Assembly (NCBI GenBank): GCA_963742685.1
Contig: CAVUNB010000015.1
Span: forward strand, 9,827-73,826
DNA from: an uncultured Actinomycetota bacterium
GTDB taxonomy: Bacteria; Actinomycetota; Actinomycetes; Propionibacteriales; Nocardioidaceae
Direction: 5' to 3'
Length of the DNA stretch: 64,000 nucleotides
Shown: positions 1-64,000 of the stretch, in pieces
Layout of the letters: each line of letters begins with the position of its first letter
Position numbering within the stretch: the stretch's first letter is position 1
Program-made: the position numbers and the translations under genes
Notes under the pieces: generated by a model
The model's input: only the letters and a program-made list of their open reading frames with translations
Told to the model about the DNA's origin: nothing
Databases searched by the model: none

Positions 1-675
1 CTTGTAGTGCTTGGCGAGCTCCTTGGAGACGTCGGCGTCCTCGGTGGGCACCATCCGGTCGAGGAACTCGACGATCGTCACGTCGACGCCGAAGTTGGCC
101 ATGACGTAGGCGAACTCGACGCCGATCGCGCCGGATCCGCCGATGATGATCGACTCGGGGAGCTGGTCGCTGAGGATCTGCTCCTCGTAGGTCACGACGT
201 TGTCGGAGAGCGTCACGCCCGGCACCAGCCGGACGGTCGCGCCGCCGGCGATGATCAGGTTGTCGAAGGTGTAGGCGGTCGTGTTGCCGTCCTTGTCCTT
301 CACGTCGACCGACGTCCGGCTGGTGATGGTGCCCCAGCCGTCGACCTCGGTGATCTTGTTCTTCTTCATCAGGTAGTGGACGCCCTTGACGATGCCGGCG
401 CTCACGTCACGCGACCGCTTGTGGGTCGGCCCGAACGACATGGTGGCGTCGCCCTCGATCCCGAACTTCGCCTTCTCGTGCTTCAGCGTGTGGGCCAGCT
501 CGGCGTTCTTCAGCAGCGCCTTGGAGGGGATGCAGCCGACGTTGAGGCAGACACCGCCCCAGTACTTCTCCTCGACGACCGCGACCTTCTGGCCGAGCTG
601 GGAGGCGCGAATGGCGGCGACGTAGCCACCGGGGCCGGCGCCGAGGACAAGGGTGTCGAAATGCGTGTCGGTCAC
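1..675 (-). CDS. lpdA: Dihydrolipoamide dehydrogenase (5' part; runs off the window edge)
   Basis: Manual minus-strand translation from GTG 675 gives [27 protein letters not shown]...[16 protein letters not shown] (FAD motif plus redox CxxxxC). Not in the ORF track because there is no stop in the window. Confidence 0.93.
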
Positions 676-720
676 GGGTCACACCCTAGCCGCCGGACCG
701 GACCTCGCTACCCTTGCCCC

Positions 721-1173
721 GTGACGCTCTACGCCGCCTACGGGACCAACCTGGACCCGGGCCGTATGAGCGAACGTTGCCCCCACTCCCCGCTGCGCAG
801 CACGGGCTGGCTGACGGGCTGGCGACTGACGTTCGGGGGCGAGGAGCACGGCTGGGACGGAGCCCTCGCGACCATCGTCGAGGACCCCATCGACCAGGTG
901 TTCGTCGCGGTCTACGACGTCACCTCCGAGGACGAGACCGAGCTCGATCAATGGGACTCCGCCGACACCGGGCTCTACCGCAAGACCCGGGTCCGGGTGA
1001 AGACGATGAGCGGCGAGCTCGTGGTCTGGGCCTACGTCCTGGACGCCTACGAAGGCGGCCTTCCGTCGGCGTCCTACCTCGGCGTGCTCGCCGACGCCGC
1101 CGAGGCGGCCGACGCCCCGGTCGACTACGTCGCCGCGCTCCGTCGCCGCGACTGCCGCTCGACCGGTCTCTAG
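721..1173 (+). CDS. Gamma-glutamylcyclotransferase family protein
   Basis: C-terminal part of ORF 7..1173 reads LYAAYGTNL...CPHSP...GWRLTFGGE; TACCCT lies 6 nt before GTG 721. Confidence 0.85.
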   Translation: MTLYAAYGTNLDPGRMSERCPHSPLRSTGWLTGWRLTFGGEEHGWDGALATIVEDPIDQVFVAVYDVTSEDETELDQWDSADTGLYRKTRVRVKTMSGELVVWAYVLDAYEGGLPSASYLGVLADAAEAADAPVDYVAALRRRDCRSTGL

Positions 1174-1199
1174 GGCTGGTCCACGCGCGTCAGGGCGAG

Positions 1200-1289
1200 G
1201 TGGCGGCAGATCGCAGTCGTGGGCTCGCCGTGGCTGCGATGTGCCGCCACTCGGGACGGTGCTGTTTCGGTAGTGGCGGCAGATTGCAG
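1200..1289. repeat. Three copies of a 17-bp motif (gtggcggcagatcgcag); REP-like hairpin between convergent genes
   Basis: 1200-1216 forward, 1234-1250 inverted (ctgcgatgtgccgccac), 1273-1289 forward (gtggcggcagattgcag). Confidence 0.7.
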
Positions 1290-1311
1290 GAGTCCGGGCA
1301 CCTGACTGGAG

Positions 1312-2449
1312 TCAGACGGACACTGAGGCGACCAGCACGTCGACCACCTCGTCGGGCGACGGCATGGCGGCGATCTCCGCCGACACCACGCGCGCCGCGT
1401 CGCGGAACGAGTCGTCGGTCAACAACCGTGACAAAGCCTGGGTGACCGAGTCTGCGTTCACCTCGCCGGGAGTCAGCACCAGCGCCGCGCCCGAGCGAGA
1501 TCCGCCATCGGCGTTGCGGAACTGGTCGGCGGCCAGGGGCAGGCACAGCTGCGGCCGGCCTGCGGCGAGGCGCGCCCAGGAACGTGCCCGAGCCCGCATG
1601 AGACACCACGACCGCGCAGCGCTCCAGCACGGCTGCCTGGTCGACCCACGTCTCGACCTGCACGTTGTCGGGCAGCCCGGCCAGGGCGCCCGGATCACCG
1701 TCGGGCCCGACCGCGACGAGCAGCCGGACGGGCAGCGTGGCGAGCGCCGCGGCCACGATCGGCAGGATCGGCGCGCGGTTCTGGACCGTGCCGAGGGTGA
1801 GGTAGACGAGTGGCGGACCGGCGTCAGGCGGTTGGTCCGCCCCGCGCACGACCGGGCGCAACGGCTGCACGGCGGGGACGTGGTCCATCGCGACCGACTG
1901 CACCGAGGCCGGACAGATGTCGAGGTAGAGCGAGGTGAAGCAACCGGCGTACGGCGGGGCTTCCTGGCCGTGGGCGGCCCAGAGCGGTGCGACCTTCTCG
2001 GCGGCCGCGGTCACGATCGCCGCCGGGATCGCGCCACCGAACGAGTGCGTCACGCTCGGCTTCCCCAGCACCGCGCCCACGAGCGGGGAGGCCAGCTCGC
2101 CGTGCTCGTGGATCATCAGATCCGGCCGCCACTCCCGCGCCAACGGCAGCAGGTCGGCGACCATCAGCGGCGTCAGCAGCTCACCGAAGAGGTGGGGATA
2201 CATGAAGGCCGCACGCGCCGGTGGCGCGATCGTCGCCGCGATCGCGTGCAGCCGCCCGACATCCTCGAGGAAGCCCGGTCCCGTTCCGCCAGCGGGCGCC
2301 GTGTCCAGCCCGGCGGCCGCGACGTGCCGGGTCGACTCGGCGCTCGTGGCCCACAGCACGTCGTGACCGGCGTCGCGGAACGCCCGTGCGAGCGGCAGCA
2401 TCGGAAAGATGTGGCCGTAGCCCCAGGTCGACGAGAAGAGCACCCGCAC
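1312..2449 (-). CDS. GT1-family glycosyltransferase, one frameshift near 1575
   Basis: RVLFSSTWGYGHIFPMLPLARAF, VYLTLGTV, WVDQAAVL, HAGSGT; the PQLCLPLAADQF tail is in ORF 1312..1698. Confidence 0.85.
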
Positions 2450-2567
2450 GAGATCACCACCCCCTGGGCCGCCCACGATCACCGGTCGGCGAGGTCGGAC
2501 GGGTCCCGACCGGCAGTCTTCCGCAGATTGCCGCGCCCCGGCATCGCCAAGACGTTGTACCTCTCTG

Positions 2568-3035
2568 TCAGCGTCGCTCGAGCCAGGCGGCGAGCGCCAC
2601 GTCGACGAGGCCGACGCGCGGCAGGTCGGGCACCGATGCGATCGGCACCCACTCGGCGTAGTCGGTCGACCCGCCGACCTCGAGCGTGCCGAGCGTGCCG
2701 CCGACGACGCGCGCGGCGTAGATGATCCGCAGCGACCGGTACCAGCGTTCGGTGTCGAGGACCCGCTCGTCCGGTGACACGACGAACGAGTCGATGGCGA
2801 GCAGCCCGGTGAGCTCGACGTCGAAGCCGGTCTCCTCCCGAACCTCGCGCACCGCTCCCTGCGCAGTGTTCTCCGGCAGGTCCACACCGCCGCCGGGCAT
2901 CGACCATGCCGGCTCGCCGACGCCCTCGCCGTTCCACCACGACAGCAGGATGCGATCCCCGTCCACGATCACGGCGTACGCCGCAACGCGGGTGTCGTAG
3001 TCGTAGAACTCGAGGTCCTGCGGGATCTCAGGCAT
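2568..3035 (-). CDS. NUDIX hydrolase
   Basis: Nudix box GGGVDLPENTAQGAVREVREETG. Confidence 0.9.
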   Translation of the reverse strand: MPEIPQDLEFYDYDTRVAAYAVIVDGDRILLSWWNGEGVGEPAWSMPGGGVDLPENTAQGAVREVREETGFDVELTGLLAIDSFVVSPDERVLDTERWYRSLRIIYAARVVGGTLGTLEVGGSTDYAEWVPIASVPDLPRVGLVDVALAAWLERR

Positions 3036-3399
3036 CGCCGGAGTGGCAGACGGCCTCGACGTTGTTGCCGTCCGGGTCGCGGACGAAGGCGCCGTAGTAG
3101 GCGTCGTGGTACTCCGGCCAGAGGCGCGGCTCGTGCAGCGACTCCGCACCGATCTCGAGTGCGGCGGCGTGGAAGGCACGCACCGCGGCCGCGTCGGGCG
3201 CCGTGAACGCGAGGTGCATCTCGCGATTCGGCCCGAGGCCCTCGAACGTGCCGATCCAGAAGTCGGGCTTGTCGGTGCCGTAGCCGATGGCGACCTCGTA
3301 GTCCAGGATCCGCCGGTGGCCGAGGACGCCGAGCACCTTGTCGTAGAACGCCGAAGCAACGGACATGTCAGCGCAGTTGATGCCGAAGTGATCGATCAT
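3028..3399 (-). CDS. VOC/glyoxalase family protein
   Basis: MIDHFGINCAD...HLAFTA...YYGAFVRDPDGNNVEAVCH. Confidence 0.9.
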   Translation of the reverse strand: MIDHFGINCADMSVASAFYDKVLGVLGHRRILDYEVAIGYGTDKPDFWIGTFEGLGPNREMHLAFTAPDAAAVRAFHAAALEIGAESLHEPRLWPEYHDAYYGAFVRDPDGNNVEAVCHSGDA

Positions 3400-3468
3400 C
3401 GCCCGATCATGGCAGGAGCCGCCGGGGGTCGGTCGACGCACTTTCGTCGAGACTGGTAGACAAGCCCC

Positions 3469-5803
3469 GTGCCGGACACCTCCCAGCGGGACGAGGACCA
3501 GGGCGCCGGGCGGATCTCCGAGAGACTGGCCGGCCGTCACCTCCTGCTCACAGGAGTCACCGGCTTCGTCGGTGAGGCGCTGCTCAGCTGCTGCTCAGCG
3601 AGACCCCCGACACCGTCCTCACCCTGCTCGTCCGGCCCAAGGGATCGACCCCCGGGACCGACCGCATCCGCTCGTTGCTGGCCAAGCCGATCTTCGGTGC
3701 GACCGTCGAGCGCGCCGGCGGCATCGACGCCGTCATGACCGCCCGGGTGCGGGTCCTCGAGGGCGACCTCGGCGACGTACCCGCGCTGCCCACCGACCTC
3801 GACGCCGTCGTGCACTGTGCGGGGGACGTCTCCTTCGACCCGCCCGTCGACGAGGGGTTCCGCACCAACGTGCTCGGCACCCGCGGTCTGCTCGAGCGGA
3901 TCGCCGAGGTCGGGCGCCGCAGGTCCACTACGTCCACATCTCCACGGCCTACGTCGCCGGCCGCCGTCGCGGCGCCGATCCCCGAGGCCCCGGTCGACCA
4001 CACCGTCGACGTCGACGCCGAGACCGAGTGGGGCATGGCCCAGCGCCGGGTCGTGGAGCACGCGTCCCGTTCCGCCGACGTCCTCGACCAAGCTGCGGTC
4101 GAAGGCCGAGCGCGAGCACGGACGGGCGGGCCTGCTGACCGCTGCCGCCGCGACCGAGGACCGAGCGCCGCGACTGGGTGGCGCGCGAGCTCGTGCGGGT
4201 CGGCACCGAACGAGCCAGGTCGCTCGGCTGGACCGACTGCTACACGTTCACCAAGGCCCTCGGCGAGCGCGTCGTCGAGGAGCACGCCCGGGTCGCGCCG
4301 ACCACGATCGTCCGCCCGAGCATCATCGAGTCCGCCCTCCGCCGCCCCTACCCGGGCTGGATCGAGGGCTTCAAGATGGCCGAGCCGCTGATCCTCGCCT
4401 ACGGCCGCGGCGAGCTCCCCGAGTTCCCCGCCGCCGGCGACACCATCGTCGACATCGTGCCGGTCGACCACGTCGTCGCGGCGATCGTGGCCGCGCTCGC
4501 CACGCCTCCGGAGGCCGGCGCTGCGGCCTACTTCCACGTCGTCTCCGGTGCGCGCAACCCGCTCACGTTCCGGAGGCTGTACGCCGCCGTCCGTGCCTAC
4601 TTCGACGAGCACCCGTTCGACATCGGCGACCGGGGATCGGCCCGGCTGCCGGAGTGGCGCTTCCCGGGCGCCCAGAGCGTCGAACGCCTGCTGGCCACCA
4701 GCGAGCGCGCCCACAAGGCGGCCGACTACCTCGTCGGGCACGCACCCCGGAGCACCCGCACGCTGTCCATGGCGCGCAACCTCGACCGGCAGGGCCGCCG
4801 GCTGGAGTTCCTGCGCCGCTACCTCGACCTCTACCGGGAGTACGCCGAAGCCGAGCTGCGCTTCGACGACGCGCACACCCGCGGGCTGCTCGACGCCCTC
4901 CACCCCGACGACCGCGCCGCGTTCGGCTTCGACATCGACGAGGTCGACTGGGACCACTACCTCCGCGAGGTGCACTGCCCGGCGGTGACGGCCCCGATCC
5001 GCTCGCACGACGAGGTGCGCCGCGCCCGCGCGAAGCCGGCCGACGGCCAGCCTCCGGCCGGTCAGGCAGACCGAGCAGCGCACGGCGGCGCTTCTTCGAC
5101 ATGGACGGCACCCTGTTGTCCTCCAACGTCATCGAGACCTACCTGTGGATGCGGCTGCCAGGACCTCTCCCCCGCCGAGCGCGTCGGTGAGCTCGGCCGG
5201 ATCGCGACCCGCCTGCCCGGGCTGGTCCGTGCCGAGCGGCGCGAGCGCAGCGCGTTCCTGCGGTCGATCTACAAGCGAGTACGCCGGCGCCCGGCTCGCC
5301 GACCTCGACAGCGGTGGTCGACGAGGTGCTCACCGATCACGTCCTGTCGCGGCTCGCGCCCGCCGCCGTACGCCGCATCCGCGAGCACCGCGCAGCGGGC
5401 CACACCACCGTGCTGATCACCGGCGCGATCCGGCCGCTCACCCGGCCGATCGCGCCCCTCTTCGACCACATCGAGGCGGCCGACCTGGCCGTCGACGACC
5501 GGGGCATCTGCACCGGCTTCCTCGCCGCGTCGCCGCTGGTCGGCGAGTCCCGGGCCGCGTGGATGCAGCACTGGGCGGCCACCGAGGGCATCGATCTCGC
5601 GAACAGCTACGGCTACGCCGACAGCCACTCCGACCTGCCGCTGCTCGCGGCCGTGGGCAGACCGGTCGCGGTGAGCCCGGACGTGTCGCTTGTCGAGGCA
5701 TGCCCGGCGCGCGCACTGGACGATCGTCGACTGGGCCAGCCCGGACGTCGCGTCCCGTCCCCTCAACCCCGCGGGCTCTATCAGTTCTCGGGGCAGCCGA
5801 TGA
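3469..5803 (+). CDS. Fatty acyl-CoA reductase (NAD_binding_4/Sterile) fused to a C-terminal HAD-IB phosphatase; several frameshifts
   Basis: LLTGVTGFVG, HCAGDVSFD, YTFTKALGE, IVRPSIIES..PYPGWIEG and DIVPVDHV, then FFDMDGTL...GYADSHSDLPLL..AVSPD, spread over ORFs 3469, 3675, 3817, 4178 and 5314. Confidence 0.8.
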
Positions 5804-7030
5804 TGCTGGCGCTGCAGATGTACCGCTCGCTCCCCCGCCACCTGGCCGGGCGGGCCGTCGGTGACCGGCTCCCCGGGATCCTGCTCCGGCTACGCCGCTC
5901 CCCTGCGCCTGGTGACGATCGACGAGCCGAAGGTCGAGCGGCCGGGCTGGGCCCGGCTGAGGACCCGCCTCTCCGGCGTCTGCGGCTCCGACCTCGGCGC
6001 GCTGTCCGGGCGCACGAGCCGCTACTTCTCCGGCGTCGTGTCGTTGCCGTTCGTGCCCGGCCACGAGGTCGTGGCCGACCTCCTCGAGGACTGCGAGGAC
6101 CTTCCCGCCGGCACCCGCGTGGTGATCGACCCGGTCCTGACCTGCGCCGCCCGCGGCGTCGCACCGTGCGAGGCGTGCGCCGAGGGCCTCACCAACCGCT
6201 GCAGCGGGATCACGGTCGGCCATCTCTCCCCCGGACTCCAGACCGGCTTCTGCACCGACACCGGCGGCGGCTGGGGCGAGACCCTCACCGCCCACCGCAG
6301 CCAGCTGCACCCGGTGCCCGAAGGTCTCTCGGACGAGCAGGCGATCCTGATCGAGCCGATCGCGTGCGCGGTCCACACCGCGCTGCGCGCCCGCGTCGAG
6401 AACAACGCGCGCGTGCTGGTGAGCGGCGCCGGCTCGGTCGGCCTGCTCACGACGCTGGCTCTGCGCAGCCTCACCGACGCCGGCGAGATCACCGTCGTCG
6501 CGAAGTACGCCCACCAGCGCGAGCTCGCGCTCCAGCTGGGCGCCACCGAGGTGGTGTCGCCCGGCGAGACGCTGCGCCGGCTGCGCCGCTCCACGGGCGC
6601 GTTCGCGGTGACGCCCGAGTTCTCCGCGCCCTACCTCCTCGGTGGCGTCGACATCGCCATCGACGCGGTCGGCAGCAAGGGCTCGCTGGAGACGGCGCTC
6701 AACACCACCCGTGCCGGTGGTCGCGTCGTGCTGTCCGGGATGCCCGCCGCCGCCGATCTGTCGGCCGCCTGGTTCCGTGAGCTCGAGATCATCGGCTCCT
6801 ACTCGTCCGCTCGCGTCGAGCCCGGGGGCCGCAGCGCCTTCGACATCGCCACCGACCTGGTCGCCGGTGATGCGGTCTCCCAGCTGGCGAAGGGCGTCGC
6901 GTCCTATCCGCTGCACCGCTGGCGCGAGGCGCTCGACCACGCGCACGGCGCCGGTCGACTCGGCAGCATCAAGGTTGCCTTCGATCCCAGACGACAAGGT
7001 CATTCCACACAAGGGGGAACTCACTCGTGA
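5800..7030 (+). CDS. Zn-dependent medium-chain dehydrogenase/reductase; frameshift near 5880
   Basis: GVCGSD, PGHEVV, C-x7-CEAC-x7-C structural Zn cluster, GAGSVG. Confidence 0.85.
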
Positions 7031-8608
7031 GCCGTCCAGGTTTCGTGCTCGAGGTCGATGACCGCACACCGCCGCTGGTGGTCCACGAGGGCCTGGGCTT
7101 CCGGTTGGAGACCTTCCCGCAGGGCACGCGCGTCATCTACCCGCCCGAGTCGCTGCCCGCGATCGACGACGTCGACGCCGCGATCCGCGAGGCGCTGCTC
7201 AACCCGGTCGACGCCGACCCGCTGCCCACCAAGCTGTTCGCCGGGATGCGGCTGACCATCGCGTTCGACGACATCTCGTTGCCGCTGCCGTCGATGAAGG
7301 CGCCGGACATCCGCCAGCGGATCATCGAGGCCGTGCTCACGATGGCCGCCGATGCCGGGGTCGACGACGTCGAAGATCGTGGCCGCCAACGCGCTGCACC
7401 GACGGATGACGGCGGCCGAGCTCAAGCACATCGTCGGCGAGCGGGTCTTCCGGTCCTTCTTCCCGCAGGGCGACCTCTACAACCACGACGCCGAGGACCG
7501 CGACAACCTGCTCCACATCGGGATGACCGACCGGGGCGAGGACATCGAGATCAACCGGCGAGCCGCCGAGTCCGACCTCCTGGTCTACGTCAACGTCAAC
7601 CTCGTCGCCATGGACGGCGGGCACAAGTCGGTGCCGATCGGGCTGGCGTCGTACAAGAGCCTCCGGCACCACCACAACCCCAAGACGATGGTCCAGTCGC
7701 ACTCCTTCATGGACCACACCAAGTCGCACCTCCACCACTCGGCCTGGCGGATGGGGCGCTACCTCAAGGACCACCTCGACATCTTCCAGATCGAGACGAC
7801 GCTCAACAACGACGTCTTCGGGGCGCCCTACGACTTCCTGCTCAAGCGCGAGTGGGAGTGGTCGGTGCGAGACCAGGCCTCGATGCTTGCCGTACGCCGC
7901 GGGCTCGGCGCGGCACCGCGTCGACTGCGGCACAAGCTGTTCCACGACCTGCGCTCGCCCTACGGCCTGACCGGGATCAACGCCGGTGACACCGAGGCCG
8001 TGCACGAGCGCACCATCGAGATGGTGCACCGCCAGCAGCTCGTCGAGGTGCAGGGCCAGACCGACGTGCTGGTGCTGGGCGTGCCCTACCTCGGCCCCTA
8101 CAACGTGAACTCGTCGATGAACCCGATCCTGGCGACCTGCATGGGGCTGGGCTACTTCTTCAACTCCTACCGCGGGCAGCCCGTCGTCCGCCGCGGCGGG
8201 GCGGTGATCCTCTACCACCCGCTGAACGAGGGCTTCAACCAGCTGCACCACCCGAGCTACGTCGACTTCTACGAGGAGATCCTGGCCGAGTCGACCGACC
8301 CGGCGGTGATCGCGGCGAAGTACGAGGAGCAGTTCGCGACCGATCCCTGGTACATCCACCTCTACCGCACCTCGCACGCCTACCACGGCGTCCACCCCTT
8401 CTACATGTGGTACTGGGCGGCGCACGCGATGGACCACGTCGACGAGGTCATCTGGGTCGGCGCCGACCGCAAGGTCGCCTCGCGGCTCGGCTTCCGCGCG
8501 GCCTCGACGCTCTCCGACGCGCTGGAGATGGCGTCGGGTGCGGTCGGCAACAACCCGTCGATCTCCTACATGCACAACCCGCCGCACCTGATCGCGGACG
8601 TGAAGTGA
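7027..8608 (+). CDS. Lactate racemase (LarA/DUF2088) domain protein; frameshift near 7370
   Basis: IAFDDISLP, ANALHRRMT, NHDAED, MDGGHKS; ORFs 7027..7989 plus 7352..8608. Confidence 0.78.
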
Positions 8609-8615
8609 GGATGTC

Positions 8616-9539
8616 GTGAGCTGGCTGAGAGACGGTGTCTCCGACGTACGCCGCGTGGCGGACGGCTGGCGCTGGGGCCGTCGCTCCCAGGTGCCCCGCT
8701 CGGCCGAGCCGTTCGTGCCGGCGCAGCAGACCACCGTGTTCAACACCGACTGGGCCCGTCGCCGGCCGGCGAAGATCGCCCGCGAGGCCGTGCAGAAGGG
8801 CGCCCTGGAGCCGTTGTTCCGCTCGCAGGTGCGCACCCACGTCGAGGGCCTCGATGTCCTGACGAAGCTCGACGGTCCGGTGATCTTCGTGGCCAACCAC
8901 GCCAGCCACCTGGACACGCCGCTGATCCTGCTCTCACTGCCGGCGGAGTGGCGTCGCCGTACCGCCGTCGCCGCCGCCGCCGACTACTTCTTCGACACGT
9001 GGTGGCGCGCCGTCGGCTCCTCGATCGCGTTCAACACGTTCCCGATCGAGCGACGTGGCGGCACGATGGCGACCACGCCGGGCGAGGTGCTCGCCGACGG
9101 CTGGAGCCTGGTGATCTTCCCCGAGGGCACCCGCTCGCCCGACGGCTTCGTCGGGAAGTTCCAGTACGGCGCGGCCTACCTCGCCACCAGGCACCAGGTG
9201 CCCGTCATCCCCATCGCCCACCGCGGGACCTACGCGGCCATGCCGCGCGGGCAGGGCTGGCCCAGCCGGGGGCGTCGTCGGCTCACCGTCCGCTTCGGGG
9301 AACCGCTCCAACCGGGCGCCGACGAGTCGCCCCGCGACTTCGCGCCCCGGATCCGCGACGCGGTCGCCGCCCTGCTCGACGAGGACCAGAGCACGTGGTG
9401 GGAAGCGCGGCGCAGGGCTGCTGCCGGCACCACTCCCGACCCGTCCGGACCTGCCACCGCACGGTGGCGCCGGGTGTGGGAGCAGACCGCGACGATCGCC
9501 TCGCCCGAGGCTGGGCCACGGCGGGTCTGGCCCCACTAG
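8616..9539 (+). CDS. Lysophospholipid/glycerolipid acyltransferase (PlsC-like)
   Basis: NHASHLD (HX4D) and FPEGTRS motifs. Confidence 0.9.
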   Translation: MSWLRDGVSDVRRVADGWRWGRRSQVPRSAEPFVPAQQTTVFNTDWARRRPAKIAREAVQKGALEPLFRSQVRTHVEGLDVLTKLDGPVIFVANHASHLDTPLILLSLPAEWRRRTAVAAAADYFFDTWWRAVGSSIAFNTFPIERRGGTMATTPGEVLADGWSLVIFPEGTRSPDGFVGKFQYGAAYLATRHQVPVIPIAHRGTYAAMPRGQGWPSRGRRRLTVRFGEPLQPGADESPRDFAPRIRDAVAALLDEDQSTWWEARRRAAAGTTPDPSGPATARWRRVWEQTATIASPEAGPRRVWPH

Positions 9540-9548
9540 TATTCCCGC

Positions 9549-10343
9549 GTGACCGACCACAAGATCCTCGCCCAGCAGGCTGCCGCCGAGCTCACCTCAC
9601 TCACCGGCATCGAGCGACACGACGTCGCACTGGTCCTCGGCTCCGGTTGGTTGCCGGCCGTCGACGCCCTCGGGCCGGCCACCGCCGAGATCAACACCAC
9701 CGACCTGCCGGGCTTCCACGCCGCCGGCGTGGTCGGCCACTCGGGCAAGATCCGCAGCATCGCGGTCGGCGAGAAGCACGTCCTGGTCTTCCTCAGCCGC
9801 ACCCACTTCTACGAGGGCAAGGGCGTCGCCGCCGTCGTGCACCCGATCCGCACCGCGGCCGCGGCCGGCTGCTCGACGATCGTGCTCACCAACGGCTGTG
9901 GCGGTCTCAAGGACACGTTCCAGCCCGGCCAGCCGGTGCTGATCTCCGACCACATCAACCTGACGGCCACCAGCCCGATCGAGGGCGCCAACTTCGTCGA
10001 CCTGACCGACCTCTACTCCCCGCGCCTGCGCGCACTGTGCAAGGAGATCGACCCGACCCTCGACGAGGGGGTCTACGTCCAGTTCCCCGGCCCGCACTAC
10101 GAGACCCCGGCCGAGATCGGCATGGTCCGCGCCATCGGCGGCCACCTGGTCGGCATGAGCACCACGCTCGAGGCGATCGCGGCTCGTGAGGCCGGGATGG
10201 AGGTGCTCGGCATCAGCCTGGTCACCAACCTCGCGGCCGGCATCAGTGGCGAGCCGCTCAACCACGACGAGGTCCTCGAGGCCGGCAAGGCCGCGGCCAG
10301 CCGGATGGGCGACCTGCTCGGCCAGATCGTTCCCCGGATCTGA
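9549..10343 (+). CDS. punA: Purine-nucleoside phosphorylase (trimeric type)
   Basis: VLGSG, RTHFYEG, GPHYETPAE, VGMST, TNLAAG, HDEV. Confidence 0.93.
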   Translation: MTDHKILAQQAAAELTSLTGIERHDVALVLGSGWLPAVDALGPATAEINTTDLPGFHAAGVVGHSGKIRSIAVGEKHVLVFLSRTHFYEGKGVAAVVHPIRTAAAAGCSTIVLTNGCGGLKDTFQPGQPVLISDHINLTATSPIEGANFVDLTDLYSPRLRALCKEIDPTLDEGVYVQFPGPHYETPAEIGMVRAIGGHLVGMSTTLEAIAAREAGMEVLGISLVTNLAAGISGEPLNHDEVLEAGKAAASRMGDLLGQIVPRI

Positions 10344-10344
10344 C

Positions 10345-10917
10345 ATGCCCAAGATCGCGGCCGACTCGGTGGCCGCTCACCGGATCGAGGTCCGGCAGCG
10401 GATCTTCGGCGCCTTCGCGCGCCTGATGGGCGAGCACAGCTTCGAGGGCATCACCATGGCCCAGATCGCGGCCGAGGCCGGGATCGGCCGCACCACGATC
10501 TACCACCACTTCGCCGATCGCGAGGCGATCGTGGTCGGCTTCGCCAGCCACGAGACCGACCGCTACCTCGCCAGGCTGCGCGACGAGCTCGACGACGACA
10601 CCAGCGCCGAGCAGCAGCTGCGGACCTACGTCCGTCACCACCTCGTTGCCGGTGCCGACTTCCACATGGGGCTCGGGCCCCAGCTGTACGGGCTGTTGAG
10701 CGAGCCGTCGCGCGGCGAGATCCGCGAGCACGTGGTCGCCGTGGAGACGGTGCTGCGCGACATCATCGAGGCAGGCATGGAAGCCGGTGAGTTCACCCGG
10801 TCCGACGTGCCGGCGACGATGTCGCTGATCCATGCGTGCCTGAGTCCGCGACACCTGCCGGCCGACGAGGTCGAGCAGTTCGTGCTCAACGCCCTGCAGG
10901 CGCCGGCCGACAGGTAG
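10345..10917 (+). CDS. TetR family transcriptional regulator
   Basis: MPKIAADSVAAHR...ITMAQIAAEAGIGRTTIYHHF helix-turn-helix. Confidence 0.9.
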   Translation: MPKIAADSVAAHRIEVRQRIFGAFARLMGEHSFEGITMAQIAAEAGIGRTTIYHHFADREAIVVGFASHETDRYLARLRDELDDDTSAEQQLRTYVRHHLVAGADFHMGLGPQLYGLLSEPSRGEIREHVVAVETVLRDIIEAGMEAGEFTRSDVPATMSLIHACLSPRHLPADEVEQFVLNALQAPADR

Positions 10918-10929
10918 CCGCGGGTCAGG

Positions 10930-12381
10930 TCAGCGCTTGACCCGGAACTTCTCCACGGTCTTCGACGCCTCGATGCCGTCGGCGCCGAGGAAGCGGACCG
11001 TGAGGGTGTAGCCACCCGGCGCGAGCTTCGGCAGCTTCACGACGACCTTGCCGTCCTCGACCGTCACGGTGCGCTTGATCTTCTTCGCACCCTTCTTCTT
11101 CAGCACCACCACGGCCTCGCCGTCGACCTGGTCCGCACCGGCGACCTTGACGACGAGCTTGCCGCCCTTCGCGGTCGTCGGCAGCTTCTTCACCGTGGCC
11201 TTGGTCGTGGTCACGGTCGGCGCGACCGGGGTCGCAGTCACGGTCGGCGACGGGGTCGCCGACGGAGTGGGCGTGGCCGTCGGCGTCGGCGTCGGAGTCG
11301 GAGTCGCGGTCTGCTTCAGGGCCGCCCAGTCGATCGTCAGCGGGGTCTCGGTGTCCTGGCTGACGGTGGAGTGGGTGTGCGCACGCCAGGTGTAGACCGA
11401 GTAGGACCTGGTCGGGTCGAGCTTGGCCGTCTCGGCGGTCATGGCCGTGGTGAAGGCACTGGCCTGGATCTGGCCGGGCACCACGTAGGCCGCGGCCGCG
11501 AAGGACGCCATCCCGGCCTGGCTGCTCACGTCCGGCAACCCGCCGGCGGGTGCGATCCCGGCGTAGACACCGGCGTCGCCGGGGTTGGTGACGGCACTGA
11601 AGCCGGTGCCGCTCACGGAGACGGAGAGGCCATCGGCGTACGACGCACCGGTGATCGTCGCCGTCGTGGCGATCGGGTTGGCGGTGGCGGTGAAGGCTGC
11701 CGGGACCTTGTTCGGCTGCGGGTCGGCCGTGGCGTAGAAGTGCGCGCGGACCCCGGAGGCGAGCTGGCCGAGGAACGACGGCGCGAACGACCTGCCGGCG
11801 ATCGGTCGGTCGGCTGGAAGCCCGAGCGCCAGCGCCTCGTCGCTGCCGGCGGGCATCACGCCGTCCCAGTCGGGGGTGGCGGTCAGCGACTCGGCGTCCC
11901 AGCCCCCGGCGGTGTCGAAGGTGGTCACCACGACCCGCGCGGGGGCAGTCGAGTCGCTGGGCGCGGCATCGGTGCCGACGACCGAGGACACGACGGCGCT
12001 GATCCGGCCCGAGCCGTCTCCCTCGACGACCACGGTCGGGTCCTCGAGGGTGACGGCGTACTGCTGGACCTGGGTCGCGGGGTGGTTGAACGCACCCTTG
12101 ACCGAACCCTGGTAGCTGATCGTGGCCGCGCCGTTGGCGGGGTTGTAGGACCCCACGCCGCCCGCGAACGAGATGACGCCGTCGGCGTCCTCGGTCGCAC
12201 CGTCACCGAGCGTGTGGGAGGAAAGGTGGCCGTCGAACTGCTGGGAGATCTCCCAGTTGAAGACCGGCGCGACGGCCGCCTGGGCGGGCGCCGTCGCGGT
12301 GACGACCGCGAACGCACCGCCGACCAGGGCAACGGCGGCCGAACCGGCGACGAGGCGCCGGGTCGAGGTGTGGGTGGACAT
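10930..12381 (-). CDS. Secreted HtaA-like domain protein with Pro/Thr linker and Lys-rich Ig-like C-terminus
   Basis: Signal peptide ending AQA, FNWEISQQF...YQGSVKG...HFY, PT repeat; GAAAGGA RBS before ATG 12381. Confidence 0.65.
   Translation of the reverse strand: MSTHTSTRRLVAGSAAVALVGGAFAVVTATAPAQAAVAPVFNWEISQQFDGHLSSHTLGDGATEDADGVISFAGGVGSYNPANGAATISYQGSVKGAFNHPATQVQQYAVTLEDPTVVVEGDGSGRISAVVSSVVGTDAAPSDSTAPARVVVTTFDTAGGWDAESLTATPDWDGVMPAGSDEALALGLPADRPIAGRSFAPSFLGQLASGVRAHFYATADPQPNKVPAAFTATANPIATTATITGASYADGLSVSVSGTGFSAVTNPGDAGVYAGIAPAGGLPDVSSQAGMASFAAAAYVVPGQIQASAFTTAMTAETAKLDPTRSYSVYTWRAHTHSTVSQDTETPLTIDWAALKQTATPTPTPTPTATPTPSATPSPTVTATPVAPTVTTTKATVKKLPTTAKGGKLVVKVAGADQVDGEAVVVLKKKGAKKIKRTVTVEDGKVVVKLPKLAPGGYTLTVRFLGADGIEASKTVEKFRVKR
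11221..11310 (-). repeat. Low-complexity (Pro-Thr)n coding linker
   Basis: Tandem cggcgt/cggagt units encoding TATPTPTPTPTATPTPSATPSPTVTATP. Confidence 0.8.
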
Positions 12382-12395
12382 GTGGGGTGTTCCTT

Positions 12396-13641
12396 TCATC
12401 GGGTTTGATGCTGAGGTCTGGGCCGCGTGGGCACGAGCGAGATCAGTGCCGCCGCGAGGAGGAGCGCGCCGCCGAGCCACCAGAGCCGGTCGGACCCCTG
12501 TGTCGGTACGGCGGACGAGTCGGCCGACTCCACCTGCGCAGCCACGAGCACGACCGGCGCCGGGGCGGGCCCGGAGAAGGCGACCGCGACCGGTGGTGGC
12601 GGCGACGGGAGACCGACGGTCGACACCGGGGCGGCCACGGGCACGGCGGCGGTCGGGGCAGCCGTCGGGGTCGGGGAGGACGTCCCCGTGCTCGTTCTCG
12701 TGGGCGTCGGCGACTTCGTCTGCTTCGGCGGTGCCGGCGCCGAGTTGGTCACCGTCGGCGCCTTCGTCGGCGCGCCGGTGACAGCCGGGGCCGCCGCGCT
12801 GGGCGCCGTGGTCGGCGTCGGCGCGGCCGGGTCGGCGGGACTCGGCAGGTGGAGGCTGATCGGCAGGGGCACCTTGGCCGCGTCGGTGCTGCCGCCGCTG
12901 GCCCTCCAGAACGCGGCCGTGCCCAGCTGTTCCTGGAAGGCGACGAACGACTGCGGGAACGACCCCGGGTAGGCCGGCGTCACCGTGATCGACGTCGACG
13001 CCAGGTCGAACGCCGGCAGGTCGGCGAGCACGACCCGCACCGGCGGGACCGGTTCCCACTTCGTCGGGTCCTCCAGCGAGGACGCGTAGCCCCCGAGCGT
13101 CGCCGTCACCCGCGCGGTGCCGGTCGGCCACCTCGAGGGCGGGGTCGGCGACGGTGAAGAACGACATGCCGGAGTAGAAGACGACCGTGAACGAACCGGC
13201 CCACGTGACGCTCGCGGTGCCAGCCGCGGCATCGACCGAGCCGACACCGCCGCCCAGGACGACCTCGTGGTTGCTGTAGCGGCCGGACGTGGGGCTGCCC
13301 AGCGGCTGGCCGGCGCTGTCGGTGGAGAGTCCCTCCCACGTCGCCGGACCCCAGGCACCGCCGAGGAACTTCTCGATGCTGACCGCGCCGTCCACCTGCT
13401 TCCACGACGACTTCGGCAGCTTGCTGCCGCCCTTGCCCGGGTTGGGCACGACCCCGGCCGAGAGGAAGTTGTAGGTGCCGGGAGCGTGCGCCGCGTTGTT
13501 CGACTCGTTGTTGATCCCCCACCGCAGGACCGCGTTGCTCACTGCGCGAGGTCCGGTGGTGTCGTCCGCGGCGGCACCCGGTGCGAGGAGCGCGCCGACG
13601 CAGGTGAGCAGCACCAGGAGCGCGGCGAGTCGGCTACGCAC
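12396..13641 (-). CDS. Secreted, C-terminally anchored HtaA-like domain protein; frameshift near 13125
   Basis: Signal peptide, LRWGINNES, WAGSFTVVFYSG; continues in ORF 12396..13358 to a Pro/Thr linker and [15 protein letters not shown]. Confidence 0.6.
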
Positions 13642-14715
13642 GGGCCGACCTCCGCCTGGCGAGGAGCAGCCGGGCCAGTGCGAGGACGAGCACGACGGCC
13701 GAGCCGGCGACGAACAGCACCGCTGCCTGGTTGTCGGGCTCGTCCTCGTCGGCCAGCACGGCTGCGGCCTCCGGTGAGAGCAGCCCGGTCACCGGGAAGT
13801 TCACGGCCGGGGCTCGGGCGCCGACGAGCCGCAGCCTGTGCGTGCCCGGCCCGATGTCGGACGGGATCGAGATGATGCCGGCGAGCGTGCCGTCGGTCCC
13901 GACGGTCAGCGGTCCGGCGGCGGCCGCCCCGTCGTCGAGGGTCGCGGTCAGCTGGCGGCCGGGGGTGAGTCCGCGGGCCGTGAACGAGAGCACTGCGCCG
14001 GCCCGCGCGGACTTGCGGTCCACGCTGAGCGACGGCTTGCCGACCGGGCCGGGTGGCGACGGACGGCTGGGCCGCAACCGGGGAGGACCCTGCGGAGGCC
14101 TCCGACGAGGGACTGCTCGATGGCGCCGGGTCGGCCGTCGGCGACGGTTCGCCTGCGGCGTACATCGACTCGACCCGGACGGGCGTGAAGGTCTCGTTGG
14201 GTGCGCTGGTGACGCCGTGTGCGCCGATCGTGATGATCCCGCAGGTGACCTTGCGGCAGTCGACGGTGCGGACGTCGTTGTTGCGGTCGACGGCCTCGAA
14301 CACCGCGCCCGGCACGGTGATCGTGGTGCTGACACGACCCGGCGTTGCTCATGGTGCCGCCGTTGGCGGACGCCGCGGTGTCCGAGCCGGGGAACGCCAC
14401 GAAGCGCTGGTAGCCCGGCGTTGTTCCTGCCCTCCGAGTCGGGGACGTAGAGGTAGTCGCGCCCGGTCTGGCCGCCCGCGCTGGGCCGCCAGCCGTCGCT
14501 GACGGTGCCGAAGAAGACGTAGACGCCGCCGTGGCCGTTGCGCACGGACTGGAAGCCGCTGGCGTCGACCGTCAGCGCCGTGGCGTAGGTCGGGTCGATC
14601 ACGGCGCGCCCTGCGCGTTGGCGACGGTGACCCGGGACGCGGCGTGGGCAGGCGCGGTGAACGTCAGTCCAGCCGCGGCGAGGAGCAGGGCTCCGAGGAT
14701 GCGGGTGGTCGTCAT
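13634..14715 (-). CDS. Secreted, C-terminally anchored surface protein of the heme operon; several frameshifts
   Basis: [19 protein letters not shown] signal, [36 protein letters not shown] plus basic tail. Confidence 0.6.
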
Positions 14716-15526
14716 GCGGGCACCTCCGTGCCGGTGGTGAGGCGCCGGCGTACGGGCAGCACGACGAGCTGGCCGGACATCTCGACCACCTCGACCGGGT
14801 GGTCGTAGACCTCGCTGAGCAGCTCGCCGGTCGAGCACGTGCCCGGGCCGGCCGTCGGCGGCGACGCGGCCGTTCGGCCAGCACGGCAGACGCGATCGGC
14901 GTACGCCGCAGCGAGCGACAGGTCGTGCAGCACGACGACCACGGCCGACGCCGGCCCGGCGCGACATGCTCGCGCCACGCCGAGCAGGGCCTCCTGGTGC
15001 CGCACGTCGAGGGCAGCGGTGGGCTCGTCGAGCAGCAGCACGGGCGCGTCCTGGGCGAGCACGCGGGCGAAGGCGACGCGCGCCTGCTCGCCACCGGAGA
15101 GCGTCGGGTAGACGCGGTCGGCCAGCGTGCGTCACGTCGGCTGCTGCATCGAGCGCGCGGACGACCACGCGTCGTCGTCGGCCTCGGCGGTCGGTGCGGT
15201 ACCACGGCGCCCGGCCCATCCGGACGACGGCCTCGACCCGGAAGCCGAAGGCCAGCGTCTGCTGCTGGAGCAGCACGACCGCGCGCCGGGCGAGCTCGGA
15301 CGCGCGCAGGTGCGCCGAGCGGGCGACGCGTCGAGGGCGACCTCGGCCCGCGTCAGGGGCCGAGGTCGCCGGCGAGGACGCCGAGCAGCGTCGACTTGCC
15401 GGCGCCGTTGGGCCCGACGAGCGCGACGACCTCACCCGCGCGCGACGGCCAGGTCGACCCGCGTCCAGGATCTGGTTGCCGCCGAGCTCGACGCTGACCC
15501 CGGTGGCGACTGATGGTGTGGCTCAT
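14712..15526 (-). CDS. hmuV: Heme ABC transporter ATP-binding subunit; heavily frameshifted
   Basis: [17 protein letters not shown] (manual reading), [24 protein letters not shown]. Confidence 0.8.
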
Positions 15527-16621
15527 GCCCAGCCACCCGCCGTACGACGCGCGCGGCGCAGCAGCCAGAAGAAGACCGGGCCGCCGACCAGCGAGGTGAG
15601 CATGCCGATCGGCAGGTCGGCGTAGTCGACGGCCGTGCGCGCCCACAGGTCGGCGAGGACCAGGAGCAGCGCGCCGCCGAGGGCGCTCGCCGGCACCAGC
15701 ACGCGGTGGCCCGGCCCGACCACCATCCGCATCAGGTGCGGGACGACCAGGCCGACGAAGGCGATGATCGCCGCAGAACGCGACGGCGGCCGACGGTGAG
15801 CAGCGGCGACCACGACGATCGTCGTCAGCCGCAGCCGCTCGACGTCGACGCCGAGGTGCCGGGCGGCCCGGTCGCCGAGCGCGAGCAGGTCGAGCTGGCG
15901 GGCAGCACGAGGATCGCCGCGACGAGTCCGACGGCGGCCATCGGGAAGACGATCCGACGACGTGCTCCCAGCGCGAGCCGTTGAGGCTGCCCAGCGTCCA
16001 GAAGACGATCTCCTCGCGGGCCTGCTGGTCGCCGAGGAACATCAGGAAGGCGATGCCGGCGCTGGCGATCGCGTTGACCGCGATGCCGGTGAGCACGAGC
16101 GTCACGACCTCGGTGCGGCCGCCGTCGCGGGAGAGCGCGTAGACGAGCAGCGTGGTGACCAGGCCGGTCGGCGAAGGCCGCGCACGGCGACGGTCCAGGC
16201 GCCGGCGAAGGTCCAGCCGAAGACGATCGACCGACGCCGCGCCGACCGCCGCACCGGAGGAGACGCCGACCACGCCGGGCTCGGCGAGCGGGTTGCCGAA
16301 CACGCCCTGCATCAGCGCACCGGCAGTGGCGAGCGCGGCGCCGGCGAGCATCGCCATCACCACGCGCGGGAACCGCACCTGCCACAGCGTGTTCTCGCCC
16401 TGCGGATGGGTCGGCAGCGGGCCCGACGTCGAGGCCGATCCGGTGCAGCACCGAGCCGAGCACCTCGTCGGCTGGGATGTCGAAGCTGGCCGCGTGCCGG
16501 CCGCGAAGAGCACGCAGCGCCACGACGCCGACGACGAGCAGCACGAGCAGGCGGCGACCACGGCCGAGAGTTCGTCGCGACCGGCGCCGACGCGGCCGCC
16601 GGCGCGGTCGTCGGTCGTCAT
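15523..16621 (-). CDS. hmuU: FecCD-family heme ABC permease; frameshifted
   Basis: RFPRVVMA, FGNPLAEPGVVGVSSGA, IAFVGLVVPH, LPIGMLTSLVGGPVF. Confidence 0.85.
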
Positions 16622-17741
16622 CGAGACGGCCTCCGGGGCGTAGACGGCGACGCGCCAGCGCGTTGAGCACGTCGGCGGTGAGCGGGCCGAAGCCGAGGAT
16701 CTGCGAGTCGTCCATGTCCACGAACCGGCGGTGCTGCCCGGCCGGGGTCTGGGCCAGGGCCGGCACGCGGTCGAGCAGCCCGTCGACTCCGCCCGGCCGA
16801 CTCCAGGCCGCCTTGGTCATCAGCAGGACCAGGTCGGGCTGGGCCGCGACGATGCCCTCGGCGGTGAGCGGCCGCATGCCCGGCCAGCCGATCTCCTCGG
16901 CGACGTCGTAGCGCGCCGAGCGCGTCGATCAGCGAGTCGGCTCCGGAGCCCTCGCCGAACAGGTAGTAGACGCCGGCCTGGCCGCGCACGTAGAGGAAGA
17001 CCGTGCGGAGCCTGTCCCCTCGGCGCTGGGTGCGACCTGGGCGATCTCGGCCTCGGGCCTGTCGTATCGTCGCCCGCGATCCGCTCCGCCAGCTGCACAC
17101 CGGCGTCGGGCACCCCGAGGGCCGCGCCACGTCGCGCGGTGAGCGACTCGACGTTGTCGAGGCTGCGGTCGCGCGTCGACGCACCACAACCGGGATGCCG
17201 GCGTCGCGGACCTGGAGGAGCACGTCCCACGGGCCGAGCGTGGTGTCGGTGATGACCACGGTCGGGTCGAGCTCCAGGATCGACTCGGCGTTCAGGTCGT
17301 GGCCGCCCGAGCGTGACCAGCGGCAGGTCCGCGGCCTCGTCGAACTGGGTGGAGATGTCGCGGCCGACGACCGTTGTCGCCGAGGCCGAGCTCGAAGACG
17401 GTGCGGGCGAGCGTGCCGGAGACGTCGAGCGCAAGGATCCGGTCCGCGTCGTTGACCGTGACCTCGGTGCCCTGGGCGTCGGTGACCTCGACGGGCAGCC
17501 TCGGGGCCGTCGACCCCACGGCATCGACCGGCTGGGGTCCGAGCTCCGCGATCGCCTCGCCCTGCCACGCCCGCGGATCCCTCAGCGGCGTCACGTCGAC
17601 CAGTCGAGGGGCGGCCGCACCGGCAGCGCGGTCGTCGCCCGCCTCGGCGCCGGCCTTCGCCGACCCCAGTCCGCACCCGGCCAGGACCAGGCAGGCGAGC
17701 ACGGCAAGCAACCCGTGCGCGGCACTCTGCTGGACCTTCAT
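16618..17741 (-). CDS. hmuT: Heme ABC transporter substrate-binding lipoprotein; frameshifted
   Basis: LAGC lipobox, GHDLNAESIL, FLYVRGQAGVYYLFGEGSGADSLI, RPLTAEGIV as in corynebacterial HmuT. Confidence 0.85.
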
Positions 17742-17762
17742 CCCATTTCCCTCGATCACTAC

Positions 17763-17796
17763 TTAGGTGAGCCTAACCAATGTTAGGGTCACCTTA
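17763..17796. promoter_or_regulatory. Two overlapping IdeR/DtxR iron boxes in the hmuT-hmuO divergon
   Basis: TTAGGTGAGCCTAACCAAT (17763-17781) matches TTAGGTTAGCCTAACCTAA at 16/19; a second box on the minus strand at 17796-17778 matches at 13/19. Confidence 0.88.
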
Positions 17797-17814
17797 GAAC
17801 ATGGTCGCGCCTTC

Positions 17815-17850
17815 TTGACAAATTGTCATCATCTTTCTGACACTTTGTTC
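17815..17850 (+). promoter_or_regulatory. Palindromic operator TGACAAATTGTCA overlapping a TTGACA hexamer upstream of hmuO, with a weaker second copy
   Basis: Perfect dyad at 17816-17828; TGACACTTTGTT begins 22 bp downstream at 17838. Confidence 0.6.
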
Positions 17851-17875
17851 ACAACCCACTTCTTCAGGAGTCTCC

Positions 17876-18529
17876 ATGTCCGTGCTCGTCCCCGAACTCG
17901 CCCTCTCCACTGCCATGCGGGAGGGGTCCCAGGCCGAGCACACCGCCGCCGAGAACTCCGGCTTCATGGCCGAGCTCCTCGCCGGCCGGGTCAACGCCCT
18001 CGGCTACGCCGACTACCTCCGCCGGCTGCGCTGCGTGTACGCCGCCATGGAGTCCGTCGGCCGCGACCTGGCCGACCACCCGGCGGTCGCGGCCGTCCGC
18101 GACGCCGACCTCGAGCGGCTCGCCGCGATCGACGCCGACCTCGACCACTGGGCCGGCGACGCTCCTCGCGAGACCGACAGCCCCGCTGCCCGGGCCTACG
18201 CCGAGCGCCTCGAGGCCACGCGTGCCAACCCGTTGCTGTTCGTCGGGCACCACTACACGCGCTACCTCGGCGACCTGTCCGGCGGCCAGGCGATCGGGCG
18301 CATCCTCGACCGCAGCTTCGAGCTCGACGGCGCCGGCATCGCGTTCTACGACTTCCCGGCGATCCCCAAGCCCAAGCCCTACAAGGATGGCTACCGCGCC
18401 CGCCTCGACGCGTTGCCGCTGACCGACGACGACAAGCGCGCGGTGGTCGACGAGGTGCGCGCGGCATTCGGCCTCAACCAGGCGCTCTTCGAGGAGCTCG
18501 GCACCAACCTCGCGGCGTACTCCCGCTGA
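17876..18529 (+). CDS. hmuO: Biliverdin-producing heme oxygenase
   Basis: EHTAAENSGFM, HHYTRYLGDLSGGQ, AFGLN. Confidence 0.95.
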   Translation: MSVLVPELALSTAMREGSQAEHTAAENSGFMAELLAGRVNALGYADYLRRLRCVYAAMESVGRDLADHPAVAAVRDADLERLAAIDADLDHWAGDAPRETDSPAARAYAERLEATRANPLLFVGHHYTRYLGDLSGGQAIGRILDRSFELDGAGIAFYDFPAIPKPKPYKDGYRARLDALPLTDDDKRAVVDEVRAAFGLNQALFEELGTNLAAYSR

Positions 18530-18544
18530 CCTAGGCTGGCGCTC

Positions 18545-19354
18545 ATGCGCATCCTCCTCACCGGCGCGGCCGGCTCACTCGGCCGCGTCCTCACGCTCGG
18601 CCTGTGCGATCTCGGCCACGAGGTGATCGGTCTCGACCTCGTCCCCGAGCCCGAGGGGTTCACCGGCCACTGGCACACGGCCGATTGCAGCGACCCGGAG
18701 GCCGTGCGGGCCGTCTTCGCCGAGGAGCGCCTCGACGCCGTCGTCCACATGGCCGGCCGGACTGATGAGACCGACCTCCCGGCCGAGCTGACGTCGCACG
18801 TCATCACCACCGCCGCACTGCTGGACTCGATGCTCGAGCACCGGGTGACGCGCATCGTCTACGCCGGCTCCAACCACGCGGTCGGCCGCACGCCCCGACG
18901 CGACCTCGTTTCCGGCTCCTTGAGCGATCAGGCCCTCCCCCGCGCCGACAGCTTCTACGGCGTCGCGAAGGTCGCGGCAGAGGCGCTCCTCCAGCTGTAC
19001 GCCGACCGCCACTCGATCGACGCCGTGAGCTGTCGCATCGGCAGCTTCCGGCACGAGCCGACCACGGCGCGCCACCTCGCGACCTGGCTCTCGCCCGACG
19101 ACGCGGTCCGGATGGTGGAGGCCGCGCTCACCACGCCCGCCCCGGGCTACGCCGTGCTCTACGGCATCAGCAACAACTCCGACGCCTGGTGGGACCTCGA
19201 GCCCGGACGCCGGCTCGGCTACGAGCCGCAGGACGACGCGGCCGCCTTCCACGACGAGATCTCGCCGCGCGACGAGGACGAGTTCGAGGCGTCGCTCGTC
19301 GGCGGCCCCTACGCCAGTGCCGAGTTCGAGCGCCCGGCGCTCGGCCTGCGCTGA
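18545..19354 (+). CDS. NAD-dependent epimerase/dehydrogenase, uronate dehydrogenase-like
   Basis: LTGAAGSLG, SNHAVG, YGVAK, RIGS, WLSPDD. Confidence 0.8.
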   Translation: MRILLTGAAGSLGRVLTLGLCDLGHEVIGLDLVPEPEGFTGHWHTADCSDPEAVRAVFAEERLDAVVHMAGRTDETDLPAELTSHVITTAALLDSMLEHRVTRIVYAGSNHAVGRTPRRDLVSGSLSDQALPRADSFYGVAKVAAEALLQLYADRHSIDAVSCRIGSFRHEPTTARHLATWLSPDDAVRMVEAALTTPAPGYAVLYGISNNSDAWWDLEPGRRLGYEPQDDAAAFHDEISPRDEDEFEASLVGGPYASAEFERPALGLR

Positions 19355-19359
19355 ACGAC

Positions 19360-21165
19360 GTGACCGACTCGCGCGGGACCTTCCTCGACCTGCTCTACAC
19401 CGGTGCGGCGCGGGCCGAGTTCGACCGGCTCGTCGAGGAGCAGCCCGAGCGCGCGGATGAGTACGACATCGCTCTGCGGCTGCGCGACCTGATCGCGCGC
19501 CACCGCGCGCGCGAGGCCGAGCTCTCCGCGCTCTACGAGACCGCCCACGACCTGACGGCCATCCGCGACCTCGACGAGATCCTCAGCGCCGTCGTCCGGC
19601 GCGCGCGACAGCTGCTCGGTGCCGACATGACCTACCTCTCGCTCAACGACGAGGTCGAGGGCGCGTCCTACATGAAGGTCACCGATGGTGCGCTGACCCG
19701 GGAGTTCAAGACGCTGCGGCTCCCGCTCGGAACTGGTCTGCTCGGGCTGGTCGCGCAGACCGGGGCTCCCTACTTCACGGAGGACTACCAGGCAGACAAG
19801 CGCTTCGTGCACCGCCACTACATCGACGACGCGGTGGCCGGTGAGCGGATCCGGGCGATCCTCGGCGTCCCGTTGCTCGTGGAGGGACGGGTGATCGGAG
19901 CGCTGCTCGCCGTCCACCGCTCCGTCCGCCGCTTTCCCGCCGAAGAGGTCTCGCTGCTGATGTCCTTCGCGGCTCACGCGTCGGTGGCGCTGGAGAACGC
20001 CCGGCTCTTCGCCCGGCTCGACGAGGCCAACCGGACGATCTCCGCCCACGCCTCCTCGGTGGAGGCGGCCGCGATGGCGCACGAGCGGATGACCGACCTG
20101 CTCCTCGCGGGTGGCGGCGTCGCCGAGGTCGTCGAGGTGCTTGCCCAGGTGCTCGGCGGGGATGTCGCCGCGTGGGACCCGAAGGGCCTGCTGCTCGCCG
20201 GCACCGACGTCGCGGACCGCGATCGCATCGTCGAGGCCGCCCGCGAGTCGGCCCGCTCGGGGCACGCGATCGAGGCCGACCGGGCCTGGGTCGCCGCTGC
20301 CGTCGCGGCGGGAGAACACGTGGCCACGGTCGTCCTCCACGGTCGCCCCACGGGTCTCGACGGCGTCGAGCAACGCACTCTCGAGCGAGGTGCGCTGGTG
20401 ACCGCGCTGGTCCTCGTCTTCGCGCGCAGCGTCGCGGAGGCCAGCGAGCGGCTCGGGACCCAGCTGCTGGTCGACCTGGTCGAGGGTCGCGAGCTCGACC
20501 CGGACCGCCTGCGCGAGCGTGCTCGGCGCCACACCTTCGATCCCGACGCCGAGCTCGTCCTCGCGACCGCGATCATCGACGGCGATCGCGGTGCCGCTGC
20601 CCGCGCCGCCTCCCGCCTCGCCGTCCAGCACCGCGGCATCTCCGCCGAGCACCACGGCGACCTGCTCGTGCTCGCGCCGGCCGCCGATGCGCTGGCCTTC
20701 GGCCGCTCCGTGCGCGAGGCGCTGGGCGAGCAGGCCACCGTCGGGGTGGCGGCGACCGTCGTCGGCGGGGTGCCTGCGGCGTACGACTCCGCGCGCCGCG
20801 CCGCCACCGCTCTTCGTGCCCTGGGTCGTACCGGCGACGTGGCCGACGACTCCTCCCTCGGCCTGGCCAGCCTGCTGCTCGGCGACGCCTCGCCCGACGC
20901 GGTCGCGCACTACATCGAGAGCGTCCTGGGCCCGGTCCTGGCCCACGACGCGAAGAGGGGTACGGCGCTGCTCGCCACCCTCGAGGCGTGGTTCGACCAC
21001 GCCGGCTCGATCGCGGCGACCGCCGAGGCCATGCACGTGCACGCCAACACCGTGAGCCAGCGGTTGGCCCGGATCGGCGAGCTGCTCGATCCGTCCTGGC
21101 GCGAGCCGGCACGGTCACTGGAGGCGCAGGTCGCGCTGCGGCTGCTCCGGCTGCAGAAACTGTGA
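19360..21165 (+). CDS. GAF-domain PucR/CdaR-family transcriptional regulator
   Basis: N-terminal GAF (LPLGTGLLG..AILGVPL..ALENARL) and C-terminal LLATLEAWF..TAEAMHVHANTVSQRL HTH. Confidence 0.88.
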   Translation: MTDSRGTFLDLLYTGAARAEFDRLVEEQPERADEYDIALRLRDLIARHRAREAELSALYETAHDLTAIRDLDEILSAVVRRARQLLGADMTYLSLNDEVEGASYMKVTDGALTREFKTLRLPLGTGLLGLVAQTGAPYFTEDYQADKRFVHRHYIDDAVAGERIRAILGVPLLVEGRVIGALLAVHRSVRRFPAEEVSLLMSFAAHASVALENARLFARLDEANRTISAHASSVEAAAMAHERMTDLLLAGGGVAEVVEVLAQVLGGDVAAWDPKGLLLAGTDVADRDRIVEAARESARSGHAIEADRAWVAAAVAAGEHVATVVLHGRPTGLDGVEQRTLERGALVTALVLVFARSVAEASERLGTQLLVDLVEGRELDPDRLRERARRHTFDPDAELVLATAIIDGDRGAAARAASRLAVQHRGISAEHHGDLLVLAPAADALAFGRSVREALGEQATVGVAATVVGGVPAAYDSARRAATALRALGRTGDVADDSSLGLASLLLGDASPDAVAHYIESVLGPVLAHDAKRGTALLATLEAWFDHAGSIAATAEAMHVHANTVSQRLARIGELLDPSWREPARSLEAQVALRLLRLQKL

Positions 21166-21209
21166 CACCAACACATGTTCAGAGCGAAAACATGGGCTGC
21201 CAACACATG
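21161..21209 (+). promoter_or_regulatory. Candidate PucR-family operator: direct repeat ccaacacatg, 32 bp apart
   Basis: Copies at 21168-21177 and 21200-21209, each within a TG(T/G)G-N7-CACA dyad, upstream of TAGCGT (21232) and bdh. Confidence 0.55.
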
Positions 21210-21244
21210 GCAGGTGGTGACAGGCTCCACCTAGCGTGAGCAAC

Positions 21245-22024
21245 ATGCCTGAGAGCCAGCTCACAACCGGCACCACCGCCCTGCACGGACGGACCGCCGT
21301 CGTCACCGGCGGCGCCAGCGGCATCGGCGCGGCCGTGGCCGCCCGGCTGGCCGAGGCCGGCGCGAGCATCATCGTCGTCGACCGCGACGGCGACGGCGCC
21401 GAACGCGTCGCCGACCTGGTCCGGGGCAAGGCCCTGGCACTCGACCTGGGCGACGGTGAGGCCGTCTCCGCGGCGATGGAGGGCATCGACGCCGACATCC
21501 TCGTCAACAACGCGGGCATCCAGCACGTCGCGCCGATCGTGGACTTCGACCCGGCCATGTTCTCGACCATCCACGCGGTCATGCTGGCCGCGCCGTTCCG
21601 GCTGGCGCGCGCCCTGCTGCCTGGCATGTATGCCCGCGGCTGGGGCCGGCTGGTCCACGTCTCCTCCGTGCACGGGCACCGCGCGTCGGCGTACAAGAGC
21701 GCGTACGTGAGCGCCAAGCACGGGCTCGAGGGCCTCTCCAAGGTGATCGCCCTCGAGGCCGCAGAGCACGGTGTCACGAGCAACACGGTCTGCCCCGGCT
21801 ACGTCCGCACGCCGCTGGTCGAAGGGCAGATCGCCGACCAGGCCAAGAGCCACGGCATCGCCGAGGACGAGGTGATCCAGCGCGTGCTGCTCGAGCGCTC
21901 CGCCCTCAAGCGGCTCGTCGAGCCCGGCGAGGTCGCCGAGGTCGTCAACTTCCTCTGCACCGACGCCGCCCGGTCCATCACCGGGACCTCCCACCTGATG
22001 GACGGCGGCTGGACCGCAGCCTGA
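21245..22024 (+). CDS. bdhA: 3-hydroxybutyrate dehydrogenase (SDR)
   Basis: TGGASGIG, NNAGIQHVAP, SVHG, KSAYVSAKHG, CPGYVRTPLVEGQI. ATG 21245 is preferred over GTG 21236 because it is 7 nt after TAGCGT. Confidence 0.9.
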   Translation: MPESQLTTGTTALHGRTAVVTGGASGIGAAVAARLAEAGASIIVVDRDGDGAERVADLVRGKALALDLGDGEAVSAAMEGIDADILVNNAGIQHVAPIVDFDPAMFSTIHAVMLAAPFRLARALLPGMYARGWGRLVHVSSVHGHRASAYKSAYVSAKHGLEGLSKVIALEAAEHGVTSNTVCPGYVRTPLVEGQIADQAKSHGIAEDEVIQRVLLERSALKRLVEPGEVAEVVNFLCTDAARSITGTSHLMDGGWTAA

Positions 22025-22076
22025 CCCCGCACCACTCCCCCGATTCCCCCGAGTCACCACGAGAAAGGCGCCACCC

Positions 22077-23450
22077 ATGGCCACGTCCACCGAGTCACCC
22101 GGCAGCCCCGCGCACGCCACGGAGCCCCCGAAGGCCAACATCGTCAAGGTCGTCTTCGCCTCCCTCATCGGCACCGCCGTCGAGTGGTACGACTTCTTCC
22201 TCTACGGCTCCGCGGCTGCCCTGGTCTTCGGCCAACTGTTCTTCCCGGAGAGCGAGAAGGCCACCGGGACGCTGCTTGCGTTCGGCACCTACGCGCTCGG
22301 CTTCGTCGCGCGCCCCCTCGGTGGCGTGGTCTTCGGACACTTCGGCGACCGCGTCGGCCGGAAGCAGATGCTGGTCGTCTCGCTGCTGATGATGGGCGTC
22401 GCGACCTTTGCGATCGGGCTGCTGCCGACGTACGCCACGATCGGCATCGGCGCGCCGATCCTGCTGCTCGTCTGCCGGCTCGTGCAGGGCTTCGCCGTCG
22501 GTGGCGAGTGGGGTGGTGCAGTGTTGATGGCCGCCGAGCACGGCGAGGACAGCCAGCGCGGCTTCTGGTCCTCGTGGCCCCAGGCCGGCGTGGCGCTGGG
22601 CAACCTGTTCGCGACCGGTGTCCTGTGGGTGCTGGCGTCCGTGCAGTCCGACGACGCGTTCAACGCGTGGGGCTGGCGCATCCCGTTCCTGCTCAGCGCC
22701 GTGCTGGTGATCATCGGCCTGTGGGTGCGCCTCTCGATCGAGGAGTCGCCGGTCTTCAAGGAGGCCCACGCCGAGATCGAGGCCAGCGGCAAGAAGCACC
22801 TGCCGATCCTCGAGGTGATCAAGCTCTACCCGCGCGAGGTGTTCGTCGCGATGGGCATGCGGATGGCAGAGAACATCTCCTACTACCTCTTCACGGTCAT
22901 CTCGATCACGTTCCTGACGACCTACGTCGGCACCGCGGACGACAAGAGCATGATCCTCAAGGCCCTGCTCATCGGCGCGGTCGTGCACTTCATCACGATC
23001 CCGCTGTTCGGCGCCCTCTCCGACCGGGTCGGACGTCGCCCGCTCTACCTCGCCGGCGCGGTCGGCGTGGCGGCGTGGTCCTGGATCTTCTTCGACCTGA
23101 TCAGCAGCAAGGACGAGTCCAAGATCATCCTCGCGGTCGTCGTCGGCCTGGTCCTGCACGCGCTGATGTACGCACCGCAGGCGGCCTTCTTCTCCGAGCT
23201 GTTCGGCACGTCCGTGCGCTACACGGGCGCCTCGGTCGGCTACCAGCTCGCGTCGATCTTCGCCGGTGCCCTGGCGCCCATCATCGCGGTCGCACTGCTC
23301 GGTGCCGCGACCATGGGCGACACCAACGTCAACTTCGTGGCGATCTACATGACGATCGCCTCGGTGATCACGCTGGTCGCGGTCTACTTCGCCAAGGAGA
23401 CCGCCAAGTCGTCGCTGCGCCACGACCGGGTGCTGCCCGACGCGCACTGA
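22077..23450 (+). CDS. MFS transporter, metabolite:H+ symporter family
   Basis: EWYDFFLY, GHFGDRVGRK, GGEWGGA, WGWRIPF, EESPVF. Confidence 0.92.
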   Translation: MATSTESPGSPAHATEPPKANIVKVVFASLIGTAVEWYDFFLYGSAAALVFGQLFFPESEKATGTLLAFGTYALGFVARPLGGVVFGHFGDRVGRKQMLVVSLLMMGVATFAIGLLPTYATIGIGAPILLLVCRLVQGFAVGGEWGGAVLMAAEHGEDSQRGFWSSWPQAGVALGNLFATGVLWVLASVQSDDAFNAWGWRIPFLLSAVLVIIGLWVRLSIEESPVFKEAHAEIEASGKKHLPILEVIKLYPREVFVAMGMRMAENISYYLFTVISITFLTTYVGTADDKSMILKALLIGAVVHFITIPLFGALSDRVGRRPLYLAGAVGVAAWSWIFFDLISSKDESKIILAVVVGLVLHALMYAPQAAFFSELFGTSVRYTGASVGYQLASIFAGALAPIIAVALLGAATMGDTNVNFVAIYMTIASVITLVAVYFAKETAKSSLRHDRVLPDAH

Positions 23451-23470
23451 GTGCTCGCCTTGGAGTGCGC

Positions 23471-23501
23471 TTGACTTCGAGTGCACTCCAAGGCGGAGAC
23501 T
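23471..23501 (+). promoter_or_regulatory. MerR-type promoter 1 (19-bp spacer with dyad)
   Basis: TTGACT-tcgagtgcactccaaggcg-GAGACT, 7 nt before ATG 23509. Confidence 0.8.
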
Positions 23502-23508
23502 GGGCGGC

Positions 23509-23877
23509 ATGAGCCTGACCATCGCCGAGGCGGCCGAGCAGACCGGACTCACGGCCCACACCCTGCGCTACTACGAGCGCGACGGGCTGATGCTGTCCGT
23601 CGACCGCTCGACGATCGGGCACCGGCGCTACAACGAGGGTGACCTCGAGTGGATCGGGATGATCACGCGGCTGCGGCGCACGGGCATGCCGATCCGGGAC
23701 GTGCGGCGCTACGCCGAGCTGGTCCGGGCCGGCGAGGGCACCGAGGCCGAGCGGATGGAGATCCTGCAACGGCACCGCGAGCAGGTTCGCGCGGAGCTCG
23801 AGGAGACCCGGCAGCACCTGGCGCTGATCGACCGCAAGATCGAGTGGTACGCCGGCCGGACGGGCTCCTGCGGCTAA
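23509..23877 (+). CDS. MerR family regulator (AdhR/NmlR-like)
   Basis: TIAEAAEQTGLTAHTLRYYE..GHRRY..LRRTGMPIRDVRRY..KIEWY. Confidence 0.92.
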   Translation: MSLTIAEAAEQTGLTAHTLRYYERDGLMLSVDRSTIGHRRYNEGDLEWIGMITRLRRTGMPIRDVRRYAELVRAGEGTEAERMEILQRHREQVRAELEETRQHLALIDRKIEWYAGRTGSCG

Positions 23878-23895
23878 CAGCCGGTGAGAGCACCC

Positions 23896-23926
23896 TTGAC
23901 TGCGAGCGCGCTCGAACTCCCAGACT
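23896..23926 (+). promoter_or_regulatory. MerR-type promoter 2
   Basis: TTGACT-gcgagcgcgctcgaactcc-CAGACT, 6 nt before ATG 23933. Confidence 0.8.
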
Positions 23927-23932
23927 CGCGGC

Positions 23933-24934
23933 ATGACGACTCTCCCGACCCGCACCCTGGGCACCGACCCCGCGCGCACCCGCACCGTCAGCACCATCGC
24001 CCTCGGCGCGATGCTGATGGGCACCCGCACCGACGAGGACACCTCGTTCGCCGTCCTGGACCGGTTCGCCGAGGCCGGCGGCTCGTTCATCGACACCTCC
24101 AACAACTACGCGTTCTGGGTCGAGGGCACGCAGGGCGGCGAGAGCGAGGCGCTGCTCGGTCGTTGGCTGAGGAGCCGTGGCGTCGGCGACGAGATGACCA
24201 TCGCCACCAAGCTGGGCGGTCGGCCGAACACGCCCACCAGGACCTTCTCCCGTGACATCGAGGTCCAGTCGGCGGCGCGGATCCGCGAGGCCGCGGAGGA
24301 GAGCCTCGAGCGTCTCGGCCGCGACCGCATCGACCTCTACTACTCGCACGTCCCGGACGACCGGGTCGACATCGAGGAGCAGGTCGAGGGCTTCGCTGCG
24401 CTGGTGGCCGACGACCTGGTCCACCTCGTCGGCGTGAGCAACCACTGGGCCTGGGCCGTCGAGCGCGCTCGCAACCTGGCTGCCCAGCGCGGGCTGCCGT
24501 CGTACGACGTCCTGCAGTACGCCCACACGTACCTCGCCTCGCGAACGGACCAGCCGACGCTGCGCTCCCCCGACGGCCAGATCGGCACCGCCGACGGCAA
24601 CGTGCTCAGCTACGTGCGCACCCAGCCGGGGCTCACGCTCGTGGCCTACTCGCCGCTGCTGAGCGGCGGCTACGTGCGTGACGACAAGCCGCTCGGGTCG
24701 CGCTTCGACCATGTCGGCACTCCTGCCCGTCGGAGGGCGCTCGCCGAGGTCGCCGCCGAGACCGGTACGACGCCCAACCAGGTGGTGCTGAGCTGGTTGA
24801 TCGGTGGCGACGTGCCGGTGGTCCCACTGGTCGGTGCGTCGTCCGTCGCACAGCTCGACGAGACCCTGGCAGCGGCCACGCTCGAGCTCTCCGCGGAGCA
24901 GCGAGCCAAGCTCGACGGGGCAGGGACCGAGTGA
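23933..24934 (+). CDS. Aldo/keto reductase
   Basis: FIDTSNNY, IATK, IDLYYSH, AYSPLLSG, PLVGAS. Confidence 0.9.
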   Translation: MTTLPTRTLGTDPARTRTVSTIALGAMLMGTRTDEDTSFAVLDRFAEAGGSFIDTSNNYAFWVEGTQGGESEALLGRWLRSRGVGDEMTIATKLGGRPNTPTRTFSRDIEVQSAARIREAAEESLERLGRDRIDLYYSHVPDDRVDIEEQVEGFAALVADDLVHLVGVSNHWAWAVERARNLAAQRGLPSYDVLQYAHTYLASRTDQPTLRSPDGQIGTADGNVLSYVRTQPGLTLVAYSPLLSGGYVRDDKPLGSRFDHVGTPARRRALAEVAAETGTTPNQVVLSWLIGGDVPVVPLVGASSVAQLDETLAAATLELSAEQRAKLDGAGTE

Positions 24935-24939
24935 AGCGC

Positions 24940-24970
24940 TTGACTTCGAGCGCACTCCAACGCGTTGACT
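24940..24970 (+). promoter_or_regulatory. MerR-type promoter 3
   Basis: TTGACT-tcgagcgcactccaacgcg-TTGACT, 7 nt before ATG 24978. Confidence 0.78.
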
Positions 24971-24977
24971 CGTTGGC

Positions 24978-25970
<993 letters not shown>

Positions 25971-25976
25971 GTCCGG

Positions 25977-27290
25977 TCAGGTCGCGGCGATCCCCATCCG
26001 CCCCTCGCGGAAGGCGTCGACGAACAGCGCGTGGTCCTCGCGCACTCGCACGGCGTAGTCGATGCCCCACTGGCACAGCCACCCGGTGAAGTCCTGGCGC
26101 CGCCCCTTCAGCGAGTCCACGATCGCGGCCTCGACCTGGATGTCGACGAGGTCCTGGTCGCTGTCCTCGTCAGAGGCGCAGTGGATCTTGGCGGCCGCCC
26201 GGCCGAGCAGGTCGACCACGGCGCGCATGTCGGAGGGCTCGTTGATGTTGGACCAGTCGAGGTCCACCTCGTACGGCGACACCTCGGTGACGACATAGCC
26301 CACCCCGTCGATCCTGGTGTGGCCGAGAAGCGGGTCCGTGTGCACCTGCAGCGCGCGCTGGCTGACCGCGGTCCGGTGACCCTCGTGCTCGAAGTAGGCG
26401 TCGACGTCGGTGGTGTCCACGAAGCGCGACAGAGCGGGGATGTTGGCCTGCTTCATGGAGAGCACCACGTCGTTGTCGAGGGCCTGGCTGTAGCCCTCCA
26501 CCAGGATGTTGTAGGCCGGGAGCCCGGCACTGCCGATGCCGAAGCCGGACTTGCCGACCACGTCGCGCAGCTCGTAGAACAGCGCCCGGTCGAACCGCTT
26601 GGACTGCGGGATCGTCTCGAGGTAGGTGCGGAACGCCGCCACCACCGCGGCGCGTTCCTCGCGGCCGAGTCGCCTGGCCGAATGGTCCTCGCTGAACCTG
26701 CGCACGCCCCGCGCCAGGACGGTCATCTCGTCGAGCAGGTCGGCCCGTCGCAGCATGCGAGCGCTCTCCAAGGCGACCAGCACCGGGCCGGTCGCGTTGT
26801 CGAGGGTGAGCGCGAAGTCGTCGTCGTCGTCGGTGCCCGCGTAGTGGTTGACCTGTGCGAGGTAGGACCGCACGAACCGCCCGATCAGCTTGCGGACGGC
26901 ATCCTCGGGCAGCGCCTTCTGCCACCCGATCAGCGCGAGGCTGGCCGCGAAGCGCTGGAGGTCCCACGTGAAGTGGCCGAGGTAGGCCTCGTCGAAGTCG
27001 TTGATGTCGAAGACGAGACGACCGTCGGAGTTGAGGTAGGTGCCGAAGTTCTCGACGTGCAGGTCGCCGTGGATCCAGATGCGCTCGGCGCCGTGCCCGG
27101 CCCAGTCGTTCGGCTCGTCGGTGACGTCGCGGTAGAAGAGGCATGCGGACCCGCGGTAGAACGCGTGTGGATCGAGCGCCATCTTCCGGTACTTCGCGCG
27201 GAACGCCACCGGGTCGGCGCGCATCAGTGGCGCGAACGCCTCGCGGACCACCTCGATGATCGTGTCCGTACGCGCGGTCGTCGAGGCCAT
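25977..27290 (-). CDS. DUF2252 family protein (kinase-like fold)
   Basis: AFYRGSA, HGDLHVENFG, FDINDFDE, GIGSAG. Confidence 0.88.
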   Translation of the reverse strand: MASTTARTDTIIEVVREAFAPLMRADPVAFRAKYRKMALDPHAFYRGSACLFYRDVTDEPNDWAGHGAERIWIHGDLHVENFGTYLNSDGRLVFDINDFDEAYLGHFTWDLQRFAASLALIGWQKALPEDAVRKLIGRFVRSYLAQVNHYAGTDDDDDFALTLDNATGPVLVALESARMLRRADLLDEMTVLARGVRRFSEDHSARRLGREERAAVVAAFRTYLETIPQSKRFDRALFYELRDVVGKSGFGIGSAGLPAYNILVEGYSQALDNDVVLSMKQANIPALSRFVDTTDVDAYFEHEGHRTAVSQRALQVHTDPLLGHTRIDGVGYVVTEVSPYEVDLDWSNINEPSDMRAVVDLLGRAAAKIHCASDEDSDQDLVDIQVEAAIVDSLKGRRQDFTGWLCQWGIDYAVRVREDHALFVDAFREGRMGIAAT

Positions 27291-27299
27291 CTGGGCAAT

Positions 27300-27731
27300 C
27301 TAGCCGGACAGCCGATGGCGCAGCCCGTCGCGGCAGCCCGCCATCATCCGCTCGTGGTTCCACCTGAGCACCGGGCCGAGCGGGCGGGCCGCGAGCCGGG
27401 CCAGCCGCCCGGTGACATCGACGTCCTGCTCGTAGTCCAGCCGGGTGCCACCGTCGACCGGAGACAGGCGCCAGCGCACCGACCCCTCGAGATCTCCCGA
27501 CAGAGTCGTCTCCAGGAGGGTTGGCTCACGGTGCACGGCGCCCAGGACCAGGTCGAGCGTGTACGGCAACACCGACCGGCACAGCACCCGGGCGTTGTCG
27601 TCGTCGAGCTTGGCCACGGCCAGCACCTGCGGCCACCAGTCCGGATAGTGCTCGAGGTCGACGAGGACGGAGTGGACGTCGGGAAGCGGCGCGGCCACCT
27701 CCCAGGTCGACTCGAAGTGGAAGGAGCGCAC
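27300..27731 (-). CDS. SRPBCC/polyketide cyclase family protein
   Basis: VHSVLVDLEHYPDWWPQV..CRSVLPY..WNHERMM. Confidence 0.8.
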   Translation of the reverse strand: MRSFHFESTWEVAAPLPDVHSVLVDLEHYPDWWPQVLAVAKLDDDNARVLCRSVLPYTLDLVLGAVHREPTLLETTLSGDLEGSVRWRLSPVDGGTRLDYEQDVDVTGRLARLAARPLGPVLRWNHERMMAGCRDGLRHRLSG

Positions 27732-27768
27732 GCGCCCACGCTAGTCGGACGGGCGATAGCGTCTGCGC

Positions 27769-29436
27769 ATGACCGACACCACCCCTGCCGTCGACACCGC
27801 CGCCGACCTGCTGACCCGCGCTCGCGCCTGGGTCGCCGAGGACCCGGACCCGCAGACGAAGGCAGAGCTCGAGCAGGTCATCGCGGACGTCGAGGCGGGC
27901 GGCGACGACGCCGACCTGGCCGACCGCTTCGCCGGCACCCTGGAGTTCGGTACGGCGGGGCTGCGCGGGGCACTGGGCGCGGGGTCGAACCGGATGAACC
28001 GCATCGTGGTGACCCGGGCGGCTGCCGGCCTGGCGGCCTACCTCAACGACACCGGCCACCGCGGTGGCAGTGTCGTCATCGGGTTCGACGCGCGGCACAA
28101 CAGCGACGCCTTCGCACGCGACACGGCCGAGGTGATGACGGGTGCAGGGCTGAAGGCGCTGGTGATGCCCCGGCCACTGCCGACTCCCCTGCTGGCCTTC
28201 GCGATCCGCGAGCTCGGGTGCGCGGCCGGTGTGATGGTCACCGCCAGCCACAACCCGCCGGAGGACAACGGCTACAAGGTCTACCTCGGTGACGGCAGCC
28301 AGATCGTGCCACCGTCCGACATCGAGATCGCGGCCCGGATCGCGGCCGTGGGCGCGATGGCCGACGTGCCCCGCGGCAACACCGGGAAGCTGGTCGAGGA
28401 GGAGATCGTCGACCGCTACCTCGACACCGTCGCCGACCTCGCGGGCGACGGGCCCCGTGATCTGACCATCGTCTACACGCCGCTGCACGGTGTCGGCGGC
28501 ACGACGGTGGTCCAGGTCCTGGAGACGGCGGGGTTCAGCGCCCCACACGTGGTCGAGCAGCAGGAGCAGCCCGACCCCGATTTCCCGACGGTCGCGTTCC
28601 CCAACCCCGAGGAGCCCGGCGCGATGGACCTCGCGATGGCGCTCGCGGCCGCGAAGAACGCCGACATCGTGGTGGCCAACGACCCCGACGCGGACCGGTG
28701 TGCCGTCGCCCTACCCGGCCCGCACGGGTGGCGGATGCTCCGCGGCGACGAGGTCGGCGCACTCCTCGGCCACCACCTGCTGAGCCTCGGCCGCACCGGC
28801 ACCTACGCCAACTCGATCGTCTCCTCGAGCCTGCTGGGAAAGATGGCGGCGGCCGCGGGCCAGCCGCACGAGGAGACACTGACCGGCTTCAAGTGGATCA
28901 GCCGCGCACCCGGCCTGGCGTTCGGCTACGAGGAGGCGCTCGGCTACTGCGTCGATCCCGACCACGTCAAGGACAAGGACGGCGTCTCCGCGCTCCTGCT
29001 GGTCTGCGAGATGGCCGCCACCGCCAAGGCGGAGGGTCGCGGCCTCAACGACCTGCTCGACGACATCGCCGCCGAGCACGGGCTGCACGCGACCGATCAG
29101 CTCTCCGCCAGGTTCGACGACCTCAGCCAGATCGCGGCCACCATGCAGCGGCTGCGGGACACCCCTCCGACCCGCCTCGGCGGCCTGGCCGTGGAACGGA
29201 TCGACGACCTCTCCCTGGGCAGCGTCGCCCTGCCGCCCACCGACGGACTGCGCTTCGCACTGGCCGACGGCGCCCGCGCGATCGTGCGGCCGAGCGGCAC
29301 CGAGCCGAAGGTCAAGTGCTACCTCGAGGTCGTCATCCCGGTCGACCCCGAGGACGGGGTCGACGCCGCCCGGATCGCCGCGGCCGGTCGACTCGACGCC
29401 ATCAAGGGCGACATCAGGGCGGCCGCCGGCTTCTGA
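27769..29436 (+). CDS. Alpha-D-phosphohexomutase (PmmB/PGM2-like; possibly phosphopentomutase)
   Basis: FGTAGLRG, TASHNP, DPDADR, GYEEA, RPSGTEPK. Confidence 0.92.
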   Translation: MTDTTPAVDTAADLLTRARAWVAEDPDPQTKAELEQVIADVEAGGDDADLADRFAGTLEFGTAGLRGALGAGSNRMNRIVVTRAAAGLAAYLNDTGHRGGSVVIGFDARHNSDAFARDTAEVMTGAGLKALVMPRPLPTPLLAFAIRELGCAAGVMVTASHNPPEDNGYKVYLGDGSQIVPPSDIEIAARIAAVGAMADVPRGNTGKLVEEEIVDRYLDTVADLAGDGPRDLTIVYTPLHGVGGTTVVQVLETAGFSAPHVVEQQEQPDPDFPTVAFPNPEEPGAMDLAMALAAAKNADIVVANDPDADRCAVALPGPHGWRMLRGDEVGALLGHHLLSLGRTGTYANSIVSSSLLGKMAAAAGQPHEETLTGFKWISRAPGLAFGYEEALGYCVDPDHVKDKDGVSALLLVCEMAATAKAEGRGLNDLLDDIAAEHGLHATDQLSARFDDLSQIAATMQRLRDTPPTRLGGLAVERIDDLSLGSVALPPTDGLRFALADGARAIVRPSGTEPKVKCYLEVVIPVDPEDGVDAARIAAAGRLDAIKGDIRAAAGF

Positions 29437-29452
29437 TCGGCGCGAGCCGGAG

Positions 29453-30055
29453 TCAGAACAGGATCGTGACCAGCAGGGCGACGGTCGCGACGGTCATCAG
29501 CCCGATCGGCAACCACGCCGGCGCGCGGCGTACGCCCTCCGCCAGCGCCAGCTGCTCGTCCGAGAGGAGCCCGACCCCGGCCACGGCCCGCGCGTGCTCC
29601 ATGCGCTTGCGGATCTCCTGCTCGACGTAGTCGGCGTAGGGCACCTCGGTGACCGGTTTGTCGGCGGCCTGCTTCCGGGTGGCGTTCCGGTCCCCCACCA
29701 TCGCCGTGCGCCACGACTTGCCGACGGCGGTCGAGACATAGCGCTTCTCGCCGACCCGGACGGCCAGCACCTGGCGGATGGCGAGGTCCTCGACCGCTGC
29801 CAGCGGCAGCCGCTGGTGCTCGACCATCGTGCGCAGGACGAGCTCCTCGGACGTGACCGAGAGCCGGGGCCACAGCATCGTGGCCCAGCCCAGCACCCCG
29901 AGCAGCGCCGCTCCCGCAACGACCGGCCCGGGCACCTCGCCGGGGTCCACGACGGCGATCCCGATGACCGCCAACGCGGCGATCACGGCGAGGCTGCCCA
30001 TGATCCGACCGCTCGTCGGACGGAACCGAATCTCGTCGGCATTCTCCTGCGGCAT
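29453..30055 (-). CDS. Membrane protein with bacterial PH-like domain
   Basis: Two N-terminal TM helices, WPRLSVTSEELVLR, and a C-terminal TM. Confidence 0.6.
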   Translation of the reverse strand: MPQENADEIRFRPTSGRIMGSLAVIAALAVIGIAVVDPGEVPGPVVAGAALLGVLGWATMLWPRLSVTSEELVLRTMVEHQRLPLAAVEDLAIRQVLAVRVGEKRYVSTAVGKSWRTAMVGDRNATRKQAADKPVTEVPYADYVEQEIRKRMEHARAVAGVGLLSDEQLALAEGVRRAPAWLPIGLMTVATVALLVTILF

Positions 30056-30108
30056 CGTGCTCCTTGTTGGTTTGCCCACCTGGACCCCGACAACCCTATG
30101 CTGGGGAA

Positions 30109-31074
30109 GTGACGACAACTTCTGCCTCGACGACGAGTGCGGGAGTCTTCGACGACATCACAGCGTCGGATTCATCCTTGCGCCGATTCCTGCACGGCTT
30201 GCCCGGTGTCGACCAGGTCGGAGCGGAGGCACGGGCCGCGAGCCTGGGCACGCGCTCGATCAAGACGACGGCCAAGAACTTCGCCATCGACCTCGCCATC
30301 CGGATGGTCGACCTCACCACGCTCGAGGGTGCGGACACCCACGGGAAGGTGCGCGCGCTGGCCTCCAAGGCCATGCACCCCGACCCGGCCGATCCGACGT
30401 GCCCGATGACCGCCGCCGTCTGCGTCTACCCCGACATGGTCGCCACCGCGAAGGCCACGCTCGGCAGCTCCGGCGTCAACGTGGCGGCCGTCGCCACCGC
30501 GTTCCCGAGTGGTCGTGCCGCCCTCGACATCAAGCTCGCGGACACCCGCGACGCCGTCGAAGCAGGCGCCGACGAGATCGACATGGTCATCGACCGGGGC
30601 GCGTTCCTGTCCGGTCGCTACCTCGATGTGTACGACGAGATCGTGGCCGTCAAGGAGGCGTGCGGAGACGCCCACCTCAAGATCATCTTCGAGACCGGCG
30701 AGCTGCAGACGTACGACAACGTCCGCCGCGCGAGCTGGCTGGGCATGATGGCCGGCGGTCACTTCATCAAGACCTCCACCGGCAAGGTGCAGCCCGCGGC
30801 CACGCTGCCGGTCACGCTGATCATGCTCGAGGCGGTCCGCGACTTCCGCGAGCAGACCGGACAGATGGTCGGCGTGAAACCCGCCGGTGGCATCAAGACC
30901 ACGAAGGACGCCATCAAGTACCTCGTCATGGTCAACGAGGTCGCCGGGCCCGACTGGCTCGACCCGGACTGGTTCCGGTTCGGCGCCTCCACGCTGCTCA
31001 ACGATCTCCTGATGCAGCGCACCAAGATGGTCACCGGCCGCTACTCCGGCCCCGACTACTTCACCCTGGACTGA
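30109..31074 (+). CDS. deoC: Deoxyribose-phosphate aldolase
   Basis: DLTTLEG, GADEIDMV, LKIIFETGEL, FIKTSTGK, KPAGGI, RFGAS. Confidence 0.95.
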   Translation: MTTTSASTTSAGVFDDITASDSSLRRFLHGLPGVDQVGAEARAASLGTRSIKTTAKNFAIDLAIRMVDLTTLEGADTHGKVRALASKAMHPDPADPTCPMTAAVCVYPDMVATAKATLGSSGVNVAAVATAFPSGRAALDIKLADTRDAVEAGADEIDMVIDRGAFLSGRYLDVYDEIVAVKEACGDAHLKIIFETGELQTYDNVRRASWLGMMAGGHFIKTSTGKVQPAATLPVTLIMLEAVRDFREQTGQMVGVKPAGGIKTTKDAIKYLVMVNEVAGPDWLDPDWFRFGASTLLNDLLMQRTKMVTGRYSGPDYFTLD

Positions 31075-31085
31075 GGGACACACAC

Positions 31086-32557
<1,472 letters not shown>

Positions 32558-32558
<1 letters not shown>

Positions 32559-33421
32559 TGGCTCGCATCGACGTGAAGAAGACCTACAAGCTCTACATCG
32601 GTGGCGCCTTCCCCCGCTCGGAGTCCGGCCGGTCCTACGTCGTCAACGACGCCAAGGGCAACCTGCTGGCCAACGCCGCCCAGGCCAGCCGCAAGGACGC
32701 CCGCGACGCCGTGATCGCGGCCCGCCACGCCTTCAAGGGCTGGTCCTCGAAGACGGCGTACAACCGCAGCCAGGTCATCTACCGCATAGCGGAGGTGCTC
32801 GAGGGTCGGCGCGACCAGTTCGTCGCCGAGCTGCGCGCCACCGAGGGCATCACCGCGGCCAAGGCCAACACCTTCGTCGACGCCGCGATCGACCGGCTCG
32901 TCTGGTACGCCGGCTGGGCGGACAAGATCACCCAGGTGGTCAGCTCCGCCAACCCGGTCGCGGGGCCCTACTTCAACATCTCCTCGCCCGAGCCGACCGG
33001 CGTCGTCGCCGTCGTCGCCCCGAGCGGTCCCCTGCTCGGCCTCGTCAGCGTCATCGCCCCGGTCATCGTCACCGGCAACACGTGCGTCGTGATCGCCAGC
33101 GAGGCACACCCGCTGACCTCGATCACCCTCGGCGAGGTGATGGCGACCTCCGACCTGCCCGGCGGCGTCGTCAACATCCTCACCGGCTCGGTCGCGGAGG
33201 TCGCGCCCTGGCTGGCCTCGCACATGGACGTCAACGGCATCGACCTGACCGGGGTCACCGATCCGGAGCTGACGACCTCGCTGGAAGTGGCGGCCGCCGA
33301 CAACCTGAAGCGCGTTCGTCGCGCGCCCGAGACACCCGTCGACTGGCTGGCGACACCGGGCATCGACCGGTTGACCGACTGGCTCGAGACCAAGACGGTC
33401 TGGCACCCGATCGGGATCTGA
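32558..33421 (+). CDS. Truncated ALDH-family protein lacking the catalytic domain
   Basis: KTYKLYIGGAFPRSESGR, WYAGWADK, LPGGVVNILTG; no ELGG or catalytic Cys segment; TGATG coupling. Confidence 0.85.
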
Positions 33422-33450
33422 CTCCCGACCGTGGTCCCTTCCGGCACTGC

Positions 33451-35146
33451 TTAACGCGTCAGGAGACCTTGCGCCAGCACCGTCAGGATGTCCTGCGGGT
33501 CGCGGGCCTCGTAGGCCTGACCGCCGGTGGCGTCGGCGATCTGCTCCAGCGAGGCCATGTCGGATTGGGTGCTGATGCCGACCGGGATGATGCGGCACCG
33601 GGCGGTCGGGGTCGTGGAGCTGGCCAGCTCCTCGAGGAGCTGGTCGAGAGTGATCGAACCCGGGTCCTCGTTCACCCCGTCGGTCATGATGACGAGGCTG
33701 TTGTAGTAGGCCGGGTTGTACTCCTGGGTCGCGACCTTGTAGGCCGCCAGCAGCGTGTCGTAGGTCCCGGCGCCGCCGCCGATCAGGCTCGGGGCCACGT
33801 TCGGCCTGCTCCCTGAGCAGCTCGGTCTGCGTCTACCGTCACCCGTCGGGCGCGTCGAGACGGCGAAGCGGCGCCAGCTCGCGCCAGTCCTGCCCACTGC
33901 CACCCAGGTCGATGGAATAGCTCCACAGGCCGATCCGGGCGTGCTCGGGGAATGCGTCCAGCGCGGTCAGGGCGGCGCCCACGGCCAGGCCCATCCGGGT
34001 CGAGGAGCCTTCCACGGTGTCCATCGAGGACGACGCGTCGATGACGGCCAGCACGCTGGACGGCACGGTGAGGATGCCCCAGCTCTTCATGATCGAGTCC
34101 ACCTGGGCACGCTCCGCGGCCGGCAGCTGCTTGTCCGCACTGACACCCTCGTCATCGGGCAGCGGCGCGCCATCGGCGCCGCGCAGCTTCTCGCCGGCAA
34201 GGGCCGCGATGCCCTCCTCCGTGGTGAACCACGCGGCGATCCTCTCGCCGGTGCGGCCGGCGACGTCGAGCGAGCCGGAACCGACGCCGATGCCACCCGC
34301 TCCCGCGTCGGGCTGGACGAGCGGGAAGTTGAGGACCGCGGCGCCCGTGACGGGCGTCGTCCAGGTGAGGGCGTCGTTGCCGCGGCGAGCGATCAGGAAG
34401 TCGCGCTCGGTGACCGGGATGATCCGCTTGCTTCCGTCCGGGATCGTGTCGATGGTGACCGGCCTGTTCCGACCGGCGGCCACCTTGGCCCCGAACTTCT
34501 GCGCGACCGGCGCGATGGCGCTCTGGGCCTCGGCGACGTCGCCGCCGGCTTCGGCCGCTTCGGCGAGCGGCGCGAGCAAGGTCTCGGCGAAGGCGCCACT
34601 GGCCATGGGGTCCGTCTTCACCAGGCGCGGGGACGAGAGCGCCGCGAGCCAGTTGGCCGGGGCCACGCCCTCGGTCCCGCCCGCCAGCCCGACCGGGCTG
34701 GTGGCCAGCGCGGGGTCGACCAGCTTGCCCGTGAGGCCGGCTCCGATCAGCACGGTCTGCCAGGCCGGGGAGTCCGGCACCCACAGGTCGGGAAGCACGT
34801 TCTCCTCGCCCTCGTCGACCTCGTCCTGCGCCGCGTTGACCTCGGCCACCGACGCCGTGCTGACGTCCAGCTCGACGCACTGCCCGTTGTCCTCGAGCGA
34901 TCCCACCGCCAGGTCGACCAGGTCGGCCATGGCCGGCGCGACGACCAGGGAGAGAGTCGTGGTCGTGTCGGACGTGCAGTTCGCGGACGCCGCTGAGCTG
35001 TCGTCGTCGAGCAGCTGTACGGCGAACCAGCCGGCTGCCACGATCACGGCCAGCGCCAGGCCGATGATCGCCAAGCGGCTGTTGGACCCGGACGCGGCCG
35101 ACGTCTCGTCGGACTCGGACGTGTTGGTGACATGGGCGCCAAACAT
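33451..35146 (-). CDS. Membrane-anchored solute-binding-like plus vWA domain protein (paralog 1); frameshift near 33840
   Basis: TM, PDLWVPDSPAW, MIDAS DASSSM; GTYDTL..MTDGVNEDPGS tail in ORF 33451..33903. Confidence 0.78.
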
Positions 35147-35281
35147 GAAGGGCCTCTCAAAGCTGATCGGGGGGCTGGTGCACGCCGACGATAAGTGCTT
35201 CTTCGTGTCTCGGAAGGTGGAATGCGCAAAGTGATCGCGTTACGTTGCATGCCCCGCGCACCCATGTGTCAGGGTTGCGTC

Positions 35282-35710
35282 ATGGCCGACTCGGAATCGA
35301 ACCTCAGGTCGATGGCATGGAGCAGTGTCCTTCTCGGGGTCGCACTCGCGGCGGCCCAGGTCGCATGGTCTGGGCTCAACGACGACAGGCTCGGTCGACC
35401 CGCAGCCGACGGCGCCTACCTGGCCCTGACCGGGTTGGCCGTCCTGGCCTGGCTCCTGGTCGTCGGGTGTGGCCTCATTGCGCTCGTGAGTGGTCGATTG
35501 CCGGGCCGCGGGTTCGCCGCAGTCGCTGCGGCTTCGGCGGGACTCGCCGCGGTCATCGCCCTCGTCCTGCTGGCCCTGACTGCGTCGGGCGACTACGCGG
35601 ACGATGCGTTCAACGACGTGCTGCTGCAGTCGTGGCCACTGCTGCCATTGCTGCTCTTCGCGGGTGACTGGGTGCGGCGCTCACGGACTGGCGCGCCCAG
35701 CCCCGTTTAG
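35282..35710 (+). CDS. Hypothetical four-helix membrane protein
   Basis: 142 aa with four hydrophobic segments. Confidence 0.6.
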   Translation: MADSESNLRSMAWSSVLLGVALAAAQVAWSGLNDDRLGRPAADGAYLALTGLAVLAWLLVVGCGLIALVSGRLPGRGFAAVAAASAGLAAVIALVLLALTASGDYADDAFNDVLLQSWPLLPLLLFAGDWVRRSRTGAPSPV

Positions 35711-35765
35711 AAGTCGGTCCCGGCGGGAACCTGTGGTGCAGACCCCAGCACCCAAGGAGCCCCTC

Positions 35766-36473
35766 GTGCCTGACGACTTCGACGCGCGACTGTCGAGCCT
35801 TTTGAAGCGAACCACTGAGTTCGCTGAGCGCCTCACCGATTCGATCGATAATGCCCGTCCATCGGACGCCACGAGCGAGAACGGCGGGGTGCGGGTTTCG
35901 ATCAACTCCGACTCGACCCTCGACCGGGTGGAGGTGCGTGACGGCTGGCGACGCGAGGCAGAGCCCGAGACCCTCGGCTCACTGATCCTGGCCACGATGG
36001 GGGTGGCCTTCGGGGAGCAGTTCGGCCGCTGGGCTGAGCTGGCACCCGACGCGATGGAGCGCCCCGTTGCGTCCGTGCCGCCTCGACCCACCTCCGTCGG
36101 CGCCACGCCGCCCCGCGGCGCGGCCGGTGATCGGCTCATCGCCGATGCCCTCCGGTCCGAAGGCGGACTCCGTGGAGCCATGGAGGAGCTCAAGGAATCT
36201 CTCCAGGTGGCCGCAGCGCACACCGTCGAGGGCCACGACCGGGGTGGTCACGCCACCGCGACAGCAGATGGTCAGGGCAACGTCGTCGGTCTGACGTTCG
36301 ACACCGATTGGCTCGAATCAGCCAGCGGAGCACACATCGGCAACGCGGCGACCGAGGCGATCACGTCCGCCAGCGGCCGCGGCCGCGCGTCCACCGACCT
36401 GACGGCGGTCATTGCGGCCAGCCGGCTCGGACGCATCCACGATCACCTCATTGACCGCCGACCCGGAAGCTGA
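35766..36473 (+). CDS. Tandem YbaB/EbfC-like (EspL-like) domain protein
   Basis: AAGGAG RBS; two internal repeats, ATSENGGVRVSINSDSTLDRVEV..W and GHDRGGHATATADGQGNVVGLTF..W. Confidence 0.6.
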   Translation: MPDDFDARLSSLLKRTTEFAERLTDSIDNARPSDATSENGGVRVSINSDSTLDRVEVRDGWRREAEPETLGSLILATMGVAFGEQFGRWAELAPDAMERPVASVPPRPTSVGATPPRGAAGDRLIADALRSEGGLRGAMEELKESLQVAAAHTVEGHDRGGHATATADGQGNVVGLTFDTDWLESASGAHIGNAATEAITSASGRGRASTDLTAVIAASRLGRIHDHLIDRRPGS

Positions 36474-36484
36474 AAGGAACAATC

Positions 36485-36799
36485 ATGGCCACACTCAAGA
36501 TGGCGATCGACGCGCTCAACAAGGACTCACAGGCATGGTCCACCGTGTCCACGGGCCTGTCGGACTGCTCGACAGCGGCCTACGACCAGGACGTGTCGTC
36601 CGGGGCCTTCCCCATCAACGTCCCCGTCGAGCTGCACTCGCTGTACACCAGCCTCCAGTCCAAGGTCGGCCGGCTGCTCAGTGAAGGGGCCACCGAGTCC
36701 GAGGCCGTCGCGGACGAGCTCATCAACGTGCGCAACATCCTCGAAGGCGCCGACGAGGCCGCCCAGCAGAGCATCGACGGACTCTGGGACTTCGAGTGA
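36485..36799 (+). CDS. Small helical WXG100-like/EspC-like putative type VII secretion substrate
   Basis: 104 aa, GAAAGGA RBS, ALNKDSQAW N-terminus and ..ADELINVRNILEGADE C-terminus. Confidence 0.6.
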   Translation: MATLKMAIDALNKDSQAWSTVSTGLSDCSTAAYDQDVSSGAFPINVPVELHSLYTSLQSKVGRLLSEGATESEAVADELINVRNILEGADEAAQQSIDGLWDFE

Positions 36800-36850
36800 T
36801 GTCCCGCCGCACCCACATCATCCACACGCCGAGCAACGGGGAGCAGAACC

Positions 36851-37582
36851 ATGGCTGACGACTACACGATCTACGACATTCTCAACTTCCTCAACGACCT
36901 GCAGGGCGACATCGACGAGATGCAGGCCGCCGTCAACAACGCTCTCAACAACCTGCCCTGGTGGGTCCCGGACTGGGCGATCAAGCCCGTGTACGACGAA
37001 TGGAACAACCTCTGCGACGAGTGGGGCGCGATGATCCAGGACGTGGAGGACCTGGTCGACAACGTCGGCGAGGCGTGGACGTTGCGGGCGGCGGCCGCCG
37101 CGTGGCGTGACCAGGTGGACAACAAGCTCACCGGCATTCCCGGCAAGGTCGCGGCCGGGCAGCTGAGCAGTGACGACGTCTTCTCAGGGGTCTCAGCCAG
37201 TGCCTACCGCGGCGTCATCCCCAACCAGACCGCGGCGATGAACGCCGTCAAGCCGCAGTACACCGCCAAGATCGCCGACGGCCTCGACGACGTCGCCGAT
37301 GCCATCAACAAGTCCCTCTCGACCGTGCAGGAGGCTCTGGTCGCGCTCGGAGTGGCCGTGGCCGGAGCGATCGTGGCCATCGCCGGCGCCGCAGCCGTGA
37401 TCCCGCTGATCGGCGGCATCATCACCTGCATCGGCGCTCTGGCGACCTTCGCGGTCAAGATGATGAACGCGAAGGACCAGCTCACCACCGACACGCAGAC
37501 GGTGCAGAGCGCCTGGGACGGCGTGAAGACCGACTGGACCAACTTCGACGGGGAGAAGTGGCCCCAGGCCACGTTTGCCTGA
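36851..37582 (+). CDS. Putative type VII secretion substrate with WXG-like turn and hydrophobic hairpin
   Basis: LRAAAAAWRDQV, FSGVSASAY, a roughly 40-aa Ala/Gly/Ile hydrophobic stretch, and a terminal KWP motif. Confidence 0.55.
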   Translation: MADDYTIYDILNFLNDLQGDIDEMQAAVNNALNNLPWWVPDWAIKPVYDEWNNLCDEWGAMIQDVEDLVDNVGEAWTLRAAAAAWRDQVDNKLTGIPGKVAAGQLSSDDVFSGVSASAYRGVIPNQTAAMNAVKPQYTAKIADGLDDVADAINKSLSTVQEALVALGVAVAGAIVAIAGAAAVIPLIGGIITCIGALATFAVKMMNAKDQLTTDTQTVQSAWDGVKTDWTNFDGEKWPQATFA

Positions 37583-37597
37583 GTCCGTCAGGGCACA

Positions 37598-38209
37598 ATG
37601 TCCGACGTGCCGGCCCACGTCATCGTCCTTGCCGGACCCAGCGGAGCCGGGAAGTCCCGGCTGGCCGAGCGGCTGGGCCTGCCCGTGCTCCGGCTCGACG
37701 ACTTCTACAAGGACGGGGACGACCCGACGCTGCCGACCATCACCGTGGGCGCCAACACCGGCCTGGTGGACTGGGACCATCCGGACTCGTGGCTGCACGA
37801 CGACGCCCTCGCGGCGCTCGCGGCCCTGTGCCGCGACGGCTCGACCGAGGTGCCCATCTACGAGATCGCCCAGAACGGCCGCTGCGGCTCCCAACCCCTC
37901 GACCTGGCCGGCGCGCCCGTCTTCATCGCCGAGGGCATCTTCGCGCCCGAGATCGTGCCCGAGTGCCGCCGGGCCGGGTTGCTGGAAGCGGCGTACTGCG
38001 TCACCCAACGACCGGCCGTGACGTTCTGGCGGCGCCTGACCCGTGACCTGCGGGAGCGACGCAAGCCGCCCCTGATGCTGGTCCGCCGGGGTCTGGCGCT
38101 GATGCGCGACCAGCGGCGAGTCGTGGCCCACGCGGTCGAGCTCGGCTGCGACGTCGCGACGCCGGACGAGGCCTACGCCCTCATCACGACAGCCCGCAGC
38201 CGCCCATGA
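37598..38209 (+). CDS. P-loop kinase, uridine-kinase-like
   Basis: GPSGAGKS, LDDFYK, DWDHP, AEGIFA. Confidence 0.75.
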   Translation: MSDVPAHVIVLAGPSGAGKSRLAERLGLPVLRLDDFYKDGDDPTLPTITVGANTGLVDWDHPDSWLHDDALAALAALCRDGSTEVPIYEIAQNGRCGSQPLDLAGAPVFIAEGIFAPEIVPECRRAGLLEAAYCVTQRPAVTFWRRLTRDLRERRKPPLMLVRRGLALMRDQRRVVAHAVELGCDVATPDEAYALITTARSRP

Positions 38210-38770
38210 GCATCACGGAGACCGGCCGGCTGGTGCTGGGGCGCCAGTTCCAGCAGCCCGACCAGCGCAGCTGCGGCGCCGCCGTCGCCGTGATGGCCGA
38301 GGCCCTCGGCAACGACGGCTACGCCCGACGGCTCCTGGCCGGTGGCGACGACGAGTTCGAACGCGAGGTGATCGCGATGCATCGCCGGATCACCGGGCCC
38401 GGTCGACGCCGCGGGGTCCATCCAGGCGCCCTGGTTGCGAGCGATCGGCACTCCCCCGTGGGCGCTGGCCCGCCAGCTCGGCCGAGGCTCGACCAGGCGC
38501 CGCGTCGGCACCGCCCGATTCCAGCCGGGCCACGCCTGGGCCGCGATGAGCACCAGCCTCGCCCGCGGCGCGCTGGTGCCGGCCTACGTCGGCAGCCGCT
38601 GGCTGCCGCGCCACGTCGTGCTGGCCTTCGCCCCGCTCGACGACGCGGTCCGCATGTATGAGCCCGGCGCCGGTCGGGTCGTGCGGGTCACGCGCGAGGA
38701 GTGGGTCGAGGGGCGGCTGGTGCTGGGCGGCTGGAGCGAACCGTGGTTCGTCGTCAGCTCGCCTCACTGA
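38206..38770 (+). CDS. Hypothetical papain-like (C39-like) protein; frameshift near 38395
   Basis: [10 protein letters not shown] in ORF 38206..38661; GTPPW, PRHVVL and YEP in ORF 38435..38770. Confidence 0.55.
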
Positions 38771-39860
38771 TCAGTGCGGCATAGCCGGGCTTGACCACGT
38801 CGTTGATGATCGCCAGCCGCTCGTCGAAGGGCAGGAACGCCGACTTCATCGCGTTGATGGTGAACCACCTCAGGTCCTCGAGCGTGTAGCCGAACGCCTC
38901 GACGAGTCCGGACATCTCCTCGGTCATCGAGGTCTGGCTCATCAACCGGTTGTCGGTGTTGACGGTGACGCGGAACCGCAGCCGCGTCAGCAGCCCGATC
39001 GGGTGCTCGGCGATCGACTCGGCGGCTCCGGTCTGGATGTTGGACCGCGGGCACATCTCGAGCGGGATGCGGCTGTCCCTGACGTACGCCGCGAGCCGAC
39101 CCAGCTCCACCGAGCCGTCGTCGTTCACGGTGATGTCGTCCATGATCCGCACGCCGTGCCCGAGGCGCGCTGCCCCGCACCACTGGATGGCTTGCCAGAT
39201 GGACGGCAGGCCGAAGGCCTCACCGGCGTGGATGGTGAAGTGGGCGTTCTCGCGCTGGAGGTACTCGAACGCGTCGAGGTGGCGAGTGGGCGGGTAGCCG
39301 GCCTCGGCACCCGCGATGTCGAAGCCGGCGACGCCACGGTCGCGCCAGGCGATGGCGAGCTCGGCGATCTCCATGGAGCGGGCCTGGTGGCGCATCGCGG
39401 TCAGCAGCTGGCGTACGACCACACGACCGCCGGCGGCGGCCACGCCCTGGTCGAAGCCCTCCTGCACGGCCGCGACGACCTCGTCGAGGGTGAGCCCCAT
39501 CTCGACGTGCTGCTCGGGGGCGTAGCGGACCTCGGCGTAGACCACGCCGTCGGCCACCATGTCCTCCACGCACTCGCGCGCGACCCGGGTGATGGCAGGC
39601 CCCGTCTGCATCACCGCCACCGTGTGGTCGAAGGTCTCGAGATAGCGCACCAGCGAACCGGAGTCGGCGGACTCGACGAACCACTGGCCCAGGCCGGCCG
39701 CGTCGGAGGCCGGCAGCTCGTGGCCGGCGTCGGCGGCGAGGTCGATGATGGTCTGGGGTCGCAGCCCACCGTCGAGGTGATCGTGCAGGAGGACCTTGGG
39801 TGCGCGGCGGACGTCGTCGCGGGTGGGCAGGGAGGAGGGTCGACCAGTGGGGACAGACAT
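38754..39860 (-). CDS. add: Adenosine deaminase
   Basis: [31 protein letters not shown]. Confidence 0.95.
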
Positions 39861-39878
39861 GTGCCTATCCTTCCAGCC
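39861..39878. promoter_or_regulatory. Putative bidirectional leaderless promoter core between add and maoC
   Basis: Only 18 bp separate the divergent ATGs; TATCCT is 7 nt before ATG 39879 and AAGGAT is 6 nt before ATG 39860 on the minus strand. Confidence 0.55.
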
Positions 39879-40334
39879 ATGCGCATATTCACCACGCTCG
39901 ACGAGGTCGCCTCGTTCGCCAATTCCGAGATCGGCACGACCGAGTGGATGGTCATCGACCAGGAGCGGATCAACCTGTTCGCCGACGCGACCGGCGACCA
40001 CCAGTGGATCCACGTCGACGAGGATCGCGCCAAGACCGGTCCGTTCGGCGCGACGATCGCCCACGGCTTCCTGACCGTGAGCCTGCTGCCGCTGTTCAAC
40101 ACCGAGTCCTTCGCGCTCGAGACCCCCGGCGCCCGGCTCAACTACGGCCTGAACAAGGTGCGCTTCCCACACCCGGTCCCGGTCGACTCGCGGTTGCGCT
40201 CGCACGTCTCCTTCGGCGACGTCACCGACCTGCCGACGGGCAAGCAGCTGATCATCAAGCACACCCTCGAGATCGAGGGCGTGGACAAGCCCGCGTGTGT
40301 CGCGGAGCTCGTCGTCCTGCTGCTCGCTGAGTGA
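39879..40334 (+). CDS. MaoC family dehydratase
   Basis: [31 protein letters not shown]. Confidence 0.93.
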
Positions 40335-40337
40335 AGG

Positions 40338-41952
40338 TCAGCGCGACAGCACCGCCTGCGCGAAGACGCCCAGGATGTCCTCCGGCTCCGCTGCCAGGTA
40401 GGCGTCTCCACCGGTGGCCTCGGCCATCTGCTCGAGCGCTCCGAGGTCCGCGTCCTCACTGATCGCGATCCCGACGACGCGCACCGGGCGGTCCGGGTCC
40501 GTCAGCTGGCGCAGCTGGCGCACCAGCTCCTCGAGCGAGATCGAGCCGGGGTCCTCGTTCTCGCCGTCGGTCAACAGCACCACGGCGTTGGAGAAGTGCG
40601 GCTTGTAGTCGCGGAGGGCCTGCTTGTACGCCGCCAGCGCGGTGTCGTACAGGCCGGTCCCGCCGTCCGTCAGCGACGGGAGCTGCTGCGCCCGCTCCCG
40701 CAGGGCATATCGCTGGGTCCGGCCGAAGCGGAGGTCGTCCAGGGGGCGCATCGGCTCGAGGACCCGCCAGTCCTGGCCCGGCCCACCCTTGTCGATCGAG
40801 AAGATCCACAGGCCGACCCGCGCATGGTCGGGCAGGAACGACAGCCCGATCCCGGCCGCGTCCGCGAGGAGCTCCATCCTGGTGCCGTTGGAGGTGCCGA
40901 AGTCCATCGATCCGGACGCGTCGACGACGGCCAGGATTGCCGAGGGAACGCTCAGCGAGCGCCACGACTGCACGGTGGCGGCGATGGCCCGGGCCGGCGG
41001 CGTGGGCAGGAACGCCGAGACCTCGGCCCCCAGGCTGTCGGCCGGCGCCGCCTCCGGCGGGCGGAACCCGGCGTCGCGCAGGGCTGCTGCTCCCGTGTCA
41101 CTGGCCAGGTAGCGGACCAGGTCGCGAGCGATGCTCCCGGAGCCGGGTGTCGCCTCCTGTCGGACCGCCAGGGGGAACTCCAGGGTCGGGCTCCCGACGC
41201 CGGGCGTGAGGTCCCGCAGGTAGGGAGCGTCGATGCGTGCCTCGACCAGCTCCTGCTCCGTGCCCACGACCAGCCGCCGCGACGTACTTTCCAGCCACAG
41301 CATGGCGACGTCGGCGTCGAGGCCGCGCGACACGCGTTCGCCGTACGACTGCGCGAACGGCACCACCATCTGCGCGGGCCGATGCCGTGCTGCGTCCCAG
41401 TTCCGCTGCCTCCGCCTGCGGAGCCACGACGGCCAGCGAGCCAGCCGTGGAGCTCAGCGGGTCGGGGACCGACACCAGCCCCGACGCCTCGGCCTCGCCC
41501 CACGAGGCGAAGCTGGGTGCGCCCTGACCGCCCACGAGCAGCAGCGGGGTGCGAGCGACGCTCGGTGAGACCACACGGAGTCCGGCGGCGCCGCCGAGAT
41601 AGGTCGGCGTCATCCAGAACCGGGAGTCGGCGATCCACACGTCCGGCAGCTGCTCGCCCGTGGAGACGGCGAGGGCGACCTGGCTGGGAGGGCGGGCATC
41701 GGGCGCCACCCGGGTGCAGGTGGGCGGCTCTATCGCCGCGAGGGCCTGCGTCACGACGCCGAGCATCGAGGGCGGCACGACCAGCTCCACCGTGCGTTGC
41801 TCCGCGCAACCGCTCGCGGCGGGCGGCTCGTCCTCGCCGCTGAGCAGCAGGAACGCTGCACCGCCGCCGAGCGCGACGCCGAGCAGGAGCAGGAGGACCA
41901 GTAGTACCGGGCCCCTGATCCGACCATCCAGTGTTTCGCTGTGCATGTCCAT
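40338..41952 (-). CDS. Membrane-anchored solute-binding-like plus vWA domain protein (paralog 2); frameshift near 41375
   Basis: TM, PDVWIADSRFW, DASGSM, GTGLYDT, LTDGENEDPGS. Confidence 0.8.
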
Positions 41953-42062
41953 GCTTCGCTCCCTCTCCCCCCAGAGATCTCAGGAGGCTAGGCGCGCAGC
42001 GGGCCGCAGAGTAGAGAAGAGGTCAAGGATTCGTCAGAGTTGGGGACGTTCGAAGCGTCTGC

Positions 42063-43343
42063 TCAGCTGATCCGGTCGATGATCAGGTCCTGGGGCGTGA
42101 ACGTGCCGTCACCGATGTCATAACCGCCCTCGAGCGAGGCCAGGGCACGGTCGAAGCGCTCGGGTTGGTCGGTGAGCAGCGTGAACAGCGGCTGTCCCTC
42201 GGTCACGGTGTCGCCGGGACGGGCGTGCCACACGACGCCGGCGCCGTCCTGCACCGGGTCCTCCTTGCGGGCGCGTCCGGCGCCCAGCCGCCAGGCCGCC
42301 AGCCCGACCGCCATCGCATCGAGCCGGGTCAGCGTGCCGCTCGCCGGCGCGTTCACGACGTGCGACTCCCTGGCGACGGGAAGCGTGGCGTCGGGATCTC
42401 CGCCCTGGGCCCGGATCATGTCCTTCCAGGCATCCATGGCCGAGCCGTCGGCGAGCCTGTCCGCGGGGTCGACGTCGGTCACGCCCGCGCCGGCGAGCAT
42501 CTCGCGGGCCAGCGCGATGGTCAGCTCCACCACGTCGGCAGGGCCGCCACCGGCGAGCACCTCGACCGACTCGATGACCTCGATCGCGTTGCCGGCGGTG
42601 AGGCCCAGCGGAGTGCTCATGTCGGTCAGCAGTGCGACCGTGTGCACACCCGCGTCCTTGCCGAGGCCCACCATCGTCCGGGCCAGCTCGCGTGCCTTCT
42701 CGACGTCCTTCATGAACGCCCCGGTGCCCACCTTGACGTCGAGCACGAGGGCACCGGTGCCCTCGGCGATCTTCTTGGACATGATCGACGACGCGATCAG
42801 CGGGATCGCCTCGACGGTTCCCGTCACGTCGCGCAGGGCATAGAGCTTCTTGTCGGCGGGCGCCAGCCCGTCACCGGCCGCGCAGATCACCGCACCGACG
42901 GACTCGAGCTGAGCGAACATCTCCTCGTTGGAGAGCGCGGCCCGCCAGCCGGGGATCGACTCGAGCTTGTCGAGGGTGCCGCCCGTGTGGCCCAGTCCGC
43001 GACCCGAGAGCTGGGGTACGGCGACGCCGCATGCGGCAACCAGCGGAGCCAGCGGCAGGGTGATCTTGTCGCCCACCCCACCGGTGGAGTGCTTGTCGGC
43101 GGTCGGCCGGGACAGCGCCGAGAAGTCCATCCGCTCACCGGAGGCGATCATCGCCGCAGTCCAGCGCGCGATCTCCCGCGGCACCATGCCATTGAGAAGG
43201 ATCGCCATCGCCAGCGCCGACATCTGCTCGTCGGCGACGTCACCGCGGGTGTAGGCGTCGATCACCCAGTCGATCTGGCTGTCGCTCAGCTCGCCCTTGT
43301 CGCGCTTGGCGCTGATCACCTCGACGGCGTCGTGGGTTGCCAA
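42063..43343 (-). CDS. deoA: Thymidine/pyrimidine-nucleoside phosphorylase
   Basis: DKHSTGGVGDK, SGRGLGHTGGTLDKLE, SIMSKK. Confidence 0.96.
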   Translation of the reverse strand: MATHDAVEVISAKRDKGELSDSQIDWVIDAYTRGDVADEQMSALAMAILLNGMVPREIARWTAAMIASGERMDFSALSRPTADKHSTGGVGDKITLPLAPLVAACGVAVPQLSGRGLGHTGGTLDKLESIPGWRAALSNEEMFAQLESVGAVICAAGDGLAPADKKLYALRDVTGTVEAIPLIASSIMSKKIAEGTGALVLDVKVGTGAFMKDVEKARELARTMVGLGKDAGVHTVALLTDMSTPLGLTAGNAIEVIESVEVLAGGGPADVVELTIALAREMLAGAGVTDVDPADRLADGSAMDAWKDMIRAQGGDPDATLPVARESHVVNAPASGTLTRLDAMAVGLAAWRLGAGRARKEDPVQDGAGVVWHARPGDTVTEGQPLFTLLTDQPERFDRALASLEGGYDIGDGTFTPQDLIIDRIS

Positions 43344-43344
43344 T

Positions 43345-43731
43345 TCACACTTCCTTCAGGTCGTCGGGGCCGAATGCCTGCGGGAGCATCTCGGCCATGG
43401 TGTGGACGCCCTCGGGCGTCTCGATGAGCAGGTCTGCGCCGCCGTGCTCCCACAGGAGCTGACGACAACGTCCGCACGGCATGATCACGTCGGCGTTGCC
43501 GTTCACGCAAACGAAGTGCGTCAACCGACCGCCACCCGAGGCGTGCAGGGCGGACACCAGCCCGCACTCTGCGCAGAGCGTGACGCCGTACGCCGCATTC
43601 TCGACGTTGCAGCCGACCAGCAGGCGCCCGTCGTCGGCCAGTGCTGCGGCACCGACAGGGAAGTTGGAGTAGGGCGCGTAGGCGTGTCCCATGGCGGCGA
43701 CCGCCTCGGCGCGGAGTTTGTTCCAGTCCAT
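43345..43731 (-). CDS. cdd: Cytidine deaminase
   Basis: AYAPYS, NVENAAY, CAE, PCGRCRQ. Confidence 0.96.
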   Translation of the reverse strand: MDWNKLRAEAVAAMGHAYAPYSNFPVGAAALADDGRLLVGCNVENAAYGVTLCAECGLVSALHASGGGRLTHFVCVNGNADVIMPCGRCRQLLWEHGGADLLIETPEGVHTMAEMLPQAFGPDDLKEV

Positions 43732-43876
43732 CCGGCAAACTATGACGCATCTTGTTGCCGTCAGGTCTCAAACCGGCACCGGATTCAGGTATTGCCTTCC
43801 CCCACCGGACGACTTGCAGCATCATTCACTCGATATGCGGTCCCACTCCGGGGGCCGACTGAGTTTGGAGGCATCT

Positions 43877-44977
43877 GTGAGGAAGACGAAGAAGGCCGTC
43901 GTTGGCGGCATCGTGGCGCTGCTGGCGACCGCGACCCTGGCCGCGTGTGGCGACGCGCCCGAGGAGGAGAACGGCGGCAGCGGGACCGAGACGGAGGCCG
44001 CCCTCGACTTCACCCCCTGCATCGTCTCCGACGCGGGCGGGTTCGACGACAAGTCCTTCAACCAGCTCGGCTTCGAGGGTGCCACGCAGGCCGCCGAAGA
44101 GCTGGGTGTCGAGCTCATCCCCGTCGAGTCCAACAGCGAGAACGACTACGGCCCCAACCTGGAGGCTCTCGTCTCACAGGGCTGTGACGCCATCGTCACC
44201 GTCGGCTTCGCACTGTCGGCCGCCACCGTGGAGTCGGCCAAGGCCAACCCCGACATCGAGTACGTCCTCATCGACGACGCGGCGGACAACGACTTCGACG
44301 GCACCAAGGACGCGGACAACGTCAAGCCGCTGCTCTACAACACCGCCGAGGCCGCCTTCCTGGCCGGCTACGCCGCTGCCGACTACTCCAAGACCGGCGT
44401 CGTCGGCACCTACGGCGGCATGGAGTTCCCGACCGTCACGATCTTCATGGACGGCTTCAAGCAGGGCGCCGACTACTACGCCGAGGAGAACGGCAAGGAC
44501 ATCAAGGTCGTCGGCTGGAACGGCAAGACCGGCTCCTTCACCGGCGGCTTCGAGGCCAACGAGGCAGCCACCAGCACGGCTCGCCGCATCATCGACCAGG
44601 ACGCCGACGTGATCCTCCCGGTCGGCGGCCCGATCTACCAGGGTGCCCTGACCGCCATCGAGGACTCCGGCAAGGACGTCGTGATGCTCGGCGTCGACGC
44701 CGACGTCTACGAGACCGACCCGAACACCCAGGACGTCATCCTGACGTCGATCCTGAAGAACATGAAGGTCTCGACGTACGAGGCGATCATGGCCGCGGGC
44801 GAGGACACCTTCGACTTCGAGGCCTACGTCGGCACGCTCGAGAACGACGGCGTCGGTATCGCCCCGTTCCACAACTTCGAGGGCGAGGTCTCCCCGGAGC
44901 TCGCCGGCAAGCTCGACGAGGTCAAGGCCGGAATCATCGACGGCTCCATCAAGGTCACGTCCTACCTGGCTCCGTGA
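43877..44977 (+). CDS. BMP-family nucleoside ABC transporter substrate-binding lipoprotein
   Basis: LAAC lipobox, GGFDDKSFNQ, AAFLAGY, GVDAD; GGAGG RBS. Confidence 0.92.
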   Translation: MRKTKKAVVGGIVALLATATLAACGDAPEEENGGSGTETEAALDFTPCIVSDAGGFDDKSFNQLGFEGATQAAEELGVELIPVESNSENDYGPNLEALVSQGCDAIVTVGFALSAATVESAKANPDIEYVLIDDAADNDFDGTKDADNVKPLLYNTAEAAFLAGYAAADYSKTGVVGTYGGMEFPTVTIFMDGFKQGADYYAEENGKDIKVVGWNGKTGSFTGGFEANEAATSTARRIIDQDADVILPVGGPIYQGALTAIEDSGKDVVMLGVDADVYETDPNTQDVILTSILKNMKVSTYEAIMAAGEDTFDFEAYVGTLENDGVGIAPFHNFEGEVSPELAGKLDEVKAGIIDGSIKVTSYLAP

Positions 44978-44985
44978 CGAGAACA

Positions 44986-45058
44986 CTGACTTCGCACTGA
45001 AGTCAGGCATGTAGCTCCGCGCGAAGGGGGCCGGCTGAGAGTCGGCCCCCTTTGCGTG
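44986..45058 (+). terminator. Two intra-operon hairpins (terminator or mRNA stabiliser)
   Basis: ctgacttc-gcact-gaagtcag (44986-45006) and gcgaagggggccggc-tgaga-gtcggccccctttgc (45021-45055). Confidence 0.7.
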
Positions 45059-45093
45059 TCCCACGACACATCGCGTGAATAGGATGCCGTCCC

Positions 45094-46605
45094 ATGAAGC
45101 TCGTGCCTGCGAAACATCACCAAGCGATTCGGGTCGCTGGTCGCCAATGACCGGATCTCGCTCGAGGTGTTGCCCGGTGAGGTCCACTGCCTGCTGGGCG
45201 AGAACGGCGCCGGCAAGTCCACGCTGATGAACGTGCTCTACGGCCTCTACCAGGCGGACGAGGGCGAGATCGTGCTGGACGACGTGGTCCAGCACTTCGC
45301 CGGCCCCGGCGACGCCATGGCCGCCGGTATCGGCATGGTTCACCAGCACTTCATGCTGGTGCCGGTCTTCAGCGTCGCCGAGAACGTCATGCTCGGCAAC
45401 GAGTCGACCGGGTTCGCGGGCACCCTCGACACCGACGCCGCCCGCGAGCGGGTCCGTGAGATCTCCGAGCGCTTCGGGTTCCACGTCAACCCCGACGCCA
45501 TCGTCGAGGACCTACCGGTCGGCGTCCAGCAGCGGGTCGAGATCATCAAGGCGCTCTCGCGGGACGCGCAGGTGCTGGTCTTCGACGAGCCGACCGCGGT
45601 GCTCACGCCGCAGGAGACCGACGAGCTGATGGAGATCATGCGCCAGCTCAAGGAGGCCGGGAAGGCGATCGTCTTCATCACCCACAAGCTCCGTGAAGTG
45701 CGCGCCGTCGCCGACCGGATCACCGTGATCCGTCGTGGTGCCGTCGTCGGGGAGGCCTCGCCAACCGCGACCAACGCCGAGCTCGCCGCCCTCATGGTCG
45801 GACGTCCCGTCGAGCTCACGGTCCACAAGGATCTGCCCAAGCTCGGTGACGACGCGCTCGTCGTCAAGGACCTCCGCGTCGTCGATGCTCTCGGCCAGGT
45901 GCACCTCGACGGGATCAGCTTCTCCATCCGGGCCGGCGAGGTGCTCGCCGTCGCGGGCGTCCAGGGCAACGGCCAGACCGAGCTCACCGAGGCACTCCTC
46001 GGGCTCCAGGACCACGTCGAGGGCTCGATCACCCTCGACGGCGTGCAGTTCGTCGGAAAGTCCGTGCGGCACATCCTCGACGCCGGCGTCGGGTTCATCC
46101 CCGAGGACCGTCAGGCAGACGGGCTGGTCGGCGGCTTCACGATCGCCGAGAACCTCATGCTCAACCGCAGCTTCCGTTCGCCGTTCGTCCGCCTCGGTTC
46201 TCTGCGCACTGACGTGCTCGAGAAGTTCGCCGAGCAGAAGCTCAAGGAGTACGACGTCCGTGCTCCCGACATCCAGACCCACGCCGGCAAGCTCTCCGGA
46301 GGCAACCAGCAGAAGGTCGTGGTCGCTCGCGAGCTCTCGCGAGACCTGCGCCTGCTCGTCGCCGCCCAGCCCACGCGTGGCGTCGACGTCGGCTCCATCG
46401 AGTTCATCCACAAACAGATCGTGGCGACGCGCGACAGCGGGATCCCCGTCCTGGTCGTCTCCACCGAGCTCGACGAGGTCGTCGCCCTCGCCGACCGGAT
46501 CATGGTTCTCTACCGCGGGCAGGTGATCGGCATCGTGCCCGGCGACACCCCGCGCGAGACACTCGGACTGATGATGACCGGCGAGCGCCCGAAGGATGTG
46601 GTCGC

Positions 46606-46609
<4 letters not shown>
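45094..46609 (+). CDS. Nucleoside ABC transporter ATP-binding protein (CUT2 type); 1-nt frameshift near 45106
   Basis: Removing one C restores MKLVLRNITKRFG; GENGAGKST, DEPTAVL, LSGGNQQK, QPTRGVD. Confidence 0.9.
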
Positions 46610-47834
<1,225 letters not shown>

Positions 47835-47838
<4 letters not shown>

Positions 47839-49133
47839 GCACCACAGCCGCTCTGACCCCGACCCCGCACACGGCGGGGCCGGTCGTCGCCGTCGTGACG
47901 GTGGTGAGTCGCAAGACGCTGGTCATCTTCGCCGTGCTCACCGCGGCCCTGGCCGCGCTGGTGCTCCTGCGGGGAGAGTCCGGGGACGCGACGTTCCGGC
48001 TTGCAGCCGACACCGACTTCTTCCAGCTCCCCGAGGTGTCGATTCCGTCGGTTCCCGGCGCCTGGGCGCTCACCGTGGTCTGCGCACTCCTGACTGCCGA
48101 GTCGCTGCGCCGCTATCTCGCCAAGCTGCCGACCCCCGGGTGGGTCGTGGTGCTCTTCGCGGTGGCGTGGATGGTCGGCTTCCTCACCGAAGAGGCCTCG
48201 GGTGGTTCGCTGCCGGTGGTCGGGCTCCTGGCCGGCTCGCTGGCGCTGGCCGTGCCACTCGTGTTCGGCGCCCTCGGCGGCGTCCTCGGCGAGCGGGCCG
48301 GTGTCGTCAACATCGCCATCGACGGTCAGCTCCTCCTCGGCGCGTTCGCAGCGGCGATCGTGGGCTCGTCGACCGGCTCGCCCTGGGCCGGACTGATCGC
48401 TGCCATGCTCGCGGGCGCCCTGGTGGCGCTCATGCTCGGTGTCTTCGCCATCACCTATCTCGTCGACCAGGTGATCGTCGGCGTCGTGCTCAACGTGCTG
48501 ATCATCGGCCTGACCAGCTTTCTGTTCAGCCAGGTGCTGGCCCCCAACGCCGCCACCCTCAACTCGCCGCCGCGATTCCCACGGGTGCCGATCCCGCTGC
48601 TGGGCGACATCCCGCTGATCGGGCCGATCTTCTTCCGCCAGACCGTGGTGGTCTATCTGCTCTACATCGCGGTCGCGCTGGTGACGTTTGCGCTCTATCG
48701 CACCCGCTGGGGCCTGCGAGTGCGGGCCGTCGGCGAGCACCCCAAGGCCGCCGACACCGTCGGCATCAAGGTCAACCGCACCCGCTACCGCACCATCCTG
48801 CTAGCGGGCGCCGTCGCCGGCATGGGCGGCGCGTTCTACACCCTGGTCTCGGTGCCCCAGTTCAACCGCGAGATGACCGGCGGCGCCGGCTACATCGCCC
48901 TCGCGGCCGTCATCTTCGGCAAGTGGGACCCGATCCGGGCGACCCTGGCGGCACTGCTCTTCGGCTTCGCCTCCAACCTGCAGGGCGTGCTCGGTGTGCT
49001 GGGTGCGAGGGAACCTCTCCCCAGCCAGTTCATGCTGATGCTGCCCTACGTCATCACCATCGTGGCGGTGGCCGGTCTGGTCGGTCGCTCGCGACCCCCG
49101 GCAGCCGACGGCATCCCCTACCAGAAGGAATAG
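47835..49133 (+). CDS. Nucleoside ABC transporter permease 2
   Basis: ERAGVVNIAIDG, RAVGEHPKAADTVGI, GYIALAAVIFGKW. Confidence 0.92.
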
Positions 49134-49140
49134 CCCAAGA

Positions 49141-50337
49141 TCAGGCGCGGAGCGCGTCCACGGCCGCCTCGGCGAGCACGCGGGCACCGATGCAGGTCGC
49201 GCGCTCGTCCACGCGGAGGTTGCCCTGGTGGAGGTCGTAGGTCGGTCCACCCGGCGTACGGGTGCCGAGGCGGGCCATCGAGCCGGGGATCCGGTCGAGG
49301 TACCAGCCGAAGTCCTCGCCGCCCAGGCTCTGGGTCGTGGACACGTGACCGTGAGCACCGAGCACCCGCTCGACGGCCCCGGCCAGGATGGCCGTGGCCG
49401 CGCCGTCGTTGACGACGGGCGGCACGCCGCGCTGATAGGTGACCTCCGCGGAGACGCCGTACGGCGCGACGATCTGGCCGACCAGGGTGCGGACGATGTG
49501 CTCGGCGTCGGCCCAGGCGACCGCGTCGAGCATGCGCACCGTGCCGGCGAGCGTGCCCCGGCCGGGGATCACGTTGGCGGCGGCCCCGGCCTGGACCATG
49601 CCCCACACCAGGCTGACGCCGGCGCGCGGGTCGAGGCGGCGACTGAGGATGGCGGGCAGCTCGGTGATCAGCTTGCCGAGGGCGAAGGTGAGGTCCTCGG
49701 TGAGGTGCGGGCGACTGGTGTGCCCGCCCTTGCCACCGAGCCGCACGAACAGCGAGTCGGCAGCGCCGGTGAGCGGCCCCTCGCGCAGCCCGAGGCTGCC
49801 CACGTCGAGGCTGGGGTCGCAGTGCAGGCCGAAGACCTGGTGCACGTCGTCGAGGGCGCCGGCCTGGATCAGGTGCAGCGCTCCCCCGGGCATGATCTCC
49901 TCGGCCGGCTGGAAGAGCAGGCGCACGCGACCCTCCAGGAGGCCGCTCGTGTGCACCTCGTTGAGGGCGAGTGCCGCCCCCACCAGCCCGGCCGTGTGCA
50001 CGTCATGGCCACAGGCGTGCGCCACGCCGGGAACCGTGCTGGTCCAGGGGTCGATGGTGAGGTCATCGACCGGCAGGGCGTCGAGGTCGGCCCGCAGTGC
50101 GACCCGGCGCTCCCCGGTCCCGATCTCGCAGATGAGGCCGCCGCCGGCGATCGGGTCGACGTTCCAATCGGTGTCCGCGAGGGCCTCGATCACCTTCTCC
50201 GTGGTGCGCGACTCGGTCCACGCGAGCTCGGGGTGGGCGTGGAGGTCGCGGCGGAAGTCGATCAGCTGGTCGGTGTACTTGTCGACGACGGTGGTGATCA
50301 GCGTGGTCGGCGAGTCGCCTGCGGAGGTGTCGGACAT
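49141..50337 (-). CDS. M20 family amidohydrolase (AmiA1-like)
   Basis: HAHPEL, RADLDAL, HACGHD, FQPAEE, GEDF, LH. Confidence 0.92.
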   Translation of the reverse strand: MSDTSAGDSPTTLITTVVDKYTDQLIDFRRDLHAHPELAWTESRTTEKVIEALADTDWNVDPIAGGGLICEIGTGERRVALRADLDALPVDDLTIDPWTSTVPGVAHACGHDVHTAGLVGAALALNEVHTSGLLEGRVRLLFQPAEEIMPGGALHLIQAGALDDVHQVFGLHCDPSLDVGSLGLREGPLTGAADSLFVRLGGKGGHTSRPHLTEDLTFALGKLITELPAILSRRLDPRAGVSLVWGMVQAGAAANVIPGRGTLAGTVRMLDAVAWADAEHIVRTLVGQIVAPYGVSAEVTYQRGVPPVVNDGAATAILAGAVERVLGAHGHVSTTQSLGGEDFGWYLDRIPGSMARLGTRTPGGPTYDLHQGNLRVDERATCIGARVLAEAAVDALRA

Positions 50338-50467
50338 GATCTCCCCAGCGTAGTTGAGCCGATGCCGCAGATCGGGCGCATACCGAATGGCGGACTGGGT
50401 GCTCATTCTCGGTCGTCGTGGCGACGGGGTGCGGCGCTCCGCCACCGCGGGGGTGGCAGATGTTCTT

Positions 50468-51472
50468 CTAGCGCTGGTCGTAGGCCGCGAGGATGCGGTC
50501 GGCGGCCATCGGAGCGGCCAGCTCGCCGGACAGCACGGCGGCGCGTACGTCGTCGCGGATCGCCGCGACGCCCGGTGACCGGCGCAGGCGCTGGGCGAGC
50601 TCGTCGCGCACGAGCGCCCAGGTGAAGTCGAGCTGCTGGCCGGCGCGCTTCTGCGCGAGTCCGTCCGTGCCGAGGTGCTCGCGGTGGGCCAGCACGCGCG
50701 CCCAGACCTCGTCGACGCCGACGTCGTTGAGGGCCGAGCAGGTGACGACGGGCGGAGCCCACTCGCCGTGGCCGCGGACGAGGCGCAGTGCGCCGGCGAG
50801 CTCGCGGGCGGCGCCCCGGGCCTCCTGCTCACGATCACCGTCGGCCTTGTTGACCGTGATGACGTCGGCGATCTCGAGGATGCCCTTCTTGATGCCCTGC
50901 AGCTGGTCGCCGGTGCGGGCGAGGGTGAGGAAGAGGAAGGTGTCGACCATACCGGCGACCGTGACCTCGGACTGGCCGACGCCGACGGTCTCGACGAGCA
51001 CGACGTCGTAGCCGGCGGCCTCGAGCACCAGCATCGCCTGCGTCGTCGCGCGCGCGACGCCGCCGAGGGTGCCGGCCGACGGGGACGGCCGGATGAAGGC
51101 GTCGGGGTCGACAGAGAGGCGAGCCATCCGGGTCTTGTCGCCCAGCACCGATCCACCCGTGCGCACGGAGGACGGGTCGACCGCGAGCACGCCGACGCGG
51201 TGCCCGGCAGCGGTCAGCTGCGAACCGAGTGCCTCGATGAAGGTGGACTTGCCGACGCCGGGGACGCCGGAGATGCCGACCCGGATCGCCGCGCCTTCGG
51301 TGGTTGAGGTGCGAGCGGAGCGAGCCTCGAAACCCGCGAGCTCACTCAACAGCTCGCGCGCCAGCACCCGGTGCTCCGGCTTGGACGACTCGACGAGCGT
51401 GATCGCGCGCGAGACCGCCGCACGTTGCCGGGAGCGGATGCCCTCGACGAGGGTCGGGACGTCAGGCGTCAC
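50468..51472 (-). CDS. meaB: Methylmalonyl-CoA mutase-associated GTPase
   Basis: [34 protein letters not shown]. Confidence 0.95.
51302..51334. repeat. Palindromic REP-like element in frame within meaB
   Basis: GGTTGAGGTGCGAGCGGAGCGAGCCTCGAAACC, 33 bp = 11 codons ([11 protein letters not shown]). Confidence 0.7.
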
Positions 51473-53632
51473 GAAGTCGCGCCAGCAGGTCGAGCGCCGA
51501 GTCGGCGATCACCGTGCCCGGCAGGAACACCGCGGCGGCACCCATGTCCTTGAGCGTCTGCACGTCGTCGGGCGGGATGACGCCGCCGATCACGATCATG
51601 ATGTCCGGGCGGCCCTGGTCGGCCAGCGCCTGCTTGAGGGCGGGCAGCAGGGTCAGGTGGCCGGCCGCGAGCGAGGAGACCCCGACGATGTGGACGTCGG
51701 CGTCGACCGCCTGCTGGGCGACCTCCTCGGGCGTGGAGAACAGCGGGCCCACGTCGACGTCGAAGCCGAGGTCGGCGAACGCGGTGACCACGACCTTCTG
51801 GCCTCGGTCGTGGCCGTCCTGGCCCATCTTGGCGACCAGGATGCGCGGGCGGCGCCCCTCTTCGGCCTCGAACTCGTCGGTGGCAGCAAGCACCTCGGCG
51901 ACCTTGCCGCCGGCGCCGCTGTCGGCCTCGTCGCGATACACGCCGCTGATCGTACGGATCACGGCCTGGTGCCGGCCGTAGACCTTCTCGAGCGCGTCCG
52001 AGATCTCGCCGACGGTCGCCTTGGCCCGGGCCGCGTCGACCGCGAGCGCGAGCAGGTTGCCCTCGAGCGAGCCACCTCCGACCGCCCCGGCCTCGGCCGA
52101 CTTCGTGAGCGCGTCCAGCGTGCGGCGTACGTCGTCGTCGTTGCGCTCGGCGCGCAGCCGCTCGAGCTTGGCGATCTGCTGGCGATAGACGTCGTCGTTG
52201 TCGACGCGCAGCACGTCGAGCTTGTCCTCCACGGGGAGGCGGAACGTGTTGACGCCGATCACCTTCTGCGAGCCGGCGTCGATGCGTGCCTGGGTGCGGG
52301 CCGCCGCCTCCTCGATGCGCATCTTGGGGATGCCCTGCTCGATCGCCTTGGCCATGCCGCCGGCCTGCTCGGCCTCGAGGATGTGCGCCCACGCGCGCTC
52401 GGCGAGGTCGTGGGTGAGCCGCTCGACGTAGTAGGAGCCGGCCCACGGGTCGATGATCTCGGTCGTGCCGCGACTCCTGCTGGAGCAGCAGCTGGGTGTT
52501 GCGGGCGATGCGGGCCGAGAAGTCGGTCGGCAGCGCGATCGCCTCGTCGAGGGCGTTGGTGTGCAGCGACTGGGTGTGGCCCTGCGTCGCGGCCATCGCC
52601 TCGATGCAGGTGCGACCGACGTTGTTGAACACGTCCTGCGCTGTCAGCGACCAGCCGGAGGTCTGCGAGTGCGTGCGCAGGGAGAGCGACTTGGGGTTCT
52701 TCGGGTCGAAGTCGCGCACGAGGCGTGCCCACAGCGCCCGAGCGGCGCGCATCTTGGCGATCTCCATGTAGAAGTTCATGCCGATGGCCCAGAAGAAGCT
52801 CAGGCGCGGCGCGAACTGGTCGATCGTCATGCCTGTGGCGAGGCCGGCGCGGATGTACTCGACGCCGTCGGCCAGCGTGTAGGCGAGCTCCAGGTCGGCC
52901 GTCGCTCCGGCCTCCTGGATGTGATAGCCGGAGATCGAGATCGAGTTGAAGCGCGGCATCTTCTGCGACGTGAACGCGAAGATGTCGCTGATGATCCGCA
53001 TGCTCGGCGCCGGCGGGTAGATGTAGGTGTTGCGGACCATGAACTCCTTGAGGATGTCGTTCTGGATCGTCCCCGCGAGCAGCTAAGGCTTCACCCCCTG
53101 CTCCTCGGCCGCCGCGATGTAGAGGGCCAGGACGGGCAGCACGGCGCCGTTCATGGTCATCGACACCGACATCTCGTCGAGCGGGATCCCGTCGAAGAGC
53201 GTGCGGGTGTCGTAGATCGAGTCGATCGCGACACCGGCCATGCCCACGTCACCGCGAACGCGCGGGTGGTCGGAGTCGTAGCCGCGGTGCGTCGCCAGGT
53301 CGAAGGCGACACTCAGGCCCTTCTGGCCGGCCGCGAGGTTGCGCCGGTAGAACGCGTTGGACTCCTCGGCGGTCGAGAAGCCGGCGTACTGACGCACCGT
53401 CCACGGCTGCGTGGTGTACATCGTGGGATAGGGCCCGCGCAGGAACGGCGCGAGGCCGGGCCAGGTGTCGAGCGCGTCCAGGCCGTCGACGTGCTCGGGG
53501 CCGTAGAGCCGGCAGGATGTCGATGCCCTCGGGACTCCCCCAGGCGTCGCGCCCCGCCGCTGGTTGAGCAGCCGAGGAACGAGGCGTGTCGGAACCAAGG
53601 CTGAGGTCCGCAAAGTTGTCCGGGATGCTCAT
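51462..53632 (-). CDS. mutB: Methylmalonyl-CoA mutase large subunit; frameshifts near 53510 and 52470, in-frame TAG at 53083-53085
   Basis: [36 protein letters not shown]12 motif [13 protein letters not shown]. Confidence 0.9.
53561..53596. repeat. Second REP-like element in frame within the mutB N-terminus
   Basis: TGGTTGAGCAGCCGAGGAACGAGGCGTGTCGGAACC, 36 bp = [12 protein letters not shown]; termini match the element at 51302. Confidence 0.62.
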
Positions 53633-55398
53633 GCCAGCTTCTCCCTCGTCGTCGTCAGGAAGGTCAGCGCGTTGACGCCCATCGCGCACGAGTCGTCGAC
53701 GCCCTCGCCCCCGACTGCATCCGGCTTCCCGGCGATGATCACGTGCGTGGCGCCCGCGGCGCGCAGGGCCGTGACGAGGGCGGTGCCCCATTCGGCGTAC
53801 GCCGCATCGGGTCCTGCGAGACAGACGACCTCTTCGCCGTTGTACGCCGCCAGCACGGACTCGACGCCGTCGGTCGGTCCGGCCAGCGCGACGGCGACCC
53901 CGCCCGCGGCGAACAGGTTGGTGGCGAACGTGGCACGTGCGGTGTGGGCCGCGACGGTGCCCATGGTGGCGAGGAACACCGGCGAGGTGGCCGGGTCGTC
54001 GCGCAGCGCCTCGAACGCGTGGCCGTAGCGGCGGACGTCGTCACCGATCGGGGACGCGAGGCGCTCGGGCAGCTGCTCGCCGAGGTTGGGGAACTCGCTC
54101 ACCCCGGTCAGCGGCCGCTTGCGCAGGGCGACCTGTTCGTCGCGGACAGCGGCAACCGACGCGATGCGAGCGGCGAGGTCACCGTCTGCGGCCAGCCCAC
54201 CGGCGGCCTCGATCTTCTGGAACTCCGCCCAGCCCGCGATCGCGAGGTCGTCGGTCAGCTTCTCGACGGCGTAGGAACCACCGGCAGGATCGGCGACGCG
54301 AGCGAGGTGCGACTCGGAGATCAGCAGGGAAGAGGTGTTGCGGGCGATCCGACGGCCGAGCGCATCGGGCAGGCCGAGCGGCTCGTCGAACGGGATCACC
54401 GTGACCGCCTCGGCGCCACCGACGCCGGCGGCAAAGGCGGCGACCGTGCCGCGGAGCATGTTGACCCAGGGGTCGTACTTGCTCATCTGCGGCCGCGACG
54501 TGACGGCGTGCTGGCGCATCTCGACGCCGCCGGCCTCGCTCAGCTCCAGCACGCGGGTCCACAGCCGGCGCGCGGCGCGCAGCTTGGCGATGGAGGGGAA
54601 CTGCTCGTCGGTGACGGCCAGCCGGAACTCGATGACCGCGGCGGCCTGCTCGGCCGTGAAACCGGCCCCGGTCAGCGCGCGCAGTGCGACGACGCCGGCC
54701 GCGATCGCGACGCCGAGCTCCTGGGCGTCGCTGGCGCCCTGCTCGTGGACGGGCAGTCCGGACGCGACGACGCCGAGCACACCGTGCTGGCGGGCGAGCG
54801 TGGCGATCTCGACGAGGTCGTCGGCGAGCGGGTCGGCGCCGAAGTTGGTGCCGGGGTGCAGGTCGACGCCGGTGTCGTCGGCGAGGGTGACGAGCGCCCG
54901 GGCGGCGGCGGTCGAGGAGCCGGACAGGATCACCGGGGCCAGGTCGAGCAGCACGCCCTGCAGGGCGCGCGGCAGGTCGTCGACGTCGAGGCCGGCGCCG
55001 AGCTCGACCCACAACGAGGTCGCGCCGTTGTCGAGGTCGATCAGCACGGCCTCGTTGGCCACCGCCGCGTCGGGGCCGCTGATGTGGGCGCGGATGTCCC
55101 AGTCGGTGGCGCGGGTCGGACGCCCCTGGGTCACGAGCCCGTCGAGGTCCGCGGCAGCACCGATCGGGGCAACCGCGATGCCGTCGAGGGTGGTCCGGGT
55201 GAGCCTGGCCCACACGTCCGAGTCGGGGTCGTCATCGCCCAGCTTGCGGCTCTTGCGCAGGACCGCGGCCGTGGCCGCCTCCCACGCGGCCACGTCGTAG
55301 TGGTCGTCGGGCGATGCCAGTCGGAGCGAGCCCTGTGCAGGCTCCAGCTCCTCGGGCTCGGTGAGGCCACCCTCAAGATTGGCGGGGACATCGGTCAT
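53629..55398 (-). CDS. mutA: Methylmalonyl-CoA mutase small subunit
   Basis: IAKLRAARRLW, DPWVNMLR, RRIARN, DPAGGSYAVE, GVSEFPN; no DXHXXG motif. Confidence 0.9.
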   Translation of the reverse strand: MTDVPANLEGGLTEPEELEPAQGSLRLASPDDHYDVAAWEAATAAVLRKSRKLGDDDPDSDVWARLTRTTLDGIAVAPIGAAADLDGLVTQGRPTRATDWDIRAHISGPDAAVANEAVLIDLDNGATSLWVELGAGLDVDDLPRALQGVLLDLAPVILSGSSTAAARALVTLADDTGVDLHPGTNFGADPLADDLVEIATLARQHGVLGVVASGLPVHEQGASDAQELGVAIAAGVVALRALTGAGFTAEQAAAVIEFRLAVTDEQFPSIAKLRAARRLWTRVLELSEAGGVEMRQHAVTSRPQMSKYDPWVNMLRGTVAAFAAGVGGAEAVTVIPFDEPLGLPDALGRRIARNTSSLLISESHLARVADPAGGSYAVEKLTDDLAIAGWAEFQKIEAAGGLAADGDLAARIASVAAVRDEQVALRKRPLTGVSEFPNLGEQLPERLASPIGDDVRRYGHAFEALRDDPATSPVFLATMGTVAAHTARATFATNLFAAGGVAVALAGPTDGVESVLAAYNGEEVVCLAGPDAAYAEWGTALVTALRAAGATHVIIAGKPDAVGGEGVDDSCAMGVNALTFLTTTREKLA

Positions 55399-55457
55399 GC
55401 TGGGCAGGATAGGCCCGACACCGCGGCCAACGCCCGGGGTGGACTATGGCATTCGTC

Positions 55458-55841
55458 TCACGAGCCCGCGCCGGCCGACCAGTCGGGCAGCTGCTGGAGC
55501 GCCCACCGGTTGCCATCAGGGTCGGCGAAGCCGACGAAGCGTCCCCACGCGAGGTCCTGCACGTCGCTCACCTCGACTCCCCGCTCCTTCAGCTCGGCGT
55601 GCGTGGCGTCGGCGTCCGCGATCACGATCTGCAGGTTGTCGAGGGAACCGGGCTCCATCTCGGTGAGCCCGCGGCCGATCGCGATCGAGCAGGCCGACCC
55701 GGGCGGGGTCAGCTGCACGAACCTGACCTCGTCACTCACCGTCTGGTCGTGATCGACGTTGAAGCCGACCTTCTCGTAGAACGCCTTGGCCACGTCGACG
55801 TCGGTCACGGGCACCATGATCAATTCCAGCTTCATGTCCAT
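55458..55841 (-). CDS. VOC/glyoxalase family protein
   Basis: VPVTDVDVAKAFY, VQLTPPGSACSI, FADPDGNRW. Confidence 0.9.
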   Translation of the reverse strand: MDMKLELIMVPVTDVDVAKAFYEKVGFNVDHDQTVSDEVRFVQLTPPGSACSIAIGRGLTEMEPGSLDNLQIVIADADATHAELKERGVEVSDVQDLAWGRFVGFADPDGNRWALQQLPDWSAGAGS

Positions 55842-55971
55842 GGCCCCACGCTAGAACGAAATGCGGACGGTTGCAGTCCGCTGGTGCCGCGATCCGAGCC
55901 TTCACCCGCAGTTCCGCGGCCGTTGGCCGCGACGACGGCTGCGTGCGGCACCGGTGAACGAGCCTGTCGGC

Positions 55972-64000: not shown

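Follow-up and report, generated by a model that had tools for sequence, protein, structure and literature searches.

Bacterial alkylglycerol lipids serve as environmental biomarkers, and the PlsA/Ger enzymes, which contain the DUF2229 domain, belong to the anaerobic ether-lipid route. In the ElbD pathway, ether-bond formation has been an open question since 2014. Among relatives of the locus described here, only the elb genes have been studied experimentally; in the account given by a review, the elbA–E operon of Myxococcus xanthus goes back to Lorenzen et al. 2014, and ether lipids require elb (PMC9131029). Homologues of elbD are not always a sign of ether lipids: Pontiella carries them, yet no ether lipids were detected there (PMC11868695). 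A separate line of work concerns the LarA family: the gene context of LarA group 14 was already tabulated by Desguin 2020 (Table S1), who left the function of the group unknown, with no activity and no tie to lipids or elb, and found a group-14 enzyme from Frankia inactive in seven assays, all on hydroxyacids (PMC7583248). In the literature that we searched, no paper joined lactate racemase with an ether lipid or elbD.

We analysed a window of 64,000 nucleotides from an uncultured actinobacterium, in which four coupled genes occupy positions 3469–9539 of the forward strand. They encode a fusion protein of acyl-CoA reductase and HAD-IB phosphatase (FAR::HAD, 3469–5803), a Zn-dependent medium-chain dehydrogenase of the polyol/ketose-reductase type (MDR, 5800–7030), a LarA homologue that falls in published group 14 and is the counterpart of ElbC (7027–8608) and an intact PlsC/AGPAT-type acyltransferase (AT, 8616–9539). 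A Pfam domain search, run on the window's own open reading frame pieces, matched NAD_binding_4, Sterile and HAD in the first protein, ADH_N and ADH_zinc_N in the second, Lar_N in the third and Acyltransferase in the fourth, whose HX4D motif reads HASHLD. These matches bear out the gene identities given in a first-pass annotation of this DNA, and the junctions it listed are exact: MDR starts on the previous stop within an ATGA at 5800–5803, MDR and the LarA homologue overlap in a GTGA at 7027–7030 and a 7-nt gap (8609–8615) precedes the start of AT. The Pfam search found no AMP-binding or PP-binding domains in the four proteins, and neither a wax synthase nor an FAD-linked alkyl-DHAP synthase (AGPS) among the cluster genes; the cluster has no AGPS-like gene, and the gene-for-step fit to the eukaryotic pathway that had been proposed stays conjectural. 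A TetR gene with weak FadR likeness lies 0.8 kb downstream of the cluster.

Protein comparison shows the operon, which comes from a soil actinobacterium (Nocardioides), to be related to the ether-lipid (elb) genes of myxobacteria but rearranged. Using the canonical elbB-C-D-E cluster of a Myxococcales genome (L154) as reference, we matched the LarA homologue to ElbC (49% identity over 521 aa, E = 5e-171), the FAR part to the N terminus of ElbD (29% over 534 columns, E = 4e-51), the HAD part to an ElbB-like protein (37% over 219 aa, E = 1e-36) and AT to the C-terminal acyltransferase domain of ElbD (34%, E = 4e-26), with which it shares NH(A/C)SHLD and FPEGTRSPDG. All genes but MDR have counterparts in the canonical cluster. 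In M. xanthus itself, the LarA homologue MXAN_1529 adjoins elbD (MXAN_1528) and has been placed in group 15. The link to the Myxococcus elb genes that the first-pass annotation had suggested is thereby confirmed.

Three of the four genes are broken in the window, where 6 kb contain six or more frame changes. The GC3 frame plot and tblastn frames, which confirm the frameshifts mentioned in the first-pass annotation, divide FAR::HAD into at least five frame pieces, with one further frameshift near 5880 in MDR, one near 7373 in the LarA homologue and none in AT. While so many frame changes, in a cluster that is dispensable within the genus, could mean that the frameshifts are real and the operon here is a dead pseudogene array, we regard this as improbable: GC3 is 0.9–1.0 in every frame piece, no piece contains an in-frame stop, and the MDR and LarA homologue proteins of the window are 91–95% identical to those of a related genome, G018. 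The indels relative to an orthologous locus, L013, are mostly 1-nt insertions outside homopolymers. The window's own genome (G000), an assembly in 42 contigs, also has the essential gene rpoB split between frames, which is whole in G018. Since the genes are intact in all relatives, and since rpoB of this 71%-complete genome is shifted too, the frameshifts are most likely assembly errors and not gene decay.

In a first comparison of 12 relatives, 10 had the four genes collinear and on a single strand, and all four were present in each of the 70 Nocardioidaceae/Propionibacteriales loci with enough flank. Of 34 loci in other families of Actinomycetota, 29 also had the complete array, which occurs in at least seven of these families; the remaining five loci were from Rubrobacteraceae, in which only AT lacked a match beside the array. 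This conserved co-occurrence across families supports the lipid operon put forward in the first-pass annotation. Across the phylum, NCBIfam family NF052592, to which the LarA homologue belongs, was above cut-off in 97 of 401 sampled genomes (about one quarter), and the cluster was near-universal in several families (10/10 in f20, 20/21 in f21 and 31/31 in f22). Within Nocardioides the cluster is accessory, being present in only 7 of 19 sampled genomes. This patchiness, and the weakly FadR-like regulator gene downstream, would suit a cluster that remodels or degrades lipids (for example, lysolipid or alkylglycerol salvage) and does not make them de novo, but we consider such a role very unlikely given that FAR and acyltransferase are biosynthetic activities, that the cluster is near-universal in the three families named, that housekeeping genes surround it in L106 and plsY adjoins it in Rubrobacter, and that the TetR gene is not conserved, adjoining the cluster in 0 of 80 loci examined.

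Intact FAR::HAD is about 765 aa long and forms a single open reading frame of 764–777 aa in relatives, with the motifs GVTGFVG, YTFTK and DMDGT in L013; among solved structures, a fatty acyl-CoA reductase (7eoz, E = 4e-51) is nearest to it, and FAR enzymes of this type supply wax-ester synthesis in other bacteria. The solved structures closest to MDR are L-idonate 5-dehydrogenase, ketose reductase, butanediol dehydrogenase and sorbitol dehydrogenase, and the one closest to AT is Thermotoga maritima PlsC (5kym). Domain fusions indicate that parts of the cluster are linked: AT is fused to the LarA homologue in one Nocardioides genome (L018:8330-10852; P0235), and in L109 FAR is fused to an acyltransferase and accompanied by PlsY and a DAGK-type lipid kinase. 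Both the reductase match and the resemblance of MDR to polyol dehydrogenases would also fit a non-ether product of fatty alcohol or aldehyde, such as wax esters, acylated long-chain diols or another neutral or storage lipid, with the LarA homologue and MDR tailoring a polyol head group. No ether lipid is known from Nocardioides, in that the literature searched, itself a weak check, held no report of one. Against such a product, which we think unlikely, the cluster has no wax synthase, its homology and fusions all lead toward glycerol-phosphate acyltransferases, PlsY and lipid kinase, and elb is required for ether lipids.

The LarA homologue has an intact length of 526 aa. NF052592 covers LarA groups 14, 15 and 16 with a cut-off of 740 bits; the L013 orthologue scores 906 bits and the larger piece of the frameshift-split window copy 723 bits. 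The window copy retains FDDISLPLP, ALHRR, GGHKS, HHN and PWYIHLYRT. Residues D82, H124, K200 and H216, which correspond to Asp72, the catalytic His108, the Lys184 tether and the nickel ligand His200 in the numbering of LarA of L. plantarum, are kept in 132 of 137 sequences as well as in the window copy. The position of the second catalytic histidine (His174) is occupied by Asn in 130 of the 137 and by His in none, and that of the carboxylate/phosphate-binding Arg75 by Leu, Ile or Val in 127. Desguin's Table S3 gives the same pattern at His174 and Arg75 for group 14 (PMC7583248). Since it keeps the cofactor-holding residues and one catalytic histidine, we predict that the LarA homologue is of the nickel-pincer type.

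Cofactor genes are present in the window's genome, where LarB (C42:96633-97250) and LarC (C42:97472-97987) lie side by side and LarE is on C25. LarC was found in 7/7 Nocardioides genomes with the LarA homologue, and 9/9 genomes lacking LarC also lacked the homologue. In four near-complete genomes of family f25 (94–98% complete, one of them a single contig), no LarC (PF01969) was detected and no LarB above cut-off, yet in them the cluster is complete and the cofactor residues are conserved. In a degenerate subtype (5 sequences) the catalytic histidine, the cofactor lysine and the histidine that binds nickel are all gone, but the gene keeps its place between FAR::HAD and AT, so the shared role of the LarA homologue may not be cofactor chemistry. 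MDR is missing beside all five degenerate homologues, and in this lipid-gene context it adjoins every homologue that keeps the cofactor residues, the one exception being L110, where FAR::HAD and MDR are both absent.

LarA enzymes invert secondary alcohols via a keto intermediate (PMC7583248), and the stereochemistry of Rubrobacter ether lipids was left undetermined in PMC10821996; the LarA homologue might accordingly be imagined to invert glycerol C2, interconverting G3P-type and G1P-type lipids or precursors and yielding unusual stereochemistry instead of, or besides, an ether bond. We hold this to be highly improbable. Stereo-inversion depends on the second catalytic histidine, and another residue stands there in 137/137 sequences, so the backbone-epimerising role that the first-pass annotation had entertained is unlikely; the solved single-histidine relatives, moreover, showed no racemisation of lactate, and a preference for one enantiomer only has been proposed for them (PMC12611868). 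Those relatives, LarASp and LarABw (9q2u, 9q3k and 9q3j; PMC12611868), are the closest solved structures to the LarA homologue (E = 9e-40, TM 0.69/0.75) and resemble it in having one catalytic histidine, the cofactor lysine, the nickel-binding histidine and a length of about 500 aa. They differ from it in that identity is only about 22%, a lysine stands at the Arg75 position where the family of the LarA homologue has Leu, Ile or Val, and their genes lie among glycolysis and sugar genes, with phosphorylated sugars as the proposed substrates. The published group 14 (Franean1_4168 of Frankia, Afer_1430 and YM304_22240; PMC7583248) belongs, by the 906-bit score, to the same family as the LarA homologue, shares the pattern D, hydrophobic residue, H, no second histidine, K, H, and has the same tabulated neighbours (COG0204, COG0560 and COG1063 at 88% each and COG3320 at 50%). 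We searched for PlsA/Ger (DUF2229, PF09989) as well and found no match in G000 (71% complete) or in four Rubrobacteraceae genomes; a Thermotoga control was positive.

Sinninghe Damste et al. 2023 (Syst Appl Microbiol 46:126404) reportedly described a putative 1-O-alkylglycerol-phosphate operon in Rubrobacter, which may be the cluster that we see in Rubrobacter radiotolerans (plsY-FAR::HAD-MDR-LarA homologue). While the first-pass annotation was not aware of ether lipids in this group, Rubrobacterales, of the same phylum, have about 46% ether core lipids according to what PMC10821996 reports in citing Sinninghe Damste 2023. The Rubrobacter cluster matches that of Nocardioides in the gene order FAR::HAD, MDR, LarA homologue, in organisms with abundant ether lipids, but differs in having plsY upstream and no PlsC-type acyltransferase downstream.

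Taken as a whole, the cluster is probably an actinobacterial version of elb that builds 1-O-alkyl-glycerol-phosphate lipids without the flavoenzyme AGPS, the ether-forming step being the part that we infer. FAR would reduce an acyl thioester, yielding a fatty alcohol or aldehyde, and the LarA homologue, with its cofactor, would take the C2 hydride from a glycerol-phosphate intermediate; it has no arginine for binding a carboxylate and could act on one face only. With the intermediate now in a 2-keto (DHAP-type) state, an alkyl–oxygen bond could form at C1; in one route compatible with the data, a fatty-aldehyde hemiacetal would lose water and regain the hydride to give 1-alkyl-DHAP. The polyol-type Zn dehydrogenase (ElbE in Myxococcus) would then reduce the ketone with NAD(P)H, AT would acylate sn-2 and the HAD domain would remove phosphate. 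To our knowledge, the chemistry proposed for the LarA homologue is without precedent, and it is only tentatively that we suggest that LarA homologues of groups 14 and 15, including ElbC, could be the missing AGPS-independent enzyme of aerobic ether-lipid synthesis, reaching 1-alkyl-DHAP through a hidden C2-hydride redox step. The match to ElbC, an elb gene of unknown function, makes the unsolved ether-lipid step testable. If LarA homologues of these groups do act in this way, the LarA family would gain its first lipid substrate and its first reaction other than that of a racemase; confirmation would also give nickel-pincer enzymology a new reaction type and provide a compact genetic marker for aerobic bacterial producers of alkylglycerol lipids.

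Compared with known systems, the Nocardioides cluster is close in content to M. xanthus elbA–E, which likewise contains a FAR domain, an AGPAT-type domain, a HAD-IB protein (ElbB), a LarA homologue (ElbC) and one more NAD(P)-dependent oxidoreductase, and no AGPS gene is present in either cluster. The two differ in architecture: ElbD includes acyl-CoA synthetase (AMP-binding) and ACP domains that are absent in Nocardioides, FAR is fused to HAD in Nocardioides and to the acyltransferase in ElbD, the Zn-dependent MDR stands where elb has the SDR ElbE (NAD-dependent epimerase/dehydratase family), and the LarA homologue is of group 14 in Nocardioides and of group 15 in elb. With the eukaryotic and myxobacterial AGPS route (GNPAT, FAR1, AGPS and acyl/alkyl-DHAP reductase), the cluster has in common a reductase that supplies the alkyl chain, an acyltransferase acting on a triose-phosphate backbone and the requirement for a ketoreductase, whereas the place taken there by FAD-linked AGPS is held in Nocardioides by an enzyme predicted to be of the nickel-pincer type.

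Based on a Pfam search of the open reading frame (ORF) pieces, the window (G000:C15:9827-73826) carries four plus-strand genes: a fatty acyl-CoA reductase fused to an HAD-IB phosphatase (FAR::HAD, 3469-5803; NAD_binding_4, Sterile and HAD), a Zn-dependent medium-chain dehydrogenase (MDR, 5800-7030; ADH_N and ADH_zinc_N), a LarA homologue (7027-8608; Lar_N) and a PlsC-type acyltransferase (AT, 8616-9539; Acyltransferase). The gene junctions claimed in the first-pass annotation are exact, with ATGA at 5800-5803, GTGA at 7027-7030 and the acyltransferase set off by a 7-nt gap, and a GC3 frame plot displays a single plus-strand coding run from ~3470 to 10340 with several frame changes. Nine nucleotides after the acyltransferase starts a purine-nucleoside phosphorylase (9549-10343, plus strand; TIGR01698, 328 bits), followed by a TetR regulator weakly resembling FadR (10342-10917, plus strand). 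Both were ruled out as parts of the operon: the phosphorylase neighbour is shared with the closest relative, Nocardioides allogilvus, only, and this TetR adjoins the cluster in 0 of 80 loci. The flanks encode a 903-amino acid (aa) protein with an HtaA (haem-uptake) domain (10930-13641, minus strand), an EryCIII-like glycosyltransferase that is apparently frame-broken too (1190-2887, minus strand) and an AIG2/GGACT-like protein (7-1173, plus strand).

The source genome (4.14 Mb in 42 contigs, ~72% GC, 71% complete) is closest to that of N. allogilvus KCTC 49020, and frames were read from protein-to-DNA alignment against this relative. FAR::HAD is broken into five or more frame pieces, one frameshift interrupts the dehydrogenase near 5880 and another the LarA homologue near 7373, and the acyltransferase is unbroken. 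We consider these frameshifts very probably to be indel errors of the assembly, because differences from the orthologous locus of N. allogilvus (L013, 87.5% DNA identity) are mostly 1-base insertions outside homopolymers, the cluster genes are uninterrupted in all 12 relatives fetched first, and every frame piece keeps a GC3 of 0.9-1.0. As an internal control, rpoB (G000:C35:442061-445419) lies in two reading frames split near 442705 and is whole in N. allogilvus, which suggests that indel errors affect the assembly as a whole; elsewhere in the window, ORF pairs also overlap in different frames (for example, 21999-23450/23368-23877 and 56970-58673/58525-60129).

A neighbourhood survey showed conserved co-occurrence of the four genes. 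The best 80 loci came from Nocardioides, Nocardioidaceae or Propionibacteriales; ten were truncated by contig ends, and in all of the 70 with enough flank FAR, HAD, MDR and AT shared the LarA homologue's strand. Within Nocardioides the gene is accessory, since only 7 of 19 genomes from the first draw carried it. Across Actinomycetota, 97 of 401 genomes scored over the cut-off of NCBIfam NF052592, and the homologue is near-universal in some families: f20 (10/10), f21 (20/21), f22, which is Rubrobacteraceae (31/31), and f25 (20/22). Sampling of two large-genome families, f7 and f8, yielded no match to NF052592. The four genes stand in identical order in 29 of 34 loci from families f19, f20, f21, f22, f25, f35 and f43; in the five f22 loci the acyltransferase had no match beside the cluster. 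Families f34, f27 and f33 have LarA homologues of ~40% identity that score under the cut-off; these lack all of the lipid neighbours and were rejected. The tally of 401 genomes takes in two unpublished genomes (G118 and G347) and the LarC tally five (G031, G078, G118, G150 and G347); these entered the tallies only, and no locus or sequence of theirs was used.

The LarA orthologue scores 906 bits against NF052592 ('LarAH14/15/16 family', cut-off 740), and among solved structures it comes closest to 9q2u, 9q3k and 9q3j, which are single-histidine LarA-like enzymes (sequence E 9e-40; fold TM 0.69/0.75). An AlphaFold model, built on an alignment of 10 sequences, was of medium quality (mean pLDDT 63) and was used to confirm the fold only; active-site residues were assigned by alignment to LarA of L. 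plantarum. The ribose-binding D82, catalytic H124, cofactor-tethering K200 and nickel-binding H216 are kept, the carboxylate-binding arginine is replaced by Leu, Ile or Val, and the second catalytic histidine by Asn, a pattern common to 132 of 137 sequences and to the window copy. Because that second histidine is absent, stereo-inversion is unlikely, which speaks against the backbone-epimerising role offered as one option in the first-pass annotation. Desguin et al. (2020) gave the identical residue pattern for their group 14, a class of unknown function, and found a Frankia member to have no activity in seven hydroxyacid reactions. The 'LarAH15' of a 2024 JBC paper, a Phytophthora gluconate epimerase, apparently differs from group 15 of the 2020 paper. 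Among the homologues, a 947-aa protein from ENA/Logan (P0196, 13 cluster members) joins a LarA homologue of this family to a chlorophyll a/b-binding domain; its source is presumably a eukaryotic alga and it may be a gene-model fusion.

LarB and LarC are adjacent on contig 42 of the window's genome, which also encodes LarE, on contig 25. In Nocardioides, LarC was found in all 7 genomes that carry the LarA homologue, and none of the 9 genomes without LarC has the homologue; a complete genome without the homologue (G011) lacks LarB as well. Family f19 has LarC in 3 of 3 genomes carrying the homologue versus 2 of 16 others. Against this co-occurrence stand nine f25 genomes that carry the LarA homologue and gave no LarC match. 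In four of them (G044, G416, G212 and G146; 94-98% complete, one a single contig), PF01969 (LarC) returned nothing and LarB fell under the cut-off, although their loci (L112, L113, L116 and L115, respectively, from two f25 genera) hold the complete cluster with all cofactor residues. Either the cofactor is unneeded there or it is acquired by another way, and dependence of the LarA homologue on the nickel-pincer cofactor is for this reason only likely.

A degenerate subtype of ~505 aa comprises five sequences (L021:7959-9473, L022:7664-9175, L105:8001-9518, L106:8001-9518 and one in L107), in which the catalytic histidine, the lysine and the segment holding the nickel-binding histidine are gone and the C-terminal motifs are kept. 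It matches group 16 of Desguin et al. 2020 (context COG0204 + COG0560; K -> G) and is possibly a pseudoenzyme or a scaffold. FAR::HAD adjoins it in 5 of 5 cases, with an acyltransferase on the other side in at least three, which shows that the LarA homologue has some role independent of the cofactor. No dehydrogenase gene lies beside the degenerate form (0/5), so the dehydrogenase accompanies the cofactor-competent form, beside which an NAD(P) ketoreductase-type partner is present. This pairing fits a LarA homologue that makes a ketone and a dehydrogenase that reduces it.

Several loci link the LarA homologue to glycerolipid genes. In one Nocardioides genome it forms a single 840-aa ORF with the acyltransferase (L018:8330-10852), and a second such fusion was found (P0235). 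At locus L109 the genes run dehydrogenase, LarA homologue, DAGK-type lipid kinase, FAR::acyltransferase fusion, HAD and PlsY. At locus L110 (6128-8941 and 11595-11987), a GPAT-like acyltransferase (Acyltransferase + GPAT_C) comes after the LarA homologue, and a nickel regulator of the nikR type and an ABC transporter of the ZnuA type lie in the vicinity. Rubrobacter radiotolerans carries plsY, FAR::HAD, dehydrogenase and LarA homologue, in that order. The DUF2229 domain of PlsA/Ger enzymes, which belong to the anaerobic route, had no match in four Rubrobacteraceae genomes or in the window's genome, and a Thermotoga control was positive. A 2023 Rubrobacter paper reportedly refers to a putative 1-O-alkylglycerol phosphate operon. 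Ether core lipids amount to ~46% in Rubrobacterales (PMC10821996, after Sinninghe Damste et al. 2023).

An ether lipid is somewhat favoured as the cluster's product. Homology, gene coupling, residue conservation and co-occurrence are observed; the reaction chemistry is inferred, and any scheme must explain a single catalytic histidine, a missing carboxylate-binding arginine, a dehydrogenase partner, a cluster with no AGPS and a fatty aldehyde that depends on elbD, one of the ether-lipid (elb) genes of Myxococcus xanthus; in that species no fatty alcohol depends on this gene (PMC9131029). The most likely scheme has five steps: FAR would yield a fatty aldehyde (or alcohol); the LarA homologue would take the C2 hydride from a glycerol-phosphate species, allowing the C1 alkyl-oxygen bond to form and giving 1-alkyl-DHAP; the dehydrogenase would reduce the ketone; the acyltransferase would acylate sn-2; and HAD would remove a phosphate. 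The assignment of ether formation to the LarA homologue itself is tentative, and we hold it to be less likely than not.

The elb genes provide the nearest known system. PMC9131029, a review, places elbD between elbC ('unknown function') and elbE (SDR), with elbB an HAD phosphohydrolase; elbD is MXAN_1528 (PMC11980068), and Table S3 of Desguin et al. assigns MXAN_1529, which retains H, K and H, to group 15. Since MXAN_1529 is not an SDR, we infer that it is elbC. One protein with 47% identity to the Nocardioides LarA homologue (P0128), which has relatives under the names Myxococcales, Bradymonadia and Polyangia, directly precedes a protein of 1561 aa that combines NAD_binding_4, AMP-binding, PP-binding and Acyltransferase domains; an SDR comes next. 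A Myxococcales genome likewise holds consecutive HAD, LarA homologue, ElbD-type protein and SDR (L154), and BLASTP with the N. allogilvus proteins as queries against this locus matched four counterparts, bearing out the suspected similarity to elb proteins: the LarA homologue to the ElbC-type protein (49% identity, E 5e-171), the FAR part of FAR::HAD to the ElbD N-terminus (29%, E 4e-51), the acyltransferase to the ElbD C-terminus (34%, E 4e-26) and the HAD part to the ElbB-type protein (37%, E 1e-36).

The Nocardioides cluster thus belongs to a kind already on record: the group 14 gene neighbourhood was tabulated in 2020 (Desguin et al.), elb-like clusters have been described in Myxococcota, Acidobacteriota, Poribacteria and Latescibacterota, and ElbD matches in metagenome-derived Actinobacteria genomes. 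The point of value is the putative role of a nickel-pincer-type enzyme; the literature library searched gave no paper pairing 'lactate racemase' with 'ether lipid' or 'elbD'. Relative to elb, the Nocardioides cluster has no counterpart of the acyl-CoA synthetase and ACP domains or of the SDR, whose place is taken by a Zn dehydrogenase of the polyol/ketose-reductase type.
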